A stretch of 64,000 bases of DNA from Octopus sinensis (lineage: Eukaryota), in contig NC_043001.1 in assembly GCF_006345805.1 (NCBI RefSeq), positions 118,482,001-118,546,000 of the forward strand, in the 5' to 3' direction. The notes under the pieces were generated by a model, which was not told where the DNA came from, ran no database searches, and saw only the letters and a list, made by a program, of their open reading frames with translations. Each line of letters begins with the position of its first letter. The first letter of the stretch is position 1. The translations under genes and the position numbers were made by a program. Positions 1 to 64,000 of the stretch are shown one piece after another.

Positions 1-637
1 AGTAAGATATGGGAACCTTTAATATGTGATGGAAGAAACAAATTATTAAGTCTTCTGAAGAAATGTTGAAGGCTGCAATTTTGCAAGGGAGACATATCAA
101 TTGACTCTCCACTTTTATCCTAACAGGATAAAAGGCAAAGACATAAATTAGAATCTCAGACATTGTTTGTCTTTTATTCTACAATTTTACTCTCTTGATG
201 GATGGTAATATTTATTGTTTTGTCACAAGAACAAAAAAAAAAATATGGAGACTCACAGATAATTGAATATATTTTATCACTACTAGTACTTACTTCAGTG
301 ACTTGAAAGAATGAAAGACTAAGTTGGTCCTAGTAAGATTTGAATTCACAACGTAAATGACAATGACCAAATAACTAGAGCTTTACAAATTCTTTTATTC
401 CTGTCCTCTTAAGAACAGTAATCCTCCTCCTACCATCTCATCATCATTATCTTCATTTTGCATCTAATTTTCTATGCTGGCATGAGTTGGATGAATTTTA
501 TGAGGCAATTTTTAGTTGCTTTTGACAAATCATAGAGACATGGTGTACCTATCCTACAATGGGGGTATGCACAGGATATGAACAATGAAGTTGTAAATCA
601 TTTAATTCTGGGGATCTTTACAATTGTTTTGGGCTGT

Positions 638-678
<41 letters not shown>

Positions 679-3600
679 AGCAGGGATGGGGTAAAGACCG
701 GCAATTAGACAAAGTAACTTGTTGGTTGTTACCCCCACAGTTATGTGGGTAACGTGTATTATGACACTTAAATATGTCTAATCTCGTTGTGAATGTTTTT
801 CTTTGCTTAAAACTTATCTAAGTTAGCACAAAAATTTGGCAACTTGAACTATTACTATTTTTGGCCTATTTAGATCTTTTCTGGTGCTCTCTTGTTAAGT
901 ATTGGTTAGGTATCTTTTAGATATTGATAGATTTCATGTCTAGCTTTTATATACCCACGTCTCTTTTTTTCCCCTCTTACCTATGGCTGGTACATGTCTT
1001 TGATAATGTTCTGTGATTGAAATTCAAGATAGAATTACTTTGTTATTGGTGCCCTTAAGAGAAAATCATGAACTCCATTACTTCAGATACCTTTTACATA
1101 TTTCATAATCTTATTGTTATATTACTTGTTAATATATAAAAAAAAAAAAAACTGCCATGAATTGTGAAGTTTTGAATATAGATTGACTGTCAAAAGTTTG
1201 TTAAAAATACTATTAAATTCTGAATAACACAAGGAATATTTTCTCATTCATTAAAAACAAAACAGACCATCAAATGTTAAAATAAACGATCCTGGTATTA
1301 ATTAAAGCATGTTTCTTTTTTCTCATCAAAGCTATAATTATACTAATTTTTGCATTTATTATAGGATTGGTAAAATTTTGAATTAATTTTGAAGTACAAT
1401 TTTTTCTATCAAAATTATTGTTTTTCTTTTTTTTAAATACTTGGTATCATATCTAATTATTTACAATATATTTTATTTTACACTAACACACTATTCAAAA
1501 TTGTTCTCTTCTCCATTGTTTAAACTTGATAGAAATAACCAAGAGCAAATATGTTTAGACCAAAACTGAATATACAATCTTATTTTGATTTTTATAATTA
1601 TACAAGATTTTTCACATAGAGATAACTATTTTTCAAATGAGTAAGATGTGCAGTTTGGTGGAAGGCACTGTCATGTCACATTCCTGGAAATGCCTTAAAA
1701 TAATCAAGAAACTAGGGTCTAACATTATCCAAAGCCATCTGTAGTTAATAAATTTGAGTTTTAAACCCAAATTCATTAGTGACCATATATACTAATGTAT
1801 AGGTCAACTTTGAGACTAATTTTTAAACCTGTGTAGTGGATTGGCTACACCCCAAGTCTGCAGTTATTCTCTAGGCTCAAAATAGTTTCAGTTTTGAAAG
1901 AATATCTACATAATATTTGACTTCCACCTCAGTTATAAACTTAAAAATTGATCTTCAAAAGTATTAACCTTGGCATGGATATATTATACTGGCTAATTGA
2001 ATGTTTATGATATCATATATATGAAAATAATAAATAAACAAAATATTTTTGATACTGTACATGAACATAGTAAATGGTTTTAAAGAAAAGTAATTGATTT
2101 AATCTTTATTAGTGTTGATCCTAACCAGAATAAATGGCTTAAGAACTAAATTAAGAATTTGCTATATTTATCTGTAAACAATTTTAGGTATATATTAATC
2201 TTATGGAATCTCCTCTGAAAGTAGCTGCTGAGCCTTCTATAAGACTGCAGTTCTTATCAGTTCCAAAGAACCAGATGTTATAACCTTAGTTTTTGTCTGA
2301 TAATATTACGTATTCCACATAACATTTACTAACTCTGGGAAGTTATTTCCAGTGAGTGGATTTTTTTTTAAAACAAAACTGAAAAGTGGAAATAAATTTT
2401 AGATAAATGCATGTTTAAAGGAAGGAATCGGGTAAAATGTGTGGTATGTGACCTGGGAAGTGAAGCATATTATTGATAAAAGAGAAGAGAAATAGATATG
2501 ATTTGTTGTTTAAACTGAGACCTGTGCTGTGATGAAAGGTGTGCTAGCCATGATCATACTGTTTTATTTTCAAACACAGTATATTTAGGACTACATTATC
2601 TTTCAGCCTTGCCTTGTTTAAACCAGTAGCATGGGACTTGAAGAATATTTGACTATTTGTTGTAGTTTGAGCGATCTTGTAGAAGTTAGAGGATATGATG
2701 GGCATTTTAAATGGGAGTGACCCAGAACAAGGAAGTAGCGAAGAGATAATGGAAAAGCAATTCATCAGTGTACAACAGATTTGAGCCATTTTATGACTGG
2801 TTTACTTTCTCATTAGAGACTGGTCCATTAAACTGTTGTAGTAGTTGGTTTAACAGTAGACTATTGCATATACTTGAATAGAAATAAAAAAAGTGTTAGA
2901 CCAGAAGGGTCAAATATTATATTGATTCTACTCTTGAGACACTGAAATTCAAAGAACATTCCAAATTGATGTATCAGTAGCAGAACTCCAAATAATTTCT
3001 TAAATGAATAAAAATGGGTGGAGGAGAGAAAAACTAAATAAACTACAGAATTATATTGGTAAATATATATATCATCTAACTTATATAATAAATATTGTGA
3101 TGTAAGATAGCAAATTGGCAGCTTTGTTAGTGTTAGAATACTTTTTGCTATTTGTTTTGACTCTCTGTACTCTGAGTTCACATTCTACTGAAGTTAACTT
3201 TTTGTATCTCTTTGGGGATGATTAAAAAAAGTACCAGTTCAGAATGATACTGTTTAAGTTGGTCAAAATGCTTTACAGTATCTTGCATTCTGACAGCAAC
3301 ACCTGGGATGCCACTGTTACCAAGTTGTATCAGTCTAAGTTAGTGGATTTTCCTTAAACATCAATGGAATGCAGAGGAAGATTTGCATTCATGGCCAACA
3401 GCTAGTTTTCTTCAAAACATGCCTCAACATACTTATGCAGATACAGGCTCCACATCGACTGCTGGAGGCCTTATGTGATGATGTGATGTATTTTTTACCA
3501 CATTAATCATAATACAGTTATTGTAATGTTTCCTTGATGATGAAATTGAGAAATTCCTAATGTAATGTTTCAGTAAATTGTACGTTAAAATGTATAATAA

Positions 3601-4606
3601 TGGGAGGAGAAATTTATTTCCCTATAGTAACATTTATACTCTGGATAATTCTTCAACTAGTAAATGTAAATCTGTTACCTATTCCAAATTGTGAAACCCC
3701 TAAAAACCAGCTGATATTTGCCTAAGTTCAACTTTTGAGTTTATACAGTATATATTTTGTTGATTAATCAATCAACTGATCATTGAAGAATTAATAGCTT
3801 AAGTATTTCTTAATTACCAGCCATAGCCATGTAATTTGATTTCATTTGTAATTTAGAGAATATTTTGAGATAATTGCTTTAAATTCTTGGTTGAAGAAAA
3901 AATATTTGCACTTGGTAAAATCACATTTGAATTAAGTAGTTGAGAAATAGCCAACTTGGCATGAAATTTCTTCATTAATGTTTTGATTCCAAAAAAAAGA
4001 ATGTTTTGGCTAGTTTTGGTTATACATTTTTGTTTTCCAAAATGTTTACATTGAAATGGTTAATTTTATGCAAGCATAAAGAAGAAAAAAAAAAGACCAT
4101 AATTAAACAAAACTGCTCTTGTATTTTTAATTAATCTCAAAACAGCCATTATGGTGATTGTGTTTTTTTTTCCTGTATAATTTAGAAACTAAATTTTTAA
4201 AAGTATTTTCATATATTTTTCTCTAATTTAGAAAATATTGTAAAAAGAAGTAAAAATCAATTAAAAGAAATTATTTGTTATGAAAGGAATAATAGTAATT
4301 GCAAATAAAGTATTACCTGATTTTTAAACATTTATTTTTAATTCAGAAAGTAGTTTAAAGTGAAATAAAAATCCTTTTATTATTATACATTTTAAATTCT
4401 TTTTAATTAACTTTAAAAGCATTTAAGTGTAAAGTAATACTCAATTTTTTTTAATTATTAAAAGGAAAATATTTGGAAGTGAATATTCATTTTTAGACAT
4501 TAAATGTGTTTGTATAATTTAGTAAATATTTGAAAATTTAGGAATGTACAATTACATAATTATACTAACTGTTATCCTAATTACTTGCCTGATCTGATCT
4601 TTTCAG

Positions 4607-4792
4607 AAATATAATATACCAGTAGTTAACAACTATGCTGTGGCGCCACACCATTCTGGTGTCTACCCTGTACATGAACCACTCTATGAAGCCTGGCACA
4701 AAGTGTGGAATATCACTGTGTCTAGTACAGAAGAATATTTACACTTGAGACCTGCAAGGCGAAGAAGAGGATTTTTCTATCGGGGTATTAAG
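4607..4792 (+). CDS. NDST: NDST internal exon (N-deacetylase domain)
   Basis: tttcag|...|gtaaac, 186 nt, phase 0-0. Translates [62 protein letters not shown]; [14 protein letters not shown] is an NDST signature. Confidence 0.97.
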
Positions 4793-5879
4793 GTAAACAA
4801 AAATGAGAAATAGCTTGTTATATAAGTCTTTTCACTTGGCAGTAGAGTGACATTGTTGTTGAGTCCCAAGTCAGCCCTGGCAGGAGCAATAGTGGTGGAT
4901 AAAATGTCTTGTGACATTTGTTTCAACACTTAGGTTCTGAGATCAAATCCTACAAGGACTGTTACTTTAATTTCACTGAACCTGGAAAGGGCAATAAAAT
5001 AAAGTATCTTCCTTTTGACTAAAAGAATTATAAGATATAGAAATGAAACTAAATACTGTAAGGTATTTATTTCAGTATTGACAATACTACTGTCAGATTT
5101 CTAGAATATGACCTTTACAGCCTTGTGGTTAATTCAACTCATGTAGTTGCTGTGAAGCCATCTTGTTAAAGTGCATTTGTACTAAACACATTTGTAGTAA
5201 CAGTTTACTATGAACAATGAATAAATGCAATAAAATAAAAACTCAATGTATTTTTGAAAGAACTTTAATACAATGTGTCTGAGATGAGAACTGGCTAAAT
5301 TGTGACCTTGCTAAGTTACATACTATCAAAAGGATAAAAGTTTCAAAACTAAAAAAAATACTTTAACTTCAAGGATAACAAAATGGAAATTTAGCCCCTT
5401 ATTTCCCATCAGTTTTCATTTGTCATGCACTAGAATAGTTATTATTGTTTTTGTTGTTTTGCTTGTGGTTGGTCCTAATCAGGCAGACCTTTGATGAAAA
5501 GTGTTTTAGCTCTATTCACTCTGCAATTTATTCTGACAGTGACGTTCTAAACTATATTATGCTAAGCATTAATTTCTTTTTTAAATAGTATGATATGAGA
5601 ATCATTTAGCTTCAGTTTCTTGCAGGTTAAATAACCACATGAAGGCAATCTTGTTGGTTCATCACACACACACACACACAGTTTTCTCATTCTATTTAAG
5701 AGCTTTCTCATTCTGTATAAGAACATTTGCTCATTCTATGTAAGAAACTATTCATATTATTAAATAATTTAAAATCAAAATCCAGAAAGGGATCACACTC
5801 AGTATGTCAGAAATTTTGTGTGGTTAGATTTCTCATTTCATCTCATCTTTGTGCATACTTATTCGTGGGAAGGTTGTTG

Positions 5880-6720
5880 GGGGCAGAGTCCTTAAGCATG
5901 CCTTCTACCGGGTCCTTTCAGAAGCAACTATCGCCACTTGATCCAGCTGGATCCCCCAGTGAGACCAACTGAACTCAAGGATGTTATCCAACCATTTTGC
6001 TCACAGTGTACCTATAGGGCACATGTTACTTAGTTTTGCTCATATATCCTGTCCAGCATTTCTTTCCCGAGACATTCTTACCACATGTCCATAGTATTGG
6101 AGCTGTGATGTTTCAATTTGGAGAAACAACAAATCTATCTGCAGCACCTCTCTGAGCTCCAAGCTACAAACTCTTTTGCATGTTGTTACTCCAAAGATCC
6201 ATCTTGGTTACTTGTATTCATGATTGCATTTAGTCATTACTTAAGATTCGTGACCATAAGTAAGTGTAGGCATGAACATTGAATTGAAGATAGTGATCTT
6301 GGCTTTTACACCTATCTTCCTTTTCCCGATGACCTAATGCTGAAGCTTGTGCAGTAATGCCCAAATTCTGCAAGTCTTGCACTTAATTTAGCTTCCTGCT
6401 TTCCATTACTTGTCAAAATGGCCTCAAGATGCTTGAACTTCTCCACCTGCTTCAGTGGAACTCCACTCACCTGTAACGTGCATTGTGCAAGCTTCCTTGA
6501 GAAGATGAGCATCTCAGTCTTTGCAGCGCTGATTTTCATTCCTGCTGTGCAGTACCTGGCAGTAAACTTATGAAGTGCACCCATCAGTCTTGCTACTACT
6601 TCTAATCCAGCAGCACATAACAATCTTGTCTGTAAAAATCATGAACTGGAGAGGTGATAGTCCAATACCCACATAGAATGGTTTTGATTTAGCACCTTTT
6701 ATCTGAACACACATGCTAGG
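5880..6720 (-). mobile_element. Degenerate RTE-type LINE fragment (RT C-terminal part)
   Basis: Minus-strand peptide AGMKISAAKTEMLIFSRK...VSGVPLKQVEKFKHL matches the non-LTR RT thumb region; interrupted by stops and frameshifts. Confidence 0.75.
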
Positions 6721-7489
6721 ACATTCATTGGATCTCATCAGACCCAATGTAGCCAGACCACATGATCTGTGTTTATTTCTTATGACTAAGTCAGAGAATG
6801 CGGGCCTCTGAGAATGGTGGATGAAGATGAGAATGAAATCATGGCTTATTTGTTGCTCCAGTATGCCATATGAAATTATCCTCAGACCTCACCTAAATTC
6901 TTGCTACAGGGTATCATAATCATCATTATCATATCATTTTCCATGCTGGCATGGGCTTAGCAAAACTTGCTGAGACAATACACTGAGGCTGGATGGCCTT
7001 CCTGTCACCAACCCTTACTTAAGTAAAGTACTTATTCCTCTATTCTTTTGCTTGATGAATCACTCAACTGATAGATATGTAGACTCTGCTAAAATCATTC
7101 CAAAGTCTTGTGGTGTTAATGATGTGACTGATTAGATCTTCATCTTTGGTCAAATTGAATACAGTCTGTAGTTATCTATTCATTGACATCCAGTCGTATA
7201 TATTTGTGGTAATAATTTATTTTGTACAGAAAATGAATCAGTTCTTTATGAGAATCTAAATTAGGACATCAATGAATAGTTTGTGTAATATTTCTTAAAA
7301 TTATGTTACAATAGATGTAATTTATTTATCATTGCACCACACCATTATCAGACCAAGAAATTGTTAATAGCTTTTACAAAATCATTTATTTACTGTTAAA
7401 GATTGTTATAAATATGGACATATTTTTCTGTATGTATGTAAACCAATTACTATATAATTGAATTTTAAACATTGTTCACGTGCATCTTT

Positions 7490-7780
7490 ATTACATGCAC
7501 CGCCTGACTGACTCCTGTGTTAGCAGCATGTAAAAAGCACCATTTGAGTGTGGTCAGTGCCAGTACTGCATGACTGGCCCTTGTGCCGGTGGTACGTAAA
7601 AGCACCCACTACACTCTCAGAGTGGTTGGTGTTAGGAAGGGAATCCAGCTGTAGAATCTTTACCAGATCAGATTGGAGCCTGGTGCAGCCTTCTGGCTTG
7701 TCAGCCCTCAGTCAAATCGTCTAACCCATGTCAGCATGGAAAATGGACGTTAAACGGCAACAATGATGATGATGATGATG
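7490..7780 (+). mobile_element. RTE-family 3' end fragment with (GAT)n tail
   Basis: Reverse complement of the 3' UTR seen at 46095-46400; ends in gatgatgatgatg. Confidence 0.8.
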
Positions 7781-8174
7781 AATGTTTGGCCAATCCTATG
7801 TAATAAACTGTTTTACTTCTTAGTGTTTACCCTATTAATAAAGTAATATTTGAAAGCATCCAGGAATAATGGATTAAATCACCACACCATTATCTGGTAG
7901 GTTTTCTCCCAAAGTTAACCAAGTAGTATAAGTCAGTTTTCCATGAGAAAGAGCAGAGAATTTGTTACAGGTAGGATCCTTCATTGAAGACATCACCTTT
8001 TCCCCAGGCTGGACTACATCACTTTGACTAATAGAAGTGTCCATTACAGTTTAGTATATTTTTAAACAGTTTGATTTGTTTATTTATAACAACATTCATT
8101 CTATAATAAAAACTGTCTTATTTCATTAACTTATTTCATTAACTTATTTCATTAACTTATTTCTTTCGACTTAG

Positions 8175-8303
8175 GTTCTTCCTCGCCAAACATGTGGTCT
8201 TTATACTCACAATCTCTTAATAGACAAATACCCAGGTGGTCGTGAAAAGCTAGATGCTAGCATTCGAGGGGGAGAACTCTTCCAGACATTTCTTTACAAT
8301 AAG
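8175..8303 (+). CDS. NDST: NDST internal exon
   Basis: ttag|...|gtaaac, 129 nt, phase 0-0. Translates [43 protein letters not shown]. Confidence 0.97.
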
Positions 8304-8892
8304 GTAAACCCAGCACTTTCTAAAGATATTTTTGTTGTATTTAATAAATACTGAAATACATATATGTAGTTACATATAATCATATGAGTGTACATAGGTT
8401 AATATGTATGTACATATGTGTAGATGTCTGTGTATTTTAGTGTGTGTGTATACGTGTGTATATGTTTGAGTATATGTGTGTATGAGTATATATTATATAT
8501 ATATATGTATGTATGCACATATATATGTATATGTCTATGTATAATAAAATTTTTTTTTAAATTTTGAATTTTAACCTTTGTCTGTGAAAGTAGTGACATA
8601 TATGTGTAGATGGATAAGCATATATATGTGAATACTTTAAGATTATACATATATATCTGTGTGTGTGTATGTGTTTATATGATGCATGTATGTATCTAAG
8701 ACATTGTATCCATTCACCGTAGATGGTGGTGAGAGGGACAAAAATGCACACACATATCAGTACATAAACATACGTTCACATGTACATACACATATGCACA
8801 CACACACACACACACAGACACGTCTACACACTTACATACCTAAATATTCACATACATACATTAATACATACATACTTACATGCACAACTGCC

Positions 8893-10125
8893 TCTACCTA
8901 AAACATAAACAAGGAGGCAGAAGGTTAACATTGATCCAAAATGCCTTTGAATGTCGCATCATATCCCTTTGGCAACATCTTTTAACGGCAAGGTGTTGAA
9001 GTGTATCCCTTGACCGAGTTTGCATACATGAAACTGATAACGTCATAAGACTTGGAAGGCAGCTCCTTGCACAACACTCTTTGTCTGATAACCTAGGATA
9101 CATGCCCAAAGAATTGTCACATGACTCTACCACAACATATCATCAGATGAAAGGATGAGCCTATATGAGCAGAAGACTATGCAAGGACATGCTAGTAGAA
9201 ACCTCCGAGATGATAGTAACATCAATCATCAAAGCAGTTTATCGTAGATGAATAGCCGGATTATTACCTCCCATTTTTGAAGGGTATGCCTTTGCAATCC
9301 AGGAACAGGAAATATCAACCAAGTGCCTGATGCACAAAAGGGATAGAGATGCAGGAAAAGCCGTAATATGTGACTACCGATACAGACTTTGTGGATTTCA
9401 CACTGAAGATATCACCCACATCATAAGCAGTTGTATGAAAATGTCATCACGGTATTATCTACCGATGAGACATGACGTAGCTAGGACACTTTAAAATGAA
9501 ATCCATCACAAGGATAATCTCGAGGACAAAGAAATAAAAACCCACAATATGGTAGAAGCTATAGCCACTCATAATGAAAAGGAATACTGGTGGAATGTAC
9601 CAGTGAAGACCTCAATAAAATATAAGCACAACAGACCTGATATAATGATTTGGGATAGAGAAAAGAAACTGTGCACAGCTGTGGGAATTAGTTGCCCAGA
9701 GGATGTTAATATAAACCTGAAGATCAGTGAAAAAGAGAACACCTATGCTGAACTATTGAGAAATCTACAGTTACTCTATCCAGATTACAAGTTCAAGTTT
9801 ATACCTGTAATTATTGGGTCCCTGGGATATGTAACACACTGCCTAAATACCAGTTTTGAGAAATTAGGCTTCTCAAAATCAGAAAGGTTTAGGTTAATTT
9901 GAAGGCTACAGATCCTGTCCATCACTGGAACTGTAAAAATCTGTAAAACTTTCCAGAAGTTTATCATTTAAATATATATGAGCATGTTTAAATATGCAAC
10001 TCTATGCATGAGAATACATACAAACAAACAAACAAACAAATCCAATGAAGGAACCTTGGTTGTAGGTTAGAAACCAGTTCTTTCTCTATTGGCAAGAAAT
10101 CGTGAAATAAACTGAATAATGACAT
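8893..10125 (+). mobile_element. 5'-truncated R4/Dong-like non-LTR retrotransposon with restriction-like endonuclease
   Basis: Disrupted reading LYLKHKQGGR, zinc knuckle (YRLCGFHTEDITHIISSC), RHD, HNRPDIMIWDR...ISCP...EKENTY, IPVIIGSLG. Lies next to CA/TA microsatellite sequence. Confidence 0.85.
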
Positions 10126-11463
10126 ATATATATCATGAACTAACAGTTACTTTCTCAGATGCAGCACAGAATTTTGTCAGTAAACAGGTCGCGGTTTCAA
10201 AGCAATGAAAATATTTTGACAAATTAAATTTAAATGTTGAAGTGAATCTAACGGTTTTTGTTTGTGTTTAAATGGCTTATAAACACCTTCCACACTGCAA
10301 TTGTTTAATAAATACACTTATTTAATAAATGCACTTACCACTATGTGTAGAAGTTTCATGATTATTTTAAAAACTATGAAATTGTAGAACAGAGATCCAT
10401 GAAATACAATTCCTTTGAAATTGTATTTTCACTGAAATGTTTGAGATTGTAAAATGTCTATATAGGTAGTACTGTAAGTGCTGTCCATTTTCTTTATGGA
10501 TATATCTGTTACCTCTTGTACTGTGAAAGTTATTTATATCTTTACATAAAGAAATAAACAATTTTAACTAAGAAACAAAATGGAATATACAGTTTATCTA
10601 TCTTGTTCATCTACAGTATAACTATTCTGACAAAGCTTTGGCAAATCTTCATATCAGTGAAAATTCATATGGCTGGACTAAAGCCCATATTCACAGTGAA
10701 TTATGTACACTAGTTGCTCCACTGAGCTGTGTATTTTAAGAAACAAATATGATTTGTATCTGTAACTTATTTAATTTATAATATTTATTGGTCAACTGCC
10801 TTACAAATAATAATATGTTGTGTCTATAATAAATAATATTTTCACTTTCATTCCAGTTTTTCTGTCAGTTGTCTTATGAATAGTGTTAGGAACATAATAT
10901 ACAATGCCTTTGGTTTCATTTTATAGTTAAAGCATTACATAACATAGACCAGAGCAGAAAGATAGTGTAGGTTTTTCACCTCTTTAGTCTTTAAATATCT
11001 GGTTATAAATATCAGAAATACTTTTAGATATACTATCATTGTTCAATGATCTTTGCAATTTAACTTTTGCTTTTCTGTAGTATATAGTATTGTTATAGCA
11101 ATTGCACCATAGAAGAGCTATTTTATTGACTTGAAAATACAAAAACTCCCAAATTCATTTTCCACTTATTTCTTAAGTTGTCAAAATTTTTATTACACAC
11201 TGCAACCTCATCCCTATACAATTCTGCTACAACTTTGTCAGAGACCAGAACCTAGTAGTGCAGTGAAAATTTTGACACATAGAAATAAAGTGAATTTAAC
11301 AGCTTTTCTGTATTTTTTTAATAGCTATACCAGCTCTTCCACAATGTAAGGTCTTCAGTTTCAACACACTATCTTGAATGAAGTCACATTTCAGACAAAT
11401 GCAAATTCAAAATATTGGTTTTGAATTGCTAGTTATTCATATGTTTATAATATTTTGTTGTAG

Positions 11464-11646
11464 GTCAACATCTTTATGACACACATGTGCAATTATGGCA
11501 GTGACAGGCTTGCTTTGTACACATTTGAAAGTGCAGTTAAATTTTTGCAATGTTGGACCAACTTACATTTACAAACAATTCCTCCACAAGATCTAGCTCA
11601 AGTTTATTTTTCCTCATATCCAGATGAATTAAACCCAATATGGGTG
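11464..11646 (+). CDS. NDST: NDST internal exon
   Basis: gtag|...|gtaagt, 183 nt, phase 0-0. Translates VNIFMTHMCNYGSDRLALYTFESAVKFLQCWTNLHLQTIPPQDLAQVYFSSYPDELNPIWV. Confidence 0.97.
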
Positions 11647-13554
11647 GTAAGTACAATTTGCTCTCTAATTACTTCATGTACTGCAACCTACATTCTCCTG
11701 TTTCATGTAAACACTTCTATATACCTTATTATCATCATCATCATCCTTTTGGCTAAATTTCGCTGTATATCTTGCCACAAGCCATGGTTCTTTACTTAAC
11801 CTTCCACTGTGGTTCTTTGTATTTTTCTATATTTTTTTTTTTTTAATTATAGGCTATTTTTAGTTATTTTTCTTTCAAGCTCTGTTGTTTTCTTTTGCAC
11901 AAAGCACATAATGCTATTTGCCTGAATCAAAGGACAGTTTTACACTTAATTTAGCATTGGAGGTTAGCAGTAGGTATAACTTTGATCAGGAAAAAACAAT
12001 TTTTTCAACAAAATTCATCTCATCCACGCTACAGTGGAAATATGGTGTCATCTGCTTGCAATTTTCTCTGACATGTCTGCACATACTTGAAAACAAGTGA
12101 GGTTGGTGACAAGATCATCTAGCCATAGAAAGTCTACCTCAACAAATTTTGCCTGACCAAGCAACCGTATGTGGAAAAGTGAATATCTAAATGGTGTGAT
12201 TATGCATGTGTGTGTAATTCCAACTTCTGATGTTTGTATTTGCTTGTTTATAATGTCTACAGAAAGAACTTTCTGTGTGAAAAGGAACAATTATAAATTC
12301 CATTGCTCAAATGCTGACTGAACAAAAATTTTACACTTGGATATGTATTACTGTTTTTATACTTGTATGCGTGTGCATACACAAATGCACGTGCACACAC
12401 ACACACACACCTACCTATCTATCTACATACCTGAAAATTTACACTTTCTATTGTCAAGGCAGTTAGACACAGATTTCTGGTTTATGAAACCAACTGAAGT
12501 TTGATTACAGTAGTGTTTGTAGTTTCAAAAATGAGGAAGTTAAACTCCAATACTGCGATTGATACCTTTTACATAAACCACATTGCCTCTATCCATCTGA
12601 GTAAGACTTGCTTGACTAATTTAACCAAAATTTGCTAACCTAATTTTCTCAGATTATGCAAGTTTTCCAGCATTGTCTTATAAAGGGCTGACTAAATAAA
12701 ATAAATACAAGCTTCATCCTCATCATCGTTGAATGTCCATCTTCTATGCTGGCTTGGGTTGAATGGTTTGACAGGAGCTGGTAAACCTGTGGACTGCACC
12801 AAGCTTCACTGTCTGCTTTGGCATGGTTTTATAGCTGGATGCCCTTCCTAACGCCAAACACTTTATAGAATGGACTGGATACTTCTTTCATTTTTATTGC
12901 ATATGTTTTGTGTGCATTTTTGGCTGGACATACTATTCTATGTACTTGAATTTACACAGCTACTGAAATATAGACAGGTCTTCTAGGACTGACACTTTAT
13001 TCAATATATACTAGGTTGTCATGGACTGACACTTTATCCAAAAGGAGTGTTCTCTCAGTTAATCAAATATATTCATTAATTATGCTGTGCTTCTGTTGTA
13101 CACCAAAGAACAAGAAAGAAAATCACAGTCATCTGTAGTGTGTTTGCAATTCCTATTTAAAACTAGTTTTACTACATATGGTTAAGTATGAAGCTCAAAT
13201 TGCTTCATAACTTTTTATGTGGCATTGTGGAAAAAGAGTGGGGAAAAGAAATTAAACTCTGCTAAACAAGAATATTCGTTTCTTTCACTTATTTTCTCAA
13301 AATACTACATAATATTTGTATTTTAGTAATATACAGTATTTTAATATTTTAAAACTTCTACAAAGTCAATTACGTACTAATTTTTGCTACATTGAGTATG
13401 TTGAATGACCACACAAAAGTGATTCCTTGAGATTTTCCTTGTCTGGAGTGGAGAAAGAAAAAACACACTCAGTCATTTATATAGTCTCCATTTTAAAGCA
13501 CAAAGGGTATTTGGCTATTACATTTGTTTTTGTTTGTTTTTGTTTTATTCTTAG

Positions 13555-13651
13555 AATCCTTGTCGAGATAAAAGACACCTGGCTATTTGGTCACCCAGAA
13601 AAGTATGCAATACCCTCCCTCATCTGATTGTTATTGGACCTCAGAAGACAG
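13555..13651 (+). CDS. NDST: NDST internal exon (start of sulfotransferase domain, 5'-PSB loop)
   Basis: ttag|...|gtaagt, 97 nt, phase 0-1. Translates [32 protein letters not shown](G). Confidence 0.97.
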
Positions 13652-14894
13652 GTAAGTCTTGAAAGACATTTTAGGTATTACACTTACCTTTGAGTTCTTA
13701 TATAAGGAACCATTGGTCTGTGTGTTTGATGTATATGACATCCATATGTGTCCATGTCACTTGTATAATATATAACTTCGGTGGAAGAAGGCAACAAATA
13801 TATAGTTTATAAAGGGGTGAAATAAGATTGTGATGTCATGCTTAAGACAGTTTTAAGCTTTTTAAACATGTCCAACACAATGGTAAAGACAGAAAGATTA
13901 TGTGGATGCAGGGTCTGTTTTGTTTTCCCATTAAGAAAGGAGGAGGTGGCAAAAAATTCTAATATTTTAGTGGAATGTGGGGTCAGCTAAGGACACTTAA
14001 GTGAATGAGCTGTAAAAAAGAAAATATTTAGTTACTTTTAGCAGTAATTTGCGTTTTATCTTTGTTTGTATTTCATCTTTCTTCAAATATGTTATTGTTA
14101 TCATAAAGTGTTCTTTATATTTGTTAACATCAATTATTGTAGATTGGCAGAATTATTAAAGCATCAGATAACACACCTTCCGGTATTTCTTCTGATTCCT
14201 TATATTCTGAGTTCAAATCCTGCTGAGGTCAACTTTGCCTTTCATTCATTTGCCATCATTAAAGTAGCAGTCAAAATTCTGGTGTCAGTGTTATTGAATA
14301 ACCCCTCCTCTCAAAATGCTAGCTTTGTGTCTAAATTAGAAACAATTATTATTACTTTTATTATATTTTTTTAGCTAATATTTTTTAGCTGTCAAAAAGC
14401 ATTTTAAAAGAAGCTGAAACTGGTATTTGATAAATACACCATAACCTACATTCCATATATTTGATATGGAATATTACAATAAATCATATATTGCCAGATT
14501 GGGTTCTGATCAAAGCTCATTCACCAAAAGTTATATAATTTGTCAGTAATTGATGCAGCATGCATTCTAAATACACAATAACATCATTATGACATGTCCC
14601 ATGTATAATACTGTTGTAGTGAGACATACATAGAGAATATACATATTTTATTCAATAAACATTCACTCCAAAACATATCAAAACATATTTTTGAACTTGT
14701 AAAACAATGAAGTTCAGTGAAACTAGTGGTTGTGTGTTTTGGCAAAAGGTTCTGATAGCAGAAAGAATTTTCCCTGAAAGGAAGAAAAGTGTAACATTTT
14801 AGACAGAATCCTTCACTGGGGAGAGATGAAATTTCAATCCATATTGCTGGATTGGGTGTCAAGTGTATTCTGATTAGTTTATCTTAATTTAACA

Positions 14895-15410
14895 TCCTCA
14901 TCATTGTTGTTTAATGTCCACATTCCATGCTGGCATGGGTTGGATGGTTTGACTGAGGGCTGGTGAGCCAGAAGGCTGCACCAGGCTCCAATCTGATCTG
15001 GCAAAGTTTCTACAGCTGGATGCCTTTCCTAACACCAACCACTCTGAGAATGTAGTGGGTGCTTTTCACGTACCACCAGCACGAGGGCCAGTTAGGTGGT
15101 ACTGGCATCGACCAGGAGCCAGTCAGGCAACACTGGCAACGATCATGCTTGAATGGTGCTTTTTACATGCCACCGGCATGGGAGCCAGTCAGGCAGCACT
15201 GGCATGGGTGCCAATCAGGTGTTACTGTCATTGGCCATGATAACAATTTCACTTGCCTCAACAGGTCTTCACAAGTGCAGTTTATTGCTCAATGATTGAA
15301 GGGTACTCTTAAATGGGCTGGTTATGCTGCTCTGGCATAGGCCATGGTTATGATCTCACTTGGCTTGCCAGGTCTTCTCAAGCATAGCATATCTCCAAAG
15401 GTCTCAGTCA
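14895..15410 (-). mobile_element. RTE-family 3' end fragment
   Basis: Shares ccatgctggcatgggttgga...ctacagctggatgcc and the stop-codon region with 46095-46680. Confidence 0.8.
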
Positions 15411-15529
15411 CTTTAGAGATATAGTTTATTTATTTTATTAGTTAAAACTTTCTCCAATAATTGCTGCACCACCAAATGTAAAAGACCTGAATCTTTAGCT
15501 ATTTCTTTCCAATATTTCAAGGAACTTTA

Positions 15530-15745
15530 AGACAGTGAGTTAGCAAAATAGTCAGCATGCCAAGCAAAATGCTCAGCAGCATTTTGTTTTTCCTTACATT
15601 CTGAGTTCAAATTCTGCCAGTGTCGACTTTGCCTTTCGTTCTTTCAGGGTCTATAAATTAAATACCAGTCAAGCACTGGGGTTGATGTAATCAACTTACC
15701 CACTCCCTCGAAATTGCTGGCCTTGTGCCAGAATTTGAAATCAAT
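15530..15745 (+). mobile_element. tRNA-derived SINE
   Basis: B-box-like gagttcaaattc followed by gtcgactttgcctttc...ggccttgtgcca. Same family as 39380-39590, 41950-42161 and 63100-63960. Confidence 0.75.
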
Positions 15746-15788
15746 ATTTCAAGGAAGATTAAATATTTTTGTTTTTTCTTTTGATTAG

Positions 15789-15915
15789 GTACTACTGCTA
15801 TTTACACATTCCTGAATATGCACCCTTCAATACGAAGCAATGTGAAACAGCCTGTCATCTTTGAAGAACTCCATTTCTTCAGTAGTGATCAATACTACAA
15901 CAAAGGATTAGATTG
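15789..15915 (+). CDS. NDST: NDST internal exon
   Basis: ttag|...|gtgagt, 127 nt, phase 1-2. Translates (G)TTAIYTFLNMHPSIRSNVKQPVIFEELHFFSSDQYYNKGLD(W) and completes GPQKTGTT. Confidence 0.96.
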
Positions 15916-17520
15916 GTGAGTTGTCTGTTTATTATTAGTCTTCTAGCAGTGCCAAATTAGGTTACTTTTATGTAACACCTGATCAACCCTGACTGGGCTG
16001 ACCTATTACCAAAGAATTTCCATCTATGACTCTTTCTCATCATTGTCCAGTGTGTCCTTCTTTCTCAAGGTGTTAGATATAATTTGAGACTGATTTTGTT
16101 GCAGGTAAATCAACCATGTAGATGCACGTGATTAGATTTTACCTTTCAACCTTTTAAGATAAAAAAAAAAACAAATCCAAGGCAGTGGATTGGTGGAATT
16201 ATAAGTCAGACAGTATGGCTTGCAGTATCTGTTCTGGCCCATTACATTCTGACAGCAATTCCTGGTTGACACTGATGCCAATCTACATCAACCCTAAGGA
16301 GTGGCCTTTCCTTGGGCAAAATTGATGGTGTGGAGAGGTGAGACTTGCATGCTTGAGCATATCCAGTCTTTCAAAAAACTTTAACCAAGGCTTGTGCACA
16401 CATGTACAAACAGATGGTCAACTCCTAGGGAGGTCCTTGATTTTGCATTCTGATGGAAAAACCTGTTTGCACCTCAGAATAAGCAATTATTGTTGTCATT
16501 GTTAGTCCTAGTCATTTCTGCATAAGCAGGTAGGTTGCAGATTATTTACTTGGGAGTAACTCTGGATATGCCATTGAATCCACATTGTACATTCTGTTTG
16601 ATTTGATTAATGTATCAACCAGCTCTTGTATCCCACCTGTCCTTGAAAATGAGATTACAAGTTTTAAATACCTAAATGGCTAAATGAAATACCCACAGTA
16701 AACATGGGACAGTTAGAATTTGAAAATTTGAGCAATGAAATTTCAACTTATCAGGCATAGCTATTGTTCCTGGGTAGTATTAAGTCTATTGCAGCATACT
16801 TAATCCCTCTGGTGCTGACATAGATCCTTCAATTTTCTAAGTGTATTACTTCAAAATAAACTGAGTTATAATGCAATTATTTTAATACATGTAATTCAGT
16901 GAAGGTTTACAAAACAAAACACTGATTGTAATGTAATTTCTAAGTTAGAAATACAAGTTATATGAGTATAATATCAGACAATAGGATTTATACAAAATGG
17001 TTTGTGGAAAATATTTCTCAAACTATACTGCCAAATCCAGCATATAATTTTTAATTTCAGAAATAAAAAAGATCAATTTTGGGGGCAGGCATAGTTGTTG
17101 TGGTTAAGGAATTTACTTTGCAACCTTATGGTGGTCTCAGGTTCAATCACACTGTGTGGCACCTTGGGCAGGTGTCTTCTGCCAAAGCCTAGTTAGAAAC
17201 ATTTTTGTAGACAGAAACCATGTAGAGGCTCACTGTATGTGTGTGTCATGTCATGTTGAAGGATGACAAAATATTGGTATGTTGAACAAAAAAAAAAGAA
17301 GAAAAAAAACTAACAAAATTTGGTATTTCAGCCTGCCATGATTGTTATACCTAGTAGACTATTTCAGCCTTCTCTAATGTTAATAAATTACATATCAAAG
17401 TACAAAAGTCAATATAATCAACTAAAACCATCAAAGGTAGGGCTCCAACATGGCTCATATAAAAAAAAAAAAGTTGTATTTGTGATTTTAATTTAGTTAA
17501 ATTTTTTTTTCTTGTTGCAG

Positions 17521-17698
17521 GTATATGAATGCCTTTAAACTAGATAATCCAAACCAAACAGATATAGTATTCTTTGAAAAAACTGCTGCCTATTTTGATA
17601 ATCCAATGGCACCAATGAGAATTGCTAGTTTGATTCCTGATGTAAAACTGGTTTTGATTCTCCTTGATCCTATTAAACGAGCATATTCTTGGTATCAG
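17521..17698 (+). CDS. NDST: NDST internal exon (3'-PB motif)
   Basis: ttgcag|...|gtgagt, 178 nt, phase 2-0. Translates YMNAFKLDNPNQTDIVFFEKTAAYFDNPMAPMRIASLIPDVKLVLILLDPIKRAYSWYQ. Confidence 0.97.
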
Positions 17699-18346
17699 GT
17701 GAGTTCAATGAGGACCCTTTATTTCAAATGTGCTGATGGCCATCAATTTATGTCTCTGGCCCCTCTCAGATATTTTCTTCTAGTTTCCTTATCTTTTTAT
17801 GTTTAATAAATTACAAAGTCTGCACAGGTAATAAAGTGGTGTTGTCTATTTAAAAAAGAACATCTGTATACATTTAAGTAATTTTTGAAGAAGTGAGCAC
17901 AGGTGCAATCATGTTAAGAAATTACCTTCACCATAACTTAGTTTCAAGTTCAATCTCACTGCACAGCATATTGGGGAAATACCTTCTGCCTTATTCATGA
18001 GTAAACCCAGGCCCTTTCAGTGACGTTGTGAAGTTAGAACCCATGTGGAAGCTTGATGGATGGGTTGTACCTGTTCTTGGTTGGTTGACTTAACCTGTTG
18101 CCTGGTTTAACCACTCCCTGGCCCTTAGGTACCTTTATATGAGTCCACTTTGTTTCCCTTCCCTGTCTCAGAAACCTTGCAAGAAATCATGAGTGTTGTC
18201 CTTCCTCATCTGACTAATTTTAATGGTTAATTTGTTTTATTAGATCACTGGCAGAATTATTACATAATGTAAAGCTTGTCGTTCTTTTGTGGTTTTTGCC
18301 ATTGTGAACTACTTCTGATCTCCTATTTCTTTTTCTATATCTGTAG

Positions 18347-18517
18347 CATGCACGAGCCCACCAAAATCCAGCCTCTTTGAATTATACATTTTATGAGATA
18401 ATCACAGCTGGAGAAGGAAGTCACAAAATTCAGCGAGATCTTCGGAATCGATGTCTGAATCCATCTCTGTATGCGCAACACTTAGAACGCTGGCTTGATT
18501 ACTTCCATCCGTCTCAG
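18347..18517 (+). CDS. NDST: NDST internal exon
   Basis: ctgtag|...|gtaaga, 171 nt, phase 0-0. Translates HARAHQNPASLNYTFYEIITAGEGSHKIQRDLRNRCLNPSLYAQHLERWLDYFHPSQ. Confidence 0.97.
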
Positions 18518-18583
18518 GTAAGAAGTTTTCTAGTTACTTTTTAGTAAAACATGAAGCCCTTTTTTTCTTGTTAATGTGGCTCA

Positions 18584-19135
18584 TCATCATTATCATCCTT
18601 GCACATGTTAAGTCCACTGTTTGGACAAATGCCACAGTCTGATGTTTTCCTCATCCATGTTTGGGTGCTGAAGAATTTAACAAAATCTTTTATTTCAACT
18701 TCTGCATGGTCTTCCCCTTTTTTCTGGACATAGTATCCACTCTGTTAATTTGGTATTCCATTTATTGTCCTTTCTTCTGAACACCTACCTTGGACAAATA
18801 ATATGCTTAAAGGATAAAAATCAGACTAGAGAAATTGAATGTCAAATTCAATTAGGATGGAAAATTGAATCACATCATGAACAGTAATTTGCTCATATGT
18901 CTAAGAAGAAAGGTCCTCAACCAGTCTGTGTTGCTTATGATTATACAGGCATCAGAAACATGGACTGCCAACAAAATCACTGAAAATAAATGAAGAGCAA
19001 CACAAAGAATCATGGAAAGGAAAATGCTGAAGATTAGCAAAATGGATAAGTGGAGAAACAACCGGATAAGAGTGGCAAAATGTTTAACGGATAATATCAG
19101 GGGGAAGAAAAGAAAATGTAGCTCACTCAGATAAA
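18584..19135. mobile_element. RTE LINE 3' portion with 5' inversion
   Basis: 18584-18790 (minus): RRKDNKWNTKLTEW..RGRP then a (GAT)n tail. ~18830-19135 (plus): LRRKVLNQSVL...SETWT...TQRIMERKML. Confidence 0.7.
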
Positions 19136-19646
19136 ATAAGGGAATCAAAATTATTTCAACTAAATACAATCTTTTGGTTGTCATCATCTTCAGTAATAGC
19201 ATCAAGGTCATTTGTTAAAGGCTTTTTATTTTGTCTTTTTTACTGAACTGGATCAATATGACTGGAATGAAGAGATGCTTGAGATATTGAAAAACCTGTG
19301 ATTCTGCAGTTTTTTGGCTGGAACTTTTTGAAAATGAGTAGCATCTTTCATTGTGCATTCTTGAGCATTGTATCTTGTCTGCCAACAATTTTACCATCAC
19401 AATGTTTTGCAAAGTGCCTCTCATTCATGTTCTCTCTCTCTCTCCCACTCACTTACACTCTTCCAACACTAGCATGTCTGATAAATTTGAACCCAGCATT
19501 GTGAAATTGACAGGTATCTTGTCAACAAGCTTAAGTAAATATTCATCAGTTAATTAAGCCTTTTATTGTGAAAATCTGATATATCATCTCAAAATTTCAT
19601 TACCCATAACTGTGTGGAAAGCCGTTTGATATACTGATCTATCTTT

Positions 19647-20047
19647 TAATAATAATAATAATAATAATTGTGTACAGTGCTCAGGTGCACTACAACTCAT
19701 CTAAAGTGTATATATAATCAGGTGTAGTTTCGACGGATTTCGGGAAGCATGAGGGCCTTAAAGGATGCAGTGTCATGGCAGTCAACAACTGATGCAGGCA
19801 GTTTATTCCATGCTTCAGCAACTCTGAGCGTGAAAAAATGTTTCCGAAAGTCATGGGAGCTGTGCTGTTTTCTGACTTTGTAGGCATGTCCACGTGTGTT
19901 AGACACATGGAGATCAAAAAGGTGTTCAGTGTTGTTGTTGGTGAGGTGGTTGATAACCTTGTGGGTGTTTACCAAGTCCGTCGCTAGACGCCGGAGCTTC
20001 AGTGAATCCATGCCCAGGGAAACAAGGCGCTCAGAATATGGTAGGTG
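19647..20047 (-). mobile_element. CR1/L2-like LINE 3' end
   Basis: LPYSERLVSLGMDSLKLRRLATDL...TRGHAYKV...RKHFFTLRVAEAWNKLP, short 3' UTR, (ATT)n tail. Confidence 0.9.
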
Positions 20048-21660
20048 AGGAATGTCATATTCCAAGCTATTTTTTGTTGACATATGTCAAGTTTATTGAG
20101 ACAGCATGACTTTCAGAAAACACCAGTTTTATTTTTTGGTAGATATTTAGCATCATTACTGGAATAACCATGAAATGTAATTTTGCAGTCAAAGGTTATG
20201 TATTTGAAGCCTGTAACAATGAATTCTACCTCTTCATAGAATCTATTTGCAAAGATGACAGTGGCACTAGAGATCCTTTCCCCAGCCTTTATAAATCAGT
20301 AGATATATATTTTTATATATGGCATATTATGTTGATAGGTTATTTGTCATACCAACAGACAACTATCTCTACAAAAAGTTTTTACTCTCTGTAAAGAAGT
20401 GTCGGATGTGTGTGTGTACGCATGCATGCACGCACACACACACACACACACTGTTTAGTCTTGCTGAAGATACAGCATAGCTAAACAGTTGAGCAGTTTG
20501 CTTTCTGATCAAAATGTTTTGGGTTGAACCAAGCCTTGTACATGAAATTGGGAAAACTGAAGCTGTGTGGAAGCCAGTTAAATGGATTATATTTGTAATT
20601 GTGTCAAAATACACTCATTTCACTCTGAAGTGGCTGGTGATAGGAAGGCCATCCTGCTATGAAAACCATGCCAAAAGTGGAAGATGCTCCTGACCCATCT
20701 TGGAGGAGAGTAACTCAAAATAAGAACTGACTGAGCCATGATGGTCCTTATAGCTCATGCTAGCAAGGAGAGCAGACAGATAAGAATGATGATGATGATA
20801 GTTATTCTGGAAAATTAAAGCAACTAACATGAGAATATGGAAACTGTGGTTTTGTAGCCATTAGGCATGGAAGTTACTTGGAATATTAAGAGGGATAGTT
20901 ATATTCGAGCAGTGTTACATTCATTTTTATTCTCAAGAAAATCAGCCTTGATTGAACAAACCAATGATGAAAGGTATTCCAGTCATGATCATCATGTCTT
21001 TTGTATTTCAAGAACTATATTGTTTAATGTGATTTGAGGGAATTGGGCAGTTATTTTTAAAGGGTCAAGTTATTGTGTAGAGGTGCGCTCATTGATCTGG
21101 CCACATAGTTTGAACAGCAGAATATCAGATAATCAGTACAAGTGAAATGAAATAGTTTTGATGGGAGATTGAAACCATCTTGAAGTCTCAGCTTATTCAG
21201 GAACTTACATTATATCCTTCATTGGTCTATAAAGGCAATCCTCTTCAAGGTGCATACATTTGAACTTTCAAAAGTCTGGGGAGTTGAAAATTCTCTTCAT
21301 TTCATGCACACACATAACAAGTAGAAGCAAAAATTGAATGTATGAATTTTGGGGAACTGCCTGTACCAGCATGGTCTCATTGGTGTAATCTCCACAGCAG
21401 TTTCCACAAGAAACTACCAGTTAAACTCCTTACTGTTTTATGGTGGAGCTTGTTCACTCAATATGTAAGTTAACAACCTCCACCTTGTAATGTGTAACTT
21501 TAATTTACTTTGAGATTGTTATTATACAATTGAAATTTAATAATTTATTCAGTATACATTCAATGTTGTTCTGATTTGATAACTTCTGACAAGTAATATA
21601 AATAAAATAAAATTAATTTCATTAATATATATATATTTTTCACTCTCCCCAAACTTCCAG

Positions 21661-21770
21661 TTACTTATCCTTGATGGTCAAGAAATAAAGGAAAACCCAC
21701 CATTGGTTATGTCTAAAATACAGAAGTTTATTGAAGTGAAGCCTTATATTGATTTTAGAAAGCTATTACG
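21661..21770 (+). CDS. NDST: NDST internal exon
   Basis: ttccag|...|gtgagg, 110 nt, phase 0-2. Translates LLILDGQEIKENPPLVMSKIQKFIEVKPYIDFRKLL(R). Confidence 0.96.
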
Positions 21771-22816
21771 GTGAGGATTTTACATTAATTTCATTTTTTA
21801 ACTTTTTAGAGATTTCCACACACTGTGGAAGTTTATTATTTTACATATTTCTATCCTGGATGCTATTTGGATGACTCTTTTCAAACCTTTGTCTAAACCA
21901 TTTGAAGGTATAGCCATGTCGTTAAGAAGGTCGCTTTGAAGCCATGTGGTTTCAGGTCCATTTCCATTGCATGGCTCTGTAAGCAGGTATCTTCTGTCAG
22001 CCCACAGTGACCGTTACCATGGAAGTGGAATTGTAAATGGAAGCTTTAGAAAGCCTGTTATGTCTGTGTTTTCTCATTGTCTTGACATTGCACGCTGCAC
22101 AAAAACTGGTTCTGTGTATGTGACCATGTCTTTGTCTAAAATCTGCTGTGGAAATGGTTCTAGCTATTCGAGCTGTTTGTTGTTCAAAGGACTAAAGGAA
22201 ATAGTACCTTATTTGAAACAAAAGAGGATTGGCAACAGGAAGAGCATCTGGCCATTGACTCATGCCATCCTGGGTAAAGTTGATGTTAAAATGCTGATGG
22301 GAATTGCAGCTTGAAATTGTTTGATATTGTAATCTGAAACAAATCTGTTTATTTTAGTTTTTTTAAACAACCATTAATACATCAAAAAACATGAGAGCAT
22401 GTTTGTAAGAAAACCTCACCATTTTCATGAATTGAAAAGATAGATGTATCTAGTCAAGTATTTGTGTCACATATTTTTGTAGGGAAAATATTGAATTGTT
22501 AGGTTCTTATTCTAACAAAGCATGATGCAAATAAGTTCCAATCATTTGTAACACAGTTTTGACGAAGTCCAACTGTGGCTTATAATGTATCAGGTTCATT
22601 TCTGCCTGTAGCAAAAAATGAAAATAGATGTTAAATTCATAATGATAATGACTGCAGCTGTCATGTCCAACTAAACTTTTAGAGCAAAGATTTTATGAAA
22701 TCTAATAATGGAAATTCTCTCTAATTAATTATGCTGTTTAAATGTAGAGGTGAGAATACATTTTTTTTTAAATACAGAAGATAGTGTTACCTTAATTCTT
22801 GGGTAGATGCCATTTC

Positions 22817-22855
<39 letters not shown>

Positions 22856-23219
22856 ACCTAATTCTTCTTGGGAAAAGTATGAATGTTGCAATTTCCATTT
22901 CTCCTTCCTAAAATATGAGTATGTGATATTTGTATCTAATCAAAAGAAACCAGTATTTATTGGTAAAATTTCACAAATGTTAACTTTTTGAAATAAAACC
23001 TAAAACTTGCATGTTTTCCTGTGTCATTTTATCCAGTTACATTATTCTGATCCCTATGACTGTTTTTTTTTTTCCCGTAAATCAATAAACTCTTCCAGTG
23101 ATACAATAAATACAGATGCCTGTGAAGCTAATTAAAGTAATTAATATATGTGAAAAAAACTTCTGATGAAATTGGTGACTTATAAATTTTTCAAACCTCT
23201 AATTTCCTCTCTGTTGTAG

Positions 23220-23448
23220 TTATGATGCCAAGAAGAAGTTCTACTGTCAAGTCTTGTCAACAGATAACACCAAGTGCCTTGGACCAGGCAAGGGCAGAGT
23301 ATATCCTCCTATGGAGGAATCAGCATACAGATTCTTGAAAATGTTCTTTCGCCGACACAATGTAGCTCTATCAAAATTACTTATGAAACTAAACCAAGCC
23401 ACTCCAGTACCGGCTTGGCTTAAAGAAGATCTCCAAGAAACCTTATAG
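23220..23448 (+). CDS. NDST: NDST terminal coding exon
   Basis: ttgtag| acceptor, phase 2. Translates YDAKKKFYCQVLSTDNTKCLGPGKGRVYPPMEESAYRFLKMFFRRHNVALSKLLMKLNQATPVPAWLKEDLQETL*; the C..C pair and KGRxY are conserved. Confidence 0.97.
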
Positions 23449-23635
23449 TATATATCTGTAATTTCAAAACCACACACACATACACACAAAATATTTATGT
23501 AAAAATACAATTAATATACATCTATTTAGATTATTCATCTAACATTTAAAGAACATTCTAGTTCTTGCTTGGCAAAAAAAACAACAACAAAAAAACCAAA
23601 AAAAAACCAAAAAAAATCAAAACCCGAAACCCCCA

Positions 23636-24032
23636 AATAAATGCATTATATAAACAGTCTCTACAATTTCCTACTCATTAACACATCAACTCTTTTCCTT
23701 CTCTGCCTCCCAAGCATTTTGATAAAGTCAATAGGAATATGAGGACTTTATGTTGTAAGAAAATTTAAGATATTTTTAAAATTCAATTTCTATAATTAAT
23801 CACATAAGCATTTATGAGAAGAACAAACCATCATTTCTCTCTCTCTCTCTATTTCTCATTATATTATCATCCTTCTTCACAATTACTACAGTAATACAAG
23901 TGAATACATTCTCATCTATGGAATGCTTAATATTTGAGTATAATTTGGTTGGTGTAAGTCTCATGCTATCAGGATTTGATGTATTTCAGCTATTCTTCTT
24001 CAATAAAATATTCCAGAGAATATCATGTGTGT

Positions 24033-24092
<60 letters not shown>

Positions 24093-24386
24093 TATATATA
24101 TAATATATAATGATGTGAATATTGTATGATTTATTTGTATTCAAAAGTGTTAACATTTATTGAACAATAGGAAAAAATATTTTTTTCCCAAAATATATGT
24201 TACATTTTTTTGTTTTGGAAGGTTTGTACTGGTGCTGGCCCGTTTGGAACACTATGCAAGTCATTTAATCTTGATTGTAATGCTGTCAATTCCTAGAACA
24301 GCTGATAATTGCCCTCCATCGTTTTGTTGTTCTTTTTTTTTTTTTGCATGCTGTGTGGGTTTCTTGTTAGTTGTAATGGTAATAAA
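23636..24386 (+). terminator. Candidate polyadenylation signals for NDST
   Basis: AATAAA at 23636, 24002 and 24381 downstream of the stop. Which one is used cannot be told in such AT-rich sequence. Confidence 0.35.
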
Positions 24387-24510
24387 ATCCAAGTATCATT
24401 TGAGAACTACAATGTACCGTAGGTGTTGAAGCTGAATAGTTAAGATGTTGAACTAAGTTTGAAAGCCAAGTATGATATGGTCTTAATTAATTAAAGCACA
24501 TTACATATAT

Positions 24511-24858
24511 ATAATCTGAAGCAAAGGAAATACAAATATCAATATACAACATAAGTATAAGGGGGCATTCATAGTTAATATTATTAGGTTGATGTTCAAG
24601 GAAAGAAGAAAAGTATATATTTATATATATATATATATATATATCTGAAGCAAAGGAAATACAAATATCAATATACAACATAAGTATTCATAGTTAATAT
24701 TATTAGGTTGATGTTCAAGGAAAGAAGAAAAGTATATATTTATATATATATATATATATATATAATCTGAAGCAAAGGAAATACAAATATCAATATACAA
24801 CATAAGTATTCATAGTTAATATTATTAGGTTGATGTTCAAGGAAAGAAGAAAAGTATA

Positions 24859-24906
<48 letters not shown>

Positions 24907-25001
24907 CTGAAGCAAGGAAATACAAATATCAATATACAACATAAGTATTCATAGTTAATATTATTAGGTTGATGTTCAAGAAAAGAAGAAAAGTATATAT
25001 T

Positions 25002-25058
<57 letters not shown>

Positions 25059-25151
25059 CTGAAGCAAAGGAAATACAAATATCAATATACAACATAAGTA
25101 TTCATAGTTAATATTATTAGGTTGATGTTCAAGAAAAGAAGAAAAGTATAT

Positions 25152-25198
<47 letters not shown>

Positions 25199-25425
25199 CT
25201 GAAGCAAAGGAAATACAAATATCAATATACAACATAAGTATTCATAGTTAATATTATTAGGTTGATGTTCAAGAAAAGAAGAAAAGTATATATTATATAT
25301 AATATATATATATATATATTATATATATATAATCTGAAGCAAAGGAAATACAAATATCAATATACAACATAAGTATTCATAGTTAATATTATTAGGTTGA
25401 TGTTCAAGAAAAGAAGAAAAGTATA

Positions 25426-25465
<40 letters not shown>

Positions 25466-25561
25466 CTGAAGCAAAGGAAATACAAATATCAATATACAAC
25501 ATAAGTATTCATAGTTAATATTATTAGGTTGATGTTCAAGAAAAGAAGAAAAGTATATATT

Positions 25562-25597
<36 letters not shown>

Positions 25598-25703
25598 ATA
25601 TATATATAATCTGAAGCAAAGGAAATACAAATATCAATATACAACATAAGTATTCATAGTTAATATTATTAGGTTGATGTTCAAGAAAAGAAAAGTATAT
25701 ATT

Positions 25704-25760
<57 letters not shown>

Positions 25761-25850
25761 CTGAAGCAAAGGAAATACAAATATCAATATACAACATAAG
25801 TATTCATAGTTAATATTATTAGGTTGATGTTCAAGGAAAGAAGAAAAGTA
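24511..25850. repeat. Compound tandem repeat: 10 copies of a ~100 bp unit, separated by (TA)n
   Basis: Unit ataatctgaagcaaaggaaatacaaatatc...ggttgatgttcaagRaaagaagaaaagtatatatt followed by a variable (TA)n tract. Confidence 0.95.
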
Positions 25851-26235
25851 TAATATTTCAAACATAGTTCTTTGTTGGATACTAGAGGAAAGTCCAGGAG
25901 GGACTAGGAAGGGACTAAAGGAGATAAAATGGAAAGCTTACGTAGAATACATGTGGGTTAGATTCACACGTGCACTAGCCAAAGTATCCCTGCATGGCAC
26001 TGTAGACAAGTGTCTTCTACTGTAGCTTTGAGTTGGTCTGACCAATGTCTTGTGTAGAGCTGGTAGATGAAAACTATGGAAGCTTGTTATATGCGTGTGC
26101 ACGTTTGAGAATGTTTACATTCCATGTCTCTGCATGAAAGCATCGAGCTAAAAACATTCCCTGTCAACAAATCATTTTTAGCTCTGCATTTCCAAAAACA
26201 AATGGAATAAAAGTCCCTTTCTAGAAAAACATGTG

Positions 26236-29200
26236 AAGGCTAATAGTTAGGGTGTTTTGGCTCACGATCACAAGGCTAATAGTTAGGGTGTTTCGGCTCA
26301 CGATCATAAGGCTAATAGTTAGGGTGTTTTGGCTCACGATCACAAGGCTAATAGTTAGGGTGTTTTGGCTCACGATCATAAGGCTAATAGTTAGGGTGTT
26401 TTGGCTCACGATCATAAGGCTAATAGTTAGGGTGTTTTGGCTCACGATCATAAGGCTAATAGTTAGGGTGTTTTGGCTCACGATCATAAGGCTAATAGTT
26501 AGGGTGTTTTGGCTCACGATCACAAGGCTAATAGTTAGGGTGTTTTGGCTCACGATCATAAGGCTAATAGTTAGGGGTTTTGGCTCACGATCATAGGCTA
26601 ATAGTTAGGGGTTTTGGCTCACGATCATAAGGCTAATAGTTAGGGTGTTGGCTCACGATCATAAGGCTAATAGTTAGGTGTTTTGGCTCACGATCACAAG
26701 GCTAATAGTTAGGGTGTTTGGCTCACGATCACAAGGCTAATAGTTAGGTGTTTTGGCTCACGATCACAAGGCTAATAGTTAGGGTGTTTTGGCTCACGAT
26801 CACAAGGCTCAATAGTTAGGGGTTTTTGGCTCACGATCACAAGGCTAATAGTTAGGGTGTTTGGCTCACGATCATAAGGCTAATAGTTAGGGTTGTTTGG
26901 CTCACGATCATAAGGCTAATAGTTAGGGTGTTTCGGCTCAAGATCATAAGGCTAATAGTAGGGTGTTCGCTCACGATCATAAGCTAATAGTTAGGGTGTT
27001 TTGGCTCACGATCACAAGGCTAATAGTTAGGGTGTTTTGGCTCACGATCACAAGGCTAATAGTTAGGGTGTTTTGGCTCACGATCACAAGGCTAATAGTT
27101 AGGGTGTTTGGCTCACGATCACAAGGCTAATAGTTAGGGTGTTTTGGCTCACGATCACAAGGCTAATAGTTAGGGTGTTTTGGCACGATCACAAGGCTAA
27201 TAGTTAGGGTTGTTTTGGCTCACGATCACAAGGCTAATAGTTAGGGTGTTTTGGCTCACGATCACAAGGCTAATAGTTAGGGTGTTTGGCTCACGATCAC
27301 AAGGCTAATAGTTAGGGTGTTGGCTCACGATCACAAGGCTAATAGTTAGGGTGTTTTGGCTCACGATCACAAGGCTAATAGTTAGGGTGTTTGGCTCACG
27401 ATCACAAGGCTAATAGTTAGGGTGTTTGGCTCACGATCACAAGGCTAATAGTTAGGGTGTTTTGGCTCACGATCACAAGGCTAATAGTTAGGGTGTTTGG
27501 CTCACGATCACAAGGCTAATAGTTAGGGGTTTTGGCTCACGATCACAAGGCTATATAGTTAGGGTGTTTTGGCTCACGATCATAGGCTAATAGTTAGGGT
27601 GTTTGGCTCACGATCACAAGGCTAATAGTTAGGGTGTTTTGGCTCACGATCACAAGGCTAATAGTTAGGGTGTTTTGGCTCACGATCACAAGGCTAATAG
27701 TTAGGGTGTTTTTGGCTCACGATCACAAGGCTAATAGTTAGGGTGTTTTGGCTCACGATCACAAGGCTAATAGTTAGGGTGTTTGGCTCACGATCACAAG
27801 GCAATAGTTAGGGTGTTTTGGCTCACGATCATAAGGCTAATAGTTAGGGTGTTTTGGCTCACGATCACAAGGCTAATAGTAGGGTGTTTGGCTCACGATC
27901 ATAAGGCTAATAGTTAGGTGTTTTGGCTCACGATCATAAGGCTAATAGTTAGGGTGTTTTGGCTCACGATCATAAGGCAATTTAGGGTGTTTTGGCTCAC
28001 ATCATAAGTATTAGGGTGTTTTGGCTCACGATCACAAGCTAATAGTTAGGGTTTTTGGCTCACGATCACAAGTTAGTTAGGTGTTTTGGCTCACGATCAC
28101 AAGGCTAATAGTTAGGGTGTTTTGGCTCACGATCACAAGGCTAATAGTTAGGGTGTTTTGGCTCACGATCATAAGGCTAATAGTTAGGGTGTTTTGGCTC
28201 ACGATCATAAGGCTAATAGTTAGGGTGTTTTGGCTCACGATCATAAGGCTAATAGTTAGGGTGTTCGGCTCAAGATCATAAGGCTAGTTTTTTCGGCTCA
28301 CGATCATAAGGCTAATAGTTAGGGTGTTTTGGCTCACGATCATAAGGCTAATAGTTAGGGTGTTTTGGCTCACGATCACAAGGCTAATAGTTAGGGTGTT
28401 TTGGCTCACGATCACAAGGCTAATAGTTAGGGTGTTTTGGCTCACGATCACAAGGCTATAGTTAGGGTGTTTTGGCTCACGATCACAAGGCTAATAGTTA
28501 GGGTGTTTTGCTCACGATCACAAGCTAATAGTTAGGGTGTTTTGGCTCACGATCACAAGGCTAATAGTTAGGGTGTTCTCACATCACAAGGCTAATAGTT
28601 AGGTGTTTTTGCTCACATCACAAGGCTAATAGTTAGGGTGTTTTGGCTCACGATCCAAGGCTAATAGTTAGGGTGTTTTGGCTCACGATCACAAGGCTAA
28701 TAGTTAGGGTGTTTTGGCTCACGATCACAAGGCTAATAGTTAGGGTGTTTTGGCTCACGATCACAAGGCTAATAGTTAGGGTGTTTTGGCTCACGATCAC
28801 AAGGCTAATAGTTAGGGTGTTTTGGGCTAATAGTTAGGGGTTTTTGGCTCACGATCACAAGGCTAATAGTTAGGGTGTTTTGGCTCACGATCATAAGGCT
28901 AATAGTTAGGTGTTTTGGCTCACGATCACAAGGCTAATAGTTAGGGGTTTTGGCTCACGATCACAGGCTAATAGTTAGGTTTTTTGGCTCACGATCACAA
29001 GGCTAATAGTTAGGGGTTTTGTGGCTCACGATCACAAGGCTAATAGTTAGGGTGTTTTGGCTCACGATCACAAGGCTAATAGTTAGGGTGTTTTGCTCAC
29101 GATCACAGGCAATAGTTAGGGTGTTTTGGCTCACGATCACAAGGCTAATAGTTAGGGTGTTTTTCTCACGATCACAAGGCTAATAGTTAGGGTTTTTCGG

Positions 29201-31764
29201 CTCACGATCATAAGGCTAATAGTTAGGTGTGTTCGGCTCACGATCACAAGGCTAATAGTTAGGGTGTTTTGGCTCACGATCACAAGGCTAATAGTTAGGG
29301 TGTTTTGGCTCACGATCACAAGGCTATAGTTAGGGTGTTTCGGCTCACGATCACAAGGCTAATAGTTAGGGTGTTTTCGCTCACGATCACAAGGCTAATA
29401 GTTAGGGTGTTGGCTCACGATCACAAGGCTAATATTGGGTGTTTTGGCTCACGATCACAAGGCTAATAGTTAGGGTGTTTTGGCTCACGATCACAAGCTA
29501 AGTTAGGGTGGTTTTTGGGCACGATCACAAGGCTAATAGTTAGGGTGTTTTTGGCTCACGATCACAAGGCTAATAGTTAGGGTGTTTTGGCTCACGATCA
29601 CAAGGCTATAGTTAGGGTGTTTTGGCTCACGATCACAAGGCTAATAGTTAGGGTGTTTGGCTCACATCACAAGGCTATAGTTAGGTTGTTTTGGCTCACG
29701 ATCACAAGGCTAATAGTTAGGGTTGTTTTGGCTCACGATCACAAGGCTAATAGTTAGGGTGTTTTTGGCTCACGTCACAAGGCTAATATTAGGGTGTTTT
29801 GGCTCACGATCATAAGGCTAATAGTTAGGTGTTTTGGCTCACTATATAAGGCTCATAGTAGGTGTGCTCACGATCATAAGGCTAATATTAGGGTGGTTGG
29901 CTCACGATCACAAGCTAATAGTTAGGGGTTTTGGCTACGATCACAAGGCTAATAGTTAGGGTGTTTTGCTCACGATACAAGGCTAATAGTTAGGGTGTTT
30001 TGGCTCACGATCACCCAAAAACGGCTAATAGTGGGGGTGTTTTGCTACGATCAAAAGGCTAATAGTGGGTGTTTGTTCTCACGATCTAGGCTAATAGTTA
30101 GGGTGTTTTGGTCAGATCATAAGGCTAATAGTTAGGGGTTTTGCTCATCATAAGGCTTAATTAGAGTGTTTCGGCTCACAGATCATAAGGCTAATAGTTA
30201 GGGTGTTTGGCTCACGATCACAGGCTAATAGTTAGGGTGTTTTGGCTCACGATCACAAGGCTATAGTTAGGGTGTTTTGGCTCACGATCACAGGCTAATA
30301 GTTAGGTGTGTTTTGGCTCGATCACAAGGCTAATAGTTAGGTGTTTTGGCTCACGATCACAAGGCTAATAGTTAGGGTTTTTGGCTCACGATCACAAGGC
30401 TAATAGTTAGGGTGTTTTGGCTCACGATCACAAGGCTATAGTTAGGGTGTTTTGGCTCACGATCCAAGGCTTAGTTAGGGTGTTTTGGCTCAACGATCAC
30501 AAGGCTAATAGTTAGGGTGTTTTGGCTCACGATCACAAGGCTAATAGTTAGGGTGTTTTGGCTCACGATCACAAGGCTAATAGTTAGGGTGTTTTGGCTC
30601 ACGATCACAAGGCTATAGTTAGGGTGTTTTGGCTCACGATCACAAGGCTAATAGTTAGGGTGTTTTGGCTCACGATCACAAGGCTAATAGTTAGGGTGTT
30701 TTGGCTCACGATCAAAGGCTAATAGTTAGGGTGTTTTGGCTCACGATCACAAGGCTAATAGTTAGGGTGTTTTTGGCTCACGATCAAAGGCTAATAGTTA
30801 GGGTGTTTTGGCTCACGATCACAAGGCTAATAGTTAGGTGTTTTGGCTCACGATCACAAGGCTAATAGTTAGGGTGTTTGGCTCACGATCACAAGGCTAT
30901 AGTTAGGGTGTTTTGGCTCACGATCACAAGGCTAATAGTTAGGGTGTTTTTGGCTCACGATCACAAGGCTAATAGTTAGGGTGTTTTTGGCTCACGATCA
31001 CAAGGCTAATAGTTAGGGTGTTTTGGCTCACGATCACAAGGCTAATAGTTAGGGTGTTTTGGCTCACGATCACAAGGCTAATAGTTAGGGTTTTCGGCTC
31101 AAGATCATAAGGCTAATAGTTAGGGTTGTTTCGGCTCACGATCATAAGGCTAATAGTTAGGGTGTTTCGGCTCACGATCATAAGGCTAATAGTTAGGGTG
31201 TTTCGGCTCACGATCACAAGGCTAATAGTTAGGGTGTTTCGGCTCACGATCACAAGGCTAATAGTTAGGGTGTTTCGGCTCACGATCACAAGGCTAATAG
31301 TTAGGGTGTTTCGGCTCACGATCACAAGGCTAATAGTTAGGGTGTTTTGGCTCACGATCACAAGGCTAATAGTTAGGGTGTTTTGGCTCACGATCACAAG
31401 GCTAATAGTTAGGGTGTTTTGGCTCACGATCACAAGGCTAATAGTTAGGGTGTTTTGGCTCACGATCACAAGGCTAATAGTTAGGGTGTTTTGGCTCACG
31501 ATCACAAGGCTAATAGTTAGGGTGTTTTGGCTCACGATCACAAGGCTAATAGTTAGGGTGTTTTGGCTCACGATCACAAGGCTAATAGTTAGGGTTTTTT
31601 GGCTCACGATCACAAGGCTAATAGTTAGGGTGTTTTTGGCTCACGATCACAAGGCTAATAGTTAGGGTGTTTTGGCTCACGATCACAAGGCTAATAGTTA
31701 GGGTGTTTTGGCTCACGATCACAAGGCTAATAGTTAGGGTGTTTTGGCTCACGATCATAAGGCT
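26236..31764 (+). repeat. 36-bp satellite, ~150 copies
   Basis: Unit AAGGCTAATAGTTAGGGTGTTT(T/C)GGCTCACGATCA(C/T), containing one TTAGGG per unit. Confidence 0.98.
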
Positions 31765-32168
31765 GTGGGTTGAAATCTTGGATCAAGCAGCACATTGTGT
31801 TCTTGTGCAAAGTTCTTCACGTTGCTGCAGTCAGTCTGCTTAGCTCCCAAATGATTACCAGCTGAGTGGTCGTTTGGCTCCCTTTCCTTCCAGCTATTGC
31901 ACATCATAGGGGTATTGCTAGGTTCAGAGGATAGGAGTAGTTGAGAGGGTGTTTGTCTGCTGACAACTACATAGGGACCCTAACATAATTAGTAAACTGT
32001 ACATTTTACAAAGCCATTCTCATTCACAGGTGACAGTTGAGTCTTTATTATTTTACTCAGGAAACAGATAAGGGTAAGCCACAAAGAATGAGTTTGGTTA
32101 TAAAACAGTGCCTGTATATGTAGTTAGCATATTAGCATAGAAAATGGATGTAAACTGAATGAATACAC

Positions 32169-32214
<46 letters not shown>

Positions 32215-32638
32215 CCACCCACACCCATACCCATACACAACTGTGGATGAGATGAACATTCTTATTTCATAATGGCTGCAGGCATTGTATGGTTAAGAAG
32301 TTTGCTTTGTAACAAAACAATTTCAGGTTCAATCCCACAGTGTGGCAATCTTGAACAAGTTCTCTCATATCAGCAGATTGACTTGTACTTTGTGAGTGGC
32401 ATGAGAACACTCGGTACCTGTGGCAACCAATCTTTTGTGTATGCATAAATACACACACACACACACACACACACACACCCCCCCTACTTAATATGGATAT
32501 TTTGTTAGACCACTGAATACTGTGGTACTTAACTTGAGAGACCTCTCAAGATAAATACTACTGTATTCTACATTCTAACAAAACATCCTTGTGCTGGATA
32601 TAAAAATTTCCTTTTGGTATTAATACTGCCTCTGTTGA

Positions 32639-32670
<32 letters not shown>

Positions 32671-32674
<4 letters not shown>

Positions 32675-32830
32675 GGAGTGGCTGTGTGGTAAATAGCTTG
32701 TCTACCAACCACATGGTTCCGGGTTCAGTCCCACTGCGTGGCACCTTGGGCAAGTGTCTTCTACTATAGCCTCGGGCTGACCAAAGCCTTGTGAGTGGAT
32801 TTGGTAGATGGAAACTGAAAGAAGCCCGTC

Positions 32831-32891
<61 letters not shown>

Positions 32892-33095
32892 GCGTGTGTG
32901 TGTCTGTGTTTGTCCCCTAGCATTGCTTGACAACCGATGCTGGTGTGTTTATGTCCCCGTTACTTAGTGGTTCGGCAAAAGAGACCGATAGAATAAGTAC
33001 TGGGCTTACAAAAGAATAAGTCCCGGGGTCGAGTTGCTCGATTAAATGCGGTGTTCCAGCATGGCCGCAGTCAAATGACTGAAACAAGTAAAAGA

Positions 33096-33097
<2 letters not shown>
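32671..33097 (+). mobile_element. tRNA-derived SINE with internal (TA)n/(TG)n microsatellite
   Basis: A-box-like tggctgtgtgg, B-box-like gggttcagtccc, caccttgggcaagtgtc core, tail gactgaaacaagtaaaagag. Degenerate relatives near 17085, 32275, 40155 and 55870. Confidence 0.85.
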
Positions 33098-33130
<33 letters not shown>

Positions 33131-34042
33131 CACACACACACACACACACATATACATAAATATCACATAAAGTGGATCAGTGGGATCTATGCAATTACCA
33201 CAGTCAGCACACTTATGAATTCTCAGTTAACAGGATGTAGAGAAGAGGAAAAATAATCCAGTAAGTGCTAAGTATTCCATGCAAATTGAACATGTAGGAA
33301 TTTTGATCAGTTGTAGAGTACAAGACAAAGCAAATGAAGGAATAAAGTTATTGGTATCACATTAACCAGTTATGATTGTTTCAGTAACAGTTGGAGTAAG
33401 AAGTCATTCATCATGCTGGAATGAAAATAAACAATAATTGTGTGGGTCCATGTAATATTAAATGAAACCCAACCTGACGTTTCATCAAAGCCTTTAAACA
33501 ATGTAATATGTTTGCACATGAATAGATATGGTTACAAATACAATCAAAGGGAGGGGCTTCTGTAGTTATAAAGTAACCATATTAACATGCCTACTGAAAG
33601 ACATAGAATAAAGGGTTGAACAGACAAAGGCATATATATATTTCTTGATAAAATTTTGTTGCCAAGCTCAATAGGTTAGGCAAGATAAAAGATGGATAAT
33701 TTAGTAGGTTGTCTGAGCAAGGAAGAATGTATTCAAATTTGGGTCAATAAATACAATGATATTCACAGGCCTTTATTAGGGGGAGTAACATCTAAGAAAC
33801 AAGAATGAGAGAAAAGGAGATAGAAACAAATGCAAGAAAAGGGTCATGAAGAATAGAAAGAAGAGAATCATAGTCAAAATGTTATAGTAAAATAAAATAA
33901 TGAAATTAACTCAACATTCTGATTCAGCAAAAAGTTTTACAAGAAATTAAAAAATTGAAATTGGAAACATTGGTAAGTGGATGATTAATATCCCAGAAAG
34001 TTGTTAATACCTTTACAAAGGATAAAAGGGATGTAGAACTGT

Positions 34043-34707
34043 ATAATAATAATAATAATAATAATTGTGTACAGTGCTCAGGTGCACTACAACTCATCTA
34101 AAGTGTATATATAATCAGGTGTAGTTTCGGTGGATTTCGGAAAGCATGAGGGCCTTAAAAGATGCAGTGTCATGGCAGTCAACAACTGACGCAGGCAGTT
34201 TATTCCATGCTTCAGCAACTCTGAGCGTGAAAAAATGTTTCCGAAAGTCATGGGAGCTGTATTGTTTTCTGACTTTGTAGGCATGTCCACGTGTGTTAGA
34301 CACATGGAGATCAAAAAGGTGTTCAGTGTTGTTGTTGGTGAGGTGGTTGATAACTTTGTAGGTGTTTACCAAGTCCGTCGCCAAACGCCGGAGCTTCAGT
34401 GAATCCATGCCCAGGGAAACAAGGCGCTCAGAATATGGTAGGTGTCTGATGGAGGGTATGCGTTTGGTTGCACGTCTCTGGACAGATTCCAGGAGGTCAA
34501 TGTTCTGTGCAAGATAGGGGTTCCAAACTGATGATGCGAATTCCAAGTGTGGTCGTACCATAGCTGTATACAGTTTTAAATAGATGGCTGGAGAGCGGCT
34601 AACAAAAGACCTGCTGAGTGATGCCAAGACACCCTCGGCCTTCCTGACAATCTTAGAGATATGCTTTGACCAACGCAAATCACTGCTGACAGTGATGCCT
34701 AGGTCAC
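34043..34707 (-). mobile_element. CR1/L2-like LINE 3' portion
   Basis: Open frame DLGITVSSDLRWSKHI...LYTAMVRPHLEFASSVWNPY...WNKLP, (ATT)n tail. Near-identical to the copies at 19647 and 47771. Confidence 0.92.
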
Positions 34708-37064
34708 ATGTGTGGAGAGATGAGAGTATAATGATAGTAACAGTGGAACTGAAATGCAATTGCTAGAAATGTTCAGTTTTATAATTTCCTATGATAAATA
34801 AGTTAGATAAATGGAATTTTCAAAAGAATTTTTAATGTGTGTAGAAGCAAGAAACTGAAAAACTAGTGACTAGATGCAGTGGATTAACGACTGACTAATT
34901 AGCAATATGTAACTAACAACAATATTGTTCATAAATTGCAATATAAAAAAAAAAAAAAGAATTCAGAGAATTCTTTGTATATTTGTGTAGAGTTAGATCA
35001 GATGATCTGAGACTGGGAATCTTATATATTTCCAGTTACTCCATTGGGAACTAATTCTGCCTGTTATCAGTTGAGTAAGTTATGTGCCTACTCTAATGAT
35101 ATAGCACAATAACTGAAGCTAGGATTGAACCCAAGTCCAAGTGATCAGTAATTTAGTACCTCAGTCTTACAGTCAATACTTACAGTAGTCTAAATTTGCA
35201 AGCTGCAATAGTATGTTAAAACAACCTGCGTATACCAGCGTGTGTATGTGTAATGTAATATTTAGTGTTATTAATTAGTATAGATCATAAACATTTACTG
35301 ATTGTGGAGCTCTGTACTGGTAACAGAGTTGAGATTGTCATACAAGTTTCATCTAAAAGCTTATTCAACCAGAGTATTTATGCGCGCACACATACGGAGT
35401 TGTTCCAGTACTCTCATCTGAAATTGAGTACCAGTGAGTCTTGGAGGATCACCTTACTGTGGTCTGACATCCTGTTCAGAGGGAAGAAATGATCTTGTAC
35501 TCCAGGCCAAAATGTCTTGAAAACCTAGATAAGCGCAGCCTCATCGTCCGGCTTCAGGGAGATAACTCTGTATTGTTTCGATTTTAGCTCTCAAATATGA
35601 CTTGCTACGGTTTCCATCCAATATTGGTGAAAGGTTTGAGGGAGAAAAGCAACATTAAGTCGTGTGTCGATATCTCATGTTCAACTTTGATATTTTCGTT
35701 TTTCAAGCAATAACATTTTTATAATTCTGTATGATTTTGTTGATTTTTCTTTTCATTTATTAAACAAACTTACGTTTATGGGTTTTTTATAGTTATTCCA
35801 GTTTTTGTTCTTTTTTTGTCGTTTTATTTGCTATATATATTTTTAGTTTACAGGCAAGGGTGTATGGTTAGGAAATTCACTTCATATGGCCCCGTTGTGT
35901 ATCATCTTTGGCATTCTACCCTAGCAATTGACTGATTAATGCATTGTGAGCAAAACTGGCTCATGGAAATTGTGTGGCTTATTTTGTGAATGTGTGTTTG
36001 TGCTTGTATAGGTATGTCTCTGTGTTTGCCTCAATGCTGGCATTACTTGAAAAAAAAAAGTGTTCTATGATTGTCCTGTAATTTAATGCAACAAATAGAG
36101 ATTACTAACATAAGTGCCTGACTTAAAAATAAGTAGGGCCTCCATCAGTAAAGATTGATCATACAACTGCACATGAATGCATAGGCCTGGGTGAAATTTT
36201 TTCAGGAAGACTGGCTTCTCCTCATCATGATACCAAAGCCTTTCAAAGAAAAGGCCCTTTGACTTGAGCTGAAAAGGTTTGGCACCAGTGTTGTCATAGC
36301 TACAAGTAGCCTAAATAGATTCTACAAGGCTTAACCTTCTGACAGTTCAGTCAGTCCACTATCCTAGACTGATACTTTGTCTCTGAAAGGATCAAAGGCA
36401 AAGTTGACTTCGGCAGTATTTGAACTCAGAGTGCCCGGTGTCTGAACAAATTCTGTGTGACATTTTGCCAAACCCTCAAGTGAATATTTTAATTTACTTT
36501 TTTAAGAATGAGTACTGGTGCCAATATAACAGAGAGTCTATAAAACCCTTCAAGGTGGCACCCTAGCATGGCTGCAGTCCAATAGCAGTGTCATTGGTTG
36601 TAGGTTCCCAATGGAATGGTGAATGATCCACTGCATTTTTAATGGTAAAAATGTCAAGAGACTCTGTACACCTGAAGCAAAACAAATATCATTGGGTTTT
36701 TAGTTTAAAAGTACTGATCTATTAGATTTATCTTTACACCTTGGTTTGCATTTTTACATCTTTCACCATTATACATTAGCAAAACACATGTGCACACGCA
36801 CACACATACATACATTGTCATCATAGTCTTTCTCAGATCTGAGAAATGTCCTGCTTACTTCTTTTGTTTTTGTTTCATTTTCTCTATATGGGCTCCTGGG
36901 TAACAATGGTGACCCAGTTTTGAGATACAAGGACTTTTTCAGTATAAATTAATGGTGCATAAAGTAATCTACTATTCTATAACTGAGGTATCTTTTCAAG
37001 ACTTGATGAACAACAAACTGTTACAAAAATTCAGTGGTAACTCCTGTCCAACTTGAAAAATATA

Positions 37065-37458
37065 CATCATCATCATCATCATCATCATTTAGCATCTACT
37101 CTCCATGCTGGCATGGGTTCAACGGTTTGACTGGAACTGGCAAGCTGGAGAGCTATACCAGGTTCCAGTCTGATTTTGCATGGTTTCTACAGCTGGATGC
37201 CCTTCCTAGGGCTAACCATTGCAAGAGCATAGTGGGTACCTCTTACATGTCATCAACACCAGCCACAACTTGGCTTGATGAGTCTTCTCAAACACAGCAA
37301 ATCACCAAAGGTCTTGATCACATGTCATCTCCTCCATGAGACCCAACATTCACAGATCATGCTTTACCACCTTGTCTCATGTCTTCTTGGGTCTATCTCT
37401 TTCACAGGTTCCCTCCACAGAGACTGGCACTTTATGCAGCTGTCCTCGTTCATATGCA
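37065..37458 (-). mobile_element. Degenerate RTE-family 3' end
   Basis: (CAT)n on plus, followed by sequence homologous to 46095-46810. Confidence 0.75.
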
Positions 37459-38189
37459 GAATAAATAAATAAATAGAAAAATGGTCACACATTTATAGAC
37501 TGAAGTATTTCAAGACACCACGAACAAACGTGATGAGTTTTTTAATATTTTCTGCAGTTTCTCTCTATCAAATTCCATACTTGACTGAGATATTACATAG
37601 TGAGATCAAATCTAGAACTGTGTAGTTGCAAAATACTTGCTGTGGTAACATAGTCCTGCATGCACCCATTTTGTTTTCATTTTATTTCTATAGTATGTCT
37701 TTAAAGTGTACCAGAAGAGGTGGAGTACCAGGCAGGGTACCTCACAACCAGCTGAGAGGTTTTTACTAAGACATTAAACTATAAAATGGTTCCTTCTAAC
37801 CTTAATGTAATTATATGCTACAGCATTATTACAACAACAAAAAAATCAAAAATAAAGCTTTTTTTTTTGTTTTGAGAAATTCACTTTGTACTTATGTGGT
37901 TTTGAGTTAAATCTTTACTGCATGGTACTTTGTGTAAGTGTCTTTCTTCTACCACAACTTTGGATCAACCAAAAGCTTGTGACTGAAATTTAGTAAATAG
38001 AAACTAGTGTAGAAGTCTGTTGGAGGGACCATTCATTTTCTTTAGTGGTAGATTTAAACTGTTGCATCATTTAATATTACTACTTGGTCCTTGAGTGCCT
38101 TTAGTAGAGGCCTCTTAGTTCAGGACTGAGGATAATTTCTTCCCTTCAATCTGAGACCCATCCTTCCTCTAATACATCATAATACATCA

Positions 38190-38457
38190 TTTTCATGCTA
38201 AGAGTTGCTGAAGCATGGAACAAACTGCCGGCATCAGTTGTTAGTTGTCTGAGCTCTGCATCCTTCAAAACTTCCATGCTTCCTGAGATTCGCCAACACT
38301 ACACCTGATTTTCTCCCCTCCATACACACACAAGCATGTATCTGACTCATACACTGTTCGCTTTCCAGACATTTGTACATTACTGCATATACTTTATACG
38401 CATTTTTGACAAGTTGTGGTGCACCTGAGCACTGTATACAATAATTTCATTATTATA
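38190..38457 (+). mobile_element. CR1/L2-like LINE 3' end, long-UTR subfamily
   Basis: FMLRVAEAWNKLPASVVSC...EIRQHYT*, terminal gtgcacctgagcactgta, att tail. Confidence 0.85.
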
Positions 38458-38493
38458 AAAAATATTAAAAGTAAAAAAAAATGTGGTGTTTTG

Positions 38494-38652
38494 TTAGCTT
38501 GAGTATAGCTGGGTAAAATATGAACTTAGCTTGAGTATAGCTGGGTAAAATATGAACTTAGCTTGAGTATAGCTGGGTAAAATATGAACTTAGCTTGAGT
38601 ATAGCTGGGTAAAATATGAACTTAGCTTGAGTATAGCTGGGTAAAATATGAA
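38494..38652. repeat. 32-bp minisatellite, ~5 identical copies
   Basis: ttagcttgagtatagctgggtaaaatatgaac repeated five times (last copy one base short). Confidence 0.95.
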
Positions 38653-39379
38653 TGCAGATGAAAACCTCACACCCAGTGAATTGACATAACACTGTAAATT
38701 TTAAAGAGGGCTGCAACTGGTCTTGGAATTAGGGGTCTGGCCTGTCAGCTAAGGGATTATTAACTCATATCTTGTCACCATCATTGCATTCTGTCTCTGT
38801 TAAAGAGACTTAGCCTTTTAGTGAATAAAATTGTGCATTATACAAGGAAGATAGACTGAAAGAAGTGGGTTTTGTTCTCAATAACTGGAGACCTCCATTG
38901 ATTGAATTTGACCATGTATCTATATCTGTATACACAGGCCTGGGCAAGGTTTTGAGTGGAAAACTACCAGTTGCTTATTCATGCAAGTCTCCACACCACT
39001 GATGCTCAAGGAAAAAGTTACCATTTTAGGACTGATACAGCTTGGCACTAACGTTATAACTGTCAAAACACAAAGTACCGGAGAAAATACTAGTCACCAC
39101 ATTTGATGTTGTCATGTCAGTTCACCAACCTGGATCAATAATTGATTGGAGGAAAAGCAAAATTGACCTCAGCATGTTTGAAGTTATTTATAGCACAGAA
39201 TGGCGGAAGGAATACTGCCAGACACTCTATCAGATGTTTTGGCAATTCTTCCAATTCATTACCTTGGTTCTCATTAAAAACATGAATAAAATATAAGTGC
39301 ATTTTGGTTGTATTTTTGTTTGATGTTGCCATTCCTCCCACCACATACACCCCACCACCAAGGAGAAGCTATCAAGAGA

Positions 39380-39590
39380 ATATATAGATTCACTAGACGA
39401 ATAACAATTTCAAATTTTAGCACAAGGCCAGCAATTTCGAGGGAAAGGGTTAAGTAAATTACATTGACCCTAGTGCTCAACTGGTACTTATTTTATTGAC
39501 CCTAAAAGGATGAGAGGCAAAGTCGACCTTGACGGAACTTGAACTCAGATTGTAAAGACAAACAAATGCCACTAACACAGCTCACTGTCT
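39380..39590 (-). mobile_element. tRNA-derived SINE
   Basis: Reverse complement of the family at 15530 (aggcaaagtcgacc...gaacttgaactcag on plus). Confidence 0.75.
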
Positions 39591-40649
39591 TCACACCAGA
39601 CAAATAATCACAACTAGAAGACTAAGACATTGCATTTTGTTATAGTGCACAAAGATAATGATGATGTCAAATATAATTAAAACAAAACAGACCTGCCCAC
39701 AACTTTGATTTTAAAAAATGTTGAACTACAAACCTGTTCAGAGAAAAAAAGAAAACAAAACATCATGAAAATGTTGTGAATTTATCTACTTGGTTGTAGT
39801 GGACACCAGAATTAGATATGGTTCTGTGATGCAATGTGTAAAGTTTACTTGTCTTTCATTAATTTAATATACTTAGTCCAAATCCTGAAGTTAAATTATA
39901 AGCCAGCAAAATATTTCTCTGAGGTTGTTCAATCTACTAGAAATAACAACCAAATCTTTCTTAAATCATGCTCTACTGCCCAAGGAAGCAAAACGTTCAG
40001 CATGTGGTAGATGCCTGATGGCAGGTATTTGTCTGGTAGCATGTTTCAGAACAGTTTCCATCAGACTGGTGATGCCCAGCAAGATAGGGGTTCCAGACTG
40101 GTGATGCAAACTCTAATACTTCAATAATTACAAATATGCAGCTACACCCAAGATGTATGTATGGCTGTATGGCTAAGATGTTTGATTGGTAACCACTTGG
40201 TTTCTGGTTTGATCCTACTGCATGGTATCTTTAGTAAGTGTCTTTGACTACAGCCTTTGGTCATTTCACCAGTGTCTTCTGAGAGAAATTTAGCAATATT
40301 TACTAAACAGAAGCCTGGCATGTGTGTTGCATTTAATGCAATTGGGGAGTTTCCATGTGTCATTGTATCGAATCTTGTGCATTAGTGAAATTTATACATT
40401 TCCTTCTATAAACAAAATGTTCTGCTTGACAGTTTGACATGGGAAAACCAGTGGAGTATAGCACCTTATTTGAAAACAAGTCAGGGAGGGTCTTCAGCTT
40501 TAGAAGTCATGTCCATCTGCCTGATGTAGTTCTATCTCACCTCTACCAGCCTGGAAAAAGTTGACTTAAAAAAGATGATGATAACTTTACATATTTAAAG
40601 TCTCACTGTGAAATTAAGGCTGTTGAGGGCGTTTTTGGCTGCTTCAGAG

Positions 40650-41015
40650 GACTGGTTTTGTTGTTAATTAATTCCACAAGATTTTCTGAAAACTTTCATT
40701 TCCAGGATGCTTGGTGATAGTATTTATTAAAATGTAAACAAGTCTCTGCCTGTGAAATGGTAGAAGGTTGATGACAGCTTGACAATTATTTTTCCTGTAT
40801 CAATATAGTGTGGAAAGTTACAAATGAATAGTCATACCACTTATGTATGTAGTTACACTGTATTGATGTTGTAACAATTATTGTCAAGCTGTCACCAGCA
40901 TTTCACCTAAGCATTAAATTGTTCACATTTTAATAATTTCCCACAATTATCACTCAATATATTGGGATGGAAAAGTAAGTTGATCGTGGTTGAGTTGCTA
41001 ACAATGAAACTGGTG
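40650..41015. mobile_element. Old foldback/MITE-like imperfect palindrome
   Basis: Nested inverted pairs: ttattaaaatgtaaacaa / ttgttcacattttaataa, tgacagcttgacaat / attgtcaagctgtca, atcaatatagtgt / acactgtattgat. Confidence 0.65.
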
Positions 41016-41277
41016 GATCCAATTCTTGTCTCAGGTTATCAAAAAAAAACAAAAAAACTCTCATAAATTTAATTTTGTGAGATTAAATATATGACGATGA
41101 CTCCTTATAATTATCTATTCTCAACTCATGTTCACACAATCAAAAATAGAAAACTAAAATATTTTTAATTACAAAAAATGATTCACAGAAACTGTAAATA
41201 GAATGTAAAGATGAAAGGGAAGAAAGGAAAAAAAAGAATCAAGAATTTCATAGATGGAAACTATCAGGAAAAACTGG

Positions 41278-41529
41278 CACTTTGTCAGCTGCGACGATGA
41301 GTGTTCCAGTTGCTCTGATCAACAGAACAGCCTACTCATGAAATTAATGTGCAAATGGTTGAGCTCTCCATAGACACACACATCTTTAAAAGGAAGATAC
41401 AGAATGACACAGAATGTGACGAGGCTGGAGCAAGCTGAAATAAAGTGTCTTGTTCAAGGATAAGTGTCACAAGGAATCAAACTCATGCCTTTGCGATCAT
41501 GAGCCGAATAACCTAACCACTAAGCCACA
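41278..41529 (-). mobile_element. tRNA-derived SINE, monomeric relative of the 36-bp satellite
   Basis: Minus strand reads gtggcttagtggttaggttattcggctcatgatcgcaaaggcatgagtttgattcc (A box, anticodon arm, B box), then tccttgaacaagacac. Confidence 0.8.
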
Positions 41530-41949
41530 GGTTAAAATACAAAGATTATATGAGGAGAGCAGATAAGAAGAGACTGACATGGTGATCCATGATTTTGAGC
41601 CTGCTGAGACCAGACAATTCAAGATGATCGGGGGTGGGGACTGGTGCTTTAGTACAATGATACAATGATATGCAATCTTTCATGGATGATATATTCTTTT
41701 ATTCTCTTCACATGGAAAACTTGATAGACCACAAGCTATAAAATTACTTTTAATTGTATTATGTAACAACACAGTAGGCCATAAAACTGGCTGTGGACCA
41801 TAAAAACTCTGATATGGACAGCTGGTGGTCCACCTGTTCTCTGATGTGGTATCACTACTTTGTGAGTAATGAGTCTAATGATGGCTCAAGGGAGGATACT
41901 CAGGAAATTTAATTCATTCTAATAAAGATTCAGAGTTTTATTTTTTTTT

Positions 41950-42161
41950 TTTTACTCTAGGCACAAAGCCCGAAATTTTGGCAGGAGGAGGCCAGTCGAT
42001 TAGATCGACCCCAGTACACAACTGGTACTTAATTTATCGATCTCGAAAGAATGAAAGGCAAAGTCGGCCTCGGCGGAATTTGAACTCAGAACGTAAAGAC
42101 AGATGAAATAACCCTAAGCATTTCGTCTAGTATGCTAACGTTTCTACCAGCTCACCACCTT
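41950..42161 (-). mobile_element. tRNA-derived SINE, well preserved
   Basis: B box gagttcaaattcc, CpGs retained, A-rich tail (T run on plus). Confidence 0.85.
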
Positions 42162-43921
42162 GATTCAGTGTTTTATATTGACAAACTGGTTAGACTACCA
42201 GAACATTGATGAAAGATTCAAGTTATCCCCTGGTCTTTGTACGTTTTTTAAAACTGCTATCATTGTCCACAATAAACTTAAACGAATCAGTTAAAGAATG
42301 TTTGCACTTTACAGATAAATGCTTCAAAGATTTCGTGAAACATTCTGTATTCTACAGAAAAATGGAAAGTAAAATTCAGAAACAATTTCTATCTTTAAAC
42401 AAAGTGTGATGAATCTGTATTTAAAATTTCCACCTGGTTTGAAACATCAGTTACCTCTTTCGGGACCTGATGCATGAGACATGAAATCACTTCAGGTTCT
42501 ATGATAAGCAAAAATCTTGTTTGAAAGTGTTCATATTTCATTAAAATATATAATCAGTACTTTATTTTAAAATTAAAATACGTTCTTAACATCAATTTAA
42601 AATGAAACATCAAAACGTGCACTAGGGCACCCACAGCATAGTACTGGCAAGCGAGGAAGACATCATCTGACATTTATCGACAATTTGAAGGGATTGGATT
42701 CTGTCCACAAACTGATGGTGGCAATAATGGGCTTGGCAAAATAGCCTCTTTTTCAAGAACTGCATGGGAGCCCAGCCAGAATAAATAATTAGAAAGTGGT
42801 CATTTTTACCAAGTTCCTTCTATTTGTTGATTATTTTCAAAACTAAAGGAAAATATGGTCACAAAAGTGTTAAATAGACGAAGATGACAAACATCTAAAG
42901 TTAAAAGTGGATGTAGAAATGACCAACCTAAAAGAAATCCCAGCCTGGATTGTATTCATAGCATTTACATTGATGTTTAATTAATTTGGATAATAATCAT
43001 TGTCATTATTGTATTAGGTTTTTGCCTTAATTTCACCAGTACAAAAAAAAAAAAGACCCCCTCCCCCCAGAAATATATTGGTTTCTAGAAGTAAACTGGA
43101 TTATCTATTTAAGGTGGTCATGAGCTCAAATTCATTTAGGGAGTTTTTTATTGTATGTCTGAGCAAACAATAACACTTTATTCTGTATTACCTAAGTCTT
43201 TTAGCTGTTAGGAATAGGTATTTGATTAGTCATCTGAGAATGTTACTCGCAAAAGACAGGCAACACACTCAGATGAATATTTCACATTCCTTAACTCAAT
43301 AACATGGACCAAAGCCAAACATTAGTCTTTAAAGACCTTCAAAAGAGTTTATATTTTCACAATATATATTTTTTATTTCCTCACAAAATAAGTTTGGTAA
43401 CACTGATTATAGAATTGATCACAGTATATTACTGGTATCTAACTTAACAATGCTTTGTATGATGAAGATCACCTCTTATGGAATTTGAGTAACTGCTTGT
43501 TATTATTCCATTTTTATCACTATGAAAGCTTCTACTGAGTTGCTTGATGTAATAAAAATAGCAGCTGAATCTCTTCATACAACACACTACTATCTTGAAA
43601 AAGGGAAGGATACATTGTCTATGGTACTCTTAGATACACTCTAAAAAAGACGAAATGGTTATGGGTTTTCCTAATGAGGATCTATCTGAGACTAAACAAT
43701 ATCAACATCTAATATCAGTTTAAATGACATTGCTTCTCTCTCTCAGCAAAAAAATGTTGGTATTTTAAATCAATGTAAATTTATTCCATAGATAAATTAA
43801 ATATTAATTTGGGGGAATTACATATTACCTTTTAAATAGGTAATATCAATTCCTGAATAATTACTAATGCTATATTGAAAAAAACAAATGTGTCTGTGTG
43901 GTAAGAAGCTTGCTGTAAGCC

Positions 43922-44190
43922 CATCATCATCATCGATTAACGTCCGTTCTCCATGCTAGCATGGGTTGGACAGTTCAACCGGGATCTGGGAAGCCAGAAG
44001 GCTGCACCAGGCTCCAGTCTGATCTGGCAGTGTTTCTACAGCTGGATGCCCTTCCTAACGCCAACCACTCCATGAGTGTAGTGGGTGCTTTTTACGTGCC
44101 CCCGGCACAGGTGCCAGGTGAGGCTGGCAACGGCCACGATCGGATTGGTGCTTTTTACGTGCCACCGGCATGGAAGCCAGCCAAGGCAGC
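43922..44190 (-). mobile_element. RTE-family 3' end fragment
   Basis: Near-identical to 46095-46380. Confidence 0.85.
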
Positions 44191-44422
44191 GCTATATATA
44201 TATAGATAGATATAGATATATATATCTGTGTGTGTGTGTGTCTGTGTCTATGTTTATGTCCCATAACTGAGTGATTTGGCCAAAGAGACTGATAAAATAA
44301 GTACTAGGCTTACAAAGAATAAGTCTTGCAGGTCAATTTGTTTAACTACAGGTGGTGCTCTAGCATGGCTGCAGTTAAATGAGTGAAACAAGTAAAAGAA
44401 TATATATATATATATATATATA

Positions 44423-44810
44423 CTAGCAGTTTCACCCGGCGTTGCTCGGGTTTGTAAGGGAAATAACTATATAAGCATTTTTAGAGATGTAAAGTATAAT
44501 AGCCGTCTCAATATGGCTAACCACAAAAGGGGGTGTTACTGTAGCTTTTTACGTTCTGAGATTTAATAATACATTTTTAGAGAGTTACTTCCCTTATATA
44601 ATAGCAAAAAAATGCATTAAAAATGTGAAAAAATGATGGTAAATTTTTTTTTCAATCGTAGACTCATTGTAGATGTGCGCTAAAACCCAGAAGGGCTCGA
44701 TATGAATCACGACTATAAGATACCCACTTTTGGTTACACTGCACCGCAAAATGTGGGAGTAGTTAGGAATCTAAATCGTAGGAGATAGACACCACACAAC
44801 CTCACTTTTA
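44423..44810 (-). mobile_element. Non-autonomous Helitron-like element inserted in (TA)n
   Basis: Terminal CTAG at 44423-44426 with subterminal GC-rich hairpin cccg-agcaacgc-cggg; (TA)n on both sides; no TSD visible. Confidence 0.6.
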
Positions 44811-45249
44811 TATATATATATATATATAAATGAAGAAACATACACACACGTGGAACCCCCAAAATCACTAAAATGTAAGCCTGAAGACTTAAAGAATGTT
44901 TTCTTTTTCTTTTTCTTTTTCTTTTTCCCTTTTCTCCTATCTATATTCCTCTAACGAAGAAGTTGTTTGTTAAATGGAACGAGATAAATGCAAATTTACC
45001 TTGATTTGATAAACAGAAACAGCTGTAAATGGTTCCAAACTACAATTAAACAATGACTTTTTAATACTGATGATCAACTTCTCATTGTTAATTATTGCTC
45101 CATTTCTTTTCTTTTCTATATATATATTAAACCAACTACTGCTGTATACCTTATATCTAGGACTATACATAGTGAGGTAATACACCAGCAGCATCTATGG
45201 ATACATTTATCCCTAAGATGGCTGCATAACCTCTAACTCATAATTTGCT

Positions 45250-45343
<94 letters not shown>

Positions 45344-45364
45344 TAAATTAGAGATAAAACCACT

Positions 45365-45703
45365 ATTAGGCAAATCAAACAATGAAAAACTTAAGCCAAT
45401 ACATAAAATTAATTAATTTATATTAGTTTAAATATATATCAAAAGTATTAAAAGTTTAATAAAAGATAATGAGTAAAACACTACGATCGTTTCATGGCTC
45501 GCTAAGATAAATATTTCAATTACCTGAAGATTGACTGTAACCATAACTCGAATTATTACGAATTGGACAGCCATGAAATGATCGTAGTGTTTTACTCATT
45601 ATCTTTTATTAAACTTTTAATACTTTTGATATATATTTAAACTAATATAAATGAATTAATTTTATGTATTGGTTTAAGTTTTTCATTGTTTGATTTGCCT
45701 AAT
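45365..45703. repeat. 135-bp inverted repeat with 69-bp spacer (Penelope-like inverted end)
   Basis: 45365-45499 is the reverse complement of 45569-45703 with about 3 mismatches. Confidence 0.9.
45521..45589 (+). ncRNA. Type I hammerhead ribozyme-like motif
   Basis: tac-CTGAAGA-stem II (tgactgt/acagcca)-GAAA-tgatcg-TA-gtg. Confidence 0.55.
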
Positions 45704-45797
45704 TTAATATAATATAATATTTTACTATAAAATTGGATTCAATCCTAAATCTGATTTTTCCCTGTAAGTTTGGATTTATTCCCTAATATTTTATTAT

Positions 45798-45990
45798 ATC
45801 ATCATCATCATTATCATCATCGTTTAACGTCCATTCTCCATGCTAGCATGGGTTGGACGGTCCGACCGGGGATCTGGGAAGCCAGAAGGCTGCACCAGGC
45901 TCCAGTCTTATCTGGCAATGTTTCTACAGCTGGATGCCCTTCCTAACACCAACCACTCCGTGAGTGTAGCCAACCACTCCTTGAGTGTTG
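45798..45990 (-). mobile_element. Second short RTE 3' end beside the longer copy
   Basis: Repeats 46095-46268 almost exactly, separated from it by (TA)n and (GA)n. Confidence 0.85.
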
Positions 45991-46013
45991 GCTGTATATA
46001 TATATATATATAT

Positions 46014-46057
<44 letters not shown>

Positions 46058-46092
46058 TGAGGGAGAGAGAGAGTATTATAACTGGCTATATA

Positions 46093-47273
46093 TCATCATT
46101 ATCATCATCATCATCATCGTTTAACGTCCGTTCTCCATGCTAGCATGGGTTGGACGGTTCGACTGGGGATATGGGAAGCCAGAAGGCTGCACCAGGCTCC
46201 AGTCTGATCTGGCAATGTTTCTACAGCTGGATGCCCTTCCTAATGCCAACCACTCCGTGAGTGTAGTGGGTGCTTTTTACGTGCCACCTGCACAGGTGCC
46301 AGGCGAGGCTGGCAACGGCCACGGTCGGATTGGTGTATTTTACGTGCCACCGGCACGGAAGCCAGTCGAGGCGGCACTGGCATCGGCCACGAGTCGGATA
46401 GTGCTTTTTACGTATCACCAGACCAGGGATCCTGGCTGATTCAATTCGATTTCGATTTCGATTCGATTTCGCTTGCCCCAACATGTCTTCGCAAGCAAAG
46501 GGGGTTGGCATGGGTGCCTGTCGTCGGATGAGGTTCTATATCGACTTCGCTTGCCTCAACAGGTCTTTGTGTCCAAGGGAGGAAAGGCGTGCATAAGTGG
46601 GCTGGGCTCACTTGTCCTGCCTGGTCTTCTCACGTACAGCATATTTCCAAAGGTCTCGGTTGCTGGTCATTTCCTCAGTGAGGCCTAAAGTTCGGAGGTC
46701 GTGCTTCACCACCTCATCCCAGGTTTTCCTGGGTCTACCTCTTCCACGGGTTCCCTCAACTGCTAGAGATTGGCACTTTCTCACACACCTATCTTCATCC
46801 ATTCTCATCACATGACCATACCAGCGCAATCGTCTCTCTTGCACACCACAACTGATGCTTCTTAGGTACAACATTTCTCTCAAGGTACTAACGCTGTCGA
46901 GTATGTACACTGACATTACACATCCATCGGAGCATACTGGCTTCATTCCTCACGAGCTTACGCATGTCCTCAGCAGTCACGGCCCATGTTTCACTGCCAT
47001 GTAGCATGGCTGTTCGTACACATGCATCATACAGTCTGCCTTTTACTCTGAGCGAGAGGCCTTTAGTCACCAGCAGAGGTAAGAGCTCCCTAAACTTTGC
47101 CCAGGCTATTCTTATTCTAGCAGTTACACTTTCAGCACACCCACCCCCACTACTGACTTGGTCACCTAGATAACGGAAGCTATCAACTACTTCTAGTTTT
47201 TCACCCTGGAAAATGATGGAAGTTGTTTTCTGCAGATTTTCGGAGGTCAATGCTCCCGAGCATCTGCCACATT
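46093..47273 (-). mobile_element. 5'-truncated RTE LINE (RT C-terminus, 3' UTR, (GAT)n tail)
   Basis: LEVVDSFRYLGD...RIRIAWAKFREL...MLHGSETW and RRLRWYGHVMRM...GRGRPRKTW, split by one frameshift. Confidence 0.93.
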
Positions 47274-47770
47274 GGCGGATTGATGTACTATTTTTAGGCC
47301 TGGTTTGAGAACTTTCTGACACTACCTTGTATACAGCATTGAAAATTTGCATTTTTGCTATTGCCATAATTCTAAATAAATAGTTTTTAAAAAGTACAAG
47401 CAGTATTTAATATAGTTGTGGTGCCTGTCCTTGGGGAGTAGCTGCAATAAAACTGAATTTATAATCTATTATTTCATATTTAATTCTCATTATATCTTGT
47501 CAGTTAGACAATAGAATGAGTGAGATGGCATCAGTGTTAGACTGTGATTAGGGCATCAGTTGGCCTTAATCCAACTCTATGTTTATATCAAAGTGGTTAA
47601 GTTTCTTTTAAGTCACTATACAACCAACATTACACATCATAAATGTTAAAATGATTTTCTTGATACATATTCATGAATAGCTTGAAGTCAGCTCTATTTG
47701 CAAACTTACAATCGAAATGTTCTTTTTAAAAAGACACGAGAAAGTAATTTGATGGAGTAGGCTAACATTT

Positions 47771-48287
47771 TAATAATAATGATAATAATAATAATTGTGT
47801 ACAGTGCTCAGGTGCACTATTACTCATCTAAAGTGTATATATAATCAGGTGTAGTTTTGGCGGATTTCGGAAAGCATGAGTGCCTTAAAGGATGCAGTGT
47901 CATGGCAGTCAACAACTGATGCAGGCAGTTTATTCCATGCTTCAGCAACTCTGAGCGTGAAAAAATGTTTCCGAAAGTCATGGGAGCTGAGTTGTTTTCT
48001 GACTTTGTAGGCATGTCCACGTGTGTTAGACACATGGAGATCAACATGGTGTTCAGTGTTGTTGGTGAGGTGGTTGATAACTTTGTGGGTGTTTACCAAG
48101 TCCGTCGCCAGACGCCGGAGCTTCAGTGAATCCATGCCCAGGGAAACAAGGCGCTCAGAATATGGTAGGTGTCTGATGGAGGGTATGCGTTTGGTTGCAC
48201 GTCTCTGGACAGATTCCAGGAGGTCAATGTTCTGAGCAAGATAGGGGTTCCAAACTGATGATGCGAATTCCAAGTGTGGTCGTACCA
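47771..48287 (-). mobile_element. CR1/L2-like LINE 3' portion
   Basis: VRPHLEFASSVWNPY...WNKLP...NYT*, (ATT)n tail. Confidence 0.92.
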
Positions 48288-49422
48288 CACTTGGAATTTT
48301 GTGCAGAGGCCTTGACTATTTCAACTTTTTTTTCTATGCATAATGTGTCTATATCTATATTATCTAATGCATGCTCTGTTCCTAAGATAGCAGGGTGCAA
48401 GTTGTAGAAGATTTGGTTGGTGTTATAACAAATCAAGTGAATATCTAGAGGTTTCCTTATCGCACTAATGTTATATGTTTGTGTTCTATAACCCCAAGTC
48501 AGCTTTGATCAAACAGTCCTTTGATACCCAGTTATTTGGCAGATCCATCTTCCCATTTATATAATTCCTCCACTTAACTGAAGGTAGTTAAAACGCGAGA
48601 AAGAGGAGAAAAAAAGGTAATGTAAGGGAGGTAACTGTAGATTTTTATAAAGTGTGATTGTTTTTATTTATTTTTTTTTTCTCGTTACACAGAAAAACAA
48701 ACAATAGAAAATTTAAATATTTAATATATCTTCTCAGATATCACTAAACAGATGCTGAAACGTTCGGGCAGATATTTCAACCAAAAACACTTGAAAAGCC
48801 AGAGAAAGTAAATAAGTGTCAAGGGAGGTAATCGATAGACATTTGTCAAAATCTTTTCTTTTTTCTGTCCGTTTCGTTGGCATCAAATGAGAGAAAGAGC
48901 AAAGATATCCTTATATTTCATATGATATCTGAAATAACCCTTGCCGGCTACGCTATGTACTATGAAGGAGCCTTAGGTTATGAACTAGAAGAGGATAAGC
49001 TGTAAGTAAACCATTGGCTTTGACAGAATCTAAATATTTCTCAATTGTTTCGTCCAACTTCCGTGAAAAGAGACAAAAAACGTTTCTCGAATGAAATCAA
49101 TCGATGTTTTGCACCAATAAAGACAGAAACGATTACGATAATGATGATATAGTTTGAAAATATAGATAATGAATTTTATATAATACATCAAAAAAGAGAG
49201 AAAAAGAGAAGAACAAAGGACGGCGGCGATTGTCGATAAACAACATCTGTTATGAAATGTGATCCAGAAATTGCTTTTATGTTCCGCCCTCAGAATCAAT
49301 CAATCACTCAATTATGGTCACGGTTTCTTTTTTGGGGGAAGTTATATATAAACAGCAATTGAAAATATATTTGATTGAGCTTCGATTCACCCCTTCCTCT
49401 GTGTGTTTGTGTGTGTGTATGC

Positions 49423-49475
<53 letters not shown>

Positions 49476-49541
49476 GGTCCCGGGTTGATCCGGGGTTAAC
49501 CACAGTAAGTAAGGTACTCAATACATAGCAGAGTAAAATTA

Positions 49542-49658
49542 ATTTATTATATAGAAGGAGCTTCTACAGGACTAGTACTGTTTCATTCAAGAGCTTCCTG
49601 AAGATTCTCTTGAATGAAACAGTACTAGTCCTGTAGAAGCTCCTTCTATATAATAAAT
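49542..49658. repeat. Perfect 52-bp inverted repeat with 13-nt loop
   Basis: 49542-49593 is the reverse complement of 49607-49658; the element is flanked by (TA)n tracts. Confidence 0.95.
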
Positions 49659-49816
49659 AAATATATATATATATATATATAGTGCACACCTGTATGAAAA
49701 CAGCCAACCATTAACTGAAGGAATATTCAGCATACTTAGGTATAGTGTAAAATTTATGTCTACAAAGAATAGTTGACACAGTGACTTCGAAGTTTCGCCG
49801 TTAACTGGAGTTTGTT

Positions 49817-49848
<32 letters not shown>

Positions 49849-49879
49849 AGTGCTTACACTTATCAAAATATTCACCCTA

Positions 49880-49917
<38 letters not shown>

Positions 49918-50074
49918 ACGAGAGAGACCAAATAAAAAAATTGACTCATACAAACCGATGCACAGGTGTGTGTTTGTGTGTTGGGAAGACTTAAATACCG
50001 CAACAAATAGTAAATACCACCTGTTATCTTTTGTGATTCCCTCGCATTGTTGATAACCTGGTGATTCTTTTTTT

Positions 50075-53000
50075 TTCTATATGTCTGCCATGTGCAGAAT
50101 ATAGAACAGAGGCGATCATGTCTTGCCTCTGTTCTTTGTTTTCTGTAACTGTTACACTTTCTGATGTTTAATCTTACTTTCTTCCAACCAGTTCGTTCAG
50201 CTTGACATCGATATCATCCTTCTCCTTCTCCTTCTTTTCCCTTCAATCTTTCCAGTCATCACCAAATTCTCTAGGCCCTATTTGCTCACCACAAGACCCA
50301 GAAATCTCAGCTGTTTGGTTATCTCACAAAGCAGTTTCCTACTTAATGCAGTCTGTGTCATAATGTCTTCATTAGACACTTCCTCAGCATTCTCCTTTAA
50401 AACCACATTTCACACCTCTCCAAGCACTTTCTCGTTTCTGATATTATAGACCAGTGCTCCGCAACCTTTTTCCCACTTGTGGTACACTTATATTCTTTTC
50501 AAAATTCGGCTGCACACCTGAACAAAAAATATAAAAATGTAGGGAAAAAGATTATACACTGCGGCACATTTAGCATCGTCTCGTGGCACACCAGTGTGCC
50601 ACAGCCTACCAGTTGATATAGACCATAGCTCACTTCCATACATTAACACAGGGTTGACATTACAGTTCAGTTATACAGATCCTGGATTCGATGCCCAGAG
50701 TCCAGTTCCTTAATACATTATACAATTTTGAGAATGCAGATTTTTGCCAGCACTATTTGTCTTTTGATCTCCTCCACACATCTTGCATCTTCTTGATCAA
50801 AGTTTCAAGGTAACTGAAGGATGTTACCTGCTTAATGATTTGATTGTTCACTTTCAGCATGAACTTTGGGCTTCCCTTCTTTATACCATATCTTGCAATT
50901 TGTGAACAGACTCTTCCTCTCACTTTCTCTGACCACTATATCAAGAAGTCTCTGAAGTTCCTTTTCCAATTCTGCAAGTACAACTGTGTTGTTTGCAGTG
51001 TTTCTGCCTCCTACTCTAAGGCCTTTTTCCTTTTCCAATTCTCTTATGATTAATTTGCTCTAGTAATTGAAGAGATCTGGTGACATAATACATCTTTGTC
51101 TAAACCCTCTCCCTATGCTGGTGTAACATGTCATGTTTTACTTTGTCGAAGGCCTTTGTGTAATCTATAAAACATGAAAATGTCTTTTTGCATCTCCACC
51201 ACCCACTCTTATCATTCTCAATACAAAAATAGCATTTCTCTTACCAGCAGCCTTTACAAAGCCAAACTGTTCAATTCCAATCTCAGGTAAAATTCTCAGA
51301 ATGATCTTTGTAACGTGACTCATGAGACTAATTGTGTGATGTTGTTCACACTCCACTACTCCTGACTTCTTTGGGAGTGCAATAAAGATGGATTTATTCA
51401 GAATCTGGGAATTTCCCAGTATCGTAGATCTTGTTTATTACATCTAATAATTTTCTAATTCTGTATTCCAAAGCTTTTATCATCTTAATGACAATTCCAT
51501 CTGGCCCAGCAGCCTTGTTTTCTTCTCATCATTTTGATGGCTGCCTCTGCTTCAGATTGCAGGATCTTTGGACTCTCATTAAAGTCGGGGAAACTAGGTA
51601 AACTCACTCTCTAATTATGCAATAAATCTCCTATGTACTCTATCCATCTATTTAAAATGTCAACCTTCTTAACCAGTATGATACAAACCTTTGCTCTGAT
51701 ATATCTGGAGTTTGAGCATCTTGACTTTCTGCCAGAGCTCTCATTTATCTTCTGATGTACTTTGTATCCTACCAGTAATTGCCTTTCTTCTCTCTGTTCA
51801 TTCAGTCAGGTCTCTTTAGCCTCCCTACACATCTTTTTAGTCTATTTAGCTCCTGATACTCTTTGGATTTCCTCTCCTGATCTGTCTCTTACTCATCACT
51901 GAAAAGATCTCTTCAGTCATAGATTTCTTTTTTTGGATTTTATTATTTTGGGGGGGCGCAGAATTTCCTGGGCTATTTCTACAAAGGTGTTTCTCATTAC
52001 TTCCCAGGTAATCTCCTCACCATTATCAATCAACTGATTAAATCTATTCTTTACATTGATGGATTACTCTGGCTGCATATCTGGCTTATTCAGCGGCTCA
52101 ACATCTGGTCTCTCCATTGTTCTTATTCTCTTCAAATTCTTTAATTTACATTGGAATGTGCATAACACTGGTAGATGGTTGCTCCCACACTCTGTTCCTG
52201 GATATGTTTTTGCATGTTTCACTGATATTTTAAATGTGTTATTGATGGAGATATAATCAATCCAGTTTTCCAAGCTGTCAACAGGGCCTTTCCATGTGTA
52301 AATTCTTCTAGGGTGCTCCTTAAATCATGCGTTTGTAATAATCATATTCTTTGCCTCTTGCCAATTCCATACTGGCCAACTTTGTTATCCTGTCCACAAC
52401 ACATCATTGCATTTAGATCTCCCATGATGACAGTTTCATCTGACTTGCACTGAGATTTAGCTTCTTCCAAAGTCTCATAGAAGTCATCAGTCTCCACTTC
52501 TCAGCTATTTGCTATGGGTGCATAAACAACTATGATGGCGATGTTAAATAGATGCCCATGCCATTTGACCAGCAGGACTTTTTCACTTATTGTTCAGTAG
52601 CCAAGGACACATTTTGCCCTGTCAAGATCTAAAAGTAGTCCTACGCCTTTTTTATGTTTGTTATCACCTTTATAAATCATCTTGAAACCATCAATGATGA
52701 AGTAACCATTATTTGCTTACCTTGTTTCATTTATGATGTTTAGTCTCATCATCTCTTGTTTAACAATTTCAAGCTTGCTACTTTGATATAAAGGTCTCAT
52801 ATTCCAGGTTCCAACTCTAATGGTACTTCTGTTGCTAGCAATAGTTTTCTGACACTCAGGACCCACCTGCTGCTCATAGGATACCCTACTGAGTGAGGAG
52901 TCATCCTCATTAGACAAACAAGCCCCACTTGATGCTGTTATTTTTCAGCATTGATTTGCAACTATTCATGAGTGTTCTTGGGAATTGTAAGGTAGTCATG

Positions 53001-53350
53001 TGGTTTCCCTGTTGCCTTCTTCACTGCAGCATGATGGTCACATCTAGGGTTACCAGAATGCCTGCCACTTTATCAAGATCTACCATTGACCATCACTCAA
53101 GGATCATCTTCTGAGACACTTGTACTGCATCACTGCTGCCTGGTGCAAGGCATTGCTAGGCCTATTTAAAGGCAGCCTATACTCGCCCTGCCACTGCAAT
53201 ATCCTTGTGGATATGCTGTTTTTGGTGATCCTGTTGGTGCCACCCAAACAGCATCTGGCCCCCTGTTGCTGCTGTAGTTCCCCTTTCAGTTGTCTTTTAC
53301 AACATACAGAGGATGCATGGGAGGTATTCTTTTAAAGGCCCATCCCCAAG
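50075..53350 (-). mobile_element. Near full-length, decayed RTE LINE (5' UTR, APE endonuclease, RT)
   Basis: IRVGTWNMRPL, MGDLNA-like, IDYI...GSNHLPV (APE); TISLMSHVTKI, EQFGF, DYTKAFDKV (RT). Many stops and deletions. Confidence 0.9.
50452..50616 (+). mobile_element. hAT/Charlie-type MITE nested in the RTE
   Basis: Left TIR cagtgctccgcaacc, eroded right end, flanking duplication tatagac/tatagac. Confidence 0.65.
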
Positions 53351-54459
53351 CTAGACACTCATCATTCTTTCATTTCCCCTCTCCCACATTTCCCTGCCTT
53401 CTCTTGCTCACTTTCCCTCCTCTTTTCACTTTGTCCCTGTCATTTTTTCTCGCCTCTCCTTAATTCTTCTGTCCCTCTACTTCTACCTCTCTCTCTTCTC
53501 TCCCCACATGACCAGTGTTCGGTAAAGCCTGATCTTTCTTTCTTGGTTTGGTTGTCCATGCAACATCTATATTCCTCCCTGTGCCTATGAAATCTTGTAA
53601 CCCTGCTGTAAGGCTTTATTTCCACACACTCCAGCTTAATTTATTTTGTCCTCAGTCAAAACACACCTGTTGTTATGTCCTGTTGTTTGTATTTGTGTAA
53701 CATTCTCCGTTTTTTTTCTGTCCTTGTTTTTGTATACATTCGCTGCTTTTGTCCAAGGAATCTAATGCTCTTAGCTTAGTTTTTCCTTGGGGTTGGTCAG
53801 ATTAGAGCAATCTTGAGTATAACCAGCTGAAATTGTAAAGATAATCTGGAACTCGACTGAGGAAAGAAAACTCCGAATGACCCATCCTTGTTTCATTTGT
53901 ATCGTTTATCTGGATGTTTTGCGTTCTTGTCCCATTTTGTATTTTATATACATATATATATAATGCATAATAGATATATACCCACACCCCTACACACGAT
54001 TGCTGGCAGAGTTGTCAAAGCAGTAGATAGATTACTTTGCTGTAACTTTTTTAACATCTTGTGATCTAAGTTCTAGTCCTGTGAAGGTTAACTTTACCGC
54101 TCATTCTTCTGGGGTTGATAAAGTACCAGTCCTATGGAATCAGTTTTTCTCTGTGTGTGTGTGTAAGTGTGTGTATATGTATGTATGTAGGTGTGTACCT
54201 ACATGTATATATGTATGCTTGTTTGTGTGTGTGTGTGTAGTAGAAAGGAAAATGTAATGACTAATGGGACAATGGTAGACCTTTCATAAATGTATTCATT
54301 TCTTAGTAAGATGGGTAACTTTTTTAAGAGACCCTTTCATTTTATGTTCTGCAGCCAACATATAACAAGTCTTTGTTAATTATCTCAGTTAGATCACAAA
54401 CTAGAAATTATACACATTTTGCTAAAAATACAACAATAATTATAAGACATATTACCATG

Positions 54460-54507
54460 ATAATTTCCCTCAACACATTTGGCAACAAATGTGTTGAGGG
54501 AAATTAT
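54460..54507. repeat. Perfect 22-bp hairpin with GCAA loop
   Basis: ataatttccctcaacacatttg-gcaa-caaatgtgttgagggaaattat. Confidence 0.95.
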
Positions 54508-56807
54508 TGTGATATTTGTGGAGAGGGTCACCCAACATGTTAGAAATGTCCCTCAAATTACATCCAACTCTTTACAAAATATGTAAGATACTTTGGATAA
54601 AGTAGTCTTAAATACACTGTTTGAATAAAAGTTGAGCAGCAATGCCTAATCAGCTTAATCGTTATTGATCTGGAATTAAGTCCCATTCATAATTGCTAGC
54701 TTTGATAATCCTGCTGGCAAAGAAATCAACAATACATTTTCTGACTGTAATTGGTCCTAATTATAATCATTACAACAGTAATAATAATAACACAATCATA
54801 AACATCAACAGCTATAACCCCATTAGTTCACAAGTGAACATGATACAGTCTCTCTGTAGTAGCTCAACCTACTAGAGATAATAGCCAACTCTCTCTCCAT
54901 CTTGGAAAAGTAAAGGACACACTGGATAATGTAATTGTAGATAATGTAATTGTAGATACTCTTAAAGAGATAGGATGATGGTCATTACTGGGATGTCTTT
55001 GATCATAAGTCTACTCAATGAAGGTGACTTGGGATTAAACAGCATCAACAAAAACCAATCCTACTCATTTAAAAAATATTTTAAAGAGCATCTTAGTAAC
55101 TTGGACAGTGATGTATAGGCATTGCGGAACATCAGCGCCCCTATTTCCACTCGATATTATCAATAACATTCAATATAATGAGTCCTTTTTTCTTTAAATC
55201 TTTCTTAAACTTGTACACTATATAATCCTTAAGCTTAATACCAGTAGCCATCCCCTAGTCTATGAAAAAAATACAAAAATCCTTCTATAGAACTGTGTGC
55301 TTCACAGTTCCAGTGACCTGATGTTTGGCTGTTGTGTGCATACTCACATGTCTGAGATAGGAAGCTTCACACTAGGAAGAGAGAAAGAGAGAGCACTGCA
55401 TGAATGACAGTGCCGGGTGAAAGGTAGTGTTTCTTTTTGACTCCACATGTGTTGTGCTTAAAAACGTGTTTATATTCTTGAATGTGATAAAGTGTAGAGT
55501 TAGATTATTATCCTGCTTCCAGCTTCAGTGTTGCTGCCAGGATTTGAAAAATAGGGCACATTCCCCCCCTTATTTTGTGATTTAGGGGGGATTTTTGAAA
55601 AACGAGGGGAAATTCACGGCGACCAAATTAAACACATTACACAGCAGTGGCTAAAACGCGAACCAATCAAATTCATGTATAAATTTTCTTTTTATGTTTA
55701 TTTTCTTTTACACAATAATGAAAACAATGGCTAAAAAATTTCTGATGTTGCACCCCCACTAATTTTATCTATGAGCCATCACTGAACTGAGAAGTGCTTC
55801 ATCTTCAAACAGGCTTTATTTGATTATTTTCTTTCAAAGTATAAATGTCAAAGACTATTACAGATGCTGACATGGCTTGTGGTTATTTTGAGGAGTTGTG
55901 GTTTCAGGTTCAGTCCCACTATAACATTGAGCAAATCTCCCTTACACTAGCCTTGTATCAACCCAAGTCTTGTGAGTGAAATTAGGTTGACAGAAAGTGT
56001 GCATTAGTCCAACAACTAGTCTGTATCTGTTTGTGGAAGGAAGCCTTAATCTGTTGCCAGTTTTTACACCTCCACATAATATTTGGTTGCTTTTAATGGA
56101 CTCCAATCTCTTTGAAAGATTCAGACTATATCTCTAGATAGGGGGTATCAAGACGTTCCTACTTTTCTTCCATGTCTCTCACAGACCCTATAAAGAAATA
56201 ATGCTGCTCTTTTACCTCTGACTAAACCTTATGTAAAGAAAAGAAAAATGAAATGTGTAACATTATCTAAAACAGTTTTAAAAAATTCAAATACTTACAT
56301 GGAATTTCTCATGGCAATTACTATAGAATTTAGGCATATTTACCCATTTGCAGCCATTAACTGTTCTGGACTTAGAACATGGATTCATAAGGTACCAGCT
56401 CAGGCTTACATGGAAAACAAAATCACTTTACTAAAAAACAAATTTCACCAGATTGTACAAAATTGGCAGACAATTATGACTTGTAAACTCTATTCCACTC
56501 TTAAATGGTTATTATTTCTAGAAGGCCATGTGACCATGTAAGTCGCTCTTGCATTGGCTTCTTATACAGATTTTTCTCATTGGACAATGAAGCCACTCCA
56601 CTGAGTTTTGAATAGTATGTTTTGACATCCATTGTCAAACATCAAATTTCTTTTTAAGGCACCATTTTACATGACCTTATATTTTACACACTAACAGTTA
56701 AATCATCCTAATGACATAATTGTACATATTTCGAGGTTTTTTTGATCAGAGCACACTCTACCTACACAACAACAATATATTCACATGTATCATCTATTCA
56801 CTATATA

Positions 56808-56842
<35 letters not shown>

Positions 56843-56860
56843 TATATATATATATATATA

Positions 56861-57254
56861 TATCTGTCTACAGCGAGAAATTTTCTCCCAGAGAAAATAC
56901 AGTAAATGGCTTTCTTACATGTTTGAATATGCCTCAAGCATATTTGATAACAACTTTGTATTTCTACACATCACTACTGGGTGCTTTCATTCCATATTTC
57001 ATTTACAGTGAGTTGCTGACTTGCACAACCAGTCATAGCACAGCCACTGTTAGTTTGCAGTGTCTGCTTTTCCAGTTCCTGGTGCTGAAGAAGAGATAAC
57101 CACTTGGAAATGCTTGCATCCAGGCTGGTCAGGGAACATTGCAAACTGACTCCATATGTTTATACCTATCTGTCTACAGCAAAAAAATTTTTTCCATGGC
57201 AAAATACAGTGAATGGCTCTCTTACAGGTTTGAATGTGCCTCAGGCATATTTGA
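56861..57254 (+). repeat. Pair of ~87-bp diverged direct repeats, offset ~306 bp
   Basis: tatctgtctacagc...aaaatacagtRaatggct...gtttgaatRtgcctcaRgcatatttga at 56861-56947 and 57167-57254. Confidence 0.85.
57076..57136 (+). ncRNA. Type I hammerhead ribozyme-like motif
   Basis: ttcctg-g-tg-CTGAAGA-(15 nt)-GAAA-tgc tt gca-TC-ca...caggga. Confidence 0.5.
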
Positions 57255-57999
57255 ATTAGGAACAGGTTTGTCTATCTATCTGCCATCTGTCTGTCTGTCT
57301 ATCTATTATATACCCATCATCATCTTCAATATCATTTTACTTCTGCCTTTCATGTTGGCATGGGTTGGATGGGTCATGGGTTTCCTTCCTAACATCATCC
57401 ATTTTATAGAGAGTACCAAGAGTATGCTATTATGGCACCATATAAATGTGTGTGTATGTGTGTCTTTCCATTGTACTGACAAGTATGTATATGTGCATAG
57501 GCAGGCATGGATTAACCTTGAAACAAAACAAGCACTTCTTTAGGAACCAAAGTGAAGGGGTCATTACTCTGTTTTACTTGTGTTGTTTTTACCATTTTGC
57601 AGCTGAATATGGACCCCATAGAAAGTGTTGAAAATTTTCTTTTTTTTTTTTGTTGTTATATTAGTCATAACAAGCAATTTTGAATATTAATTACTAATAT
57701 TTAGTGTTAAATAAATAAAATTAAATATAAACAGGTTATATTTAATACAGTTGTGGGACTTGGTCTGGGGGAAGGACCTGGAATAAAACTGAATTTTCAA
57801 TCTGTTATTTCACATTCAACAATTATGTGTTAATGTGTTGTCAGTTAAGCAACTGGAAGGGTCAAAGAAGCCCCAGTGTTGGGCTCTGTTTAAGGCTTCA
57901 GCTGGTTCTCATCTGGCTTTGTGGGAATTAGGTATGCATGGAAGTCTTCTAAGATGATTTCTTTGTTTACTTATTAGCTACTTCAGTTAATTATTATAC

Positions 58000-58300
58000 T
58001 CCTTCACTTAGCCTATTACATTAGCCCCGAACTTATTATATTAACATCACATTACTGGCAGTTTTCATTTAGCCTCACACTAATCTCAGATTTAGACAGT
58101 TTTCATTTCGCCTTTCACACTAACCACACATCATAGGTAGCTTTTATTTAACCTCTCAAACTCACCCTACATTATAGGCTCCTGTCACTTAACCTATAAC
58201 ATTAATTTCATATAAAAGTAATTCTTATTTAGCCTATTCCATTAGTTTCGCATTACTGGCAGTTTTCATTCAGCCTATCACATTAACTCTGCATTAGGGG
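58000..58300. repeat. Ancient degenerate ~40-bp tandem repeat (~7 copies)
   Basis: Recurring attactggcagttttcatttagcctatcacattaa-like units. Confidence 0.7.
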
Positions 58301-59209
58301 CAACATTTGAGTTTTGTTTTTCTCTTGATTATAAATATAGATACTCAAAATAACATTTATGTCACTGTTGGCACTCATTTTTGTTTCAGACTCTGGGTCT
58401 CATAGCAACACATTATTAATTCTTATTTTTGGCCAATGATTGAATAGTCCTAGATCCCCCTTGATGTTTAGTCATCAGTTTCTCTTTGGTTCTCTTCATT
58501 TTTCTATTACTGCCTGGATTCCAGTATAACAGTTAATTAGTGGGTCTGATGGAGTAATATTTAGCCATATCAAATGTCTTTTGCATGTAGCGGCACAAGC
58601 AGCCAGTGCCATATTGGATGAGATCTCGCGACAGCCATTGCCATCTCCAAGACTGGAGAGAGACCTCACCTGCATCCATTTGCCACAACGAGGCTTGCGA
58701 TGGAGAAAACTATATAAAGGGAAAACCTTCTTCAAATTCCTCTTCTTCGGCGCCACAACACAGCAGCACTGGCTGAACAACACCACTGGCTGTGGCTTTC
58801 TGCCTGTCTATCTCCAGAGGCAATGTGCCCACACTATCGGAACTTAAGATGGTAGCTGAGAGCTGCACATTTTCACCTTTCCTGTAAATAAACCAGTTGC
58901 AAAAAGCATTTATGCTTGAAGTCTTTTCTCTTCGCCTGCCAGAATCCTGAACTACATAAAGAACAAGAAGATGATGGAAGGAAATGATATTCTTCCAATA
59001 TCGTAACCTTGCCTTCCATTATTAAATGCAGATATTACTGGAAGTTGCTTAGCCTCAGGTCAGCCCTGATTAAACAGTCCTGTGTACTGTACCTGTCTTT
59101 ATTCCAGACATAATGTACTTCAGAATACATTATTCTATGCACCCTTCTGCTTTTGTGATTTGAAGGAGGTCTGATCACTATTCATAGCATATTGGGAGAC
59201 TGTGTAGAG

Positions 59210-59428
59210 CAGTGGTTTTCAACCAGGGTTCTGCGGAACCTTAGGGTTCCGCCAGTACAGTCCAGAGGTTCTGCAAGAAGTTACAAAATTGCTAAAATCG
59301 ACAGTAATTTTTAATTCTCCTGTGCAGATATGTTTGCATAAGACTATTAAATTATTGCACAGGGGTTCCTCGAGCCAGTGGAATGTTTCCTTGGGGTTCC
59401 GCTTCAGCAAAAAGTTTGAAAAGCACTG
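59210..59428 (+). mobile_element. hAT (Charlie-like) MITE
   Basis: TIRs cagtggttttcaacc / gtttgaaaagcactg; perfect 8-bp TSD gtgtagag at 59202-59209 and 59429-59436. Confidence 0.92.
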
Positions 59429-60434
59429 GTGTAGAGGCTCTTTTTCTGAGGGTTGCATTAATGGTTTTTGTTGTTGCTTGATCCAAGGCTAACCATGATT
59501 GAGCAGATTGCATCAAGACATTCTAACTACGAATATCCTGTCGTTTTGTATATCAGATATGACTGGAAGATGCAAGTCGGGTAAGTTGGTAGTGTCTTTA
59601 ACTGGCAATGAAAGACAGCTACAATGGTGCAAGCCAACGAAAAGTTGAGGTAATGCAAGGGCAAATGCATACTTACACACATACATGTATGCATGCACCC
59701 ATCTGTTTATCCGCACACACACACACACACATATATATACATACACACACATACATACATACGGTGTGTATTGAAGTATACTTCTATATGTTTGCACACA
59801 TTAACTACACAATTATTTGTTAGATACTGTAAAAAGTGACACACATATTTATATATGCATGGCATGTATGTGTGTATTATTACGTATAATTGCATTATTT
59901 GTTCTAAACTATGCGTAATTAACGAGCAAGTAGAGAGGGAGAGAGAGAGAGAGAATTATTGTAGTTCCACTAGGTCATAGAAAGGAAGCAAAAATGCCGA
60001 TTTCGTTCAATGTACTGACGTGTCGCCACCACTTTGTGTGTGTGTGTGTGTGTGTGAGTGAGTGTGTGTGTGTGTGTTACATGAACACTAATAACAGCTG
60101 TTACTTTAGTTTTTATATCCTATTTTGCCTGTTGGTCTAAAAACCTATTTTTGTCAAATCAGTAAATAATTTTGCTCTCTGAACATACTGCATAAAATAT
60201 AAATATATTATTCCCCTTTCTGTTTTTATTTACTAATCAACATGATATTGTTCTCATTAAGTTCTTGACCAAGACAAAAAAAACCAAAAAACACACGCAA
60301 AAACAAACTAAAATTCTAGAGTGAAATAGGAAAAAAAAACAAATTTTCTCCTATTGTGTGTCACTGTTTGCTGAGTGAAGAATTGCAGATTTTGTGACTT
60401 TTTTTTTTTTTTTCGCATTTGGACCCTAAAATAC

Positions 60435-60541
60435 ATGTCATTCAGCCAAGGGAACTATTATTACCAGGTATCCAGGATGAACATTGACGATTATTTCAGT
60501 GATAAAAACAAACATATTCAATTACCATGGGAAGATACATG
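60435..60541 (+). CDS. Candidate first coding exon of an unidentified downstream gene
   Basis: ATG-initiated open frame MSFSQGNYYYQVSRMNIDDYFSDKNKHIQLPWEDT ending at a strong donor tg|gtgagt; CpG-retaining unique surroundings. Product not recognised. Confidence 0.4.
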
Positions 60542-63099
60542 GTGAGTAAGAAAGCAAAACTAAACAAACTCAAGAAAAGTTACTCTCGAATTTCTCTTTT
60601 CGTGCTAAATTATTTGGTTCGTCTGATGAAAACCAGACAAAAAATAGGAGTCATTTTGCGCATTAGAATGGTATGAAAGGGTTGGTGGGCGCAGAAATTT
60701 AAAAGAAAATCTGCACCCTTTTTGGAAAAACGATTTAGAATGAGTTTCTCTTTCTGAAACAGATGAATGCTTAACAAATGAAAAAGGAGGGTGTATCCGT
60801 TCTTTTTCCCCGACTGAAACTTGGGAGGTTGAAGGTAGAGCTTTTCAAAACTCCACCGAAAATAAGTTTATTGTCACTAAGTTAATAATTCTAAGGTAGA
60901 ATCTGCAGATTTGTGTTTAAAAAGCCTAAAAGGAAAGGACAATTCTACACACTTTTAATAGTGACTAGGTTAACAATCGTTGAAAAAGTTTGGTCAGAAA
61001 CAACAAGTTTTCATCTCTAACAACTCGTAAAATAGTTTTTAAGTTGATAATCCGTAAGTTTTTTTAAAAATAAAAAACTACTGATTATCATCGTTATTGT
61101 TATTTAACTGGAGGTCAACCTTAATTAAACAAACCTATGAACGAAAGGCTTTGCAACACGACCATCTCATTTTTTAAGGGAGTACATTATTCAATGTATT
61201 CATCCTTGTATAATACGGTGAGGTTGATTTGAAGGAGATTTGGCTGTTATTTCTCGCAGGTTGAGCCAACCGCATTGAAGCTCCCTCGTTAGACATAAAG
61301 ATCAATGATTGTTGATTCTTTATGGCTGGGGAATGTGAAAGTTTTGATGTTCTTTTTTCCCCCAAACAGTCTAAAGCTTATGAATCGATAACACGTTTTG
61401 AAACTATTCTTTACAGCCTGTTATATCCTATCTTTACCTGCTGCTTCTGCTTGTTAACTTACCTGCTTAAGTAAACATTAACCACTTTCATATATATATA
61501 TTACGTTGAACTCTTTTACAGCATGCATTATTTAGTTACGGCTCTTAATGTTGCGAGTTCAAATCCCATCCCTTCAACATCGATAAAATAAAGTACCCTA
61601 TTAGATGGCGTTTAAGACACTTTACCCTGTGTCCTATATGTAAGTTTGGGCCTCCCATAAGCTTTAAGGCACTAATTTGTTTTTCGTTCTGGAATATATC
61701 CTGTCAAAATTTGGTGCGTCGAATATGTCCATGCATCTTTTATGCCATCAAATACGGCACTTGTCTGGTAATGGGGTCTATTTAATCGACTACTCCGTCC
61801 TACCATCGGCCACTAAATTTTCAGGCCTTGCGTCTATATTAGACATAGTTGAATTTATCTTTAATTCCATTGCTCCCTAAATGATAGGAAAACCAAGTTG
61901 GGGAAAATGCCATGTTGATGGAGAATGAGGGTGTGAAGATCAAAGGTTACACATGTACTACGTTGTCTCACACTTAATTAAGTTCTATTGTTTAATATTC
62001 TTAGGTTAAATAGGGTTCTAGCAGATACAAAACAGAAAATCCTTTGTCTAGCCTAACCTAATTTACTTTTCCTTCTTTCTTTTGGCACTGATGGAGGAAG
62101 CCCCTGATGTGAGGGTCAATACAACTTTCACCCCCTCTATTGGTCTATACAGATAGGTAGACCTTCTTACTCGCTCTCCTTTTCCCACCAGTACCCTAGC
62201 AGTTATTCGCAGAAGAAATTAACTACCTCCAAAATGGATAACAGAACTACAAACAATCTGTGCTTAACAACAACTCAAAGAATTTGTAACTTACACTGTA
62301 ACGATAAAAATAAAGGGTCATTTCAGTCAACAATATTTTTCTTATTATTTATTTGATGCATATAATTCATCACAATTTTGCTGACCCCTTGCTACATAAT
62401 ATCATTACAAATGTTTTGTCATTTACTTGTATGTGATCACCAGTTTCCAATGATGTGAGTGGTTGTCCTACATGTTGGTTATAATGTTCCTTTATCAGAC
62501 TTTGGCACTTAGCATGTCCACCCTGAACATCCAATTGATTTTTTTGTATGTGGCAGAAGTAATCACCTTCACAAAGGTCTTCCTTTGTTACTGTTGTCTA
62601 TTCCCGGTTGTAGTTGAGTAAGACAACAATGAAAGGTGTTCAAATTGTGATAACCATATCATTTGTATATCAGGACCTATATAGTTCAATAAAACCTTTA
62701 TTTAAGACAGTAAAATATGATTTGTGAGTTCTGGCTACTATTTTCTGCAGATTAAGTGACCATCTCTTAGCTCCCTGTTGAACAAAACAGTTAATCAATC
62801 AACAACCCTTCTTCTGTCTTACATTTTCTATTTCATATCTTCAGAATAGGTGGCTGAACTTACAAACTACTTAATTTATTATTTCAGTGAAGGGGTTGTC
62901 TTTAAAGACTGAGTTTGGGCTTATTTACAAAGGGAGGGTGGATAGAATGGGTGGGTTTTTTTAACAACACATGTTCATAATGATACACTAACACTATTAT
63001 TAAATTGGCAAACTCCCAAGGCATTCTGTAATGTGTCTGTCACATTCCCCCTTTCTTGCCTTTGTGACAATAATTAAGAAATCATCATCATCATCATTA

Positions 63100-63960
63100 T
63101 TATTCATTACACTCTGAGTTCAAATCCTGTAAGGGTCAGTGTTGCCTAAAATATAGCACCAGTCAAATACTAGAGTTGTTAGTCTCAACAGACTTCATCC
63201 CCTTAAAATTACTGGCCTTGTGCCAAGATTTGAAAGAATGATGATTGTTATTATTATTAACATAGCAGATCTGGCAGAATTGCTAGTATGGTGGGCGACA
63301 TGCTTAGTGGTATTTCATCTGAATGTATGTTCTGAGATCCAATTTCACTGATGTCGACTTTGCCTTTCATCCTTTTGGGATCAATAAAATAAGTACCAGT
63401 TGAGCACTGAGGTTGATGTAATTGACTTAGCCCCTCCCCAAATATTTCAGACCTTGTGCCTATCGTAGAAAGAATTAGTATAATTATTAAGGTAGTAGAT
63501 AGGCAGAATCATTAGAGCATCATAAAAAATATTTTCTGGTATTTGTTCCAGCTCTTTACATTCTGTGTTCAGATCCCTTCATGGTCAATTTTGCTTTACA
63601 TCCTTTCAGGGTTGATAATATAAAGTACCAGTCAAATACTTGGATCAATAATATAAAGAACCAGCGAAATCCTGGGGTTGATGGTATTGACTAACCTCCT
63701 CCCTTCAAAAATTGCTGCCATGAGTATCAAGGAGAGACAATTATTATTTGGGTGGCGTCTAAGTCGAATCATTAGAGTGTCAGACAAAATCTCTCGTGGT
63801 ATTTAGTTATGGTTCTTTACATTCTGAGTTCATATCTCTTGGGGGTCATCTTAGCCTTTCATACCCCTTCAGTCAATATAAAAAGAAAACCAGCCAAGTA
63901 TTGGGGGTTGTTGATATCAGTCAACCTCTTCCCCTAACAATTACTGACCTTGTCTCCAAT
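63100..63960 (+). mobile_element. Cluster of ~4 head-to-tail degenerate tRNA-SINEs
   Basis: Four repeats of the order ttctgagttcaaat / tttgcctttcatcc / aagtaccagtca / ggccttgtgcc, mostly separated by short att tails. Confidence 0.75.
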
Positions 63961-64000
63961 CTTTTATATGAACCCTCAGTGATTAATAAAGAAAAGATTA

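Follow-up and report, generated by a model that had tools for sequence, protein, structure and literature searches.

How a tandem array of some 5.5 kb came to lie beyond a gene in Octopus sinensis, and whether it does anything there, are the questions raised by this locus. A sequence-only reading of the window (the whole 64,000-nucleotide stretch analysed here) had taken the array for a satellite born from the tRNA-like head of a single SINE and had proposed Pol III-related roles for it. Our analysis favours, with a probability of roughly 0.85, a single-locus 36-bp minisatellite within one decayed tRNA-derived SINE, likely seeded by a pair of AAGGCT repeats, likely expanded recently in blocks and likely without Pol III function.

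Extent, unit and uniqueness of the array

TRF recovered the array at 26236–31764 (plus strand) with a period of 36, 156.2 copies and 89% matches, and wrap-around alignment resolved it into 157 whole units ending in a 6-bp partial unit, AAGGCT, confirming the tandem array first noted. The unit descends from the part of a tRNA-SINE head that corresponds to the D arm and anticodon arm, and its size of 36 bp classes the array as a minisatellite or VNTR. Units run head to tail and exceed the minimum of four middle units set for SINE-derived tandem repeats. The modal unit was AAGGCTAATAGTTAGGGTGTTTTGGCTCACGATCAC (44 of 138 exact split pieces), and the C23/T36 variant given as the unit in the sequence-only reading is a minor form. 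The terminal unit (31723–31758, plus strand) has T at position 36, as in the SINE family. T36 variants were clustered, forming 23 adjacent pairs against a mean of 8.4 and a maximum of 16 in 2000 shuffles, and one triple variant was seen again in units 20, 58 and 139. Both strands of the array hold open frames of 12-residue repeats, a consequence of the 36-bp unit. A G-quadruplex was rejected on a G4Hunter-type mean of only 0.39 and a best window of 0.72, values that fall under the usual threshold.

A search for the unit elsewhere, suggested in the sequence-only reading, placed all 95 genome matches of a unit 20-mer inside the array (control, 0) in a 2.7-Gb assembly whose incompleteness could hide others, and a three-unit query returned one candidate region. 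On these searches the unit occurs at one locus only, and a widespread or multi-locus satellite family was ruled out.

The proposed position just downstream of NDST was upheld by the upstream matches to PF12062 (94.6 bits) and, marginally short of its cut-off of 22, PF00685 (21.3 bits). Beyond these exons, a stop-to-stop frame at 23203–23448 (plus strand) contains the presumed last NDST coding exon, which had no Pfam hit and which we take to encode the C-terminus; from its presumed stop codon at 23448 to the array start is 2,788 bp. AATAAA sites occur at 23636–24381, and an NDST mRNA ending there would exclude the array.

The host SINE and its family

Collapsed to one unit, as the earlier reading had advised, the locus was collinear with a dispersed family of tRNA-headed SINEs (nhmmer; 89.0 bits, E 2.8e-26, model positions 15–147 of 161). 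The terminal unit runs on into SINE sequence, and dispersed copies match unit plus tail at 73–83%. Since the 15 copies behind the profile were recovered via the tail, it favours the tail over the SINE copy at 41 kb. Two sets of first-look candidates, 273 and 4,392, were dispersed in the genome, with 40 scored in each set. What remains of the host element as single-copy sequence (31765–31856, plus strand) is its T-arm region followed by the body as far as model position 147; the 3' part of the family is absent. A possible remnant of the SINE 5' start lies at 26222–26235 (plus strand), where the alignment is ambiguous: the segment falls within the nhmmer envelope and outside its alignment. The collinear collapse, the uniqueness of the unit and a likely one-unit allele (below) together bear out an origin from a single SINE. 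The SINE at 41278–41529, with whose head the unit had been aligned, is another matter. The head similarity stands, at 30 of 41 matching columns between the last array unit and the minus-strand element (41285–41532), but this dispersed copy (54.2 bits), though related in its head, belongs to a sister subfamily and was ruled out as the parent.

The family profile gave 15 hits among 23 distinct tRNAs of the genome, the best to Phe (18.0 bits) and Arg (12.7 bits), against at most 1.9 in 50 shuffles, and the head of the host family is on this similarity homologous to tRNA. Within the window neither ARAGORN nor Rfam identified a tRNA or any further credible family of RNA; the top Rfam matches were microRNA models on TA/TG repeats, all under gathering scores. 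At 20 SINE loci, the 150 Rfam matches listed out of 222 included a single tRNA match, to a genuine tRNA-Leu gene, and an anticodon-arm-to-A-box junction pattern had no matches genome-wide. The host SINE may be built as OR1/OR2 are, with a tRNA head followed by a body resembling the CORE domain (about 60 bp). The octopus CORE-SINEs OR1 and OR2 are named in excerpts of PMC4824008 and PMC4758252.

Direct repeats and variation in unit number

The AAGGCT noted at both ends of the array is present, as a 5' direct repeat at 26236–26241 and a 3' direct repeat at 31759–31764 (both plus strand). The former is private to this SINE copy, the family having GTGGCT or, on the assumption of an 8-bp deletion, GGAGGC; at the latter site, the start of the variable-loop region, the family has AAGATT or AAGGTT. 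In the Haber-Louis model of minisatellite birth, given in excerpts of PMC6947457 and PMC3389668, direct repeats of 5–10 bp flank the unit before expansion. Applied here, a SINE would have landed some 2.8 kb beyond the NDST stop codon and then decayed, with private changes producing AAGGCT at two sites 36 bp apart. Misalignment of this pair, by slippage or unequal exchange, would have given two units, and unequal exchange or gene conversion would then have amplified blocks of units, leaving clustered variants behind and a copy number that would now vary among related animals.

Orthologous loci in related sequencing runs differ in unit number. One 571-nt contig of run X7, with a flat depth of 11.1, spans 25860–26277 and continues for 72 unaligned letters; it crosses the unit once and departs from the reference precisely at the expected start of the SINE tail, the tail being inferred from the match end. 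The contig has no listed difference at the 5' AAGGCT and likely represents a single-unit allele, which could be a contraction instead of the ancestral state. Flank contigs of X3 and X4 end at 26265, and junction-spanning contigs place arrays in both runs. Depths of 54 and 38.4 against a flank depth of 8.1 give roughly 6 units in X4. In X3, where the flank contigs listed and the window disagree at 1 letter, the summed unit depth is at most about 21 times the flank, indicating several units or more; such depth-based counts are rough. X19 is ambiguous between one and two units at a depth of 3.7. The plain SINE that the sequence-only reading suggested seeking at the orthologous locus is likely present in X7; X3 and X4 have arrays. 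The one-unit contig and the arrays in related runs are compatible with birth between the 6-bp direct repeats.

All of these counts are far below the 157 units assembled, and the same origin could be combined with a unit number inflated by the assembly, through two alleles or mis-joined long reads, real alleles then having one to a few tens of units. In keeping with this, array indels are mostly deletions (153, with 24 insertions) and are confined to the interior (176 of 177 within the inner 132 units), and the variant order of units 1–21 is similar to that of units 44–59. However, contig depth is not copy number, short high-depth unitigs may go unplaced, the GATC site found once per unit (148 in the array) is cut in some libraries, which may include that of X3, and a genuine array sequenced with long reads would show such noise too. 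We regard inflation as unlikely, though less so than the other rival readings; it is compatible with the seeded-minisatellite reading in all but unit number. With the X3 unit depth far below 157 and the indels interior, uncertainty attaches both to the length of the assembled array and to the sequence of its interior, and short-read depth gives no confirmation of a 157-unit length.

The first duplication might alternatively have occurred at retrotransposition, by reiteration of the 5' head, or via a shorter GGCT match, leaving the 6-bp repeat as a by-product. Nine other loci in this genome show tandem duplication of the family's head or head plus body, and therefore such duplication is not rare; another candidate, an array of 10 x 18 bp that the profile did not match, is not included in this count. 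Elsewhere in the genome, three loci (an array of 18 x 34 bp on C1, L118 and L122) repeat the head starting at the extreme 5' end of the element, without a flanking repeat. Moreover, the SINE family lacks AAGGCT at either site, and a word of at least 6 letters is common to both regions in only 3 of 34 heads. Against this, the private decay of this copy (A-box changes and an extra T) is common to all units, which places amplification after decay and not at insertion, and X7 appears to have the 6-bp repeat around a single unit. A first duplication at insertion or via GGCT is, on balance, improbable for this array, and seeding by AAGGCT is preferred, with the reservation that the 5' AAGGCT could be what an earlier duplication and deletion left behind. 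The birth event is not exceptional, given its recurrence at nine other loci and its membership of a published class.

Promoter decay, function and known systems

The A-box consensus used was of the TRGYNNARYNGG type. On the sense strand it was matched, strictly or loosely, by 0 of the 157 units as against 22 of the 34 dispersed heads. The B-box-like ggttgaaatc does lie at 31768–31777 (plus strand) as claimed, and is a decayed B box (GGTTGAAATC) in which the assembly has G at 31772 in place of the conserved C56. Scored against GTTCRANNC (consensus and C56G change from PMC5391098), GTTGAAATC at 31769–31777 fails, and 26001–32100 contains no sense match and one antisense match. This consensus is a blunt test for the SINE family, since only 4 of 34 dispersed heads have the strict form GWTCRANNC; TTCRANNC is kept in 24 of 34. 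The claim of about 150 A-box/anticodon arms and one B box therefore holds as a statement of descent, but the motifs no longer match consensus. The array also carries 123 T4 runs on its sense strand, with one in most units, and its RNA folded no better than shuffles (z -0.86 to 0.94), which ruled out a structured RNA; a single unit formed no anticodon hairpin (z 0.47).

The functional reading had the array as a Pol III/TFIIIC platform, acting as an insulator beside NDST or as a source of multimeric tRNA-half RNAs. It can draw on the tRNA-arm derivation of the unit, on the 2.8 kb separating array and NDST, and on the tolerance of the family for a non-canonical B box. Against these stand the loss of every A box, the C56>G change in the sole B box, a change that abolishes TFIIIC-dependent TRE5-A integration in Dictyostelium (PMC5391098), the T4 runs, A4/T4 being the reported minimal human Pol III terminator (PMC5095917), the missing hairpin, and the apparent sufficiency of one unit in X7. 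With A and B boxes lost, terminator-like runs in most units and poor folding, the array is unlikely to bind TFIIIC, to insulate or to yield multimeric tRNA-half RNAs, and we consider the platform reading very improbable. The 18 x 34-bp array on C1, in which A boxes are intact, is a better candidate for such binding. Scarcely more probable than the platform reading is a broader proposal, in which heads of this SINE family are repeated minisatellite seeds by two routes (5' ends reiterated when an element inserts, and slippage at private direct repeats afterwards) and this locus, having expanded from 1 unit to about 150 over some 3% of divergence in its flanks, would now be a length-variable cis-modifier of NDST acting via 136 TTAGGG words or 163 CpGs and not TFIIIC; its recurrent-seeding component was observed, and its regulatory component is conjectural. 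Judged from its motifs, the array is probably neutral, and likely a variable repeat of an ordinary, already known type that has no function.

The closest parallels, taken from excerpts of the sources cited, are the SINE-derived satellites sSat1-3 of squamate reptiles (PMC10702118). As in the octopus, part of a tRNA-SINE is in tandem and a longer terminal unit continues into the SINE, homogeneous units number in the hundreds (up to 320, about 950 and over 1200), variants are locus-specific, unit number varies between orthologues, and the family has many short two-copy loci and few long ones. In contrast to sSat, with units of 70–290 nt, a multi-locus family and, in snakes, a B box inside the unit, the octopus array has a 36-bp unit with the B box outside it and one locus per unit type, and lies beside a gene within a contig of more than 118 Mb. 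Human TE-derived minisatellite arrays are reported to number 7,276, of which 2,663 are from Alu (PMC3389668, PMC6947457); they share a single locus in a SINE, an incomplete last unit and short end repeats, but the Alu-derived arrays average 2.3–2.4 units against 157 in the octopus assembly, and their parent is 7SL-derived rather than tRNA-derived. Amphibian Pol III-type satellites (Xenopus satellite 1/OAX, Hy/Pol III and PolIII/TAN) are likewise tandem tRNA-related sequence. Their units measure 200–360 nt or more, and transcription in vitro is described for PolIII/TAN (PMC9659126, PMC10702118), whereas the octopus unit has no intact promoter element.

Listings of openly accessible literature on cephalopod minisatellites and SINEs and on octopus SINE-derived tandem satellites contained no description of this array. 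SINE-derived satellites and Alu minisatellites are already published, and the array is a well-documented addition to that class; it gives no pointer to a new molecular system. Whether long SINE-derived arrays exist beyond squamates was left open in the excerpted text of PMC10702118, and two unambiguous cases at least, of 157 and 18 units, are present in the octopus genome. The locus also offers a clean example of minisatellite birth, with the parent family and likely one-unit, intermediate and long alleles all in reach, so that sequences of this one locus from a few populations would put the direct-repeat model to the test; as a population marker the locus could be highly variable.

The array and its parent SINE

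The tandem array described by the sequence-only reading was present in the assembly at window positions 26236-31764 (plus strand), where a wrap-around count gave 157 whole units of period 36 bp followed by a closing AAGGCT. A 20-mer of the unit matched 95 times across the 2.72 Gb genome, all 95 within the array, the reversed 20-mer control gave 0 matches, and a genome query with three units returned one candidate region. The array is therefore a single-locus minisatellite; a satellite family was ruled out by the confinement of unit matches to one array.

Numerous contigs carry dispersed copies that the last unit and tail matched at 73-83 % (40 scored of 273 candidates), and 15 copies found in this way were used to build a SINE profile, which is biased towards the tail. 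Collapsed, the locus aligned collinearly with this profile (89.0 bits, model 15-147 of 161), the unit equalling about model 11-46, i.e. the D arm and anticodon arm. The proposed origin from a SINE head was largely upheld. The minus-strand copy at 41285-41532, with which the sequence-only reading compared the unit, scored 54.2 bits; despite the bias of the profile, this copy represents a sister subfamily, because its body also diverges in alignment. The family profile scored 15 of 23 distinct genome tRNAs, including Phe(GAA) as the best (18.0 bits) and Arg(TCT) without a gap (12.7 bits, model 10-66), against a maximum of 1.9 bits for shuffled controls (n=50). These alignments indicate a tRNA-related head; several isotypes are missing from the sample, and the best match therefore does not single out the source tRNA. 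A tRNA-Leu(TAA) gene was also seen near two SINE copies (L052 2927-3009, minus strand).

Variation among units and animals

Relative to the modal unit, the array totalled 86 substitutions, 153 deleted bases and 24 inserted bases. Two columns held 50 of the substitutions: position 36 (C/T, 35 units) and position 23 (T/C, 15 units). The inner 132 units held 176 indels, against one in the last 16 and none in the first 9; we infer that most are uncorrected long-read error, so the real array is probably more homogeneous than 89 %. T36 units were adjacent in 23 pairs (shuffle mean 8.4, maximum 16; 2000 shuffles) and one triple variant recurred in units 20, 58 and 139, a pattern that block duplication would yield. 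The array also contains 136 TTAGGG words, inherited from the D-loop region of the SINE family, 163 CpGs and 148 GATC sites, the last of which could cause depletion in restriction-based libraries.

Alleles were compared in 4 of 24 listed sequencing runs, over 25860-26313 (flank plus two units). In run X7, one 571-nt contig spanned 25860-26277 with 12 differences and 1 gap, no difference being listed at 26236-26241, and its depth of 11.1 was level across the unit. Position 26277 is the final base common to the reference and a one-unit allele, and the 72 letters left unaligned are presumably SINE tail; read in this way, X7 provides orthologue support for the proposed origin. The contig of the flank ended at 26265 in both X3 and X4, at the point where a tandem array causes branching of the 31-mer graph, and contigs spanned the unit junction. 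Depths of 54 and 38.4 versus 8.1 suggest an allele of about six units in X4, and summed depth in X3 was at most about 21x flank, far under 157, depth giving no exact copy number in either case; X3 could represent the source sample, or else its library could be biased. The low-depth run X19 was compatible with either one or two units. Unit number is clearly variable, and the figure of 157 has its support in the assembly alone.

Pol III potential and neighbouring features

The suggested Pol III/TFIIIC role of the array found no support. On the sense strand, none of the 157 units matched an A-box consensus, whereas 22 of the 34 dispersed heads did. The sole B box, GTTGAAATC, has C56 replaced by G; according to PMC5391098, TFIIIC-dependent integration of TRE5-A is abolished when GTTCRANNC carries C56G. 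As a caveat, the strict B box is matched by only 4 of the 34 heads, with TTCRANNC retained in 24. The sense strand holds 123 T4 runs; the minimal human Pol III terminator is given as A4 in PMC5095917, a human threshold that may not be that of this octopus. RNA folding did not exceed shuffles (z 0.47, 0.30, -0.86, -0.53, 0.94). The array begins 2.8 kb past the presumed stop of NDST, and AATAAA occurs in this interval at 23636, 24002, 24381 and 26206. Our default reading is that the array is neutral.

Several other repeats were observed in the window. A second tandem repeat, consisting of about 8 units of 140 bp that contain (TA)n, occupies 24567-25858, after the NDST stop and ahead of the array, another very abundant short interspersed repeat flanks the array at 25990-26075 and 32734-32816 (75 % alike), and a perfect 5 x 32-bp repeat lies at 38494-38652. 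Three closely similar frames (19718-20086, 34115-34762 and 47845-48315, minus) resemble a LINE reverse transcriptase at its 3' end, possibly from a recently active element; the one frame scanned had no Pfam hit.

Probable birth of the array and recurrence of tandem duplication in the family

At the two sites where the array has AAGGCT, the SINE family has GTGGCT and AAGATT, and a word of at least 6 letters is common to both regions in only 3 of 34 dispersed heads. The direct repeat is not ancestral to the family; it is private to the array's SINE copy. One 8-bp deletion directly following the initial GGAGGC of the family could account for AAGGCT, but other alignments fit equally. A 6-bp repeat flanking a 36-bp motif agrees with the minisatellite birth model of 5-10-bp direct repeats, as outlined in PMC6947457 and PMC3389668. 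Expansion followed the decay of this SINE copy, because every unit carries that decay, and the array would have grown by block duplication.

At least nine other loci of this family show tandem duplication; they came to light through two exact-pattern searches, one of them covered for 100 of its 112 matches, and one chance observation. An 18 x 34-bp array at C1:172.177-172.179 Mb (L111-L117, minus strand) derives from the element's 5' end, has an A-box match at 16 sites and terminates with a full-length SINE copy (156.7 bits), making it a better candidate multi-A-box Pol III locus than the 36-bp array. A 15 x 26-bp array at C25:24.21 Mb (L121/L126) is older and degenerate, with A-box-like words and a SINE end of only 10.3 bits. 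Two-copy duplications occur at L118, L119, L120 (5-bp GGTTT at the breakpoints), L122, L124 and L125, and L075 1505-1830 holds a 2.7 x 123-bp head-plus-body repeat. Separately, a 10 x 18-bp array with CTCATGATCATAAG at L123 499-678 resembles the SINE anticodon region and gave no SINE-profile hit. Squamate SINE-derived satellites, as described in PMC10702118, likewise comprise many small seeds and few long arrays. The array belongs to an already described kind, SINE-derived tandem repeats, to which this locus adds a member.
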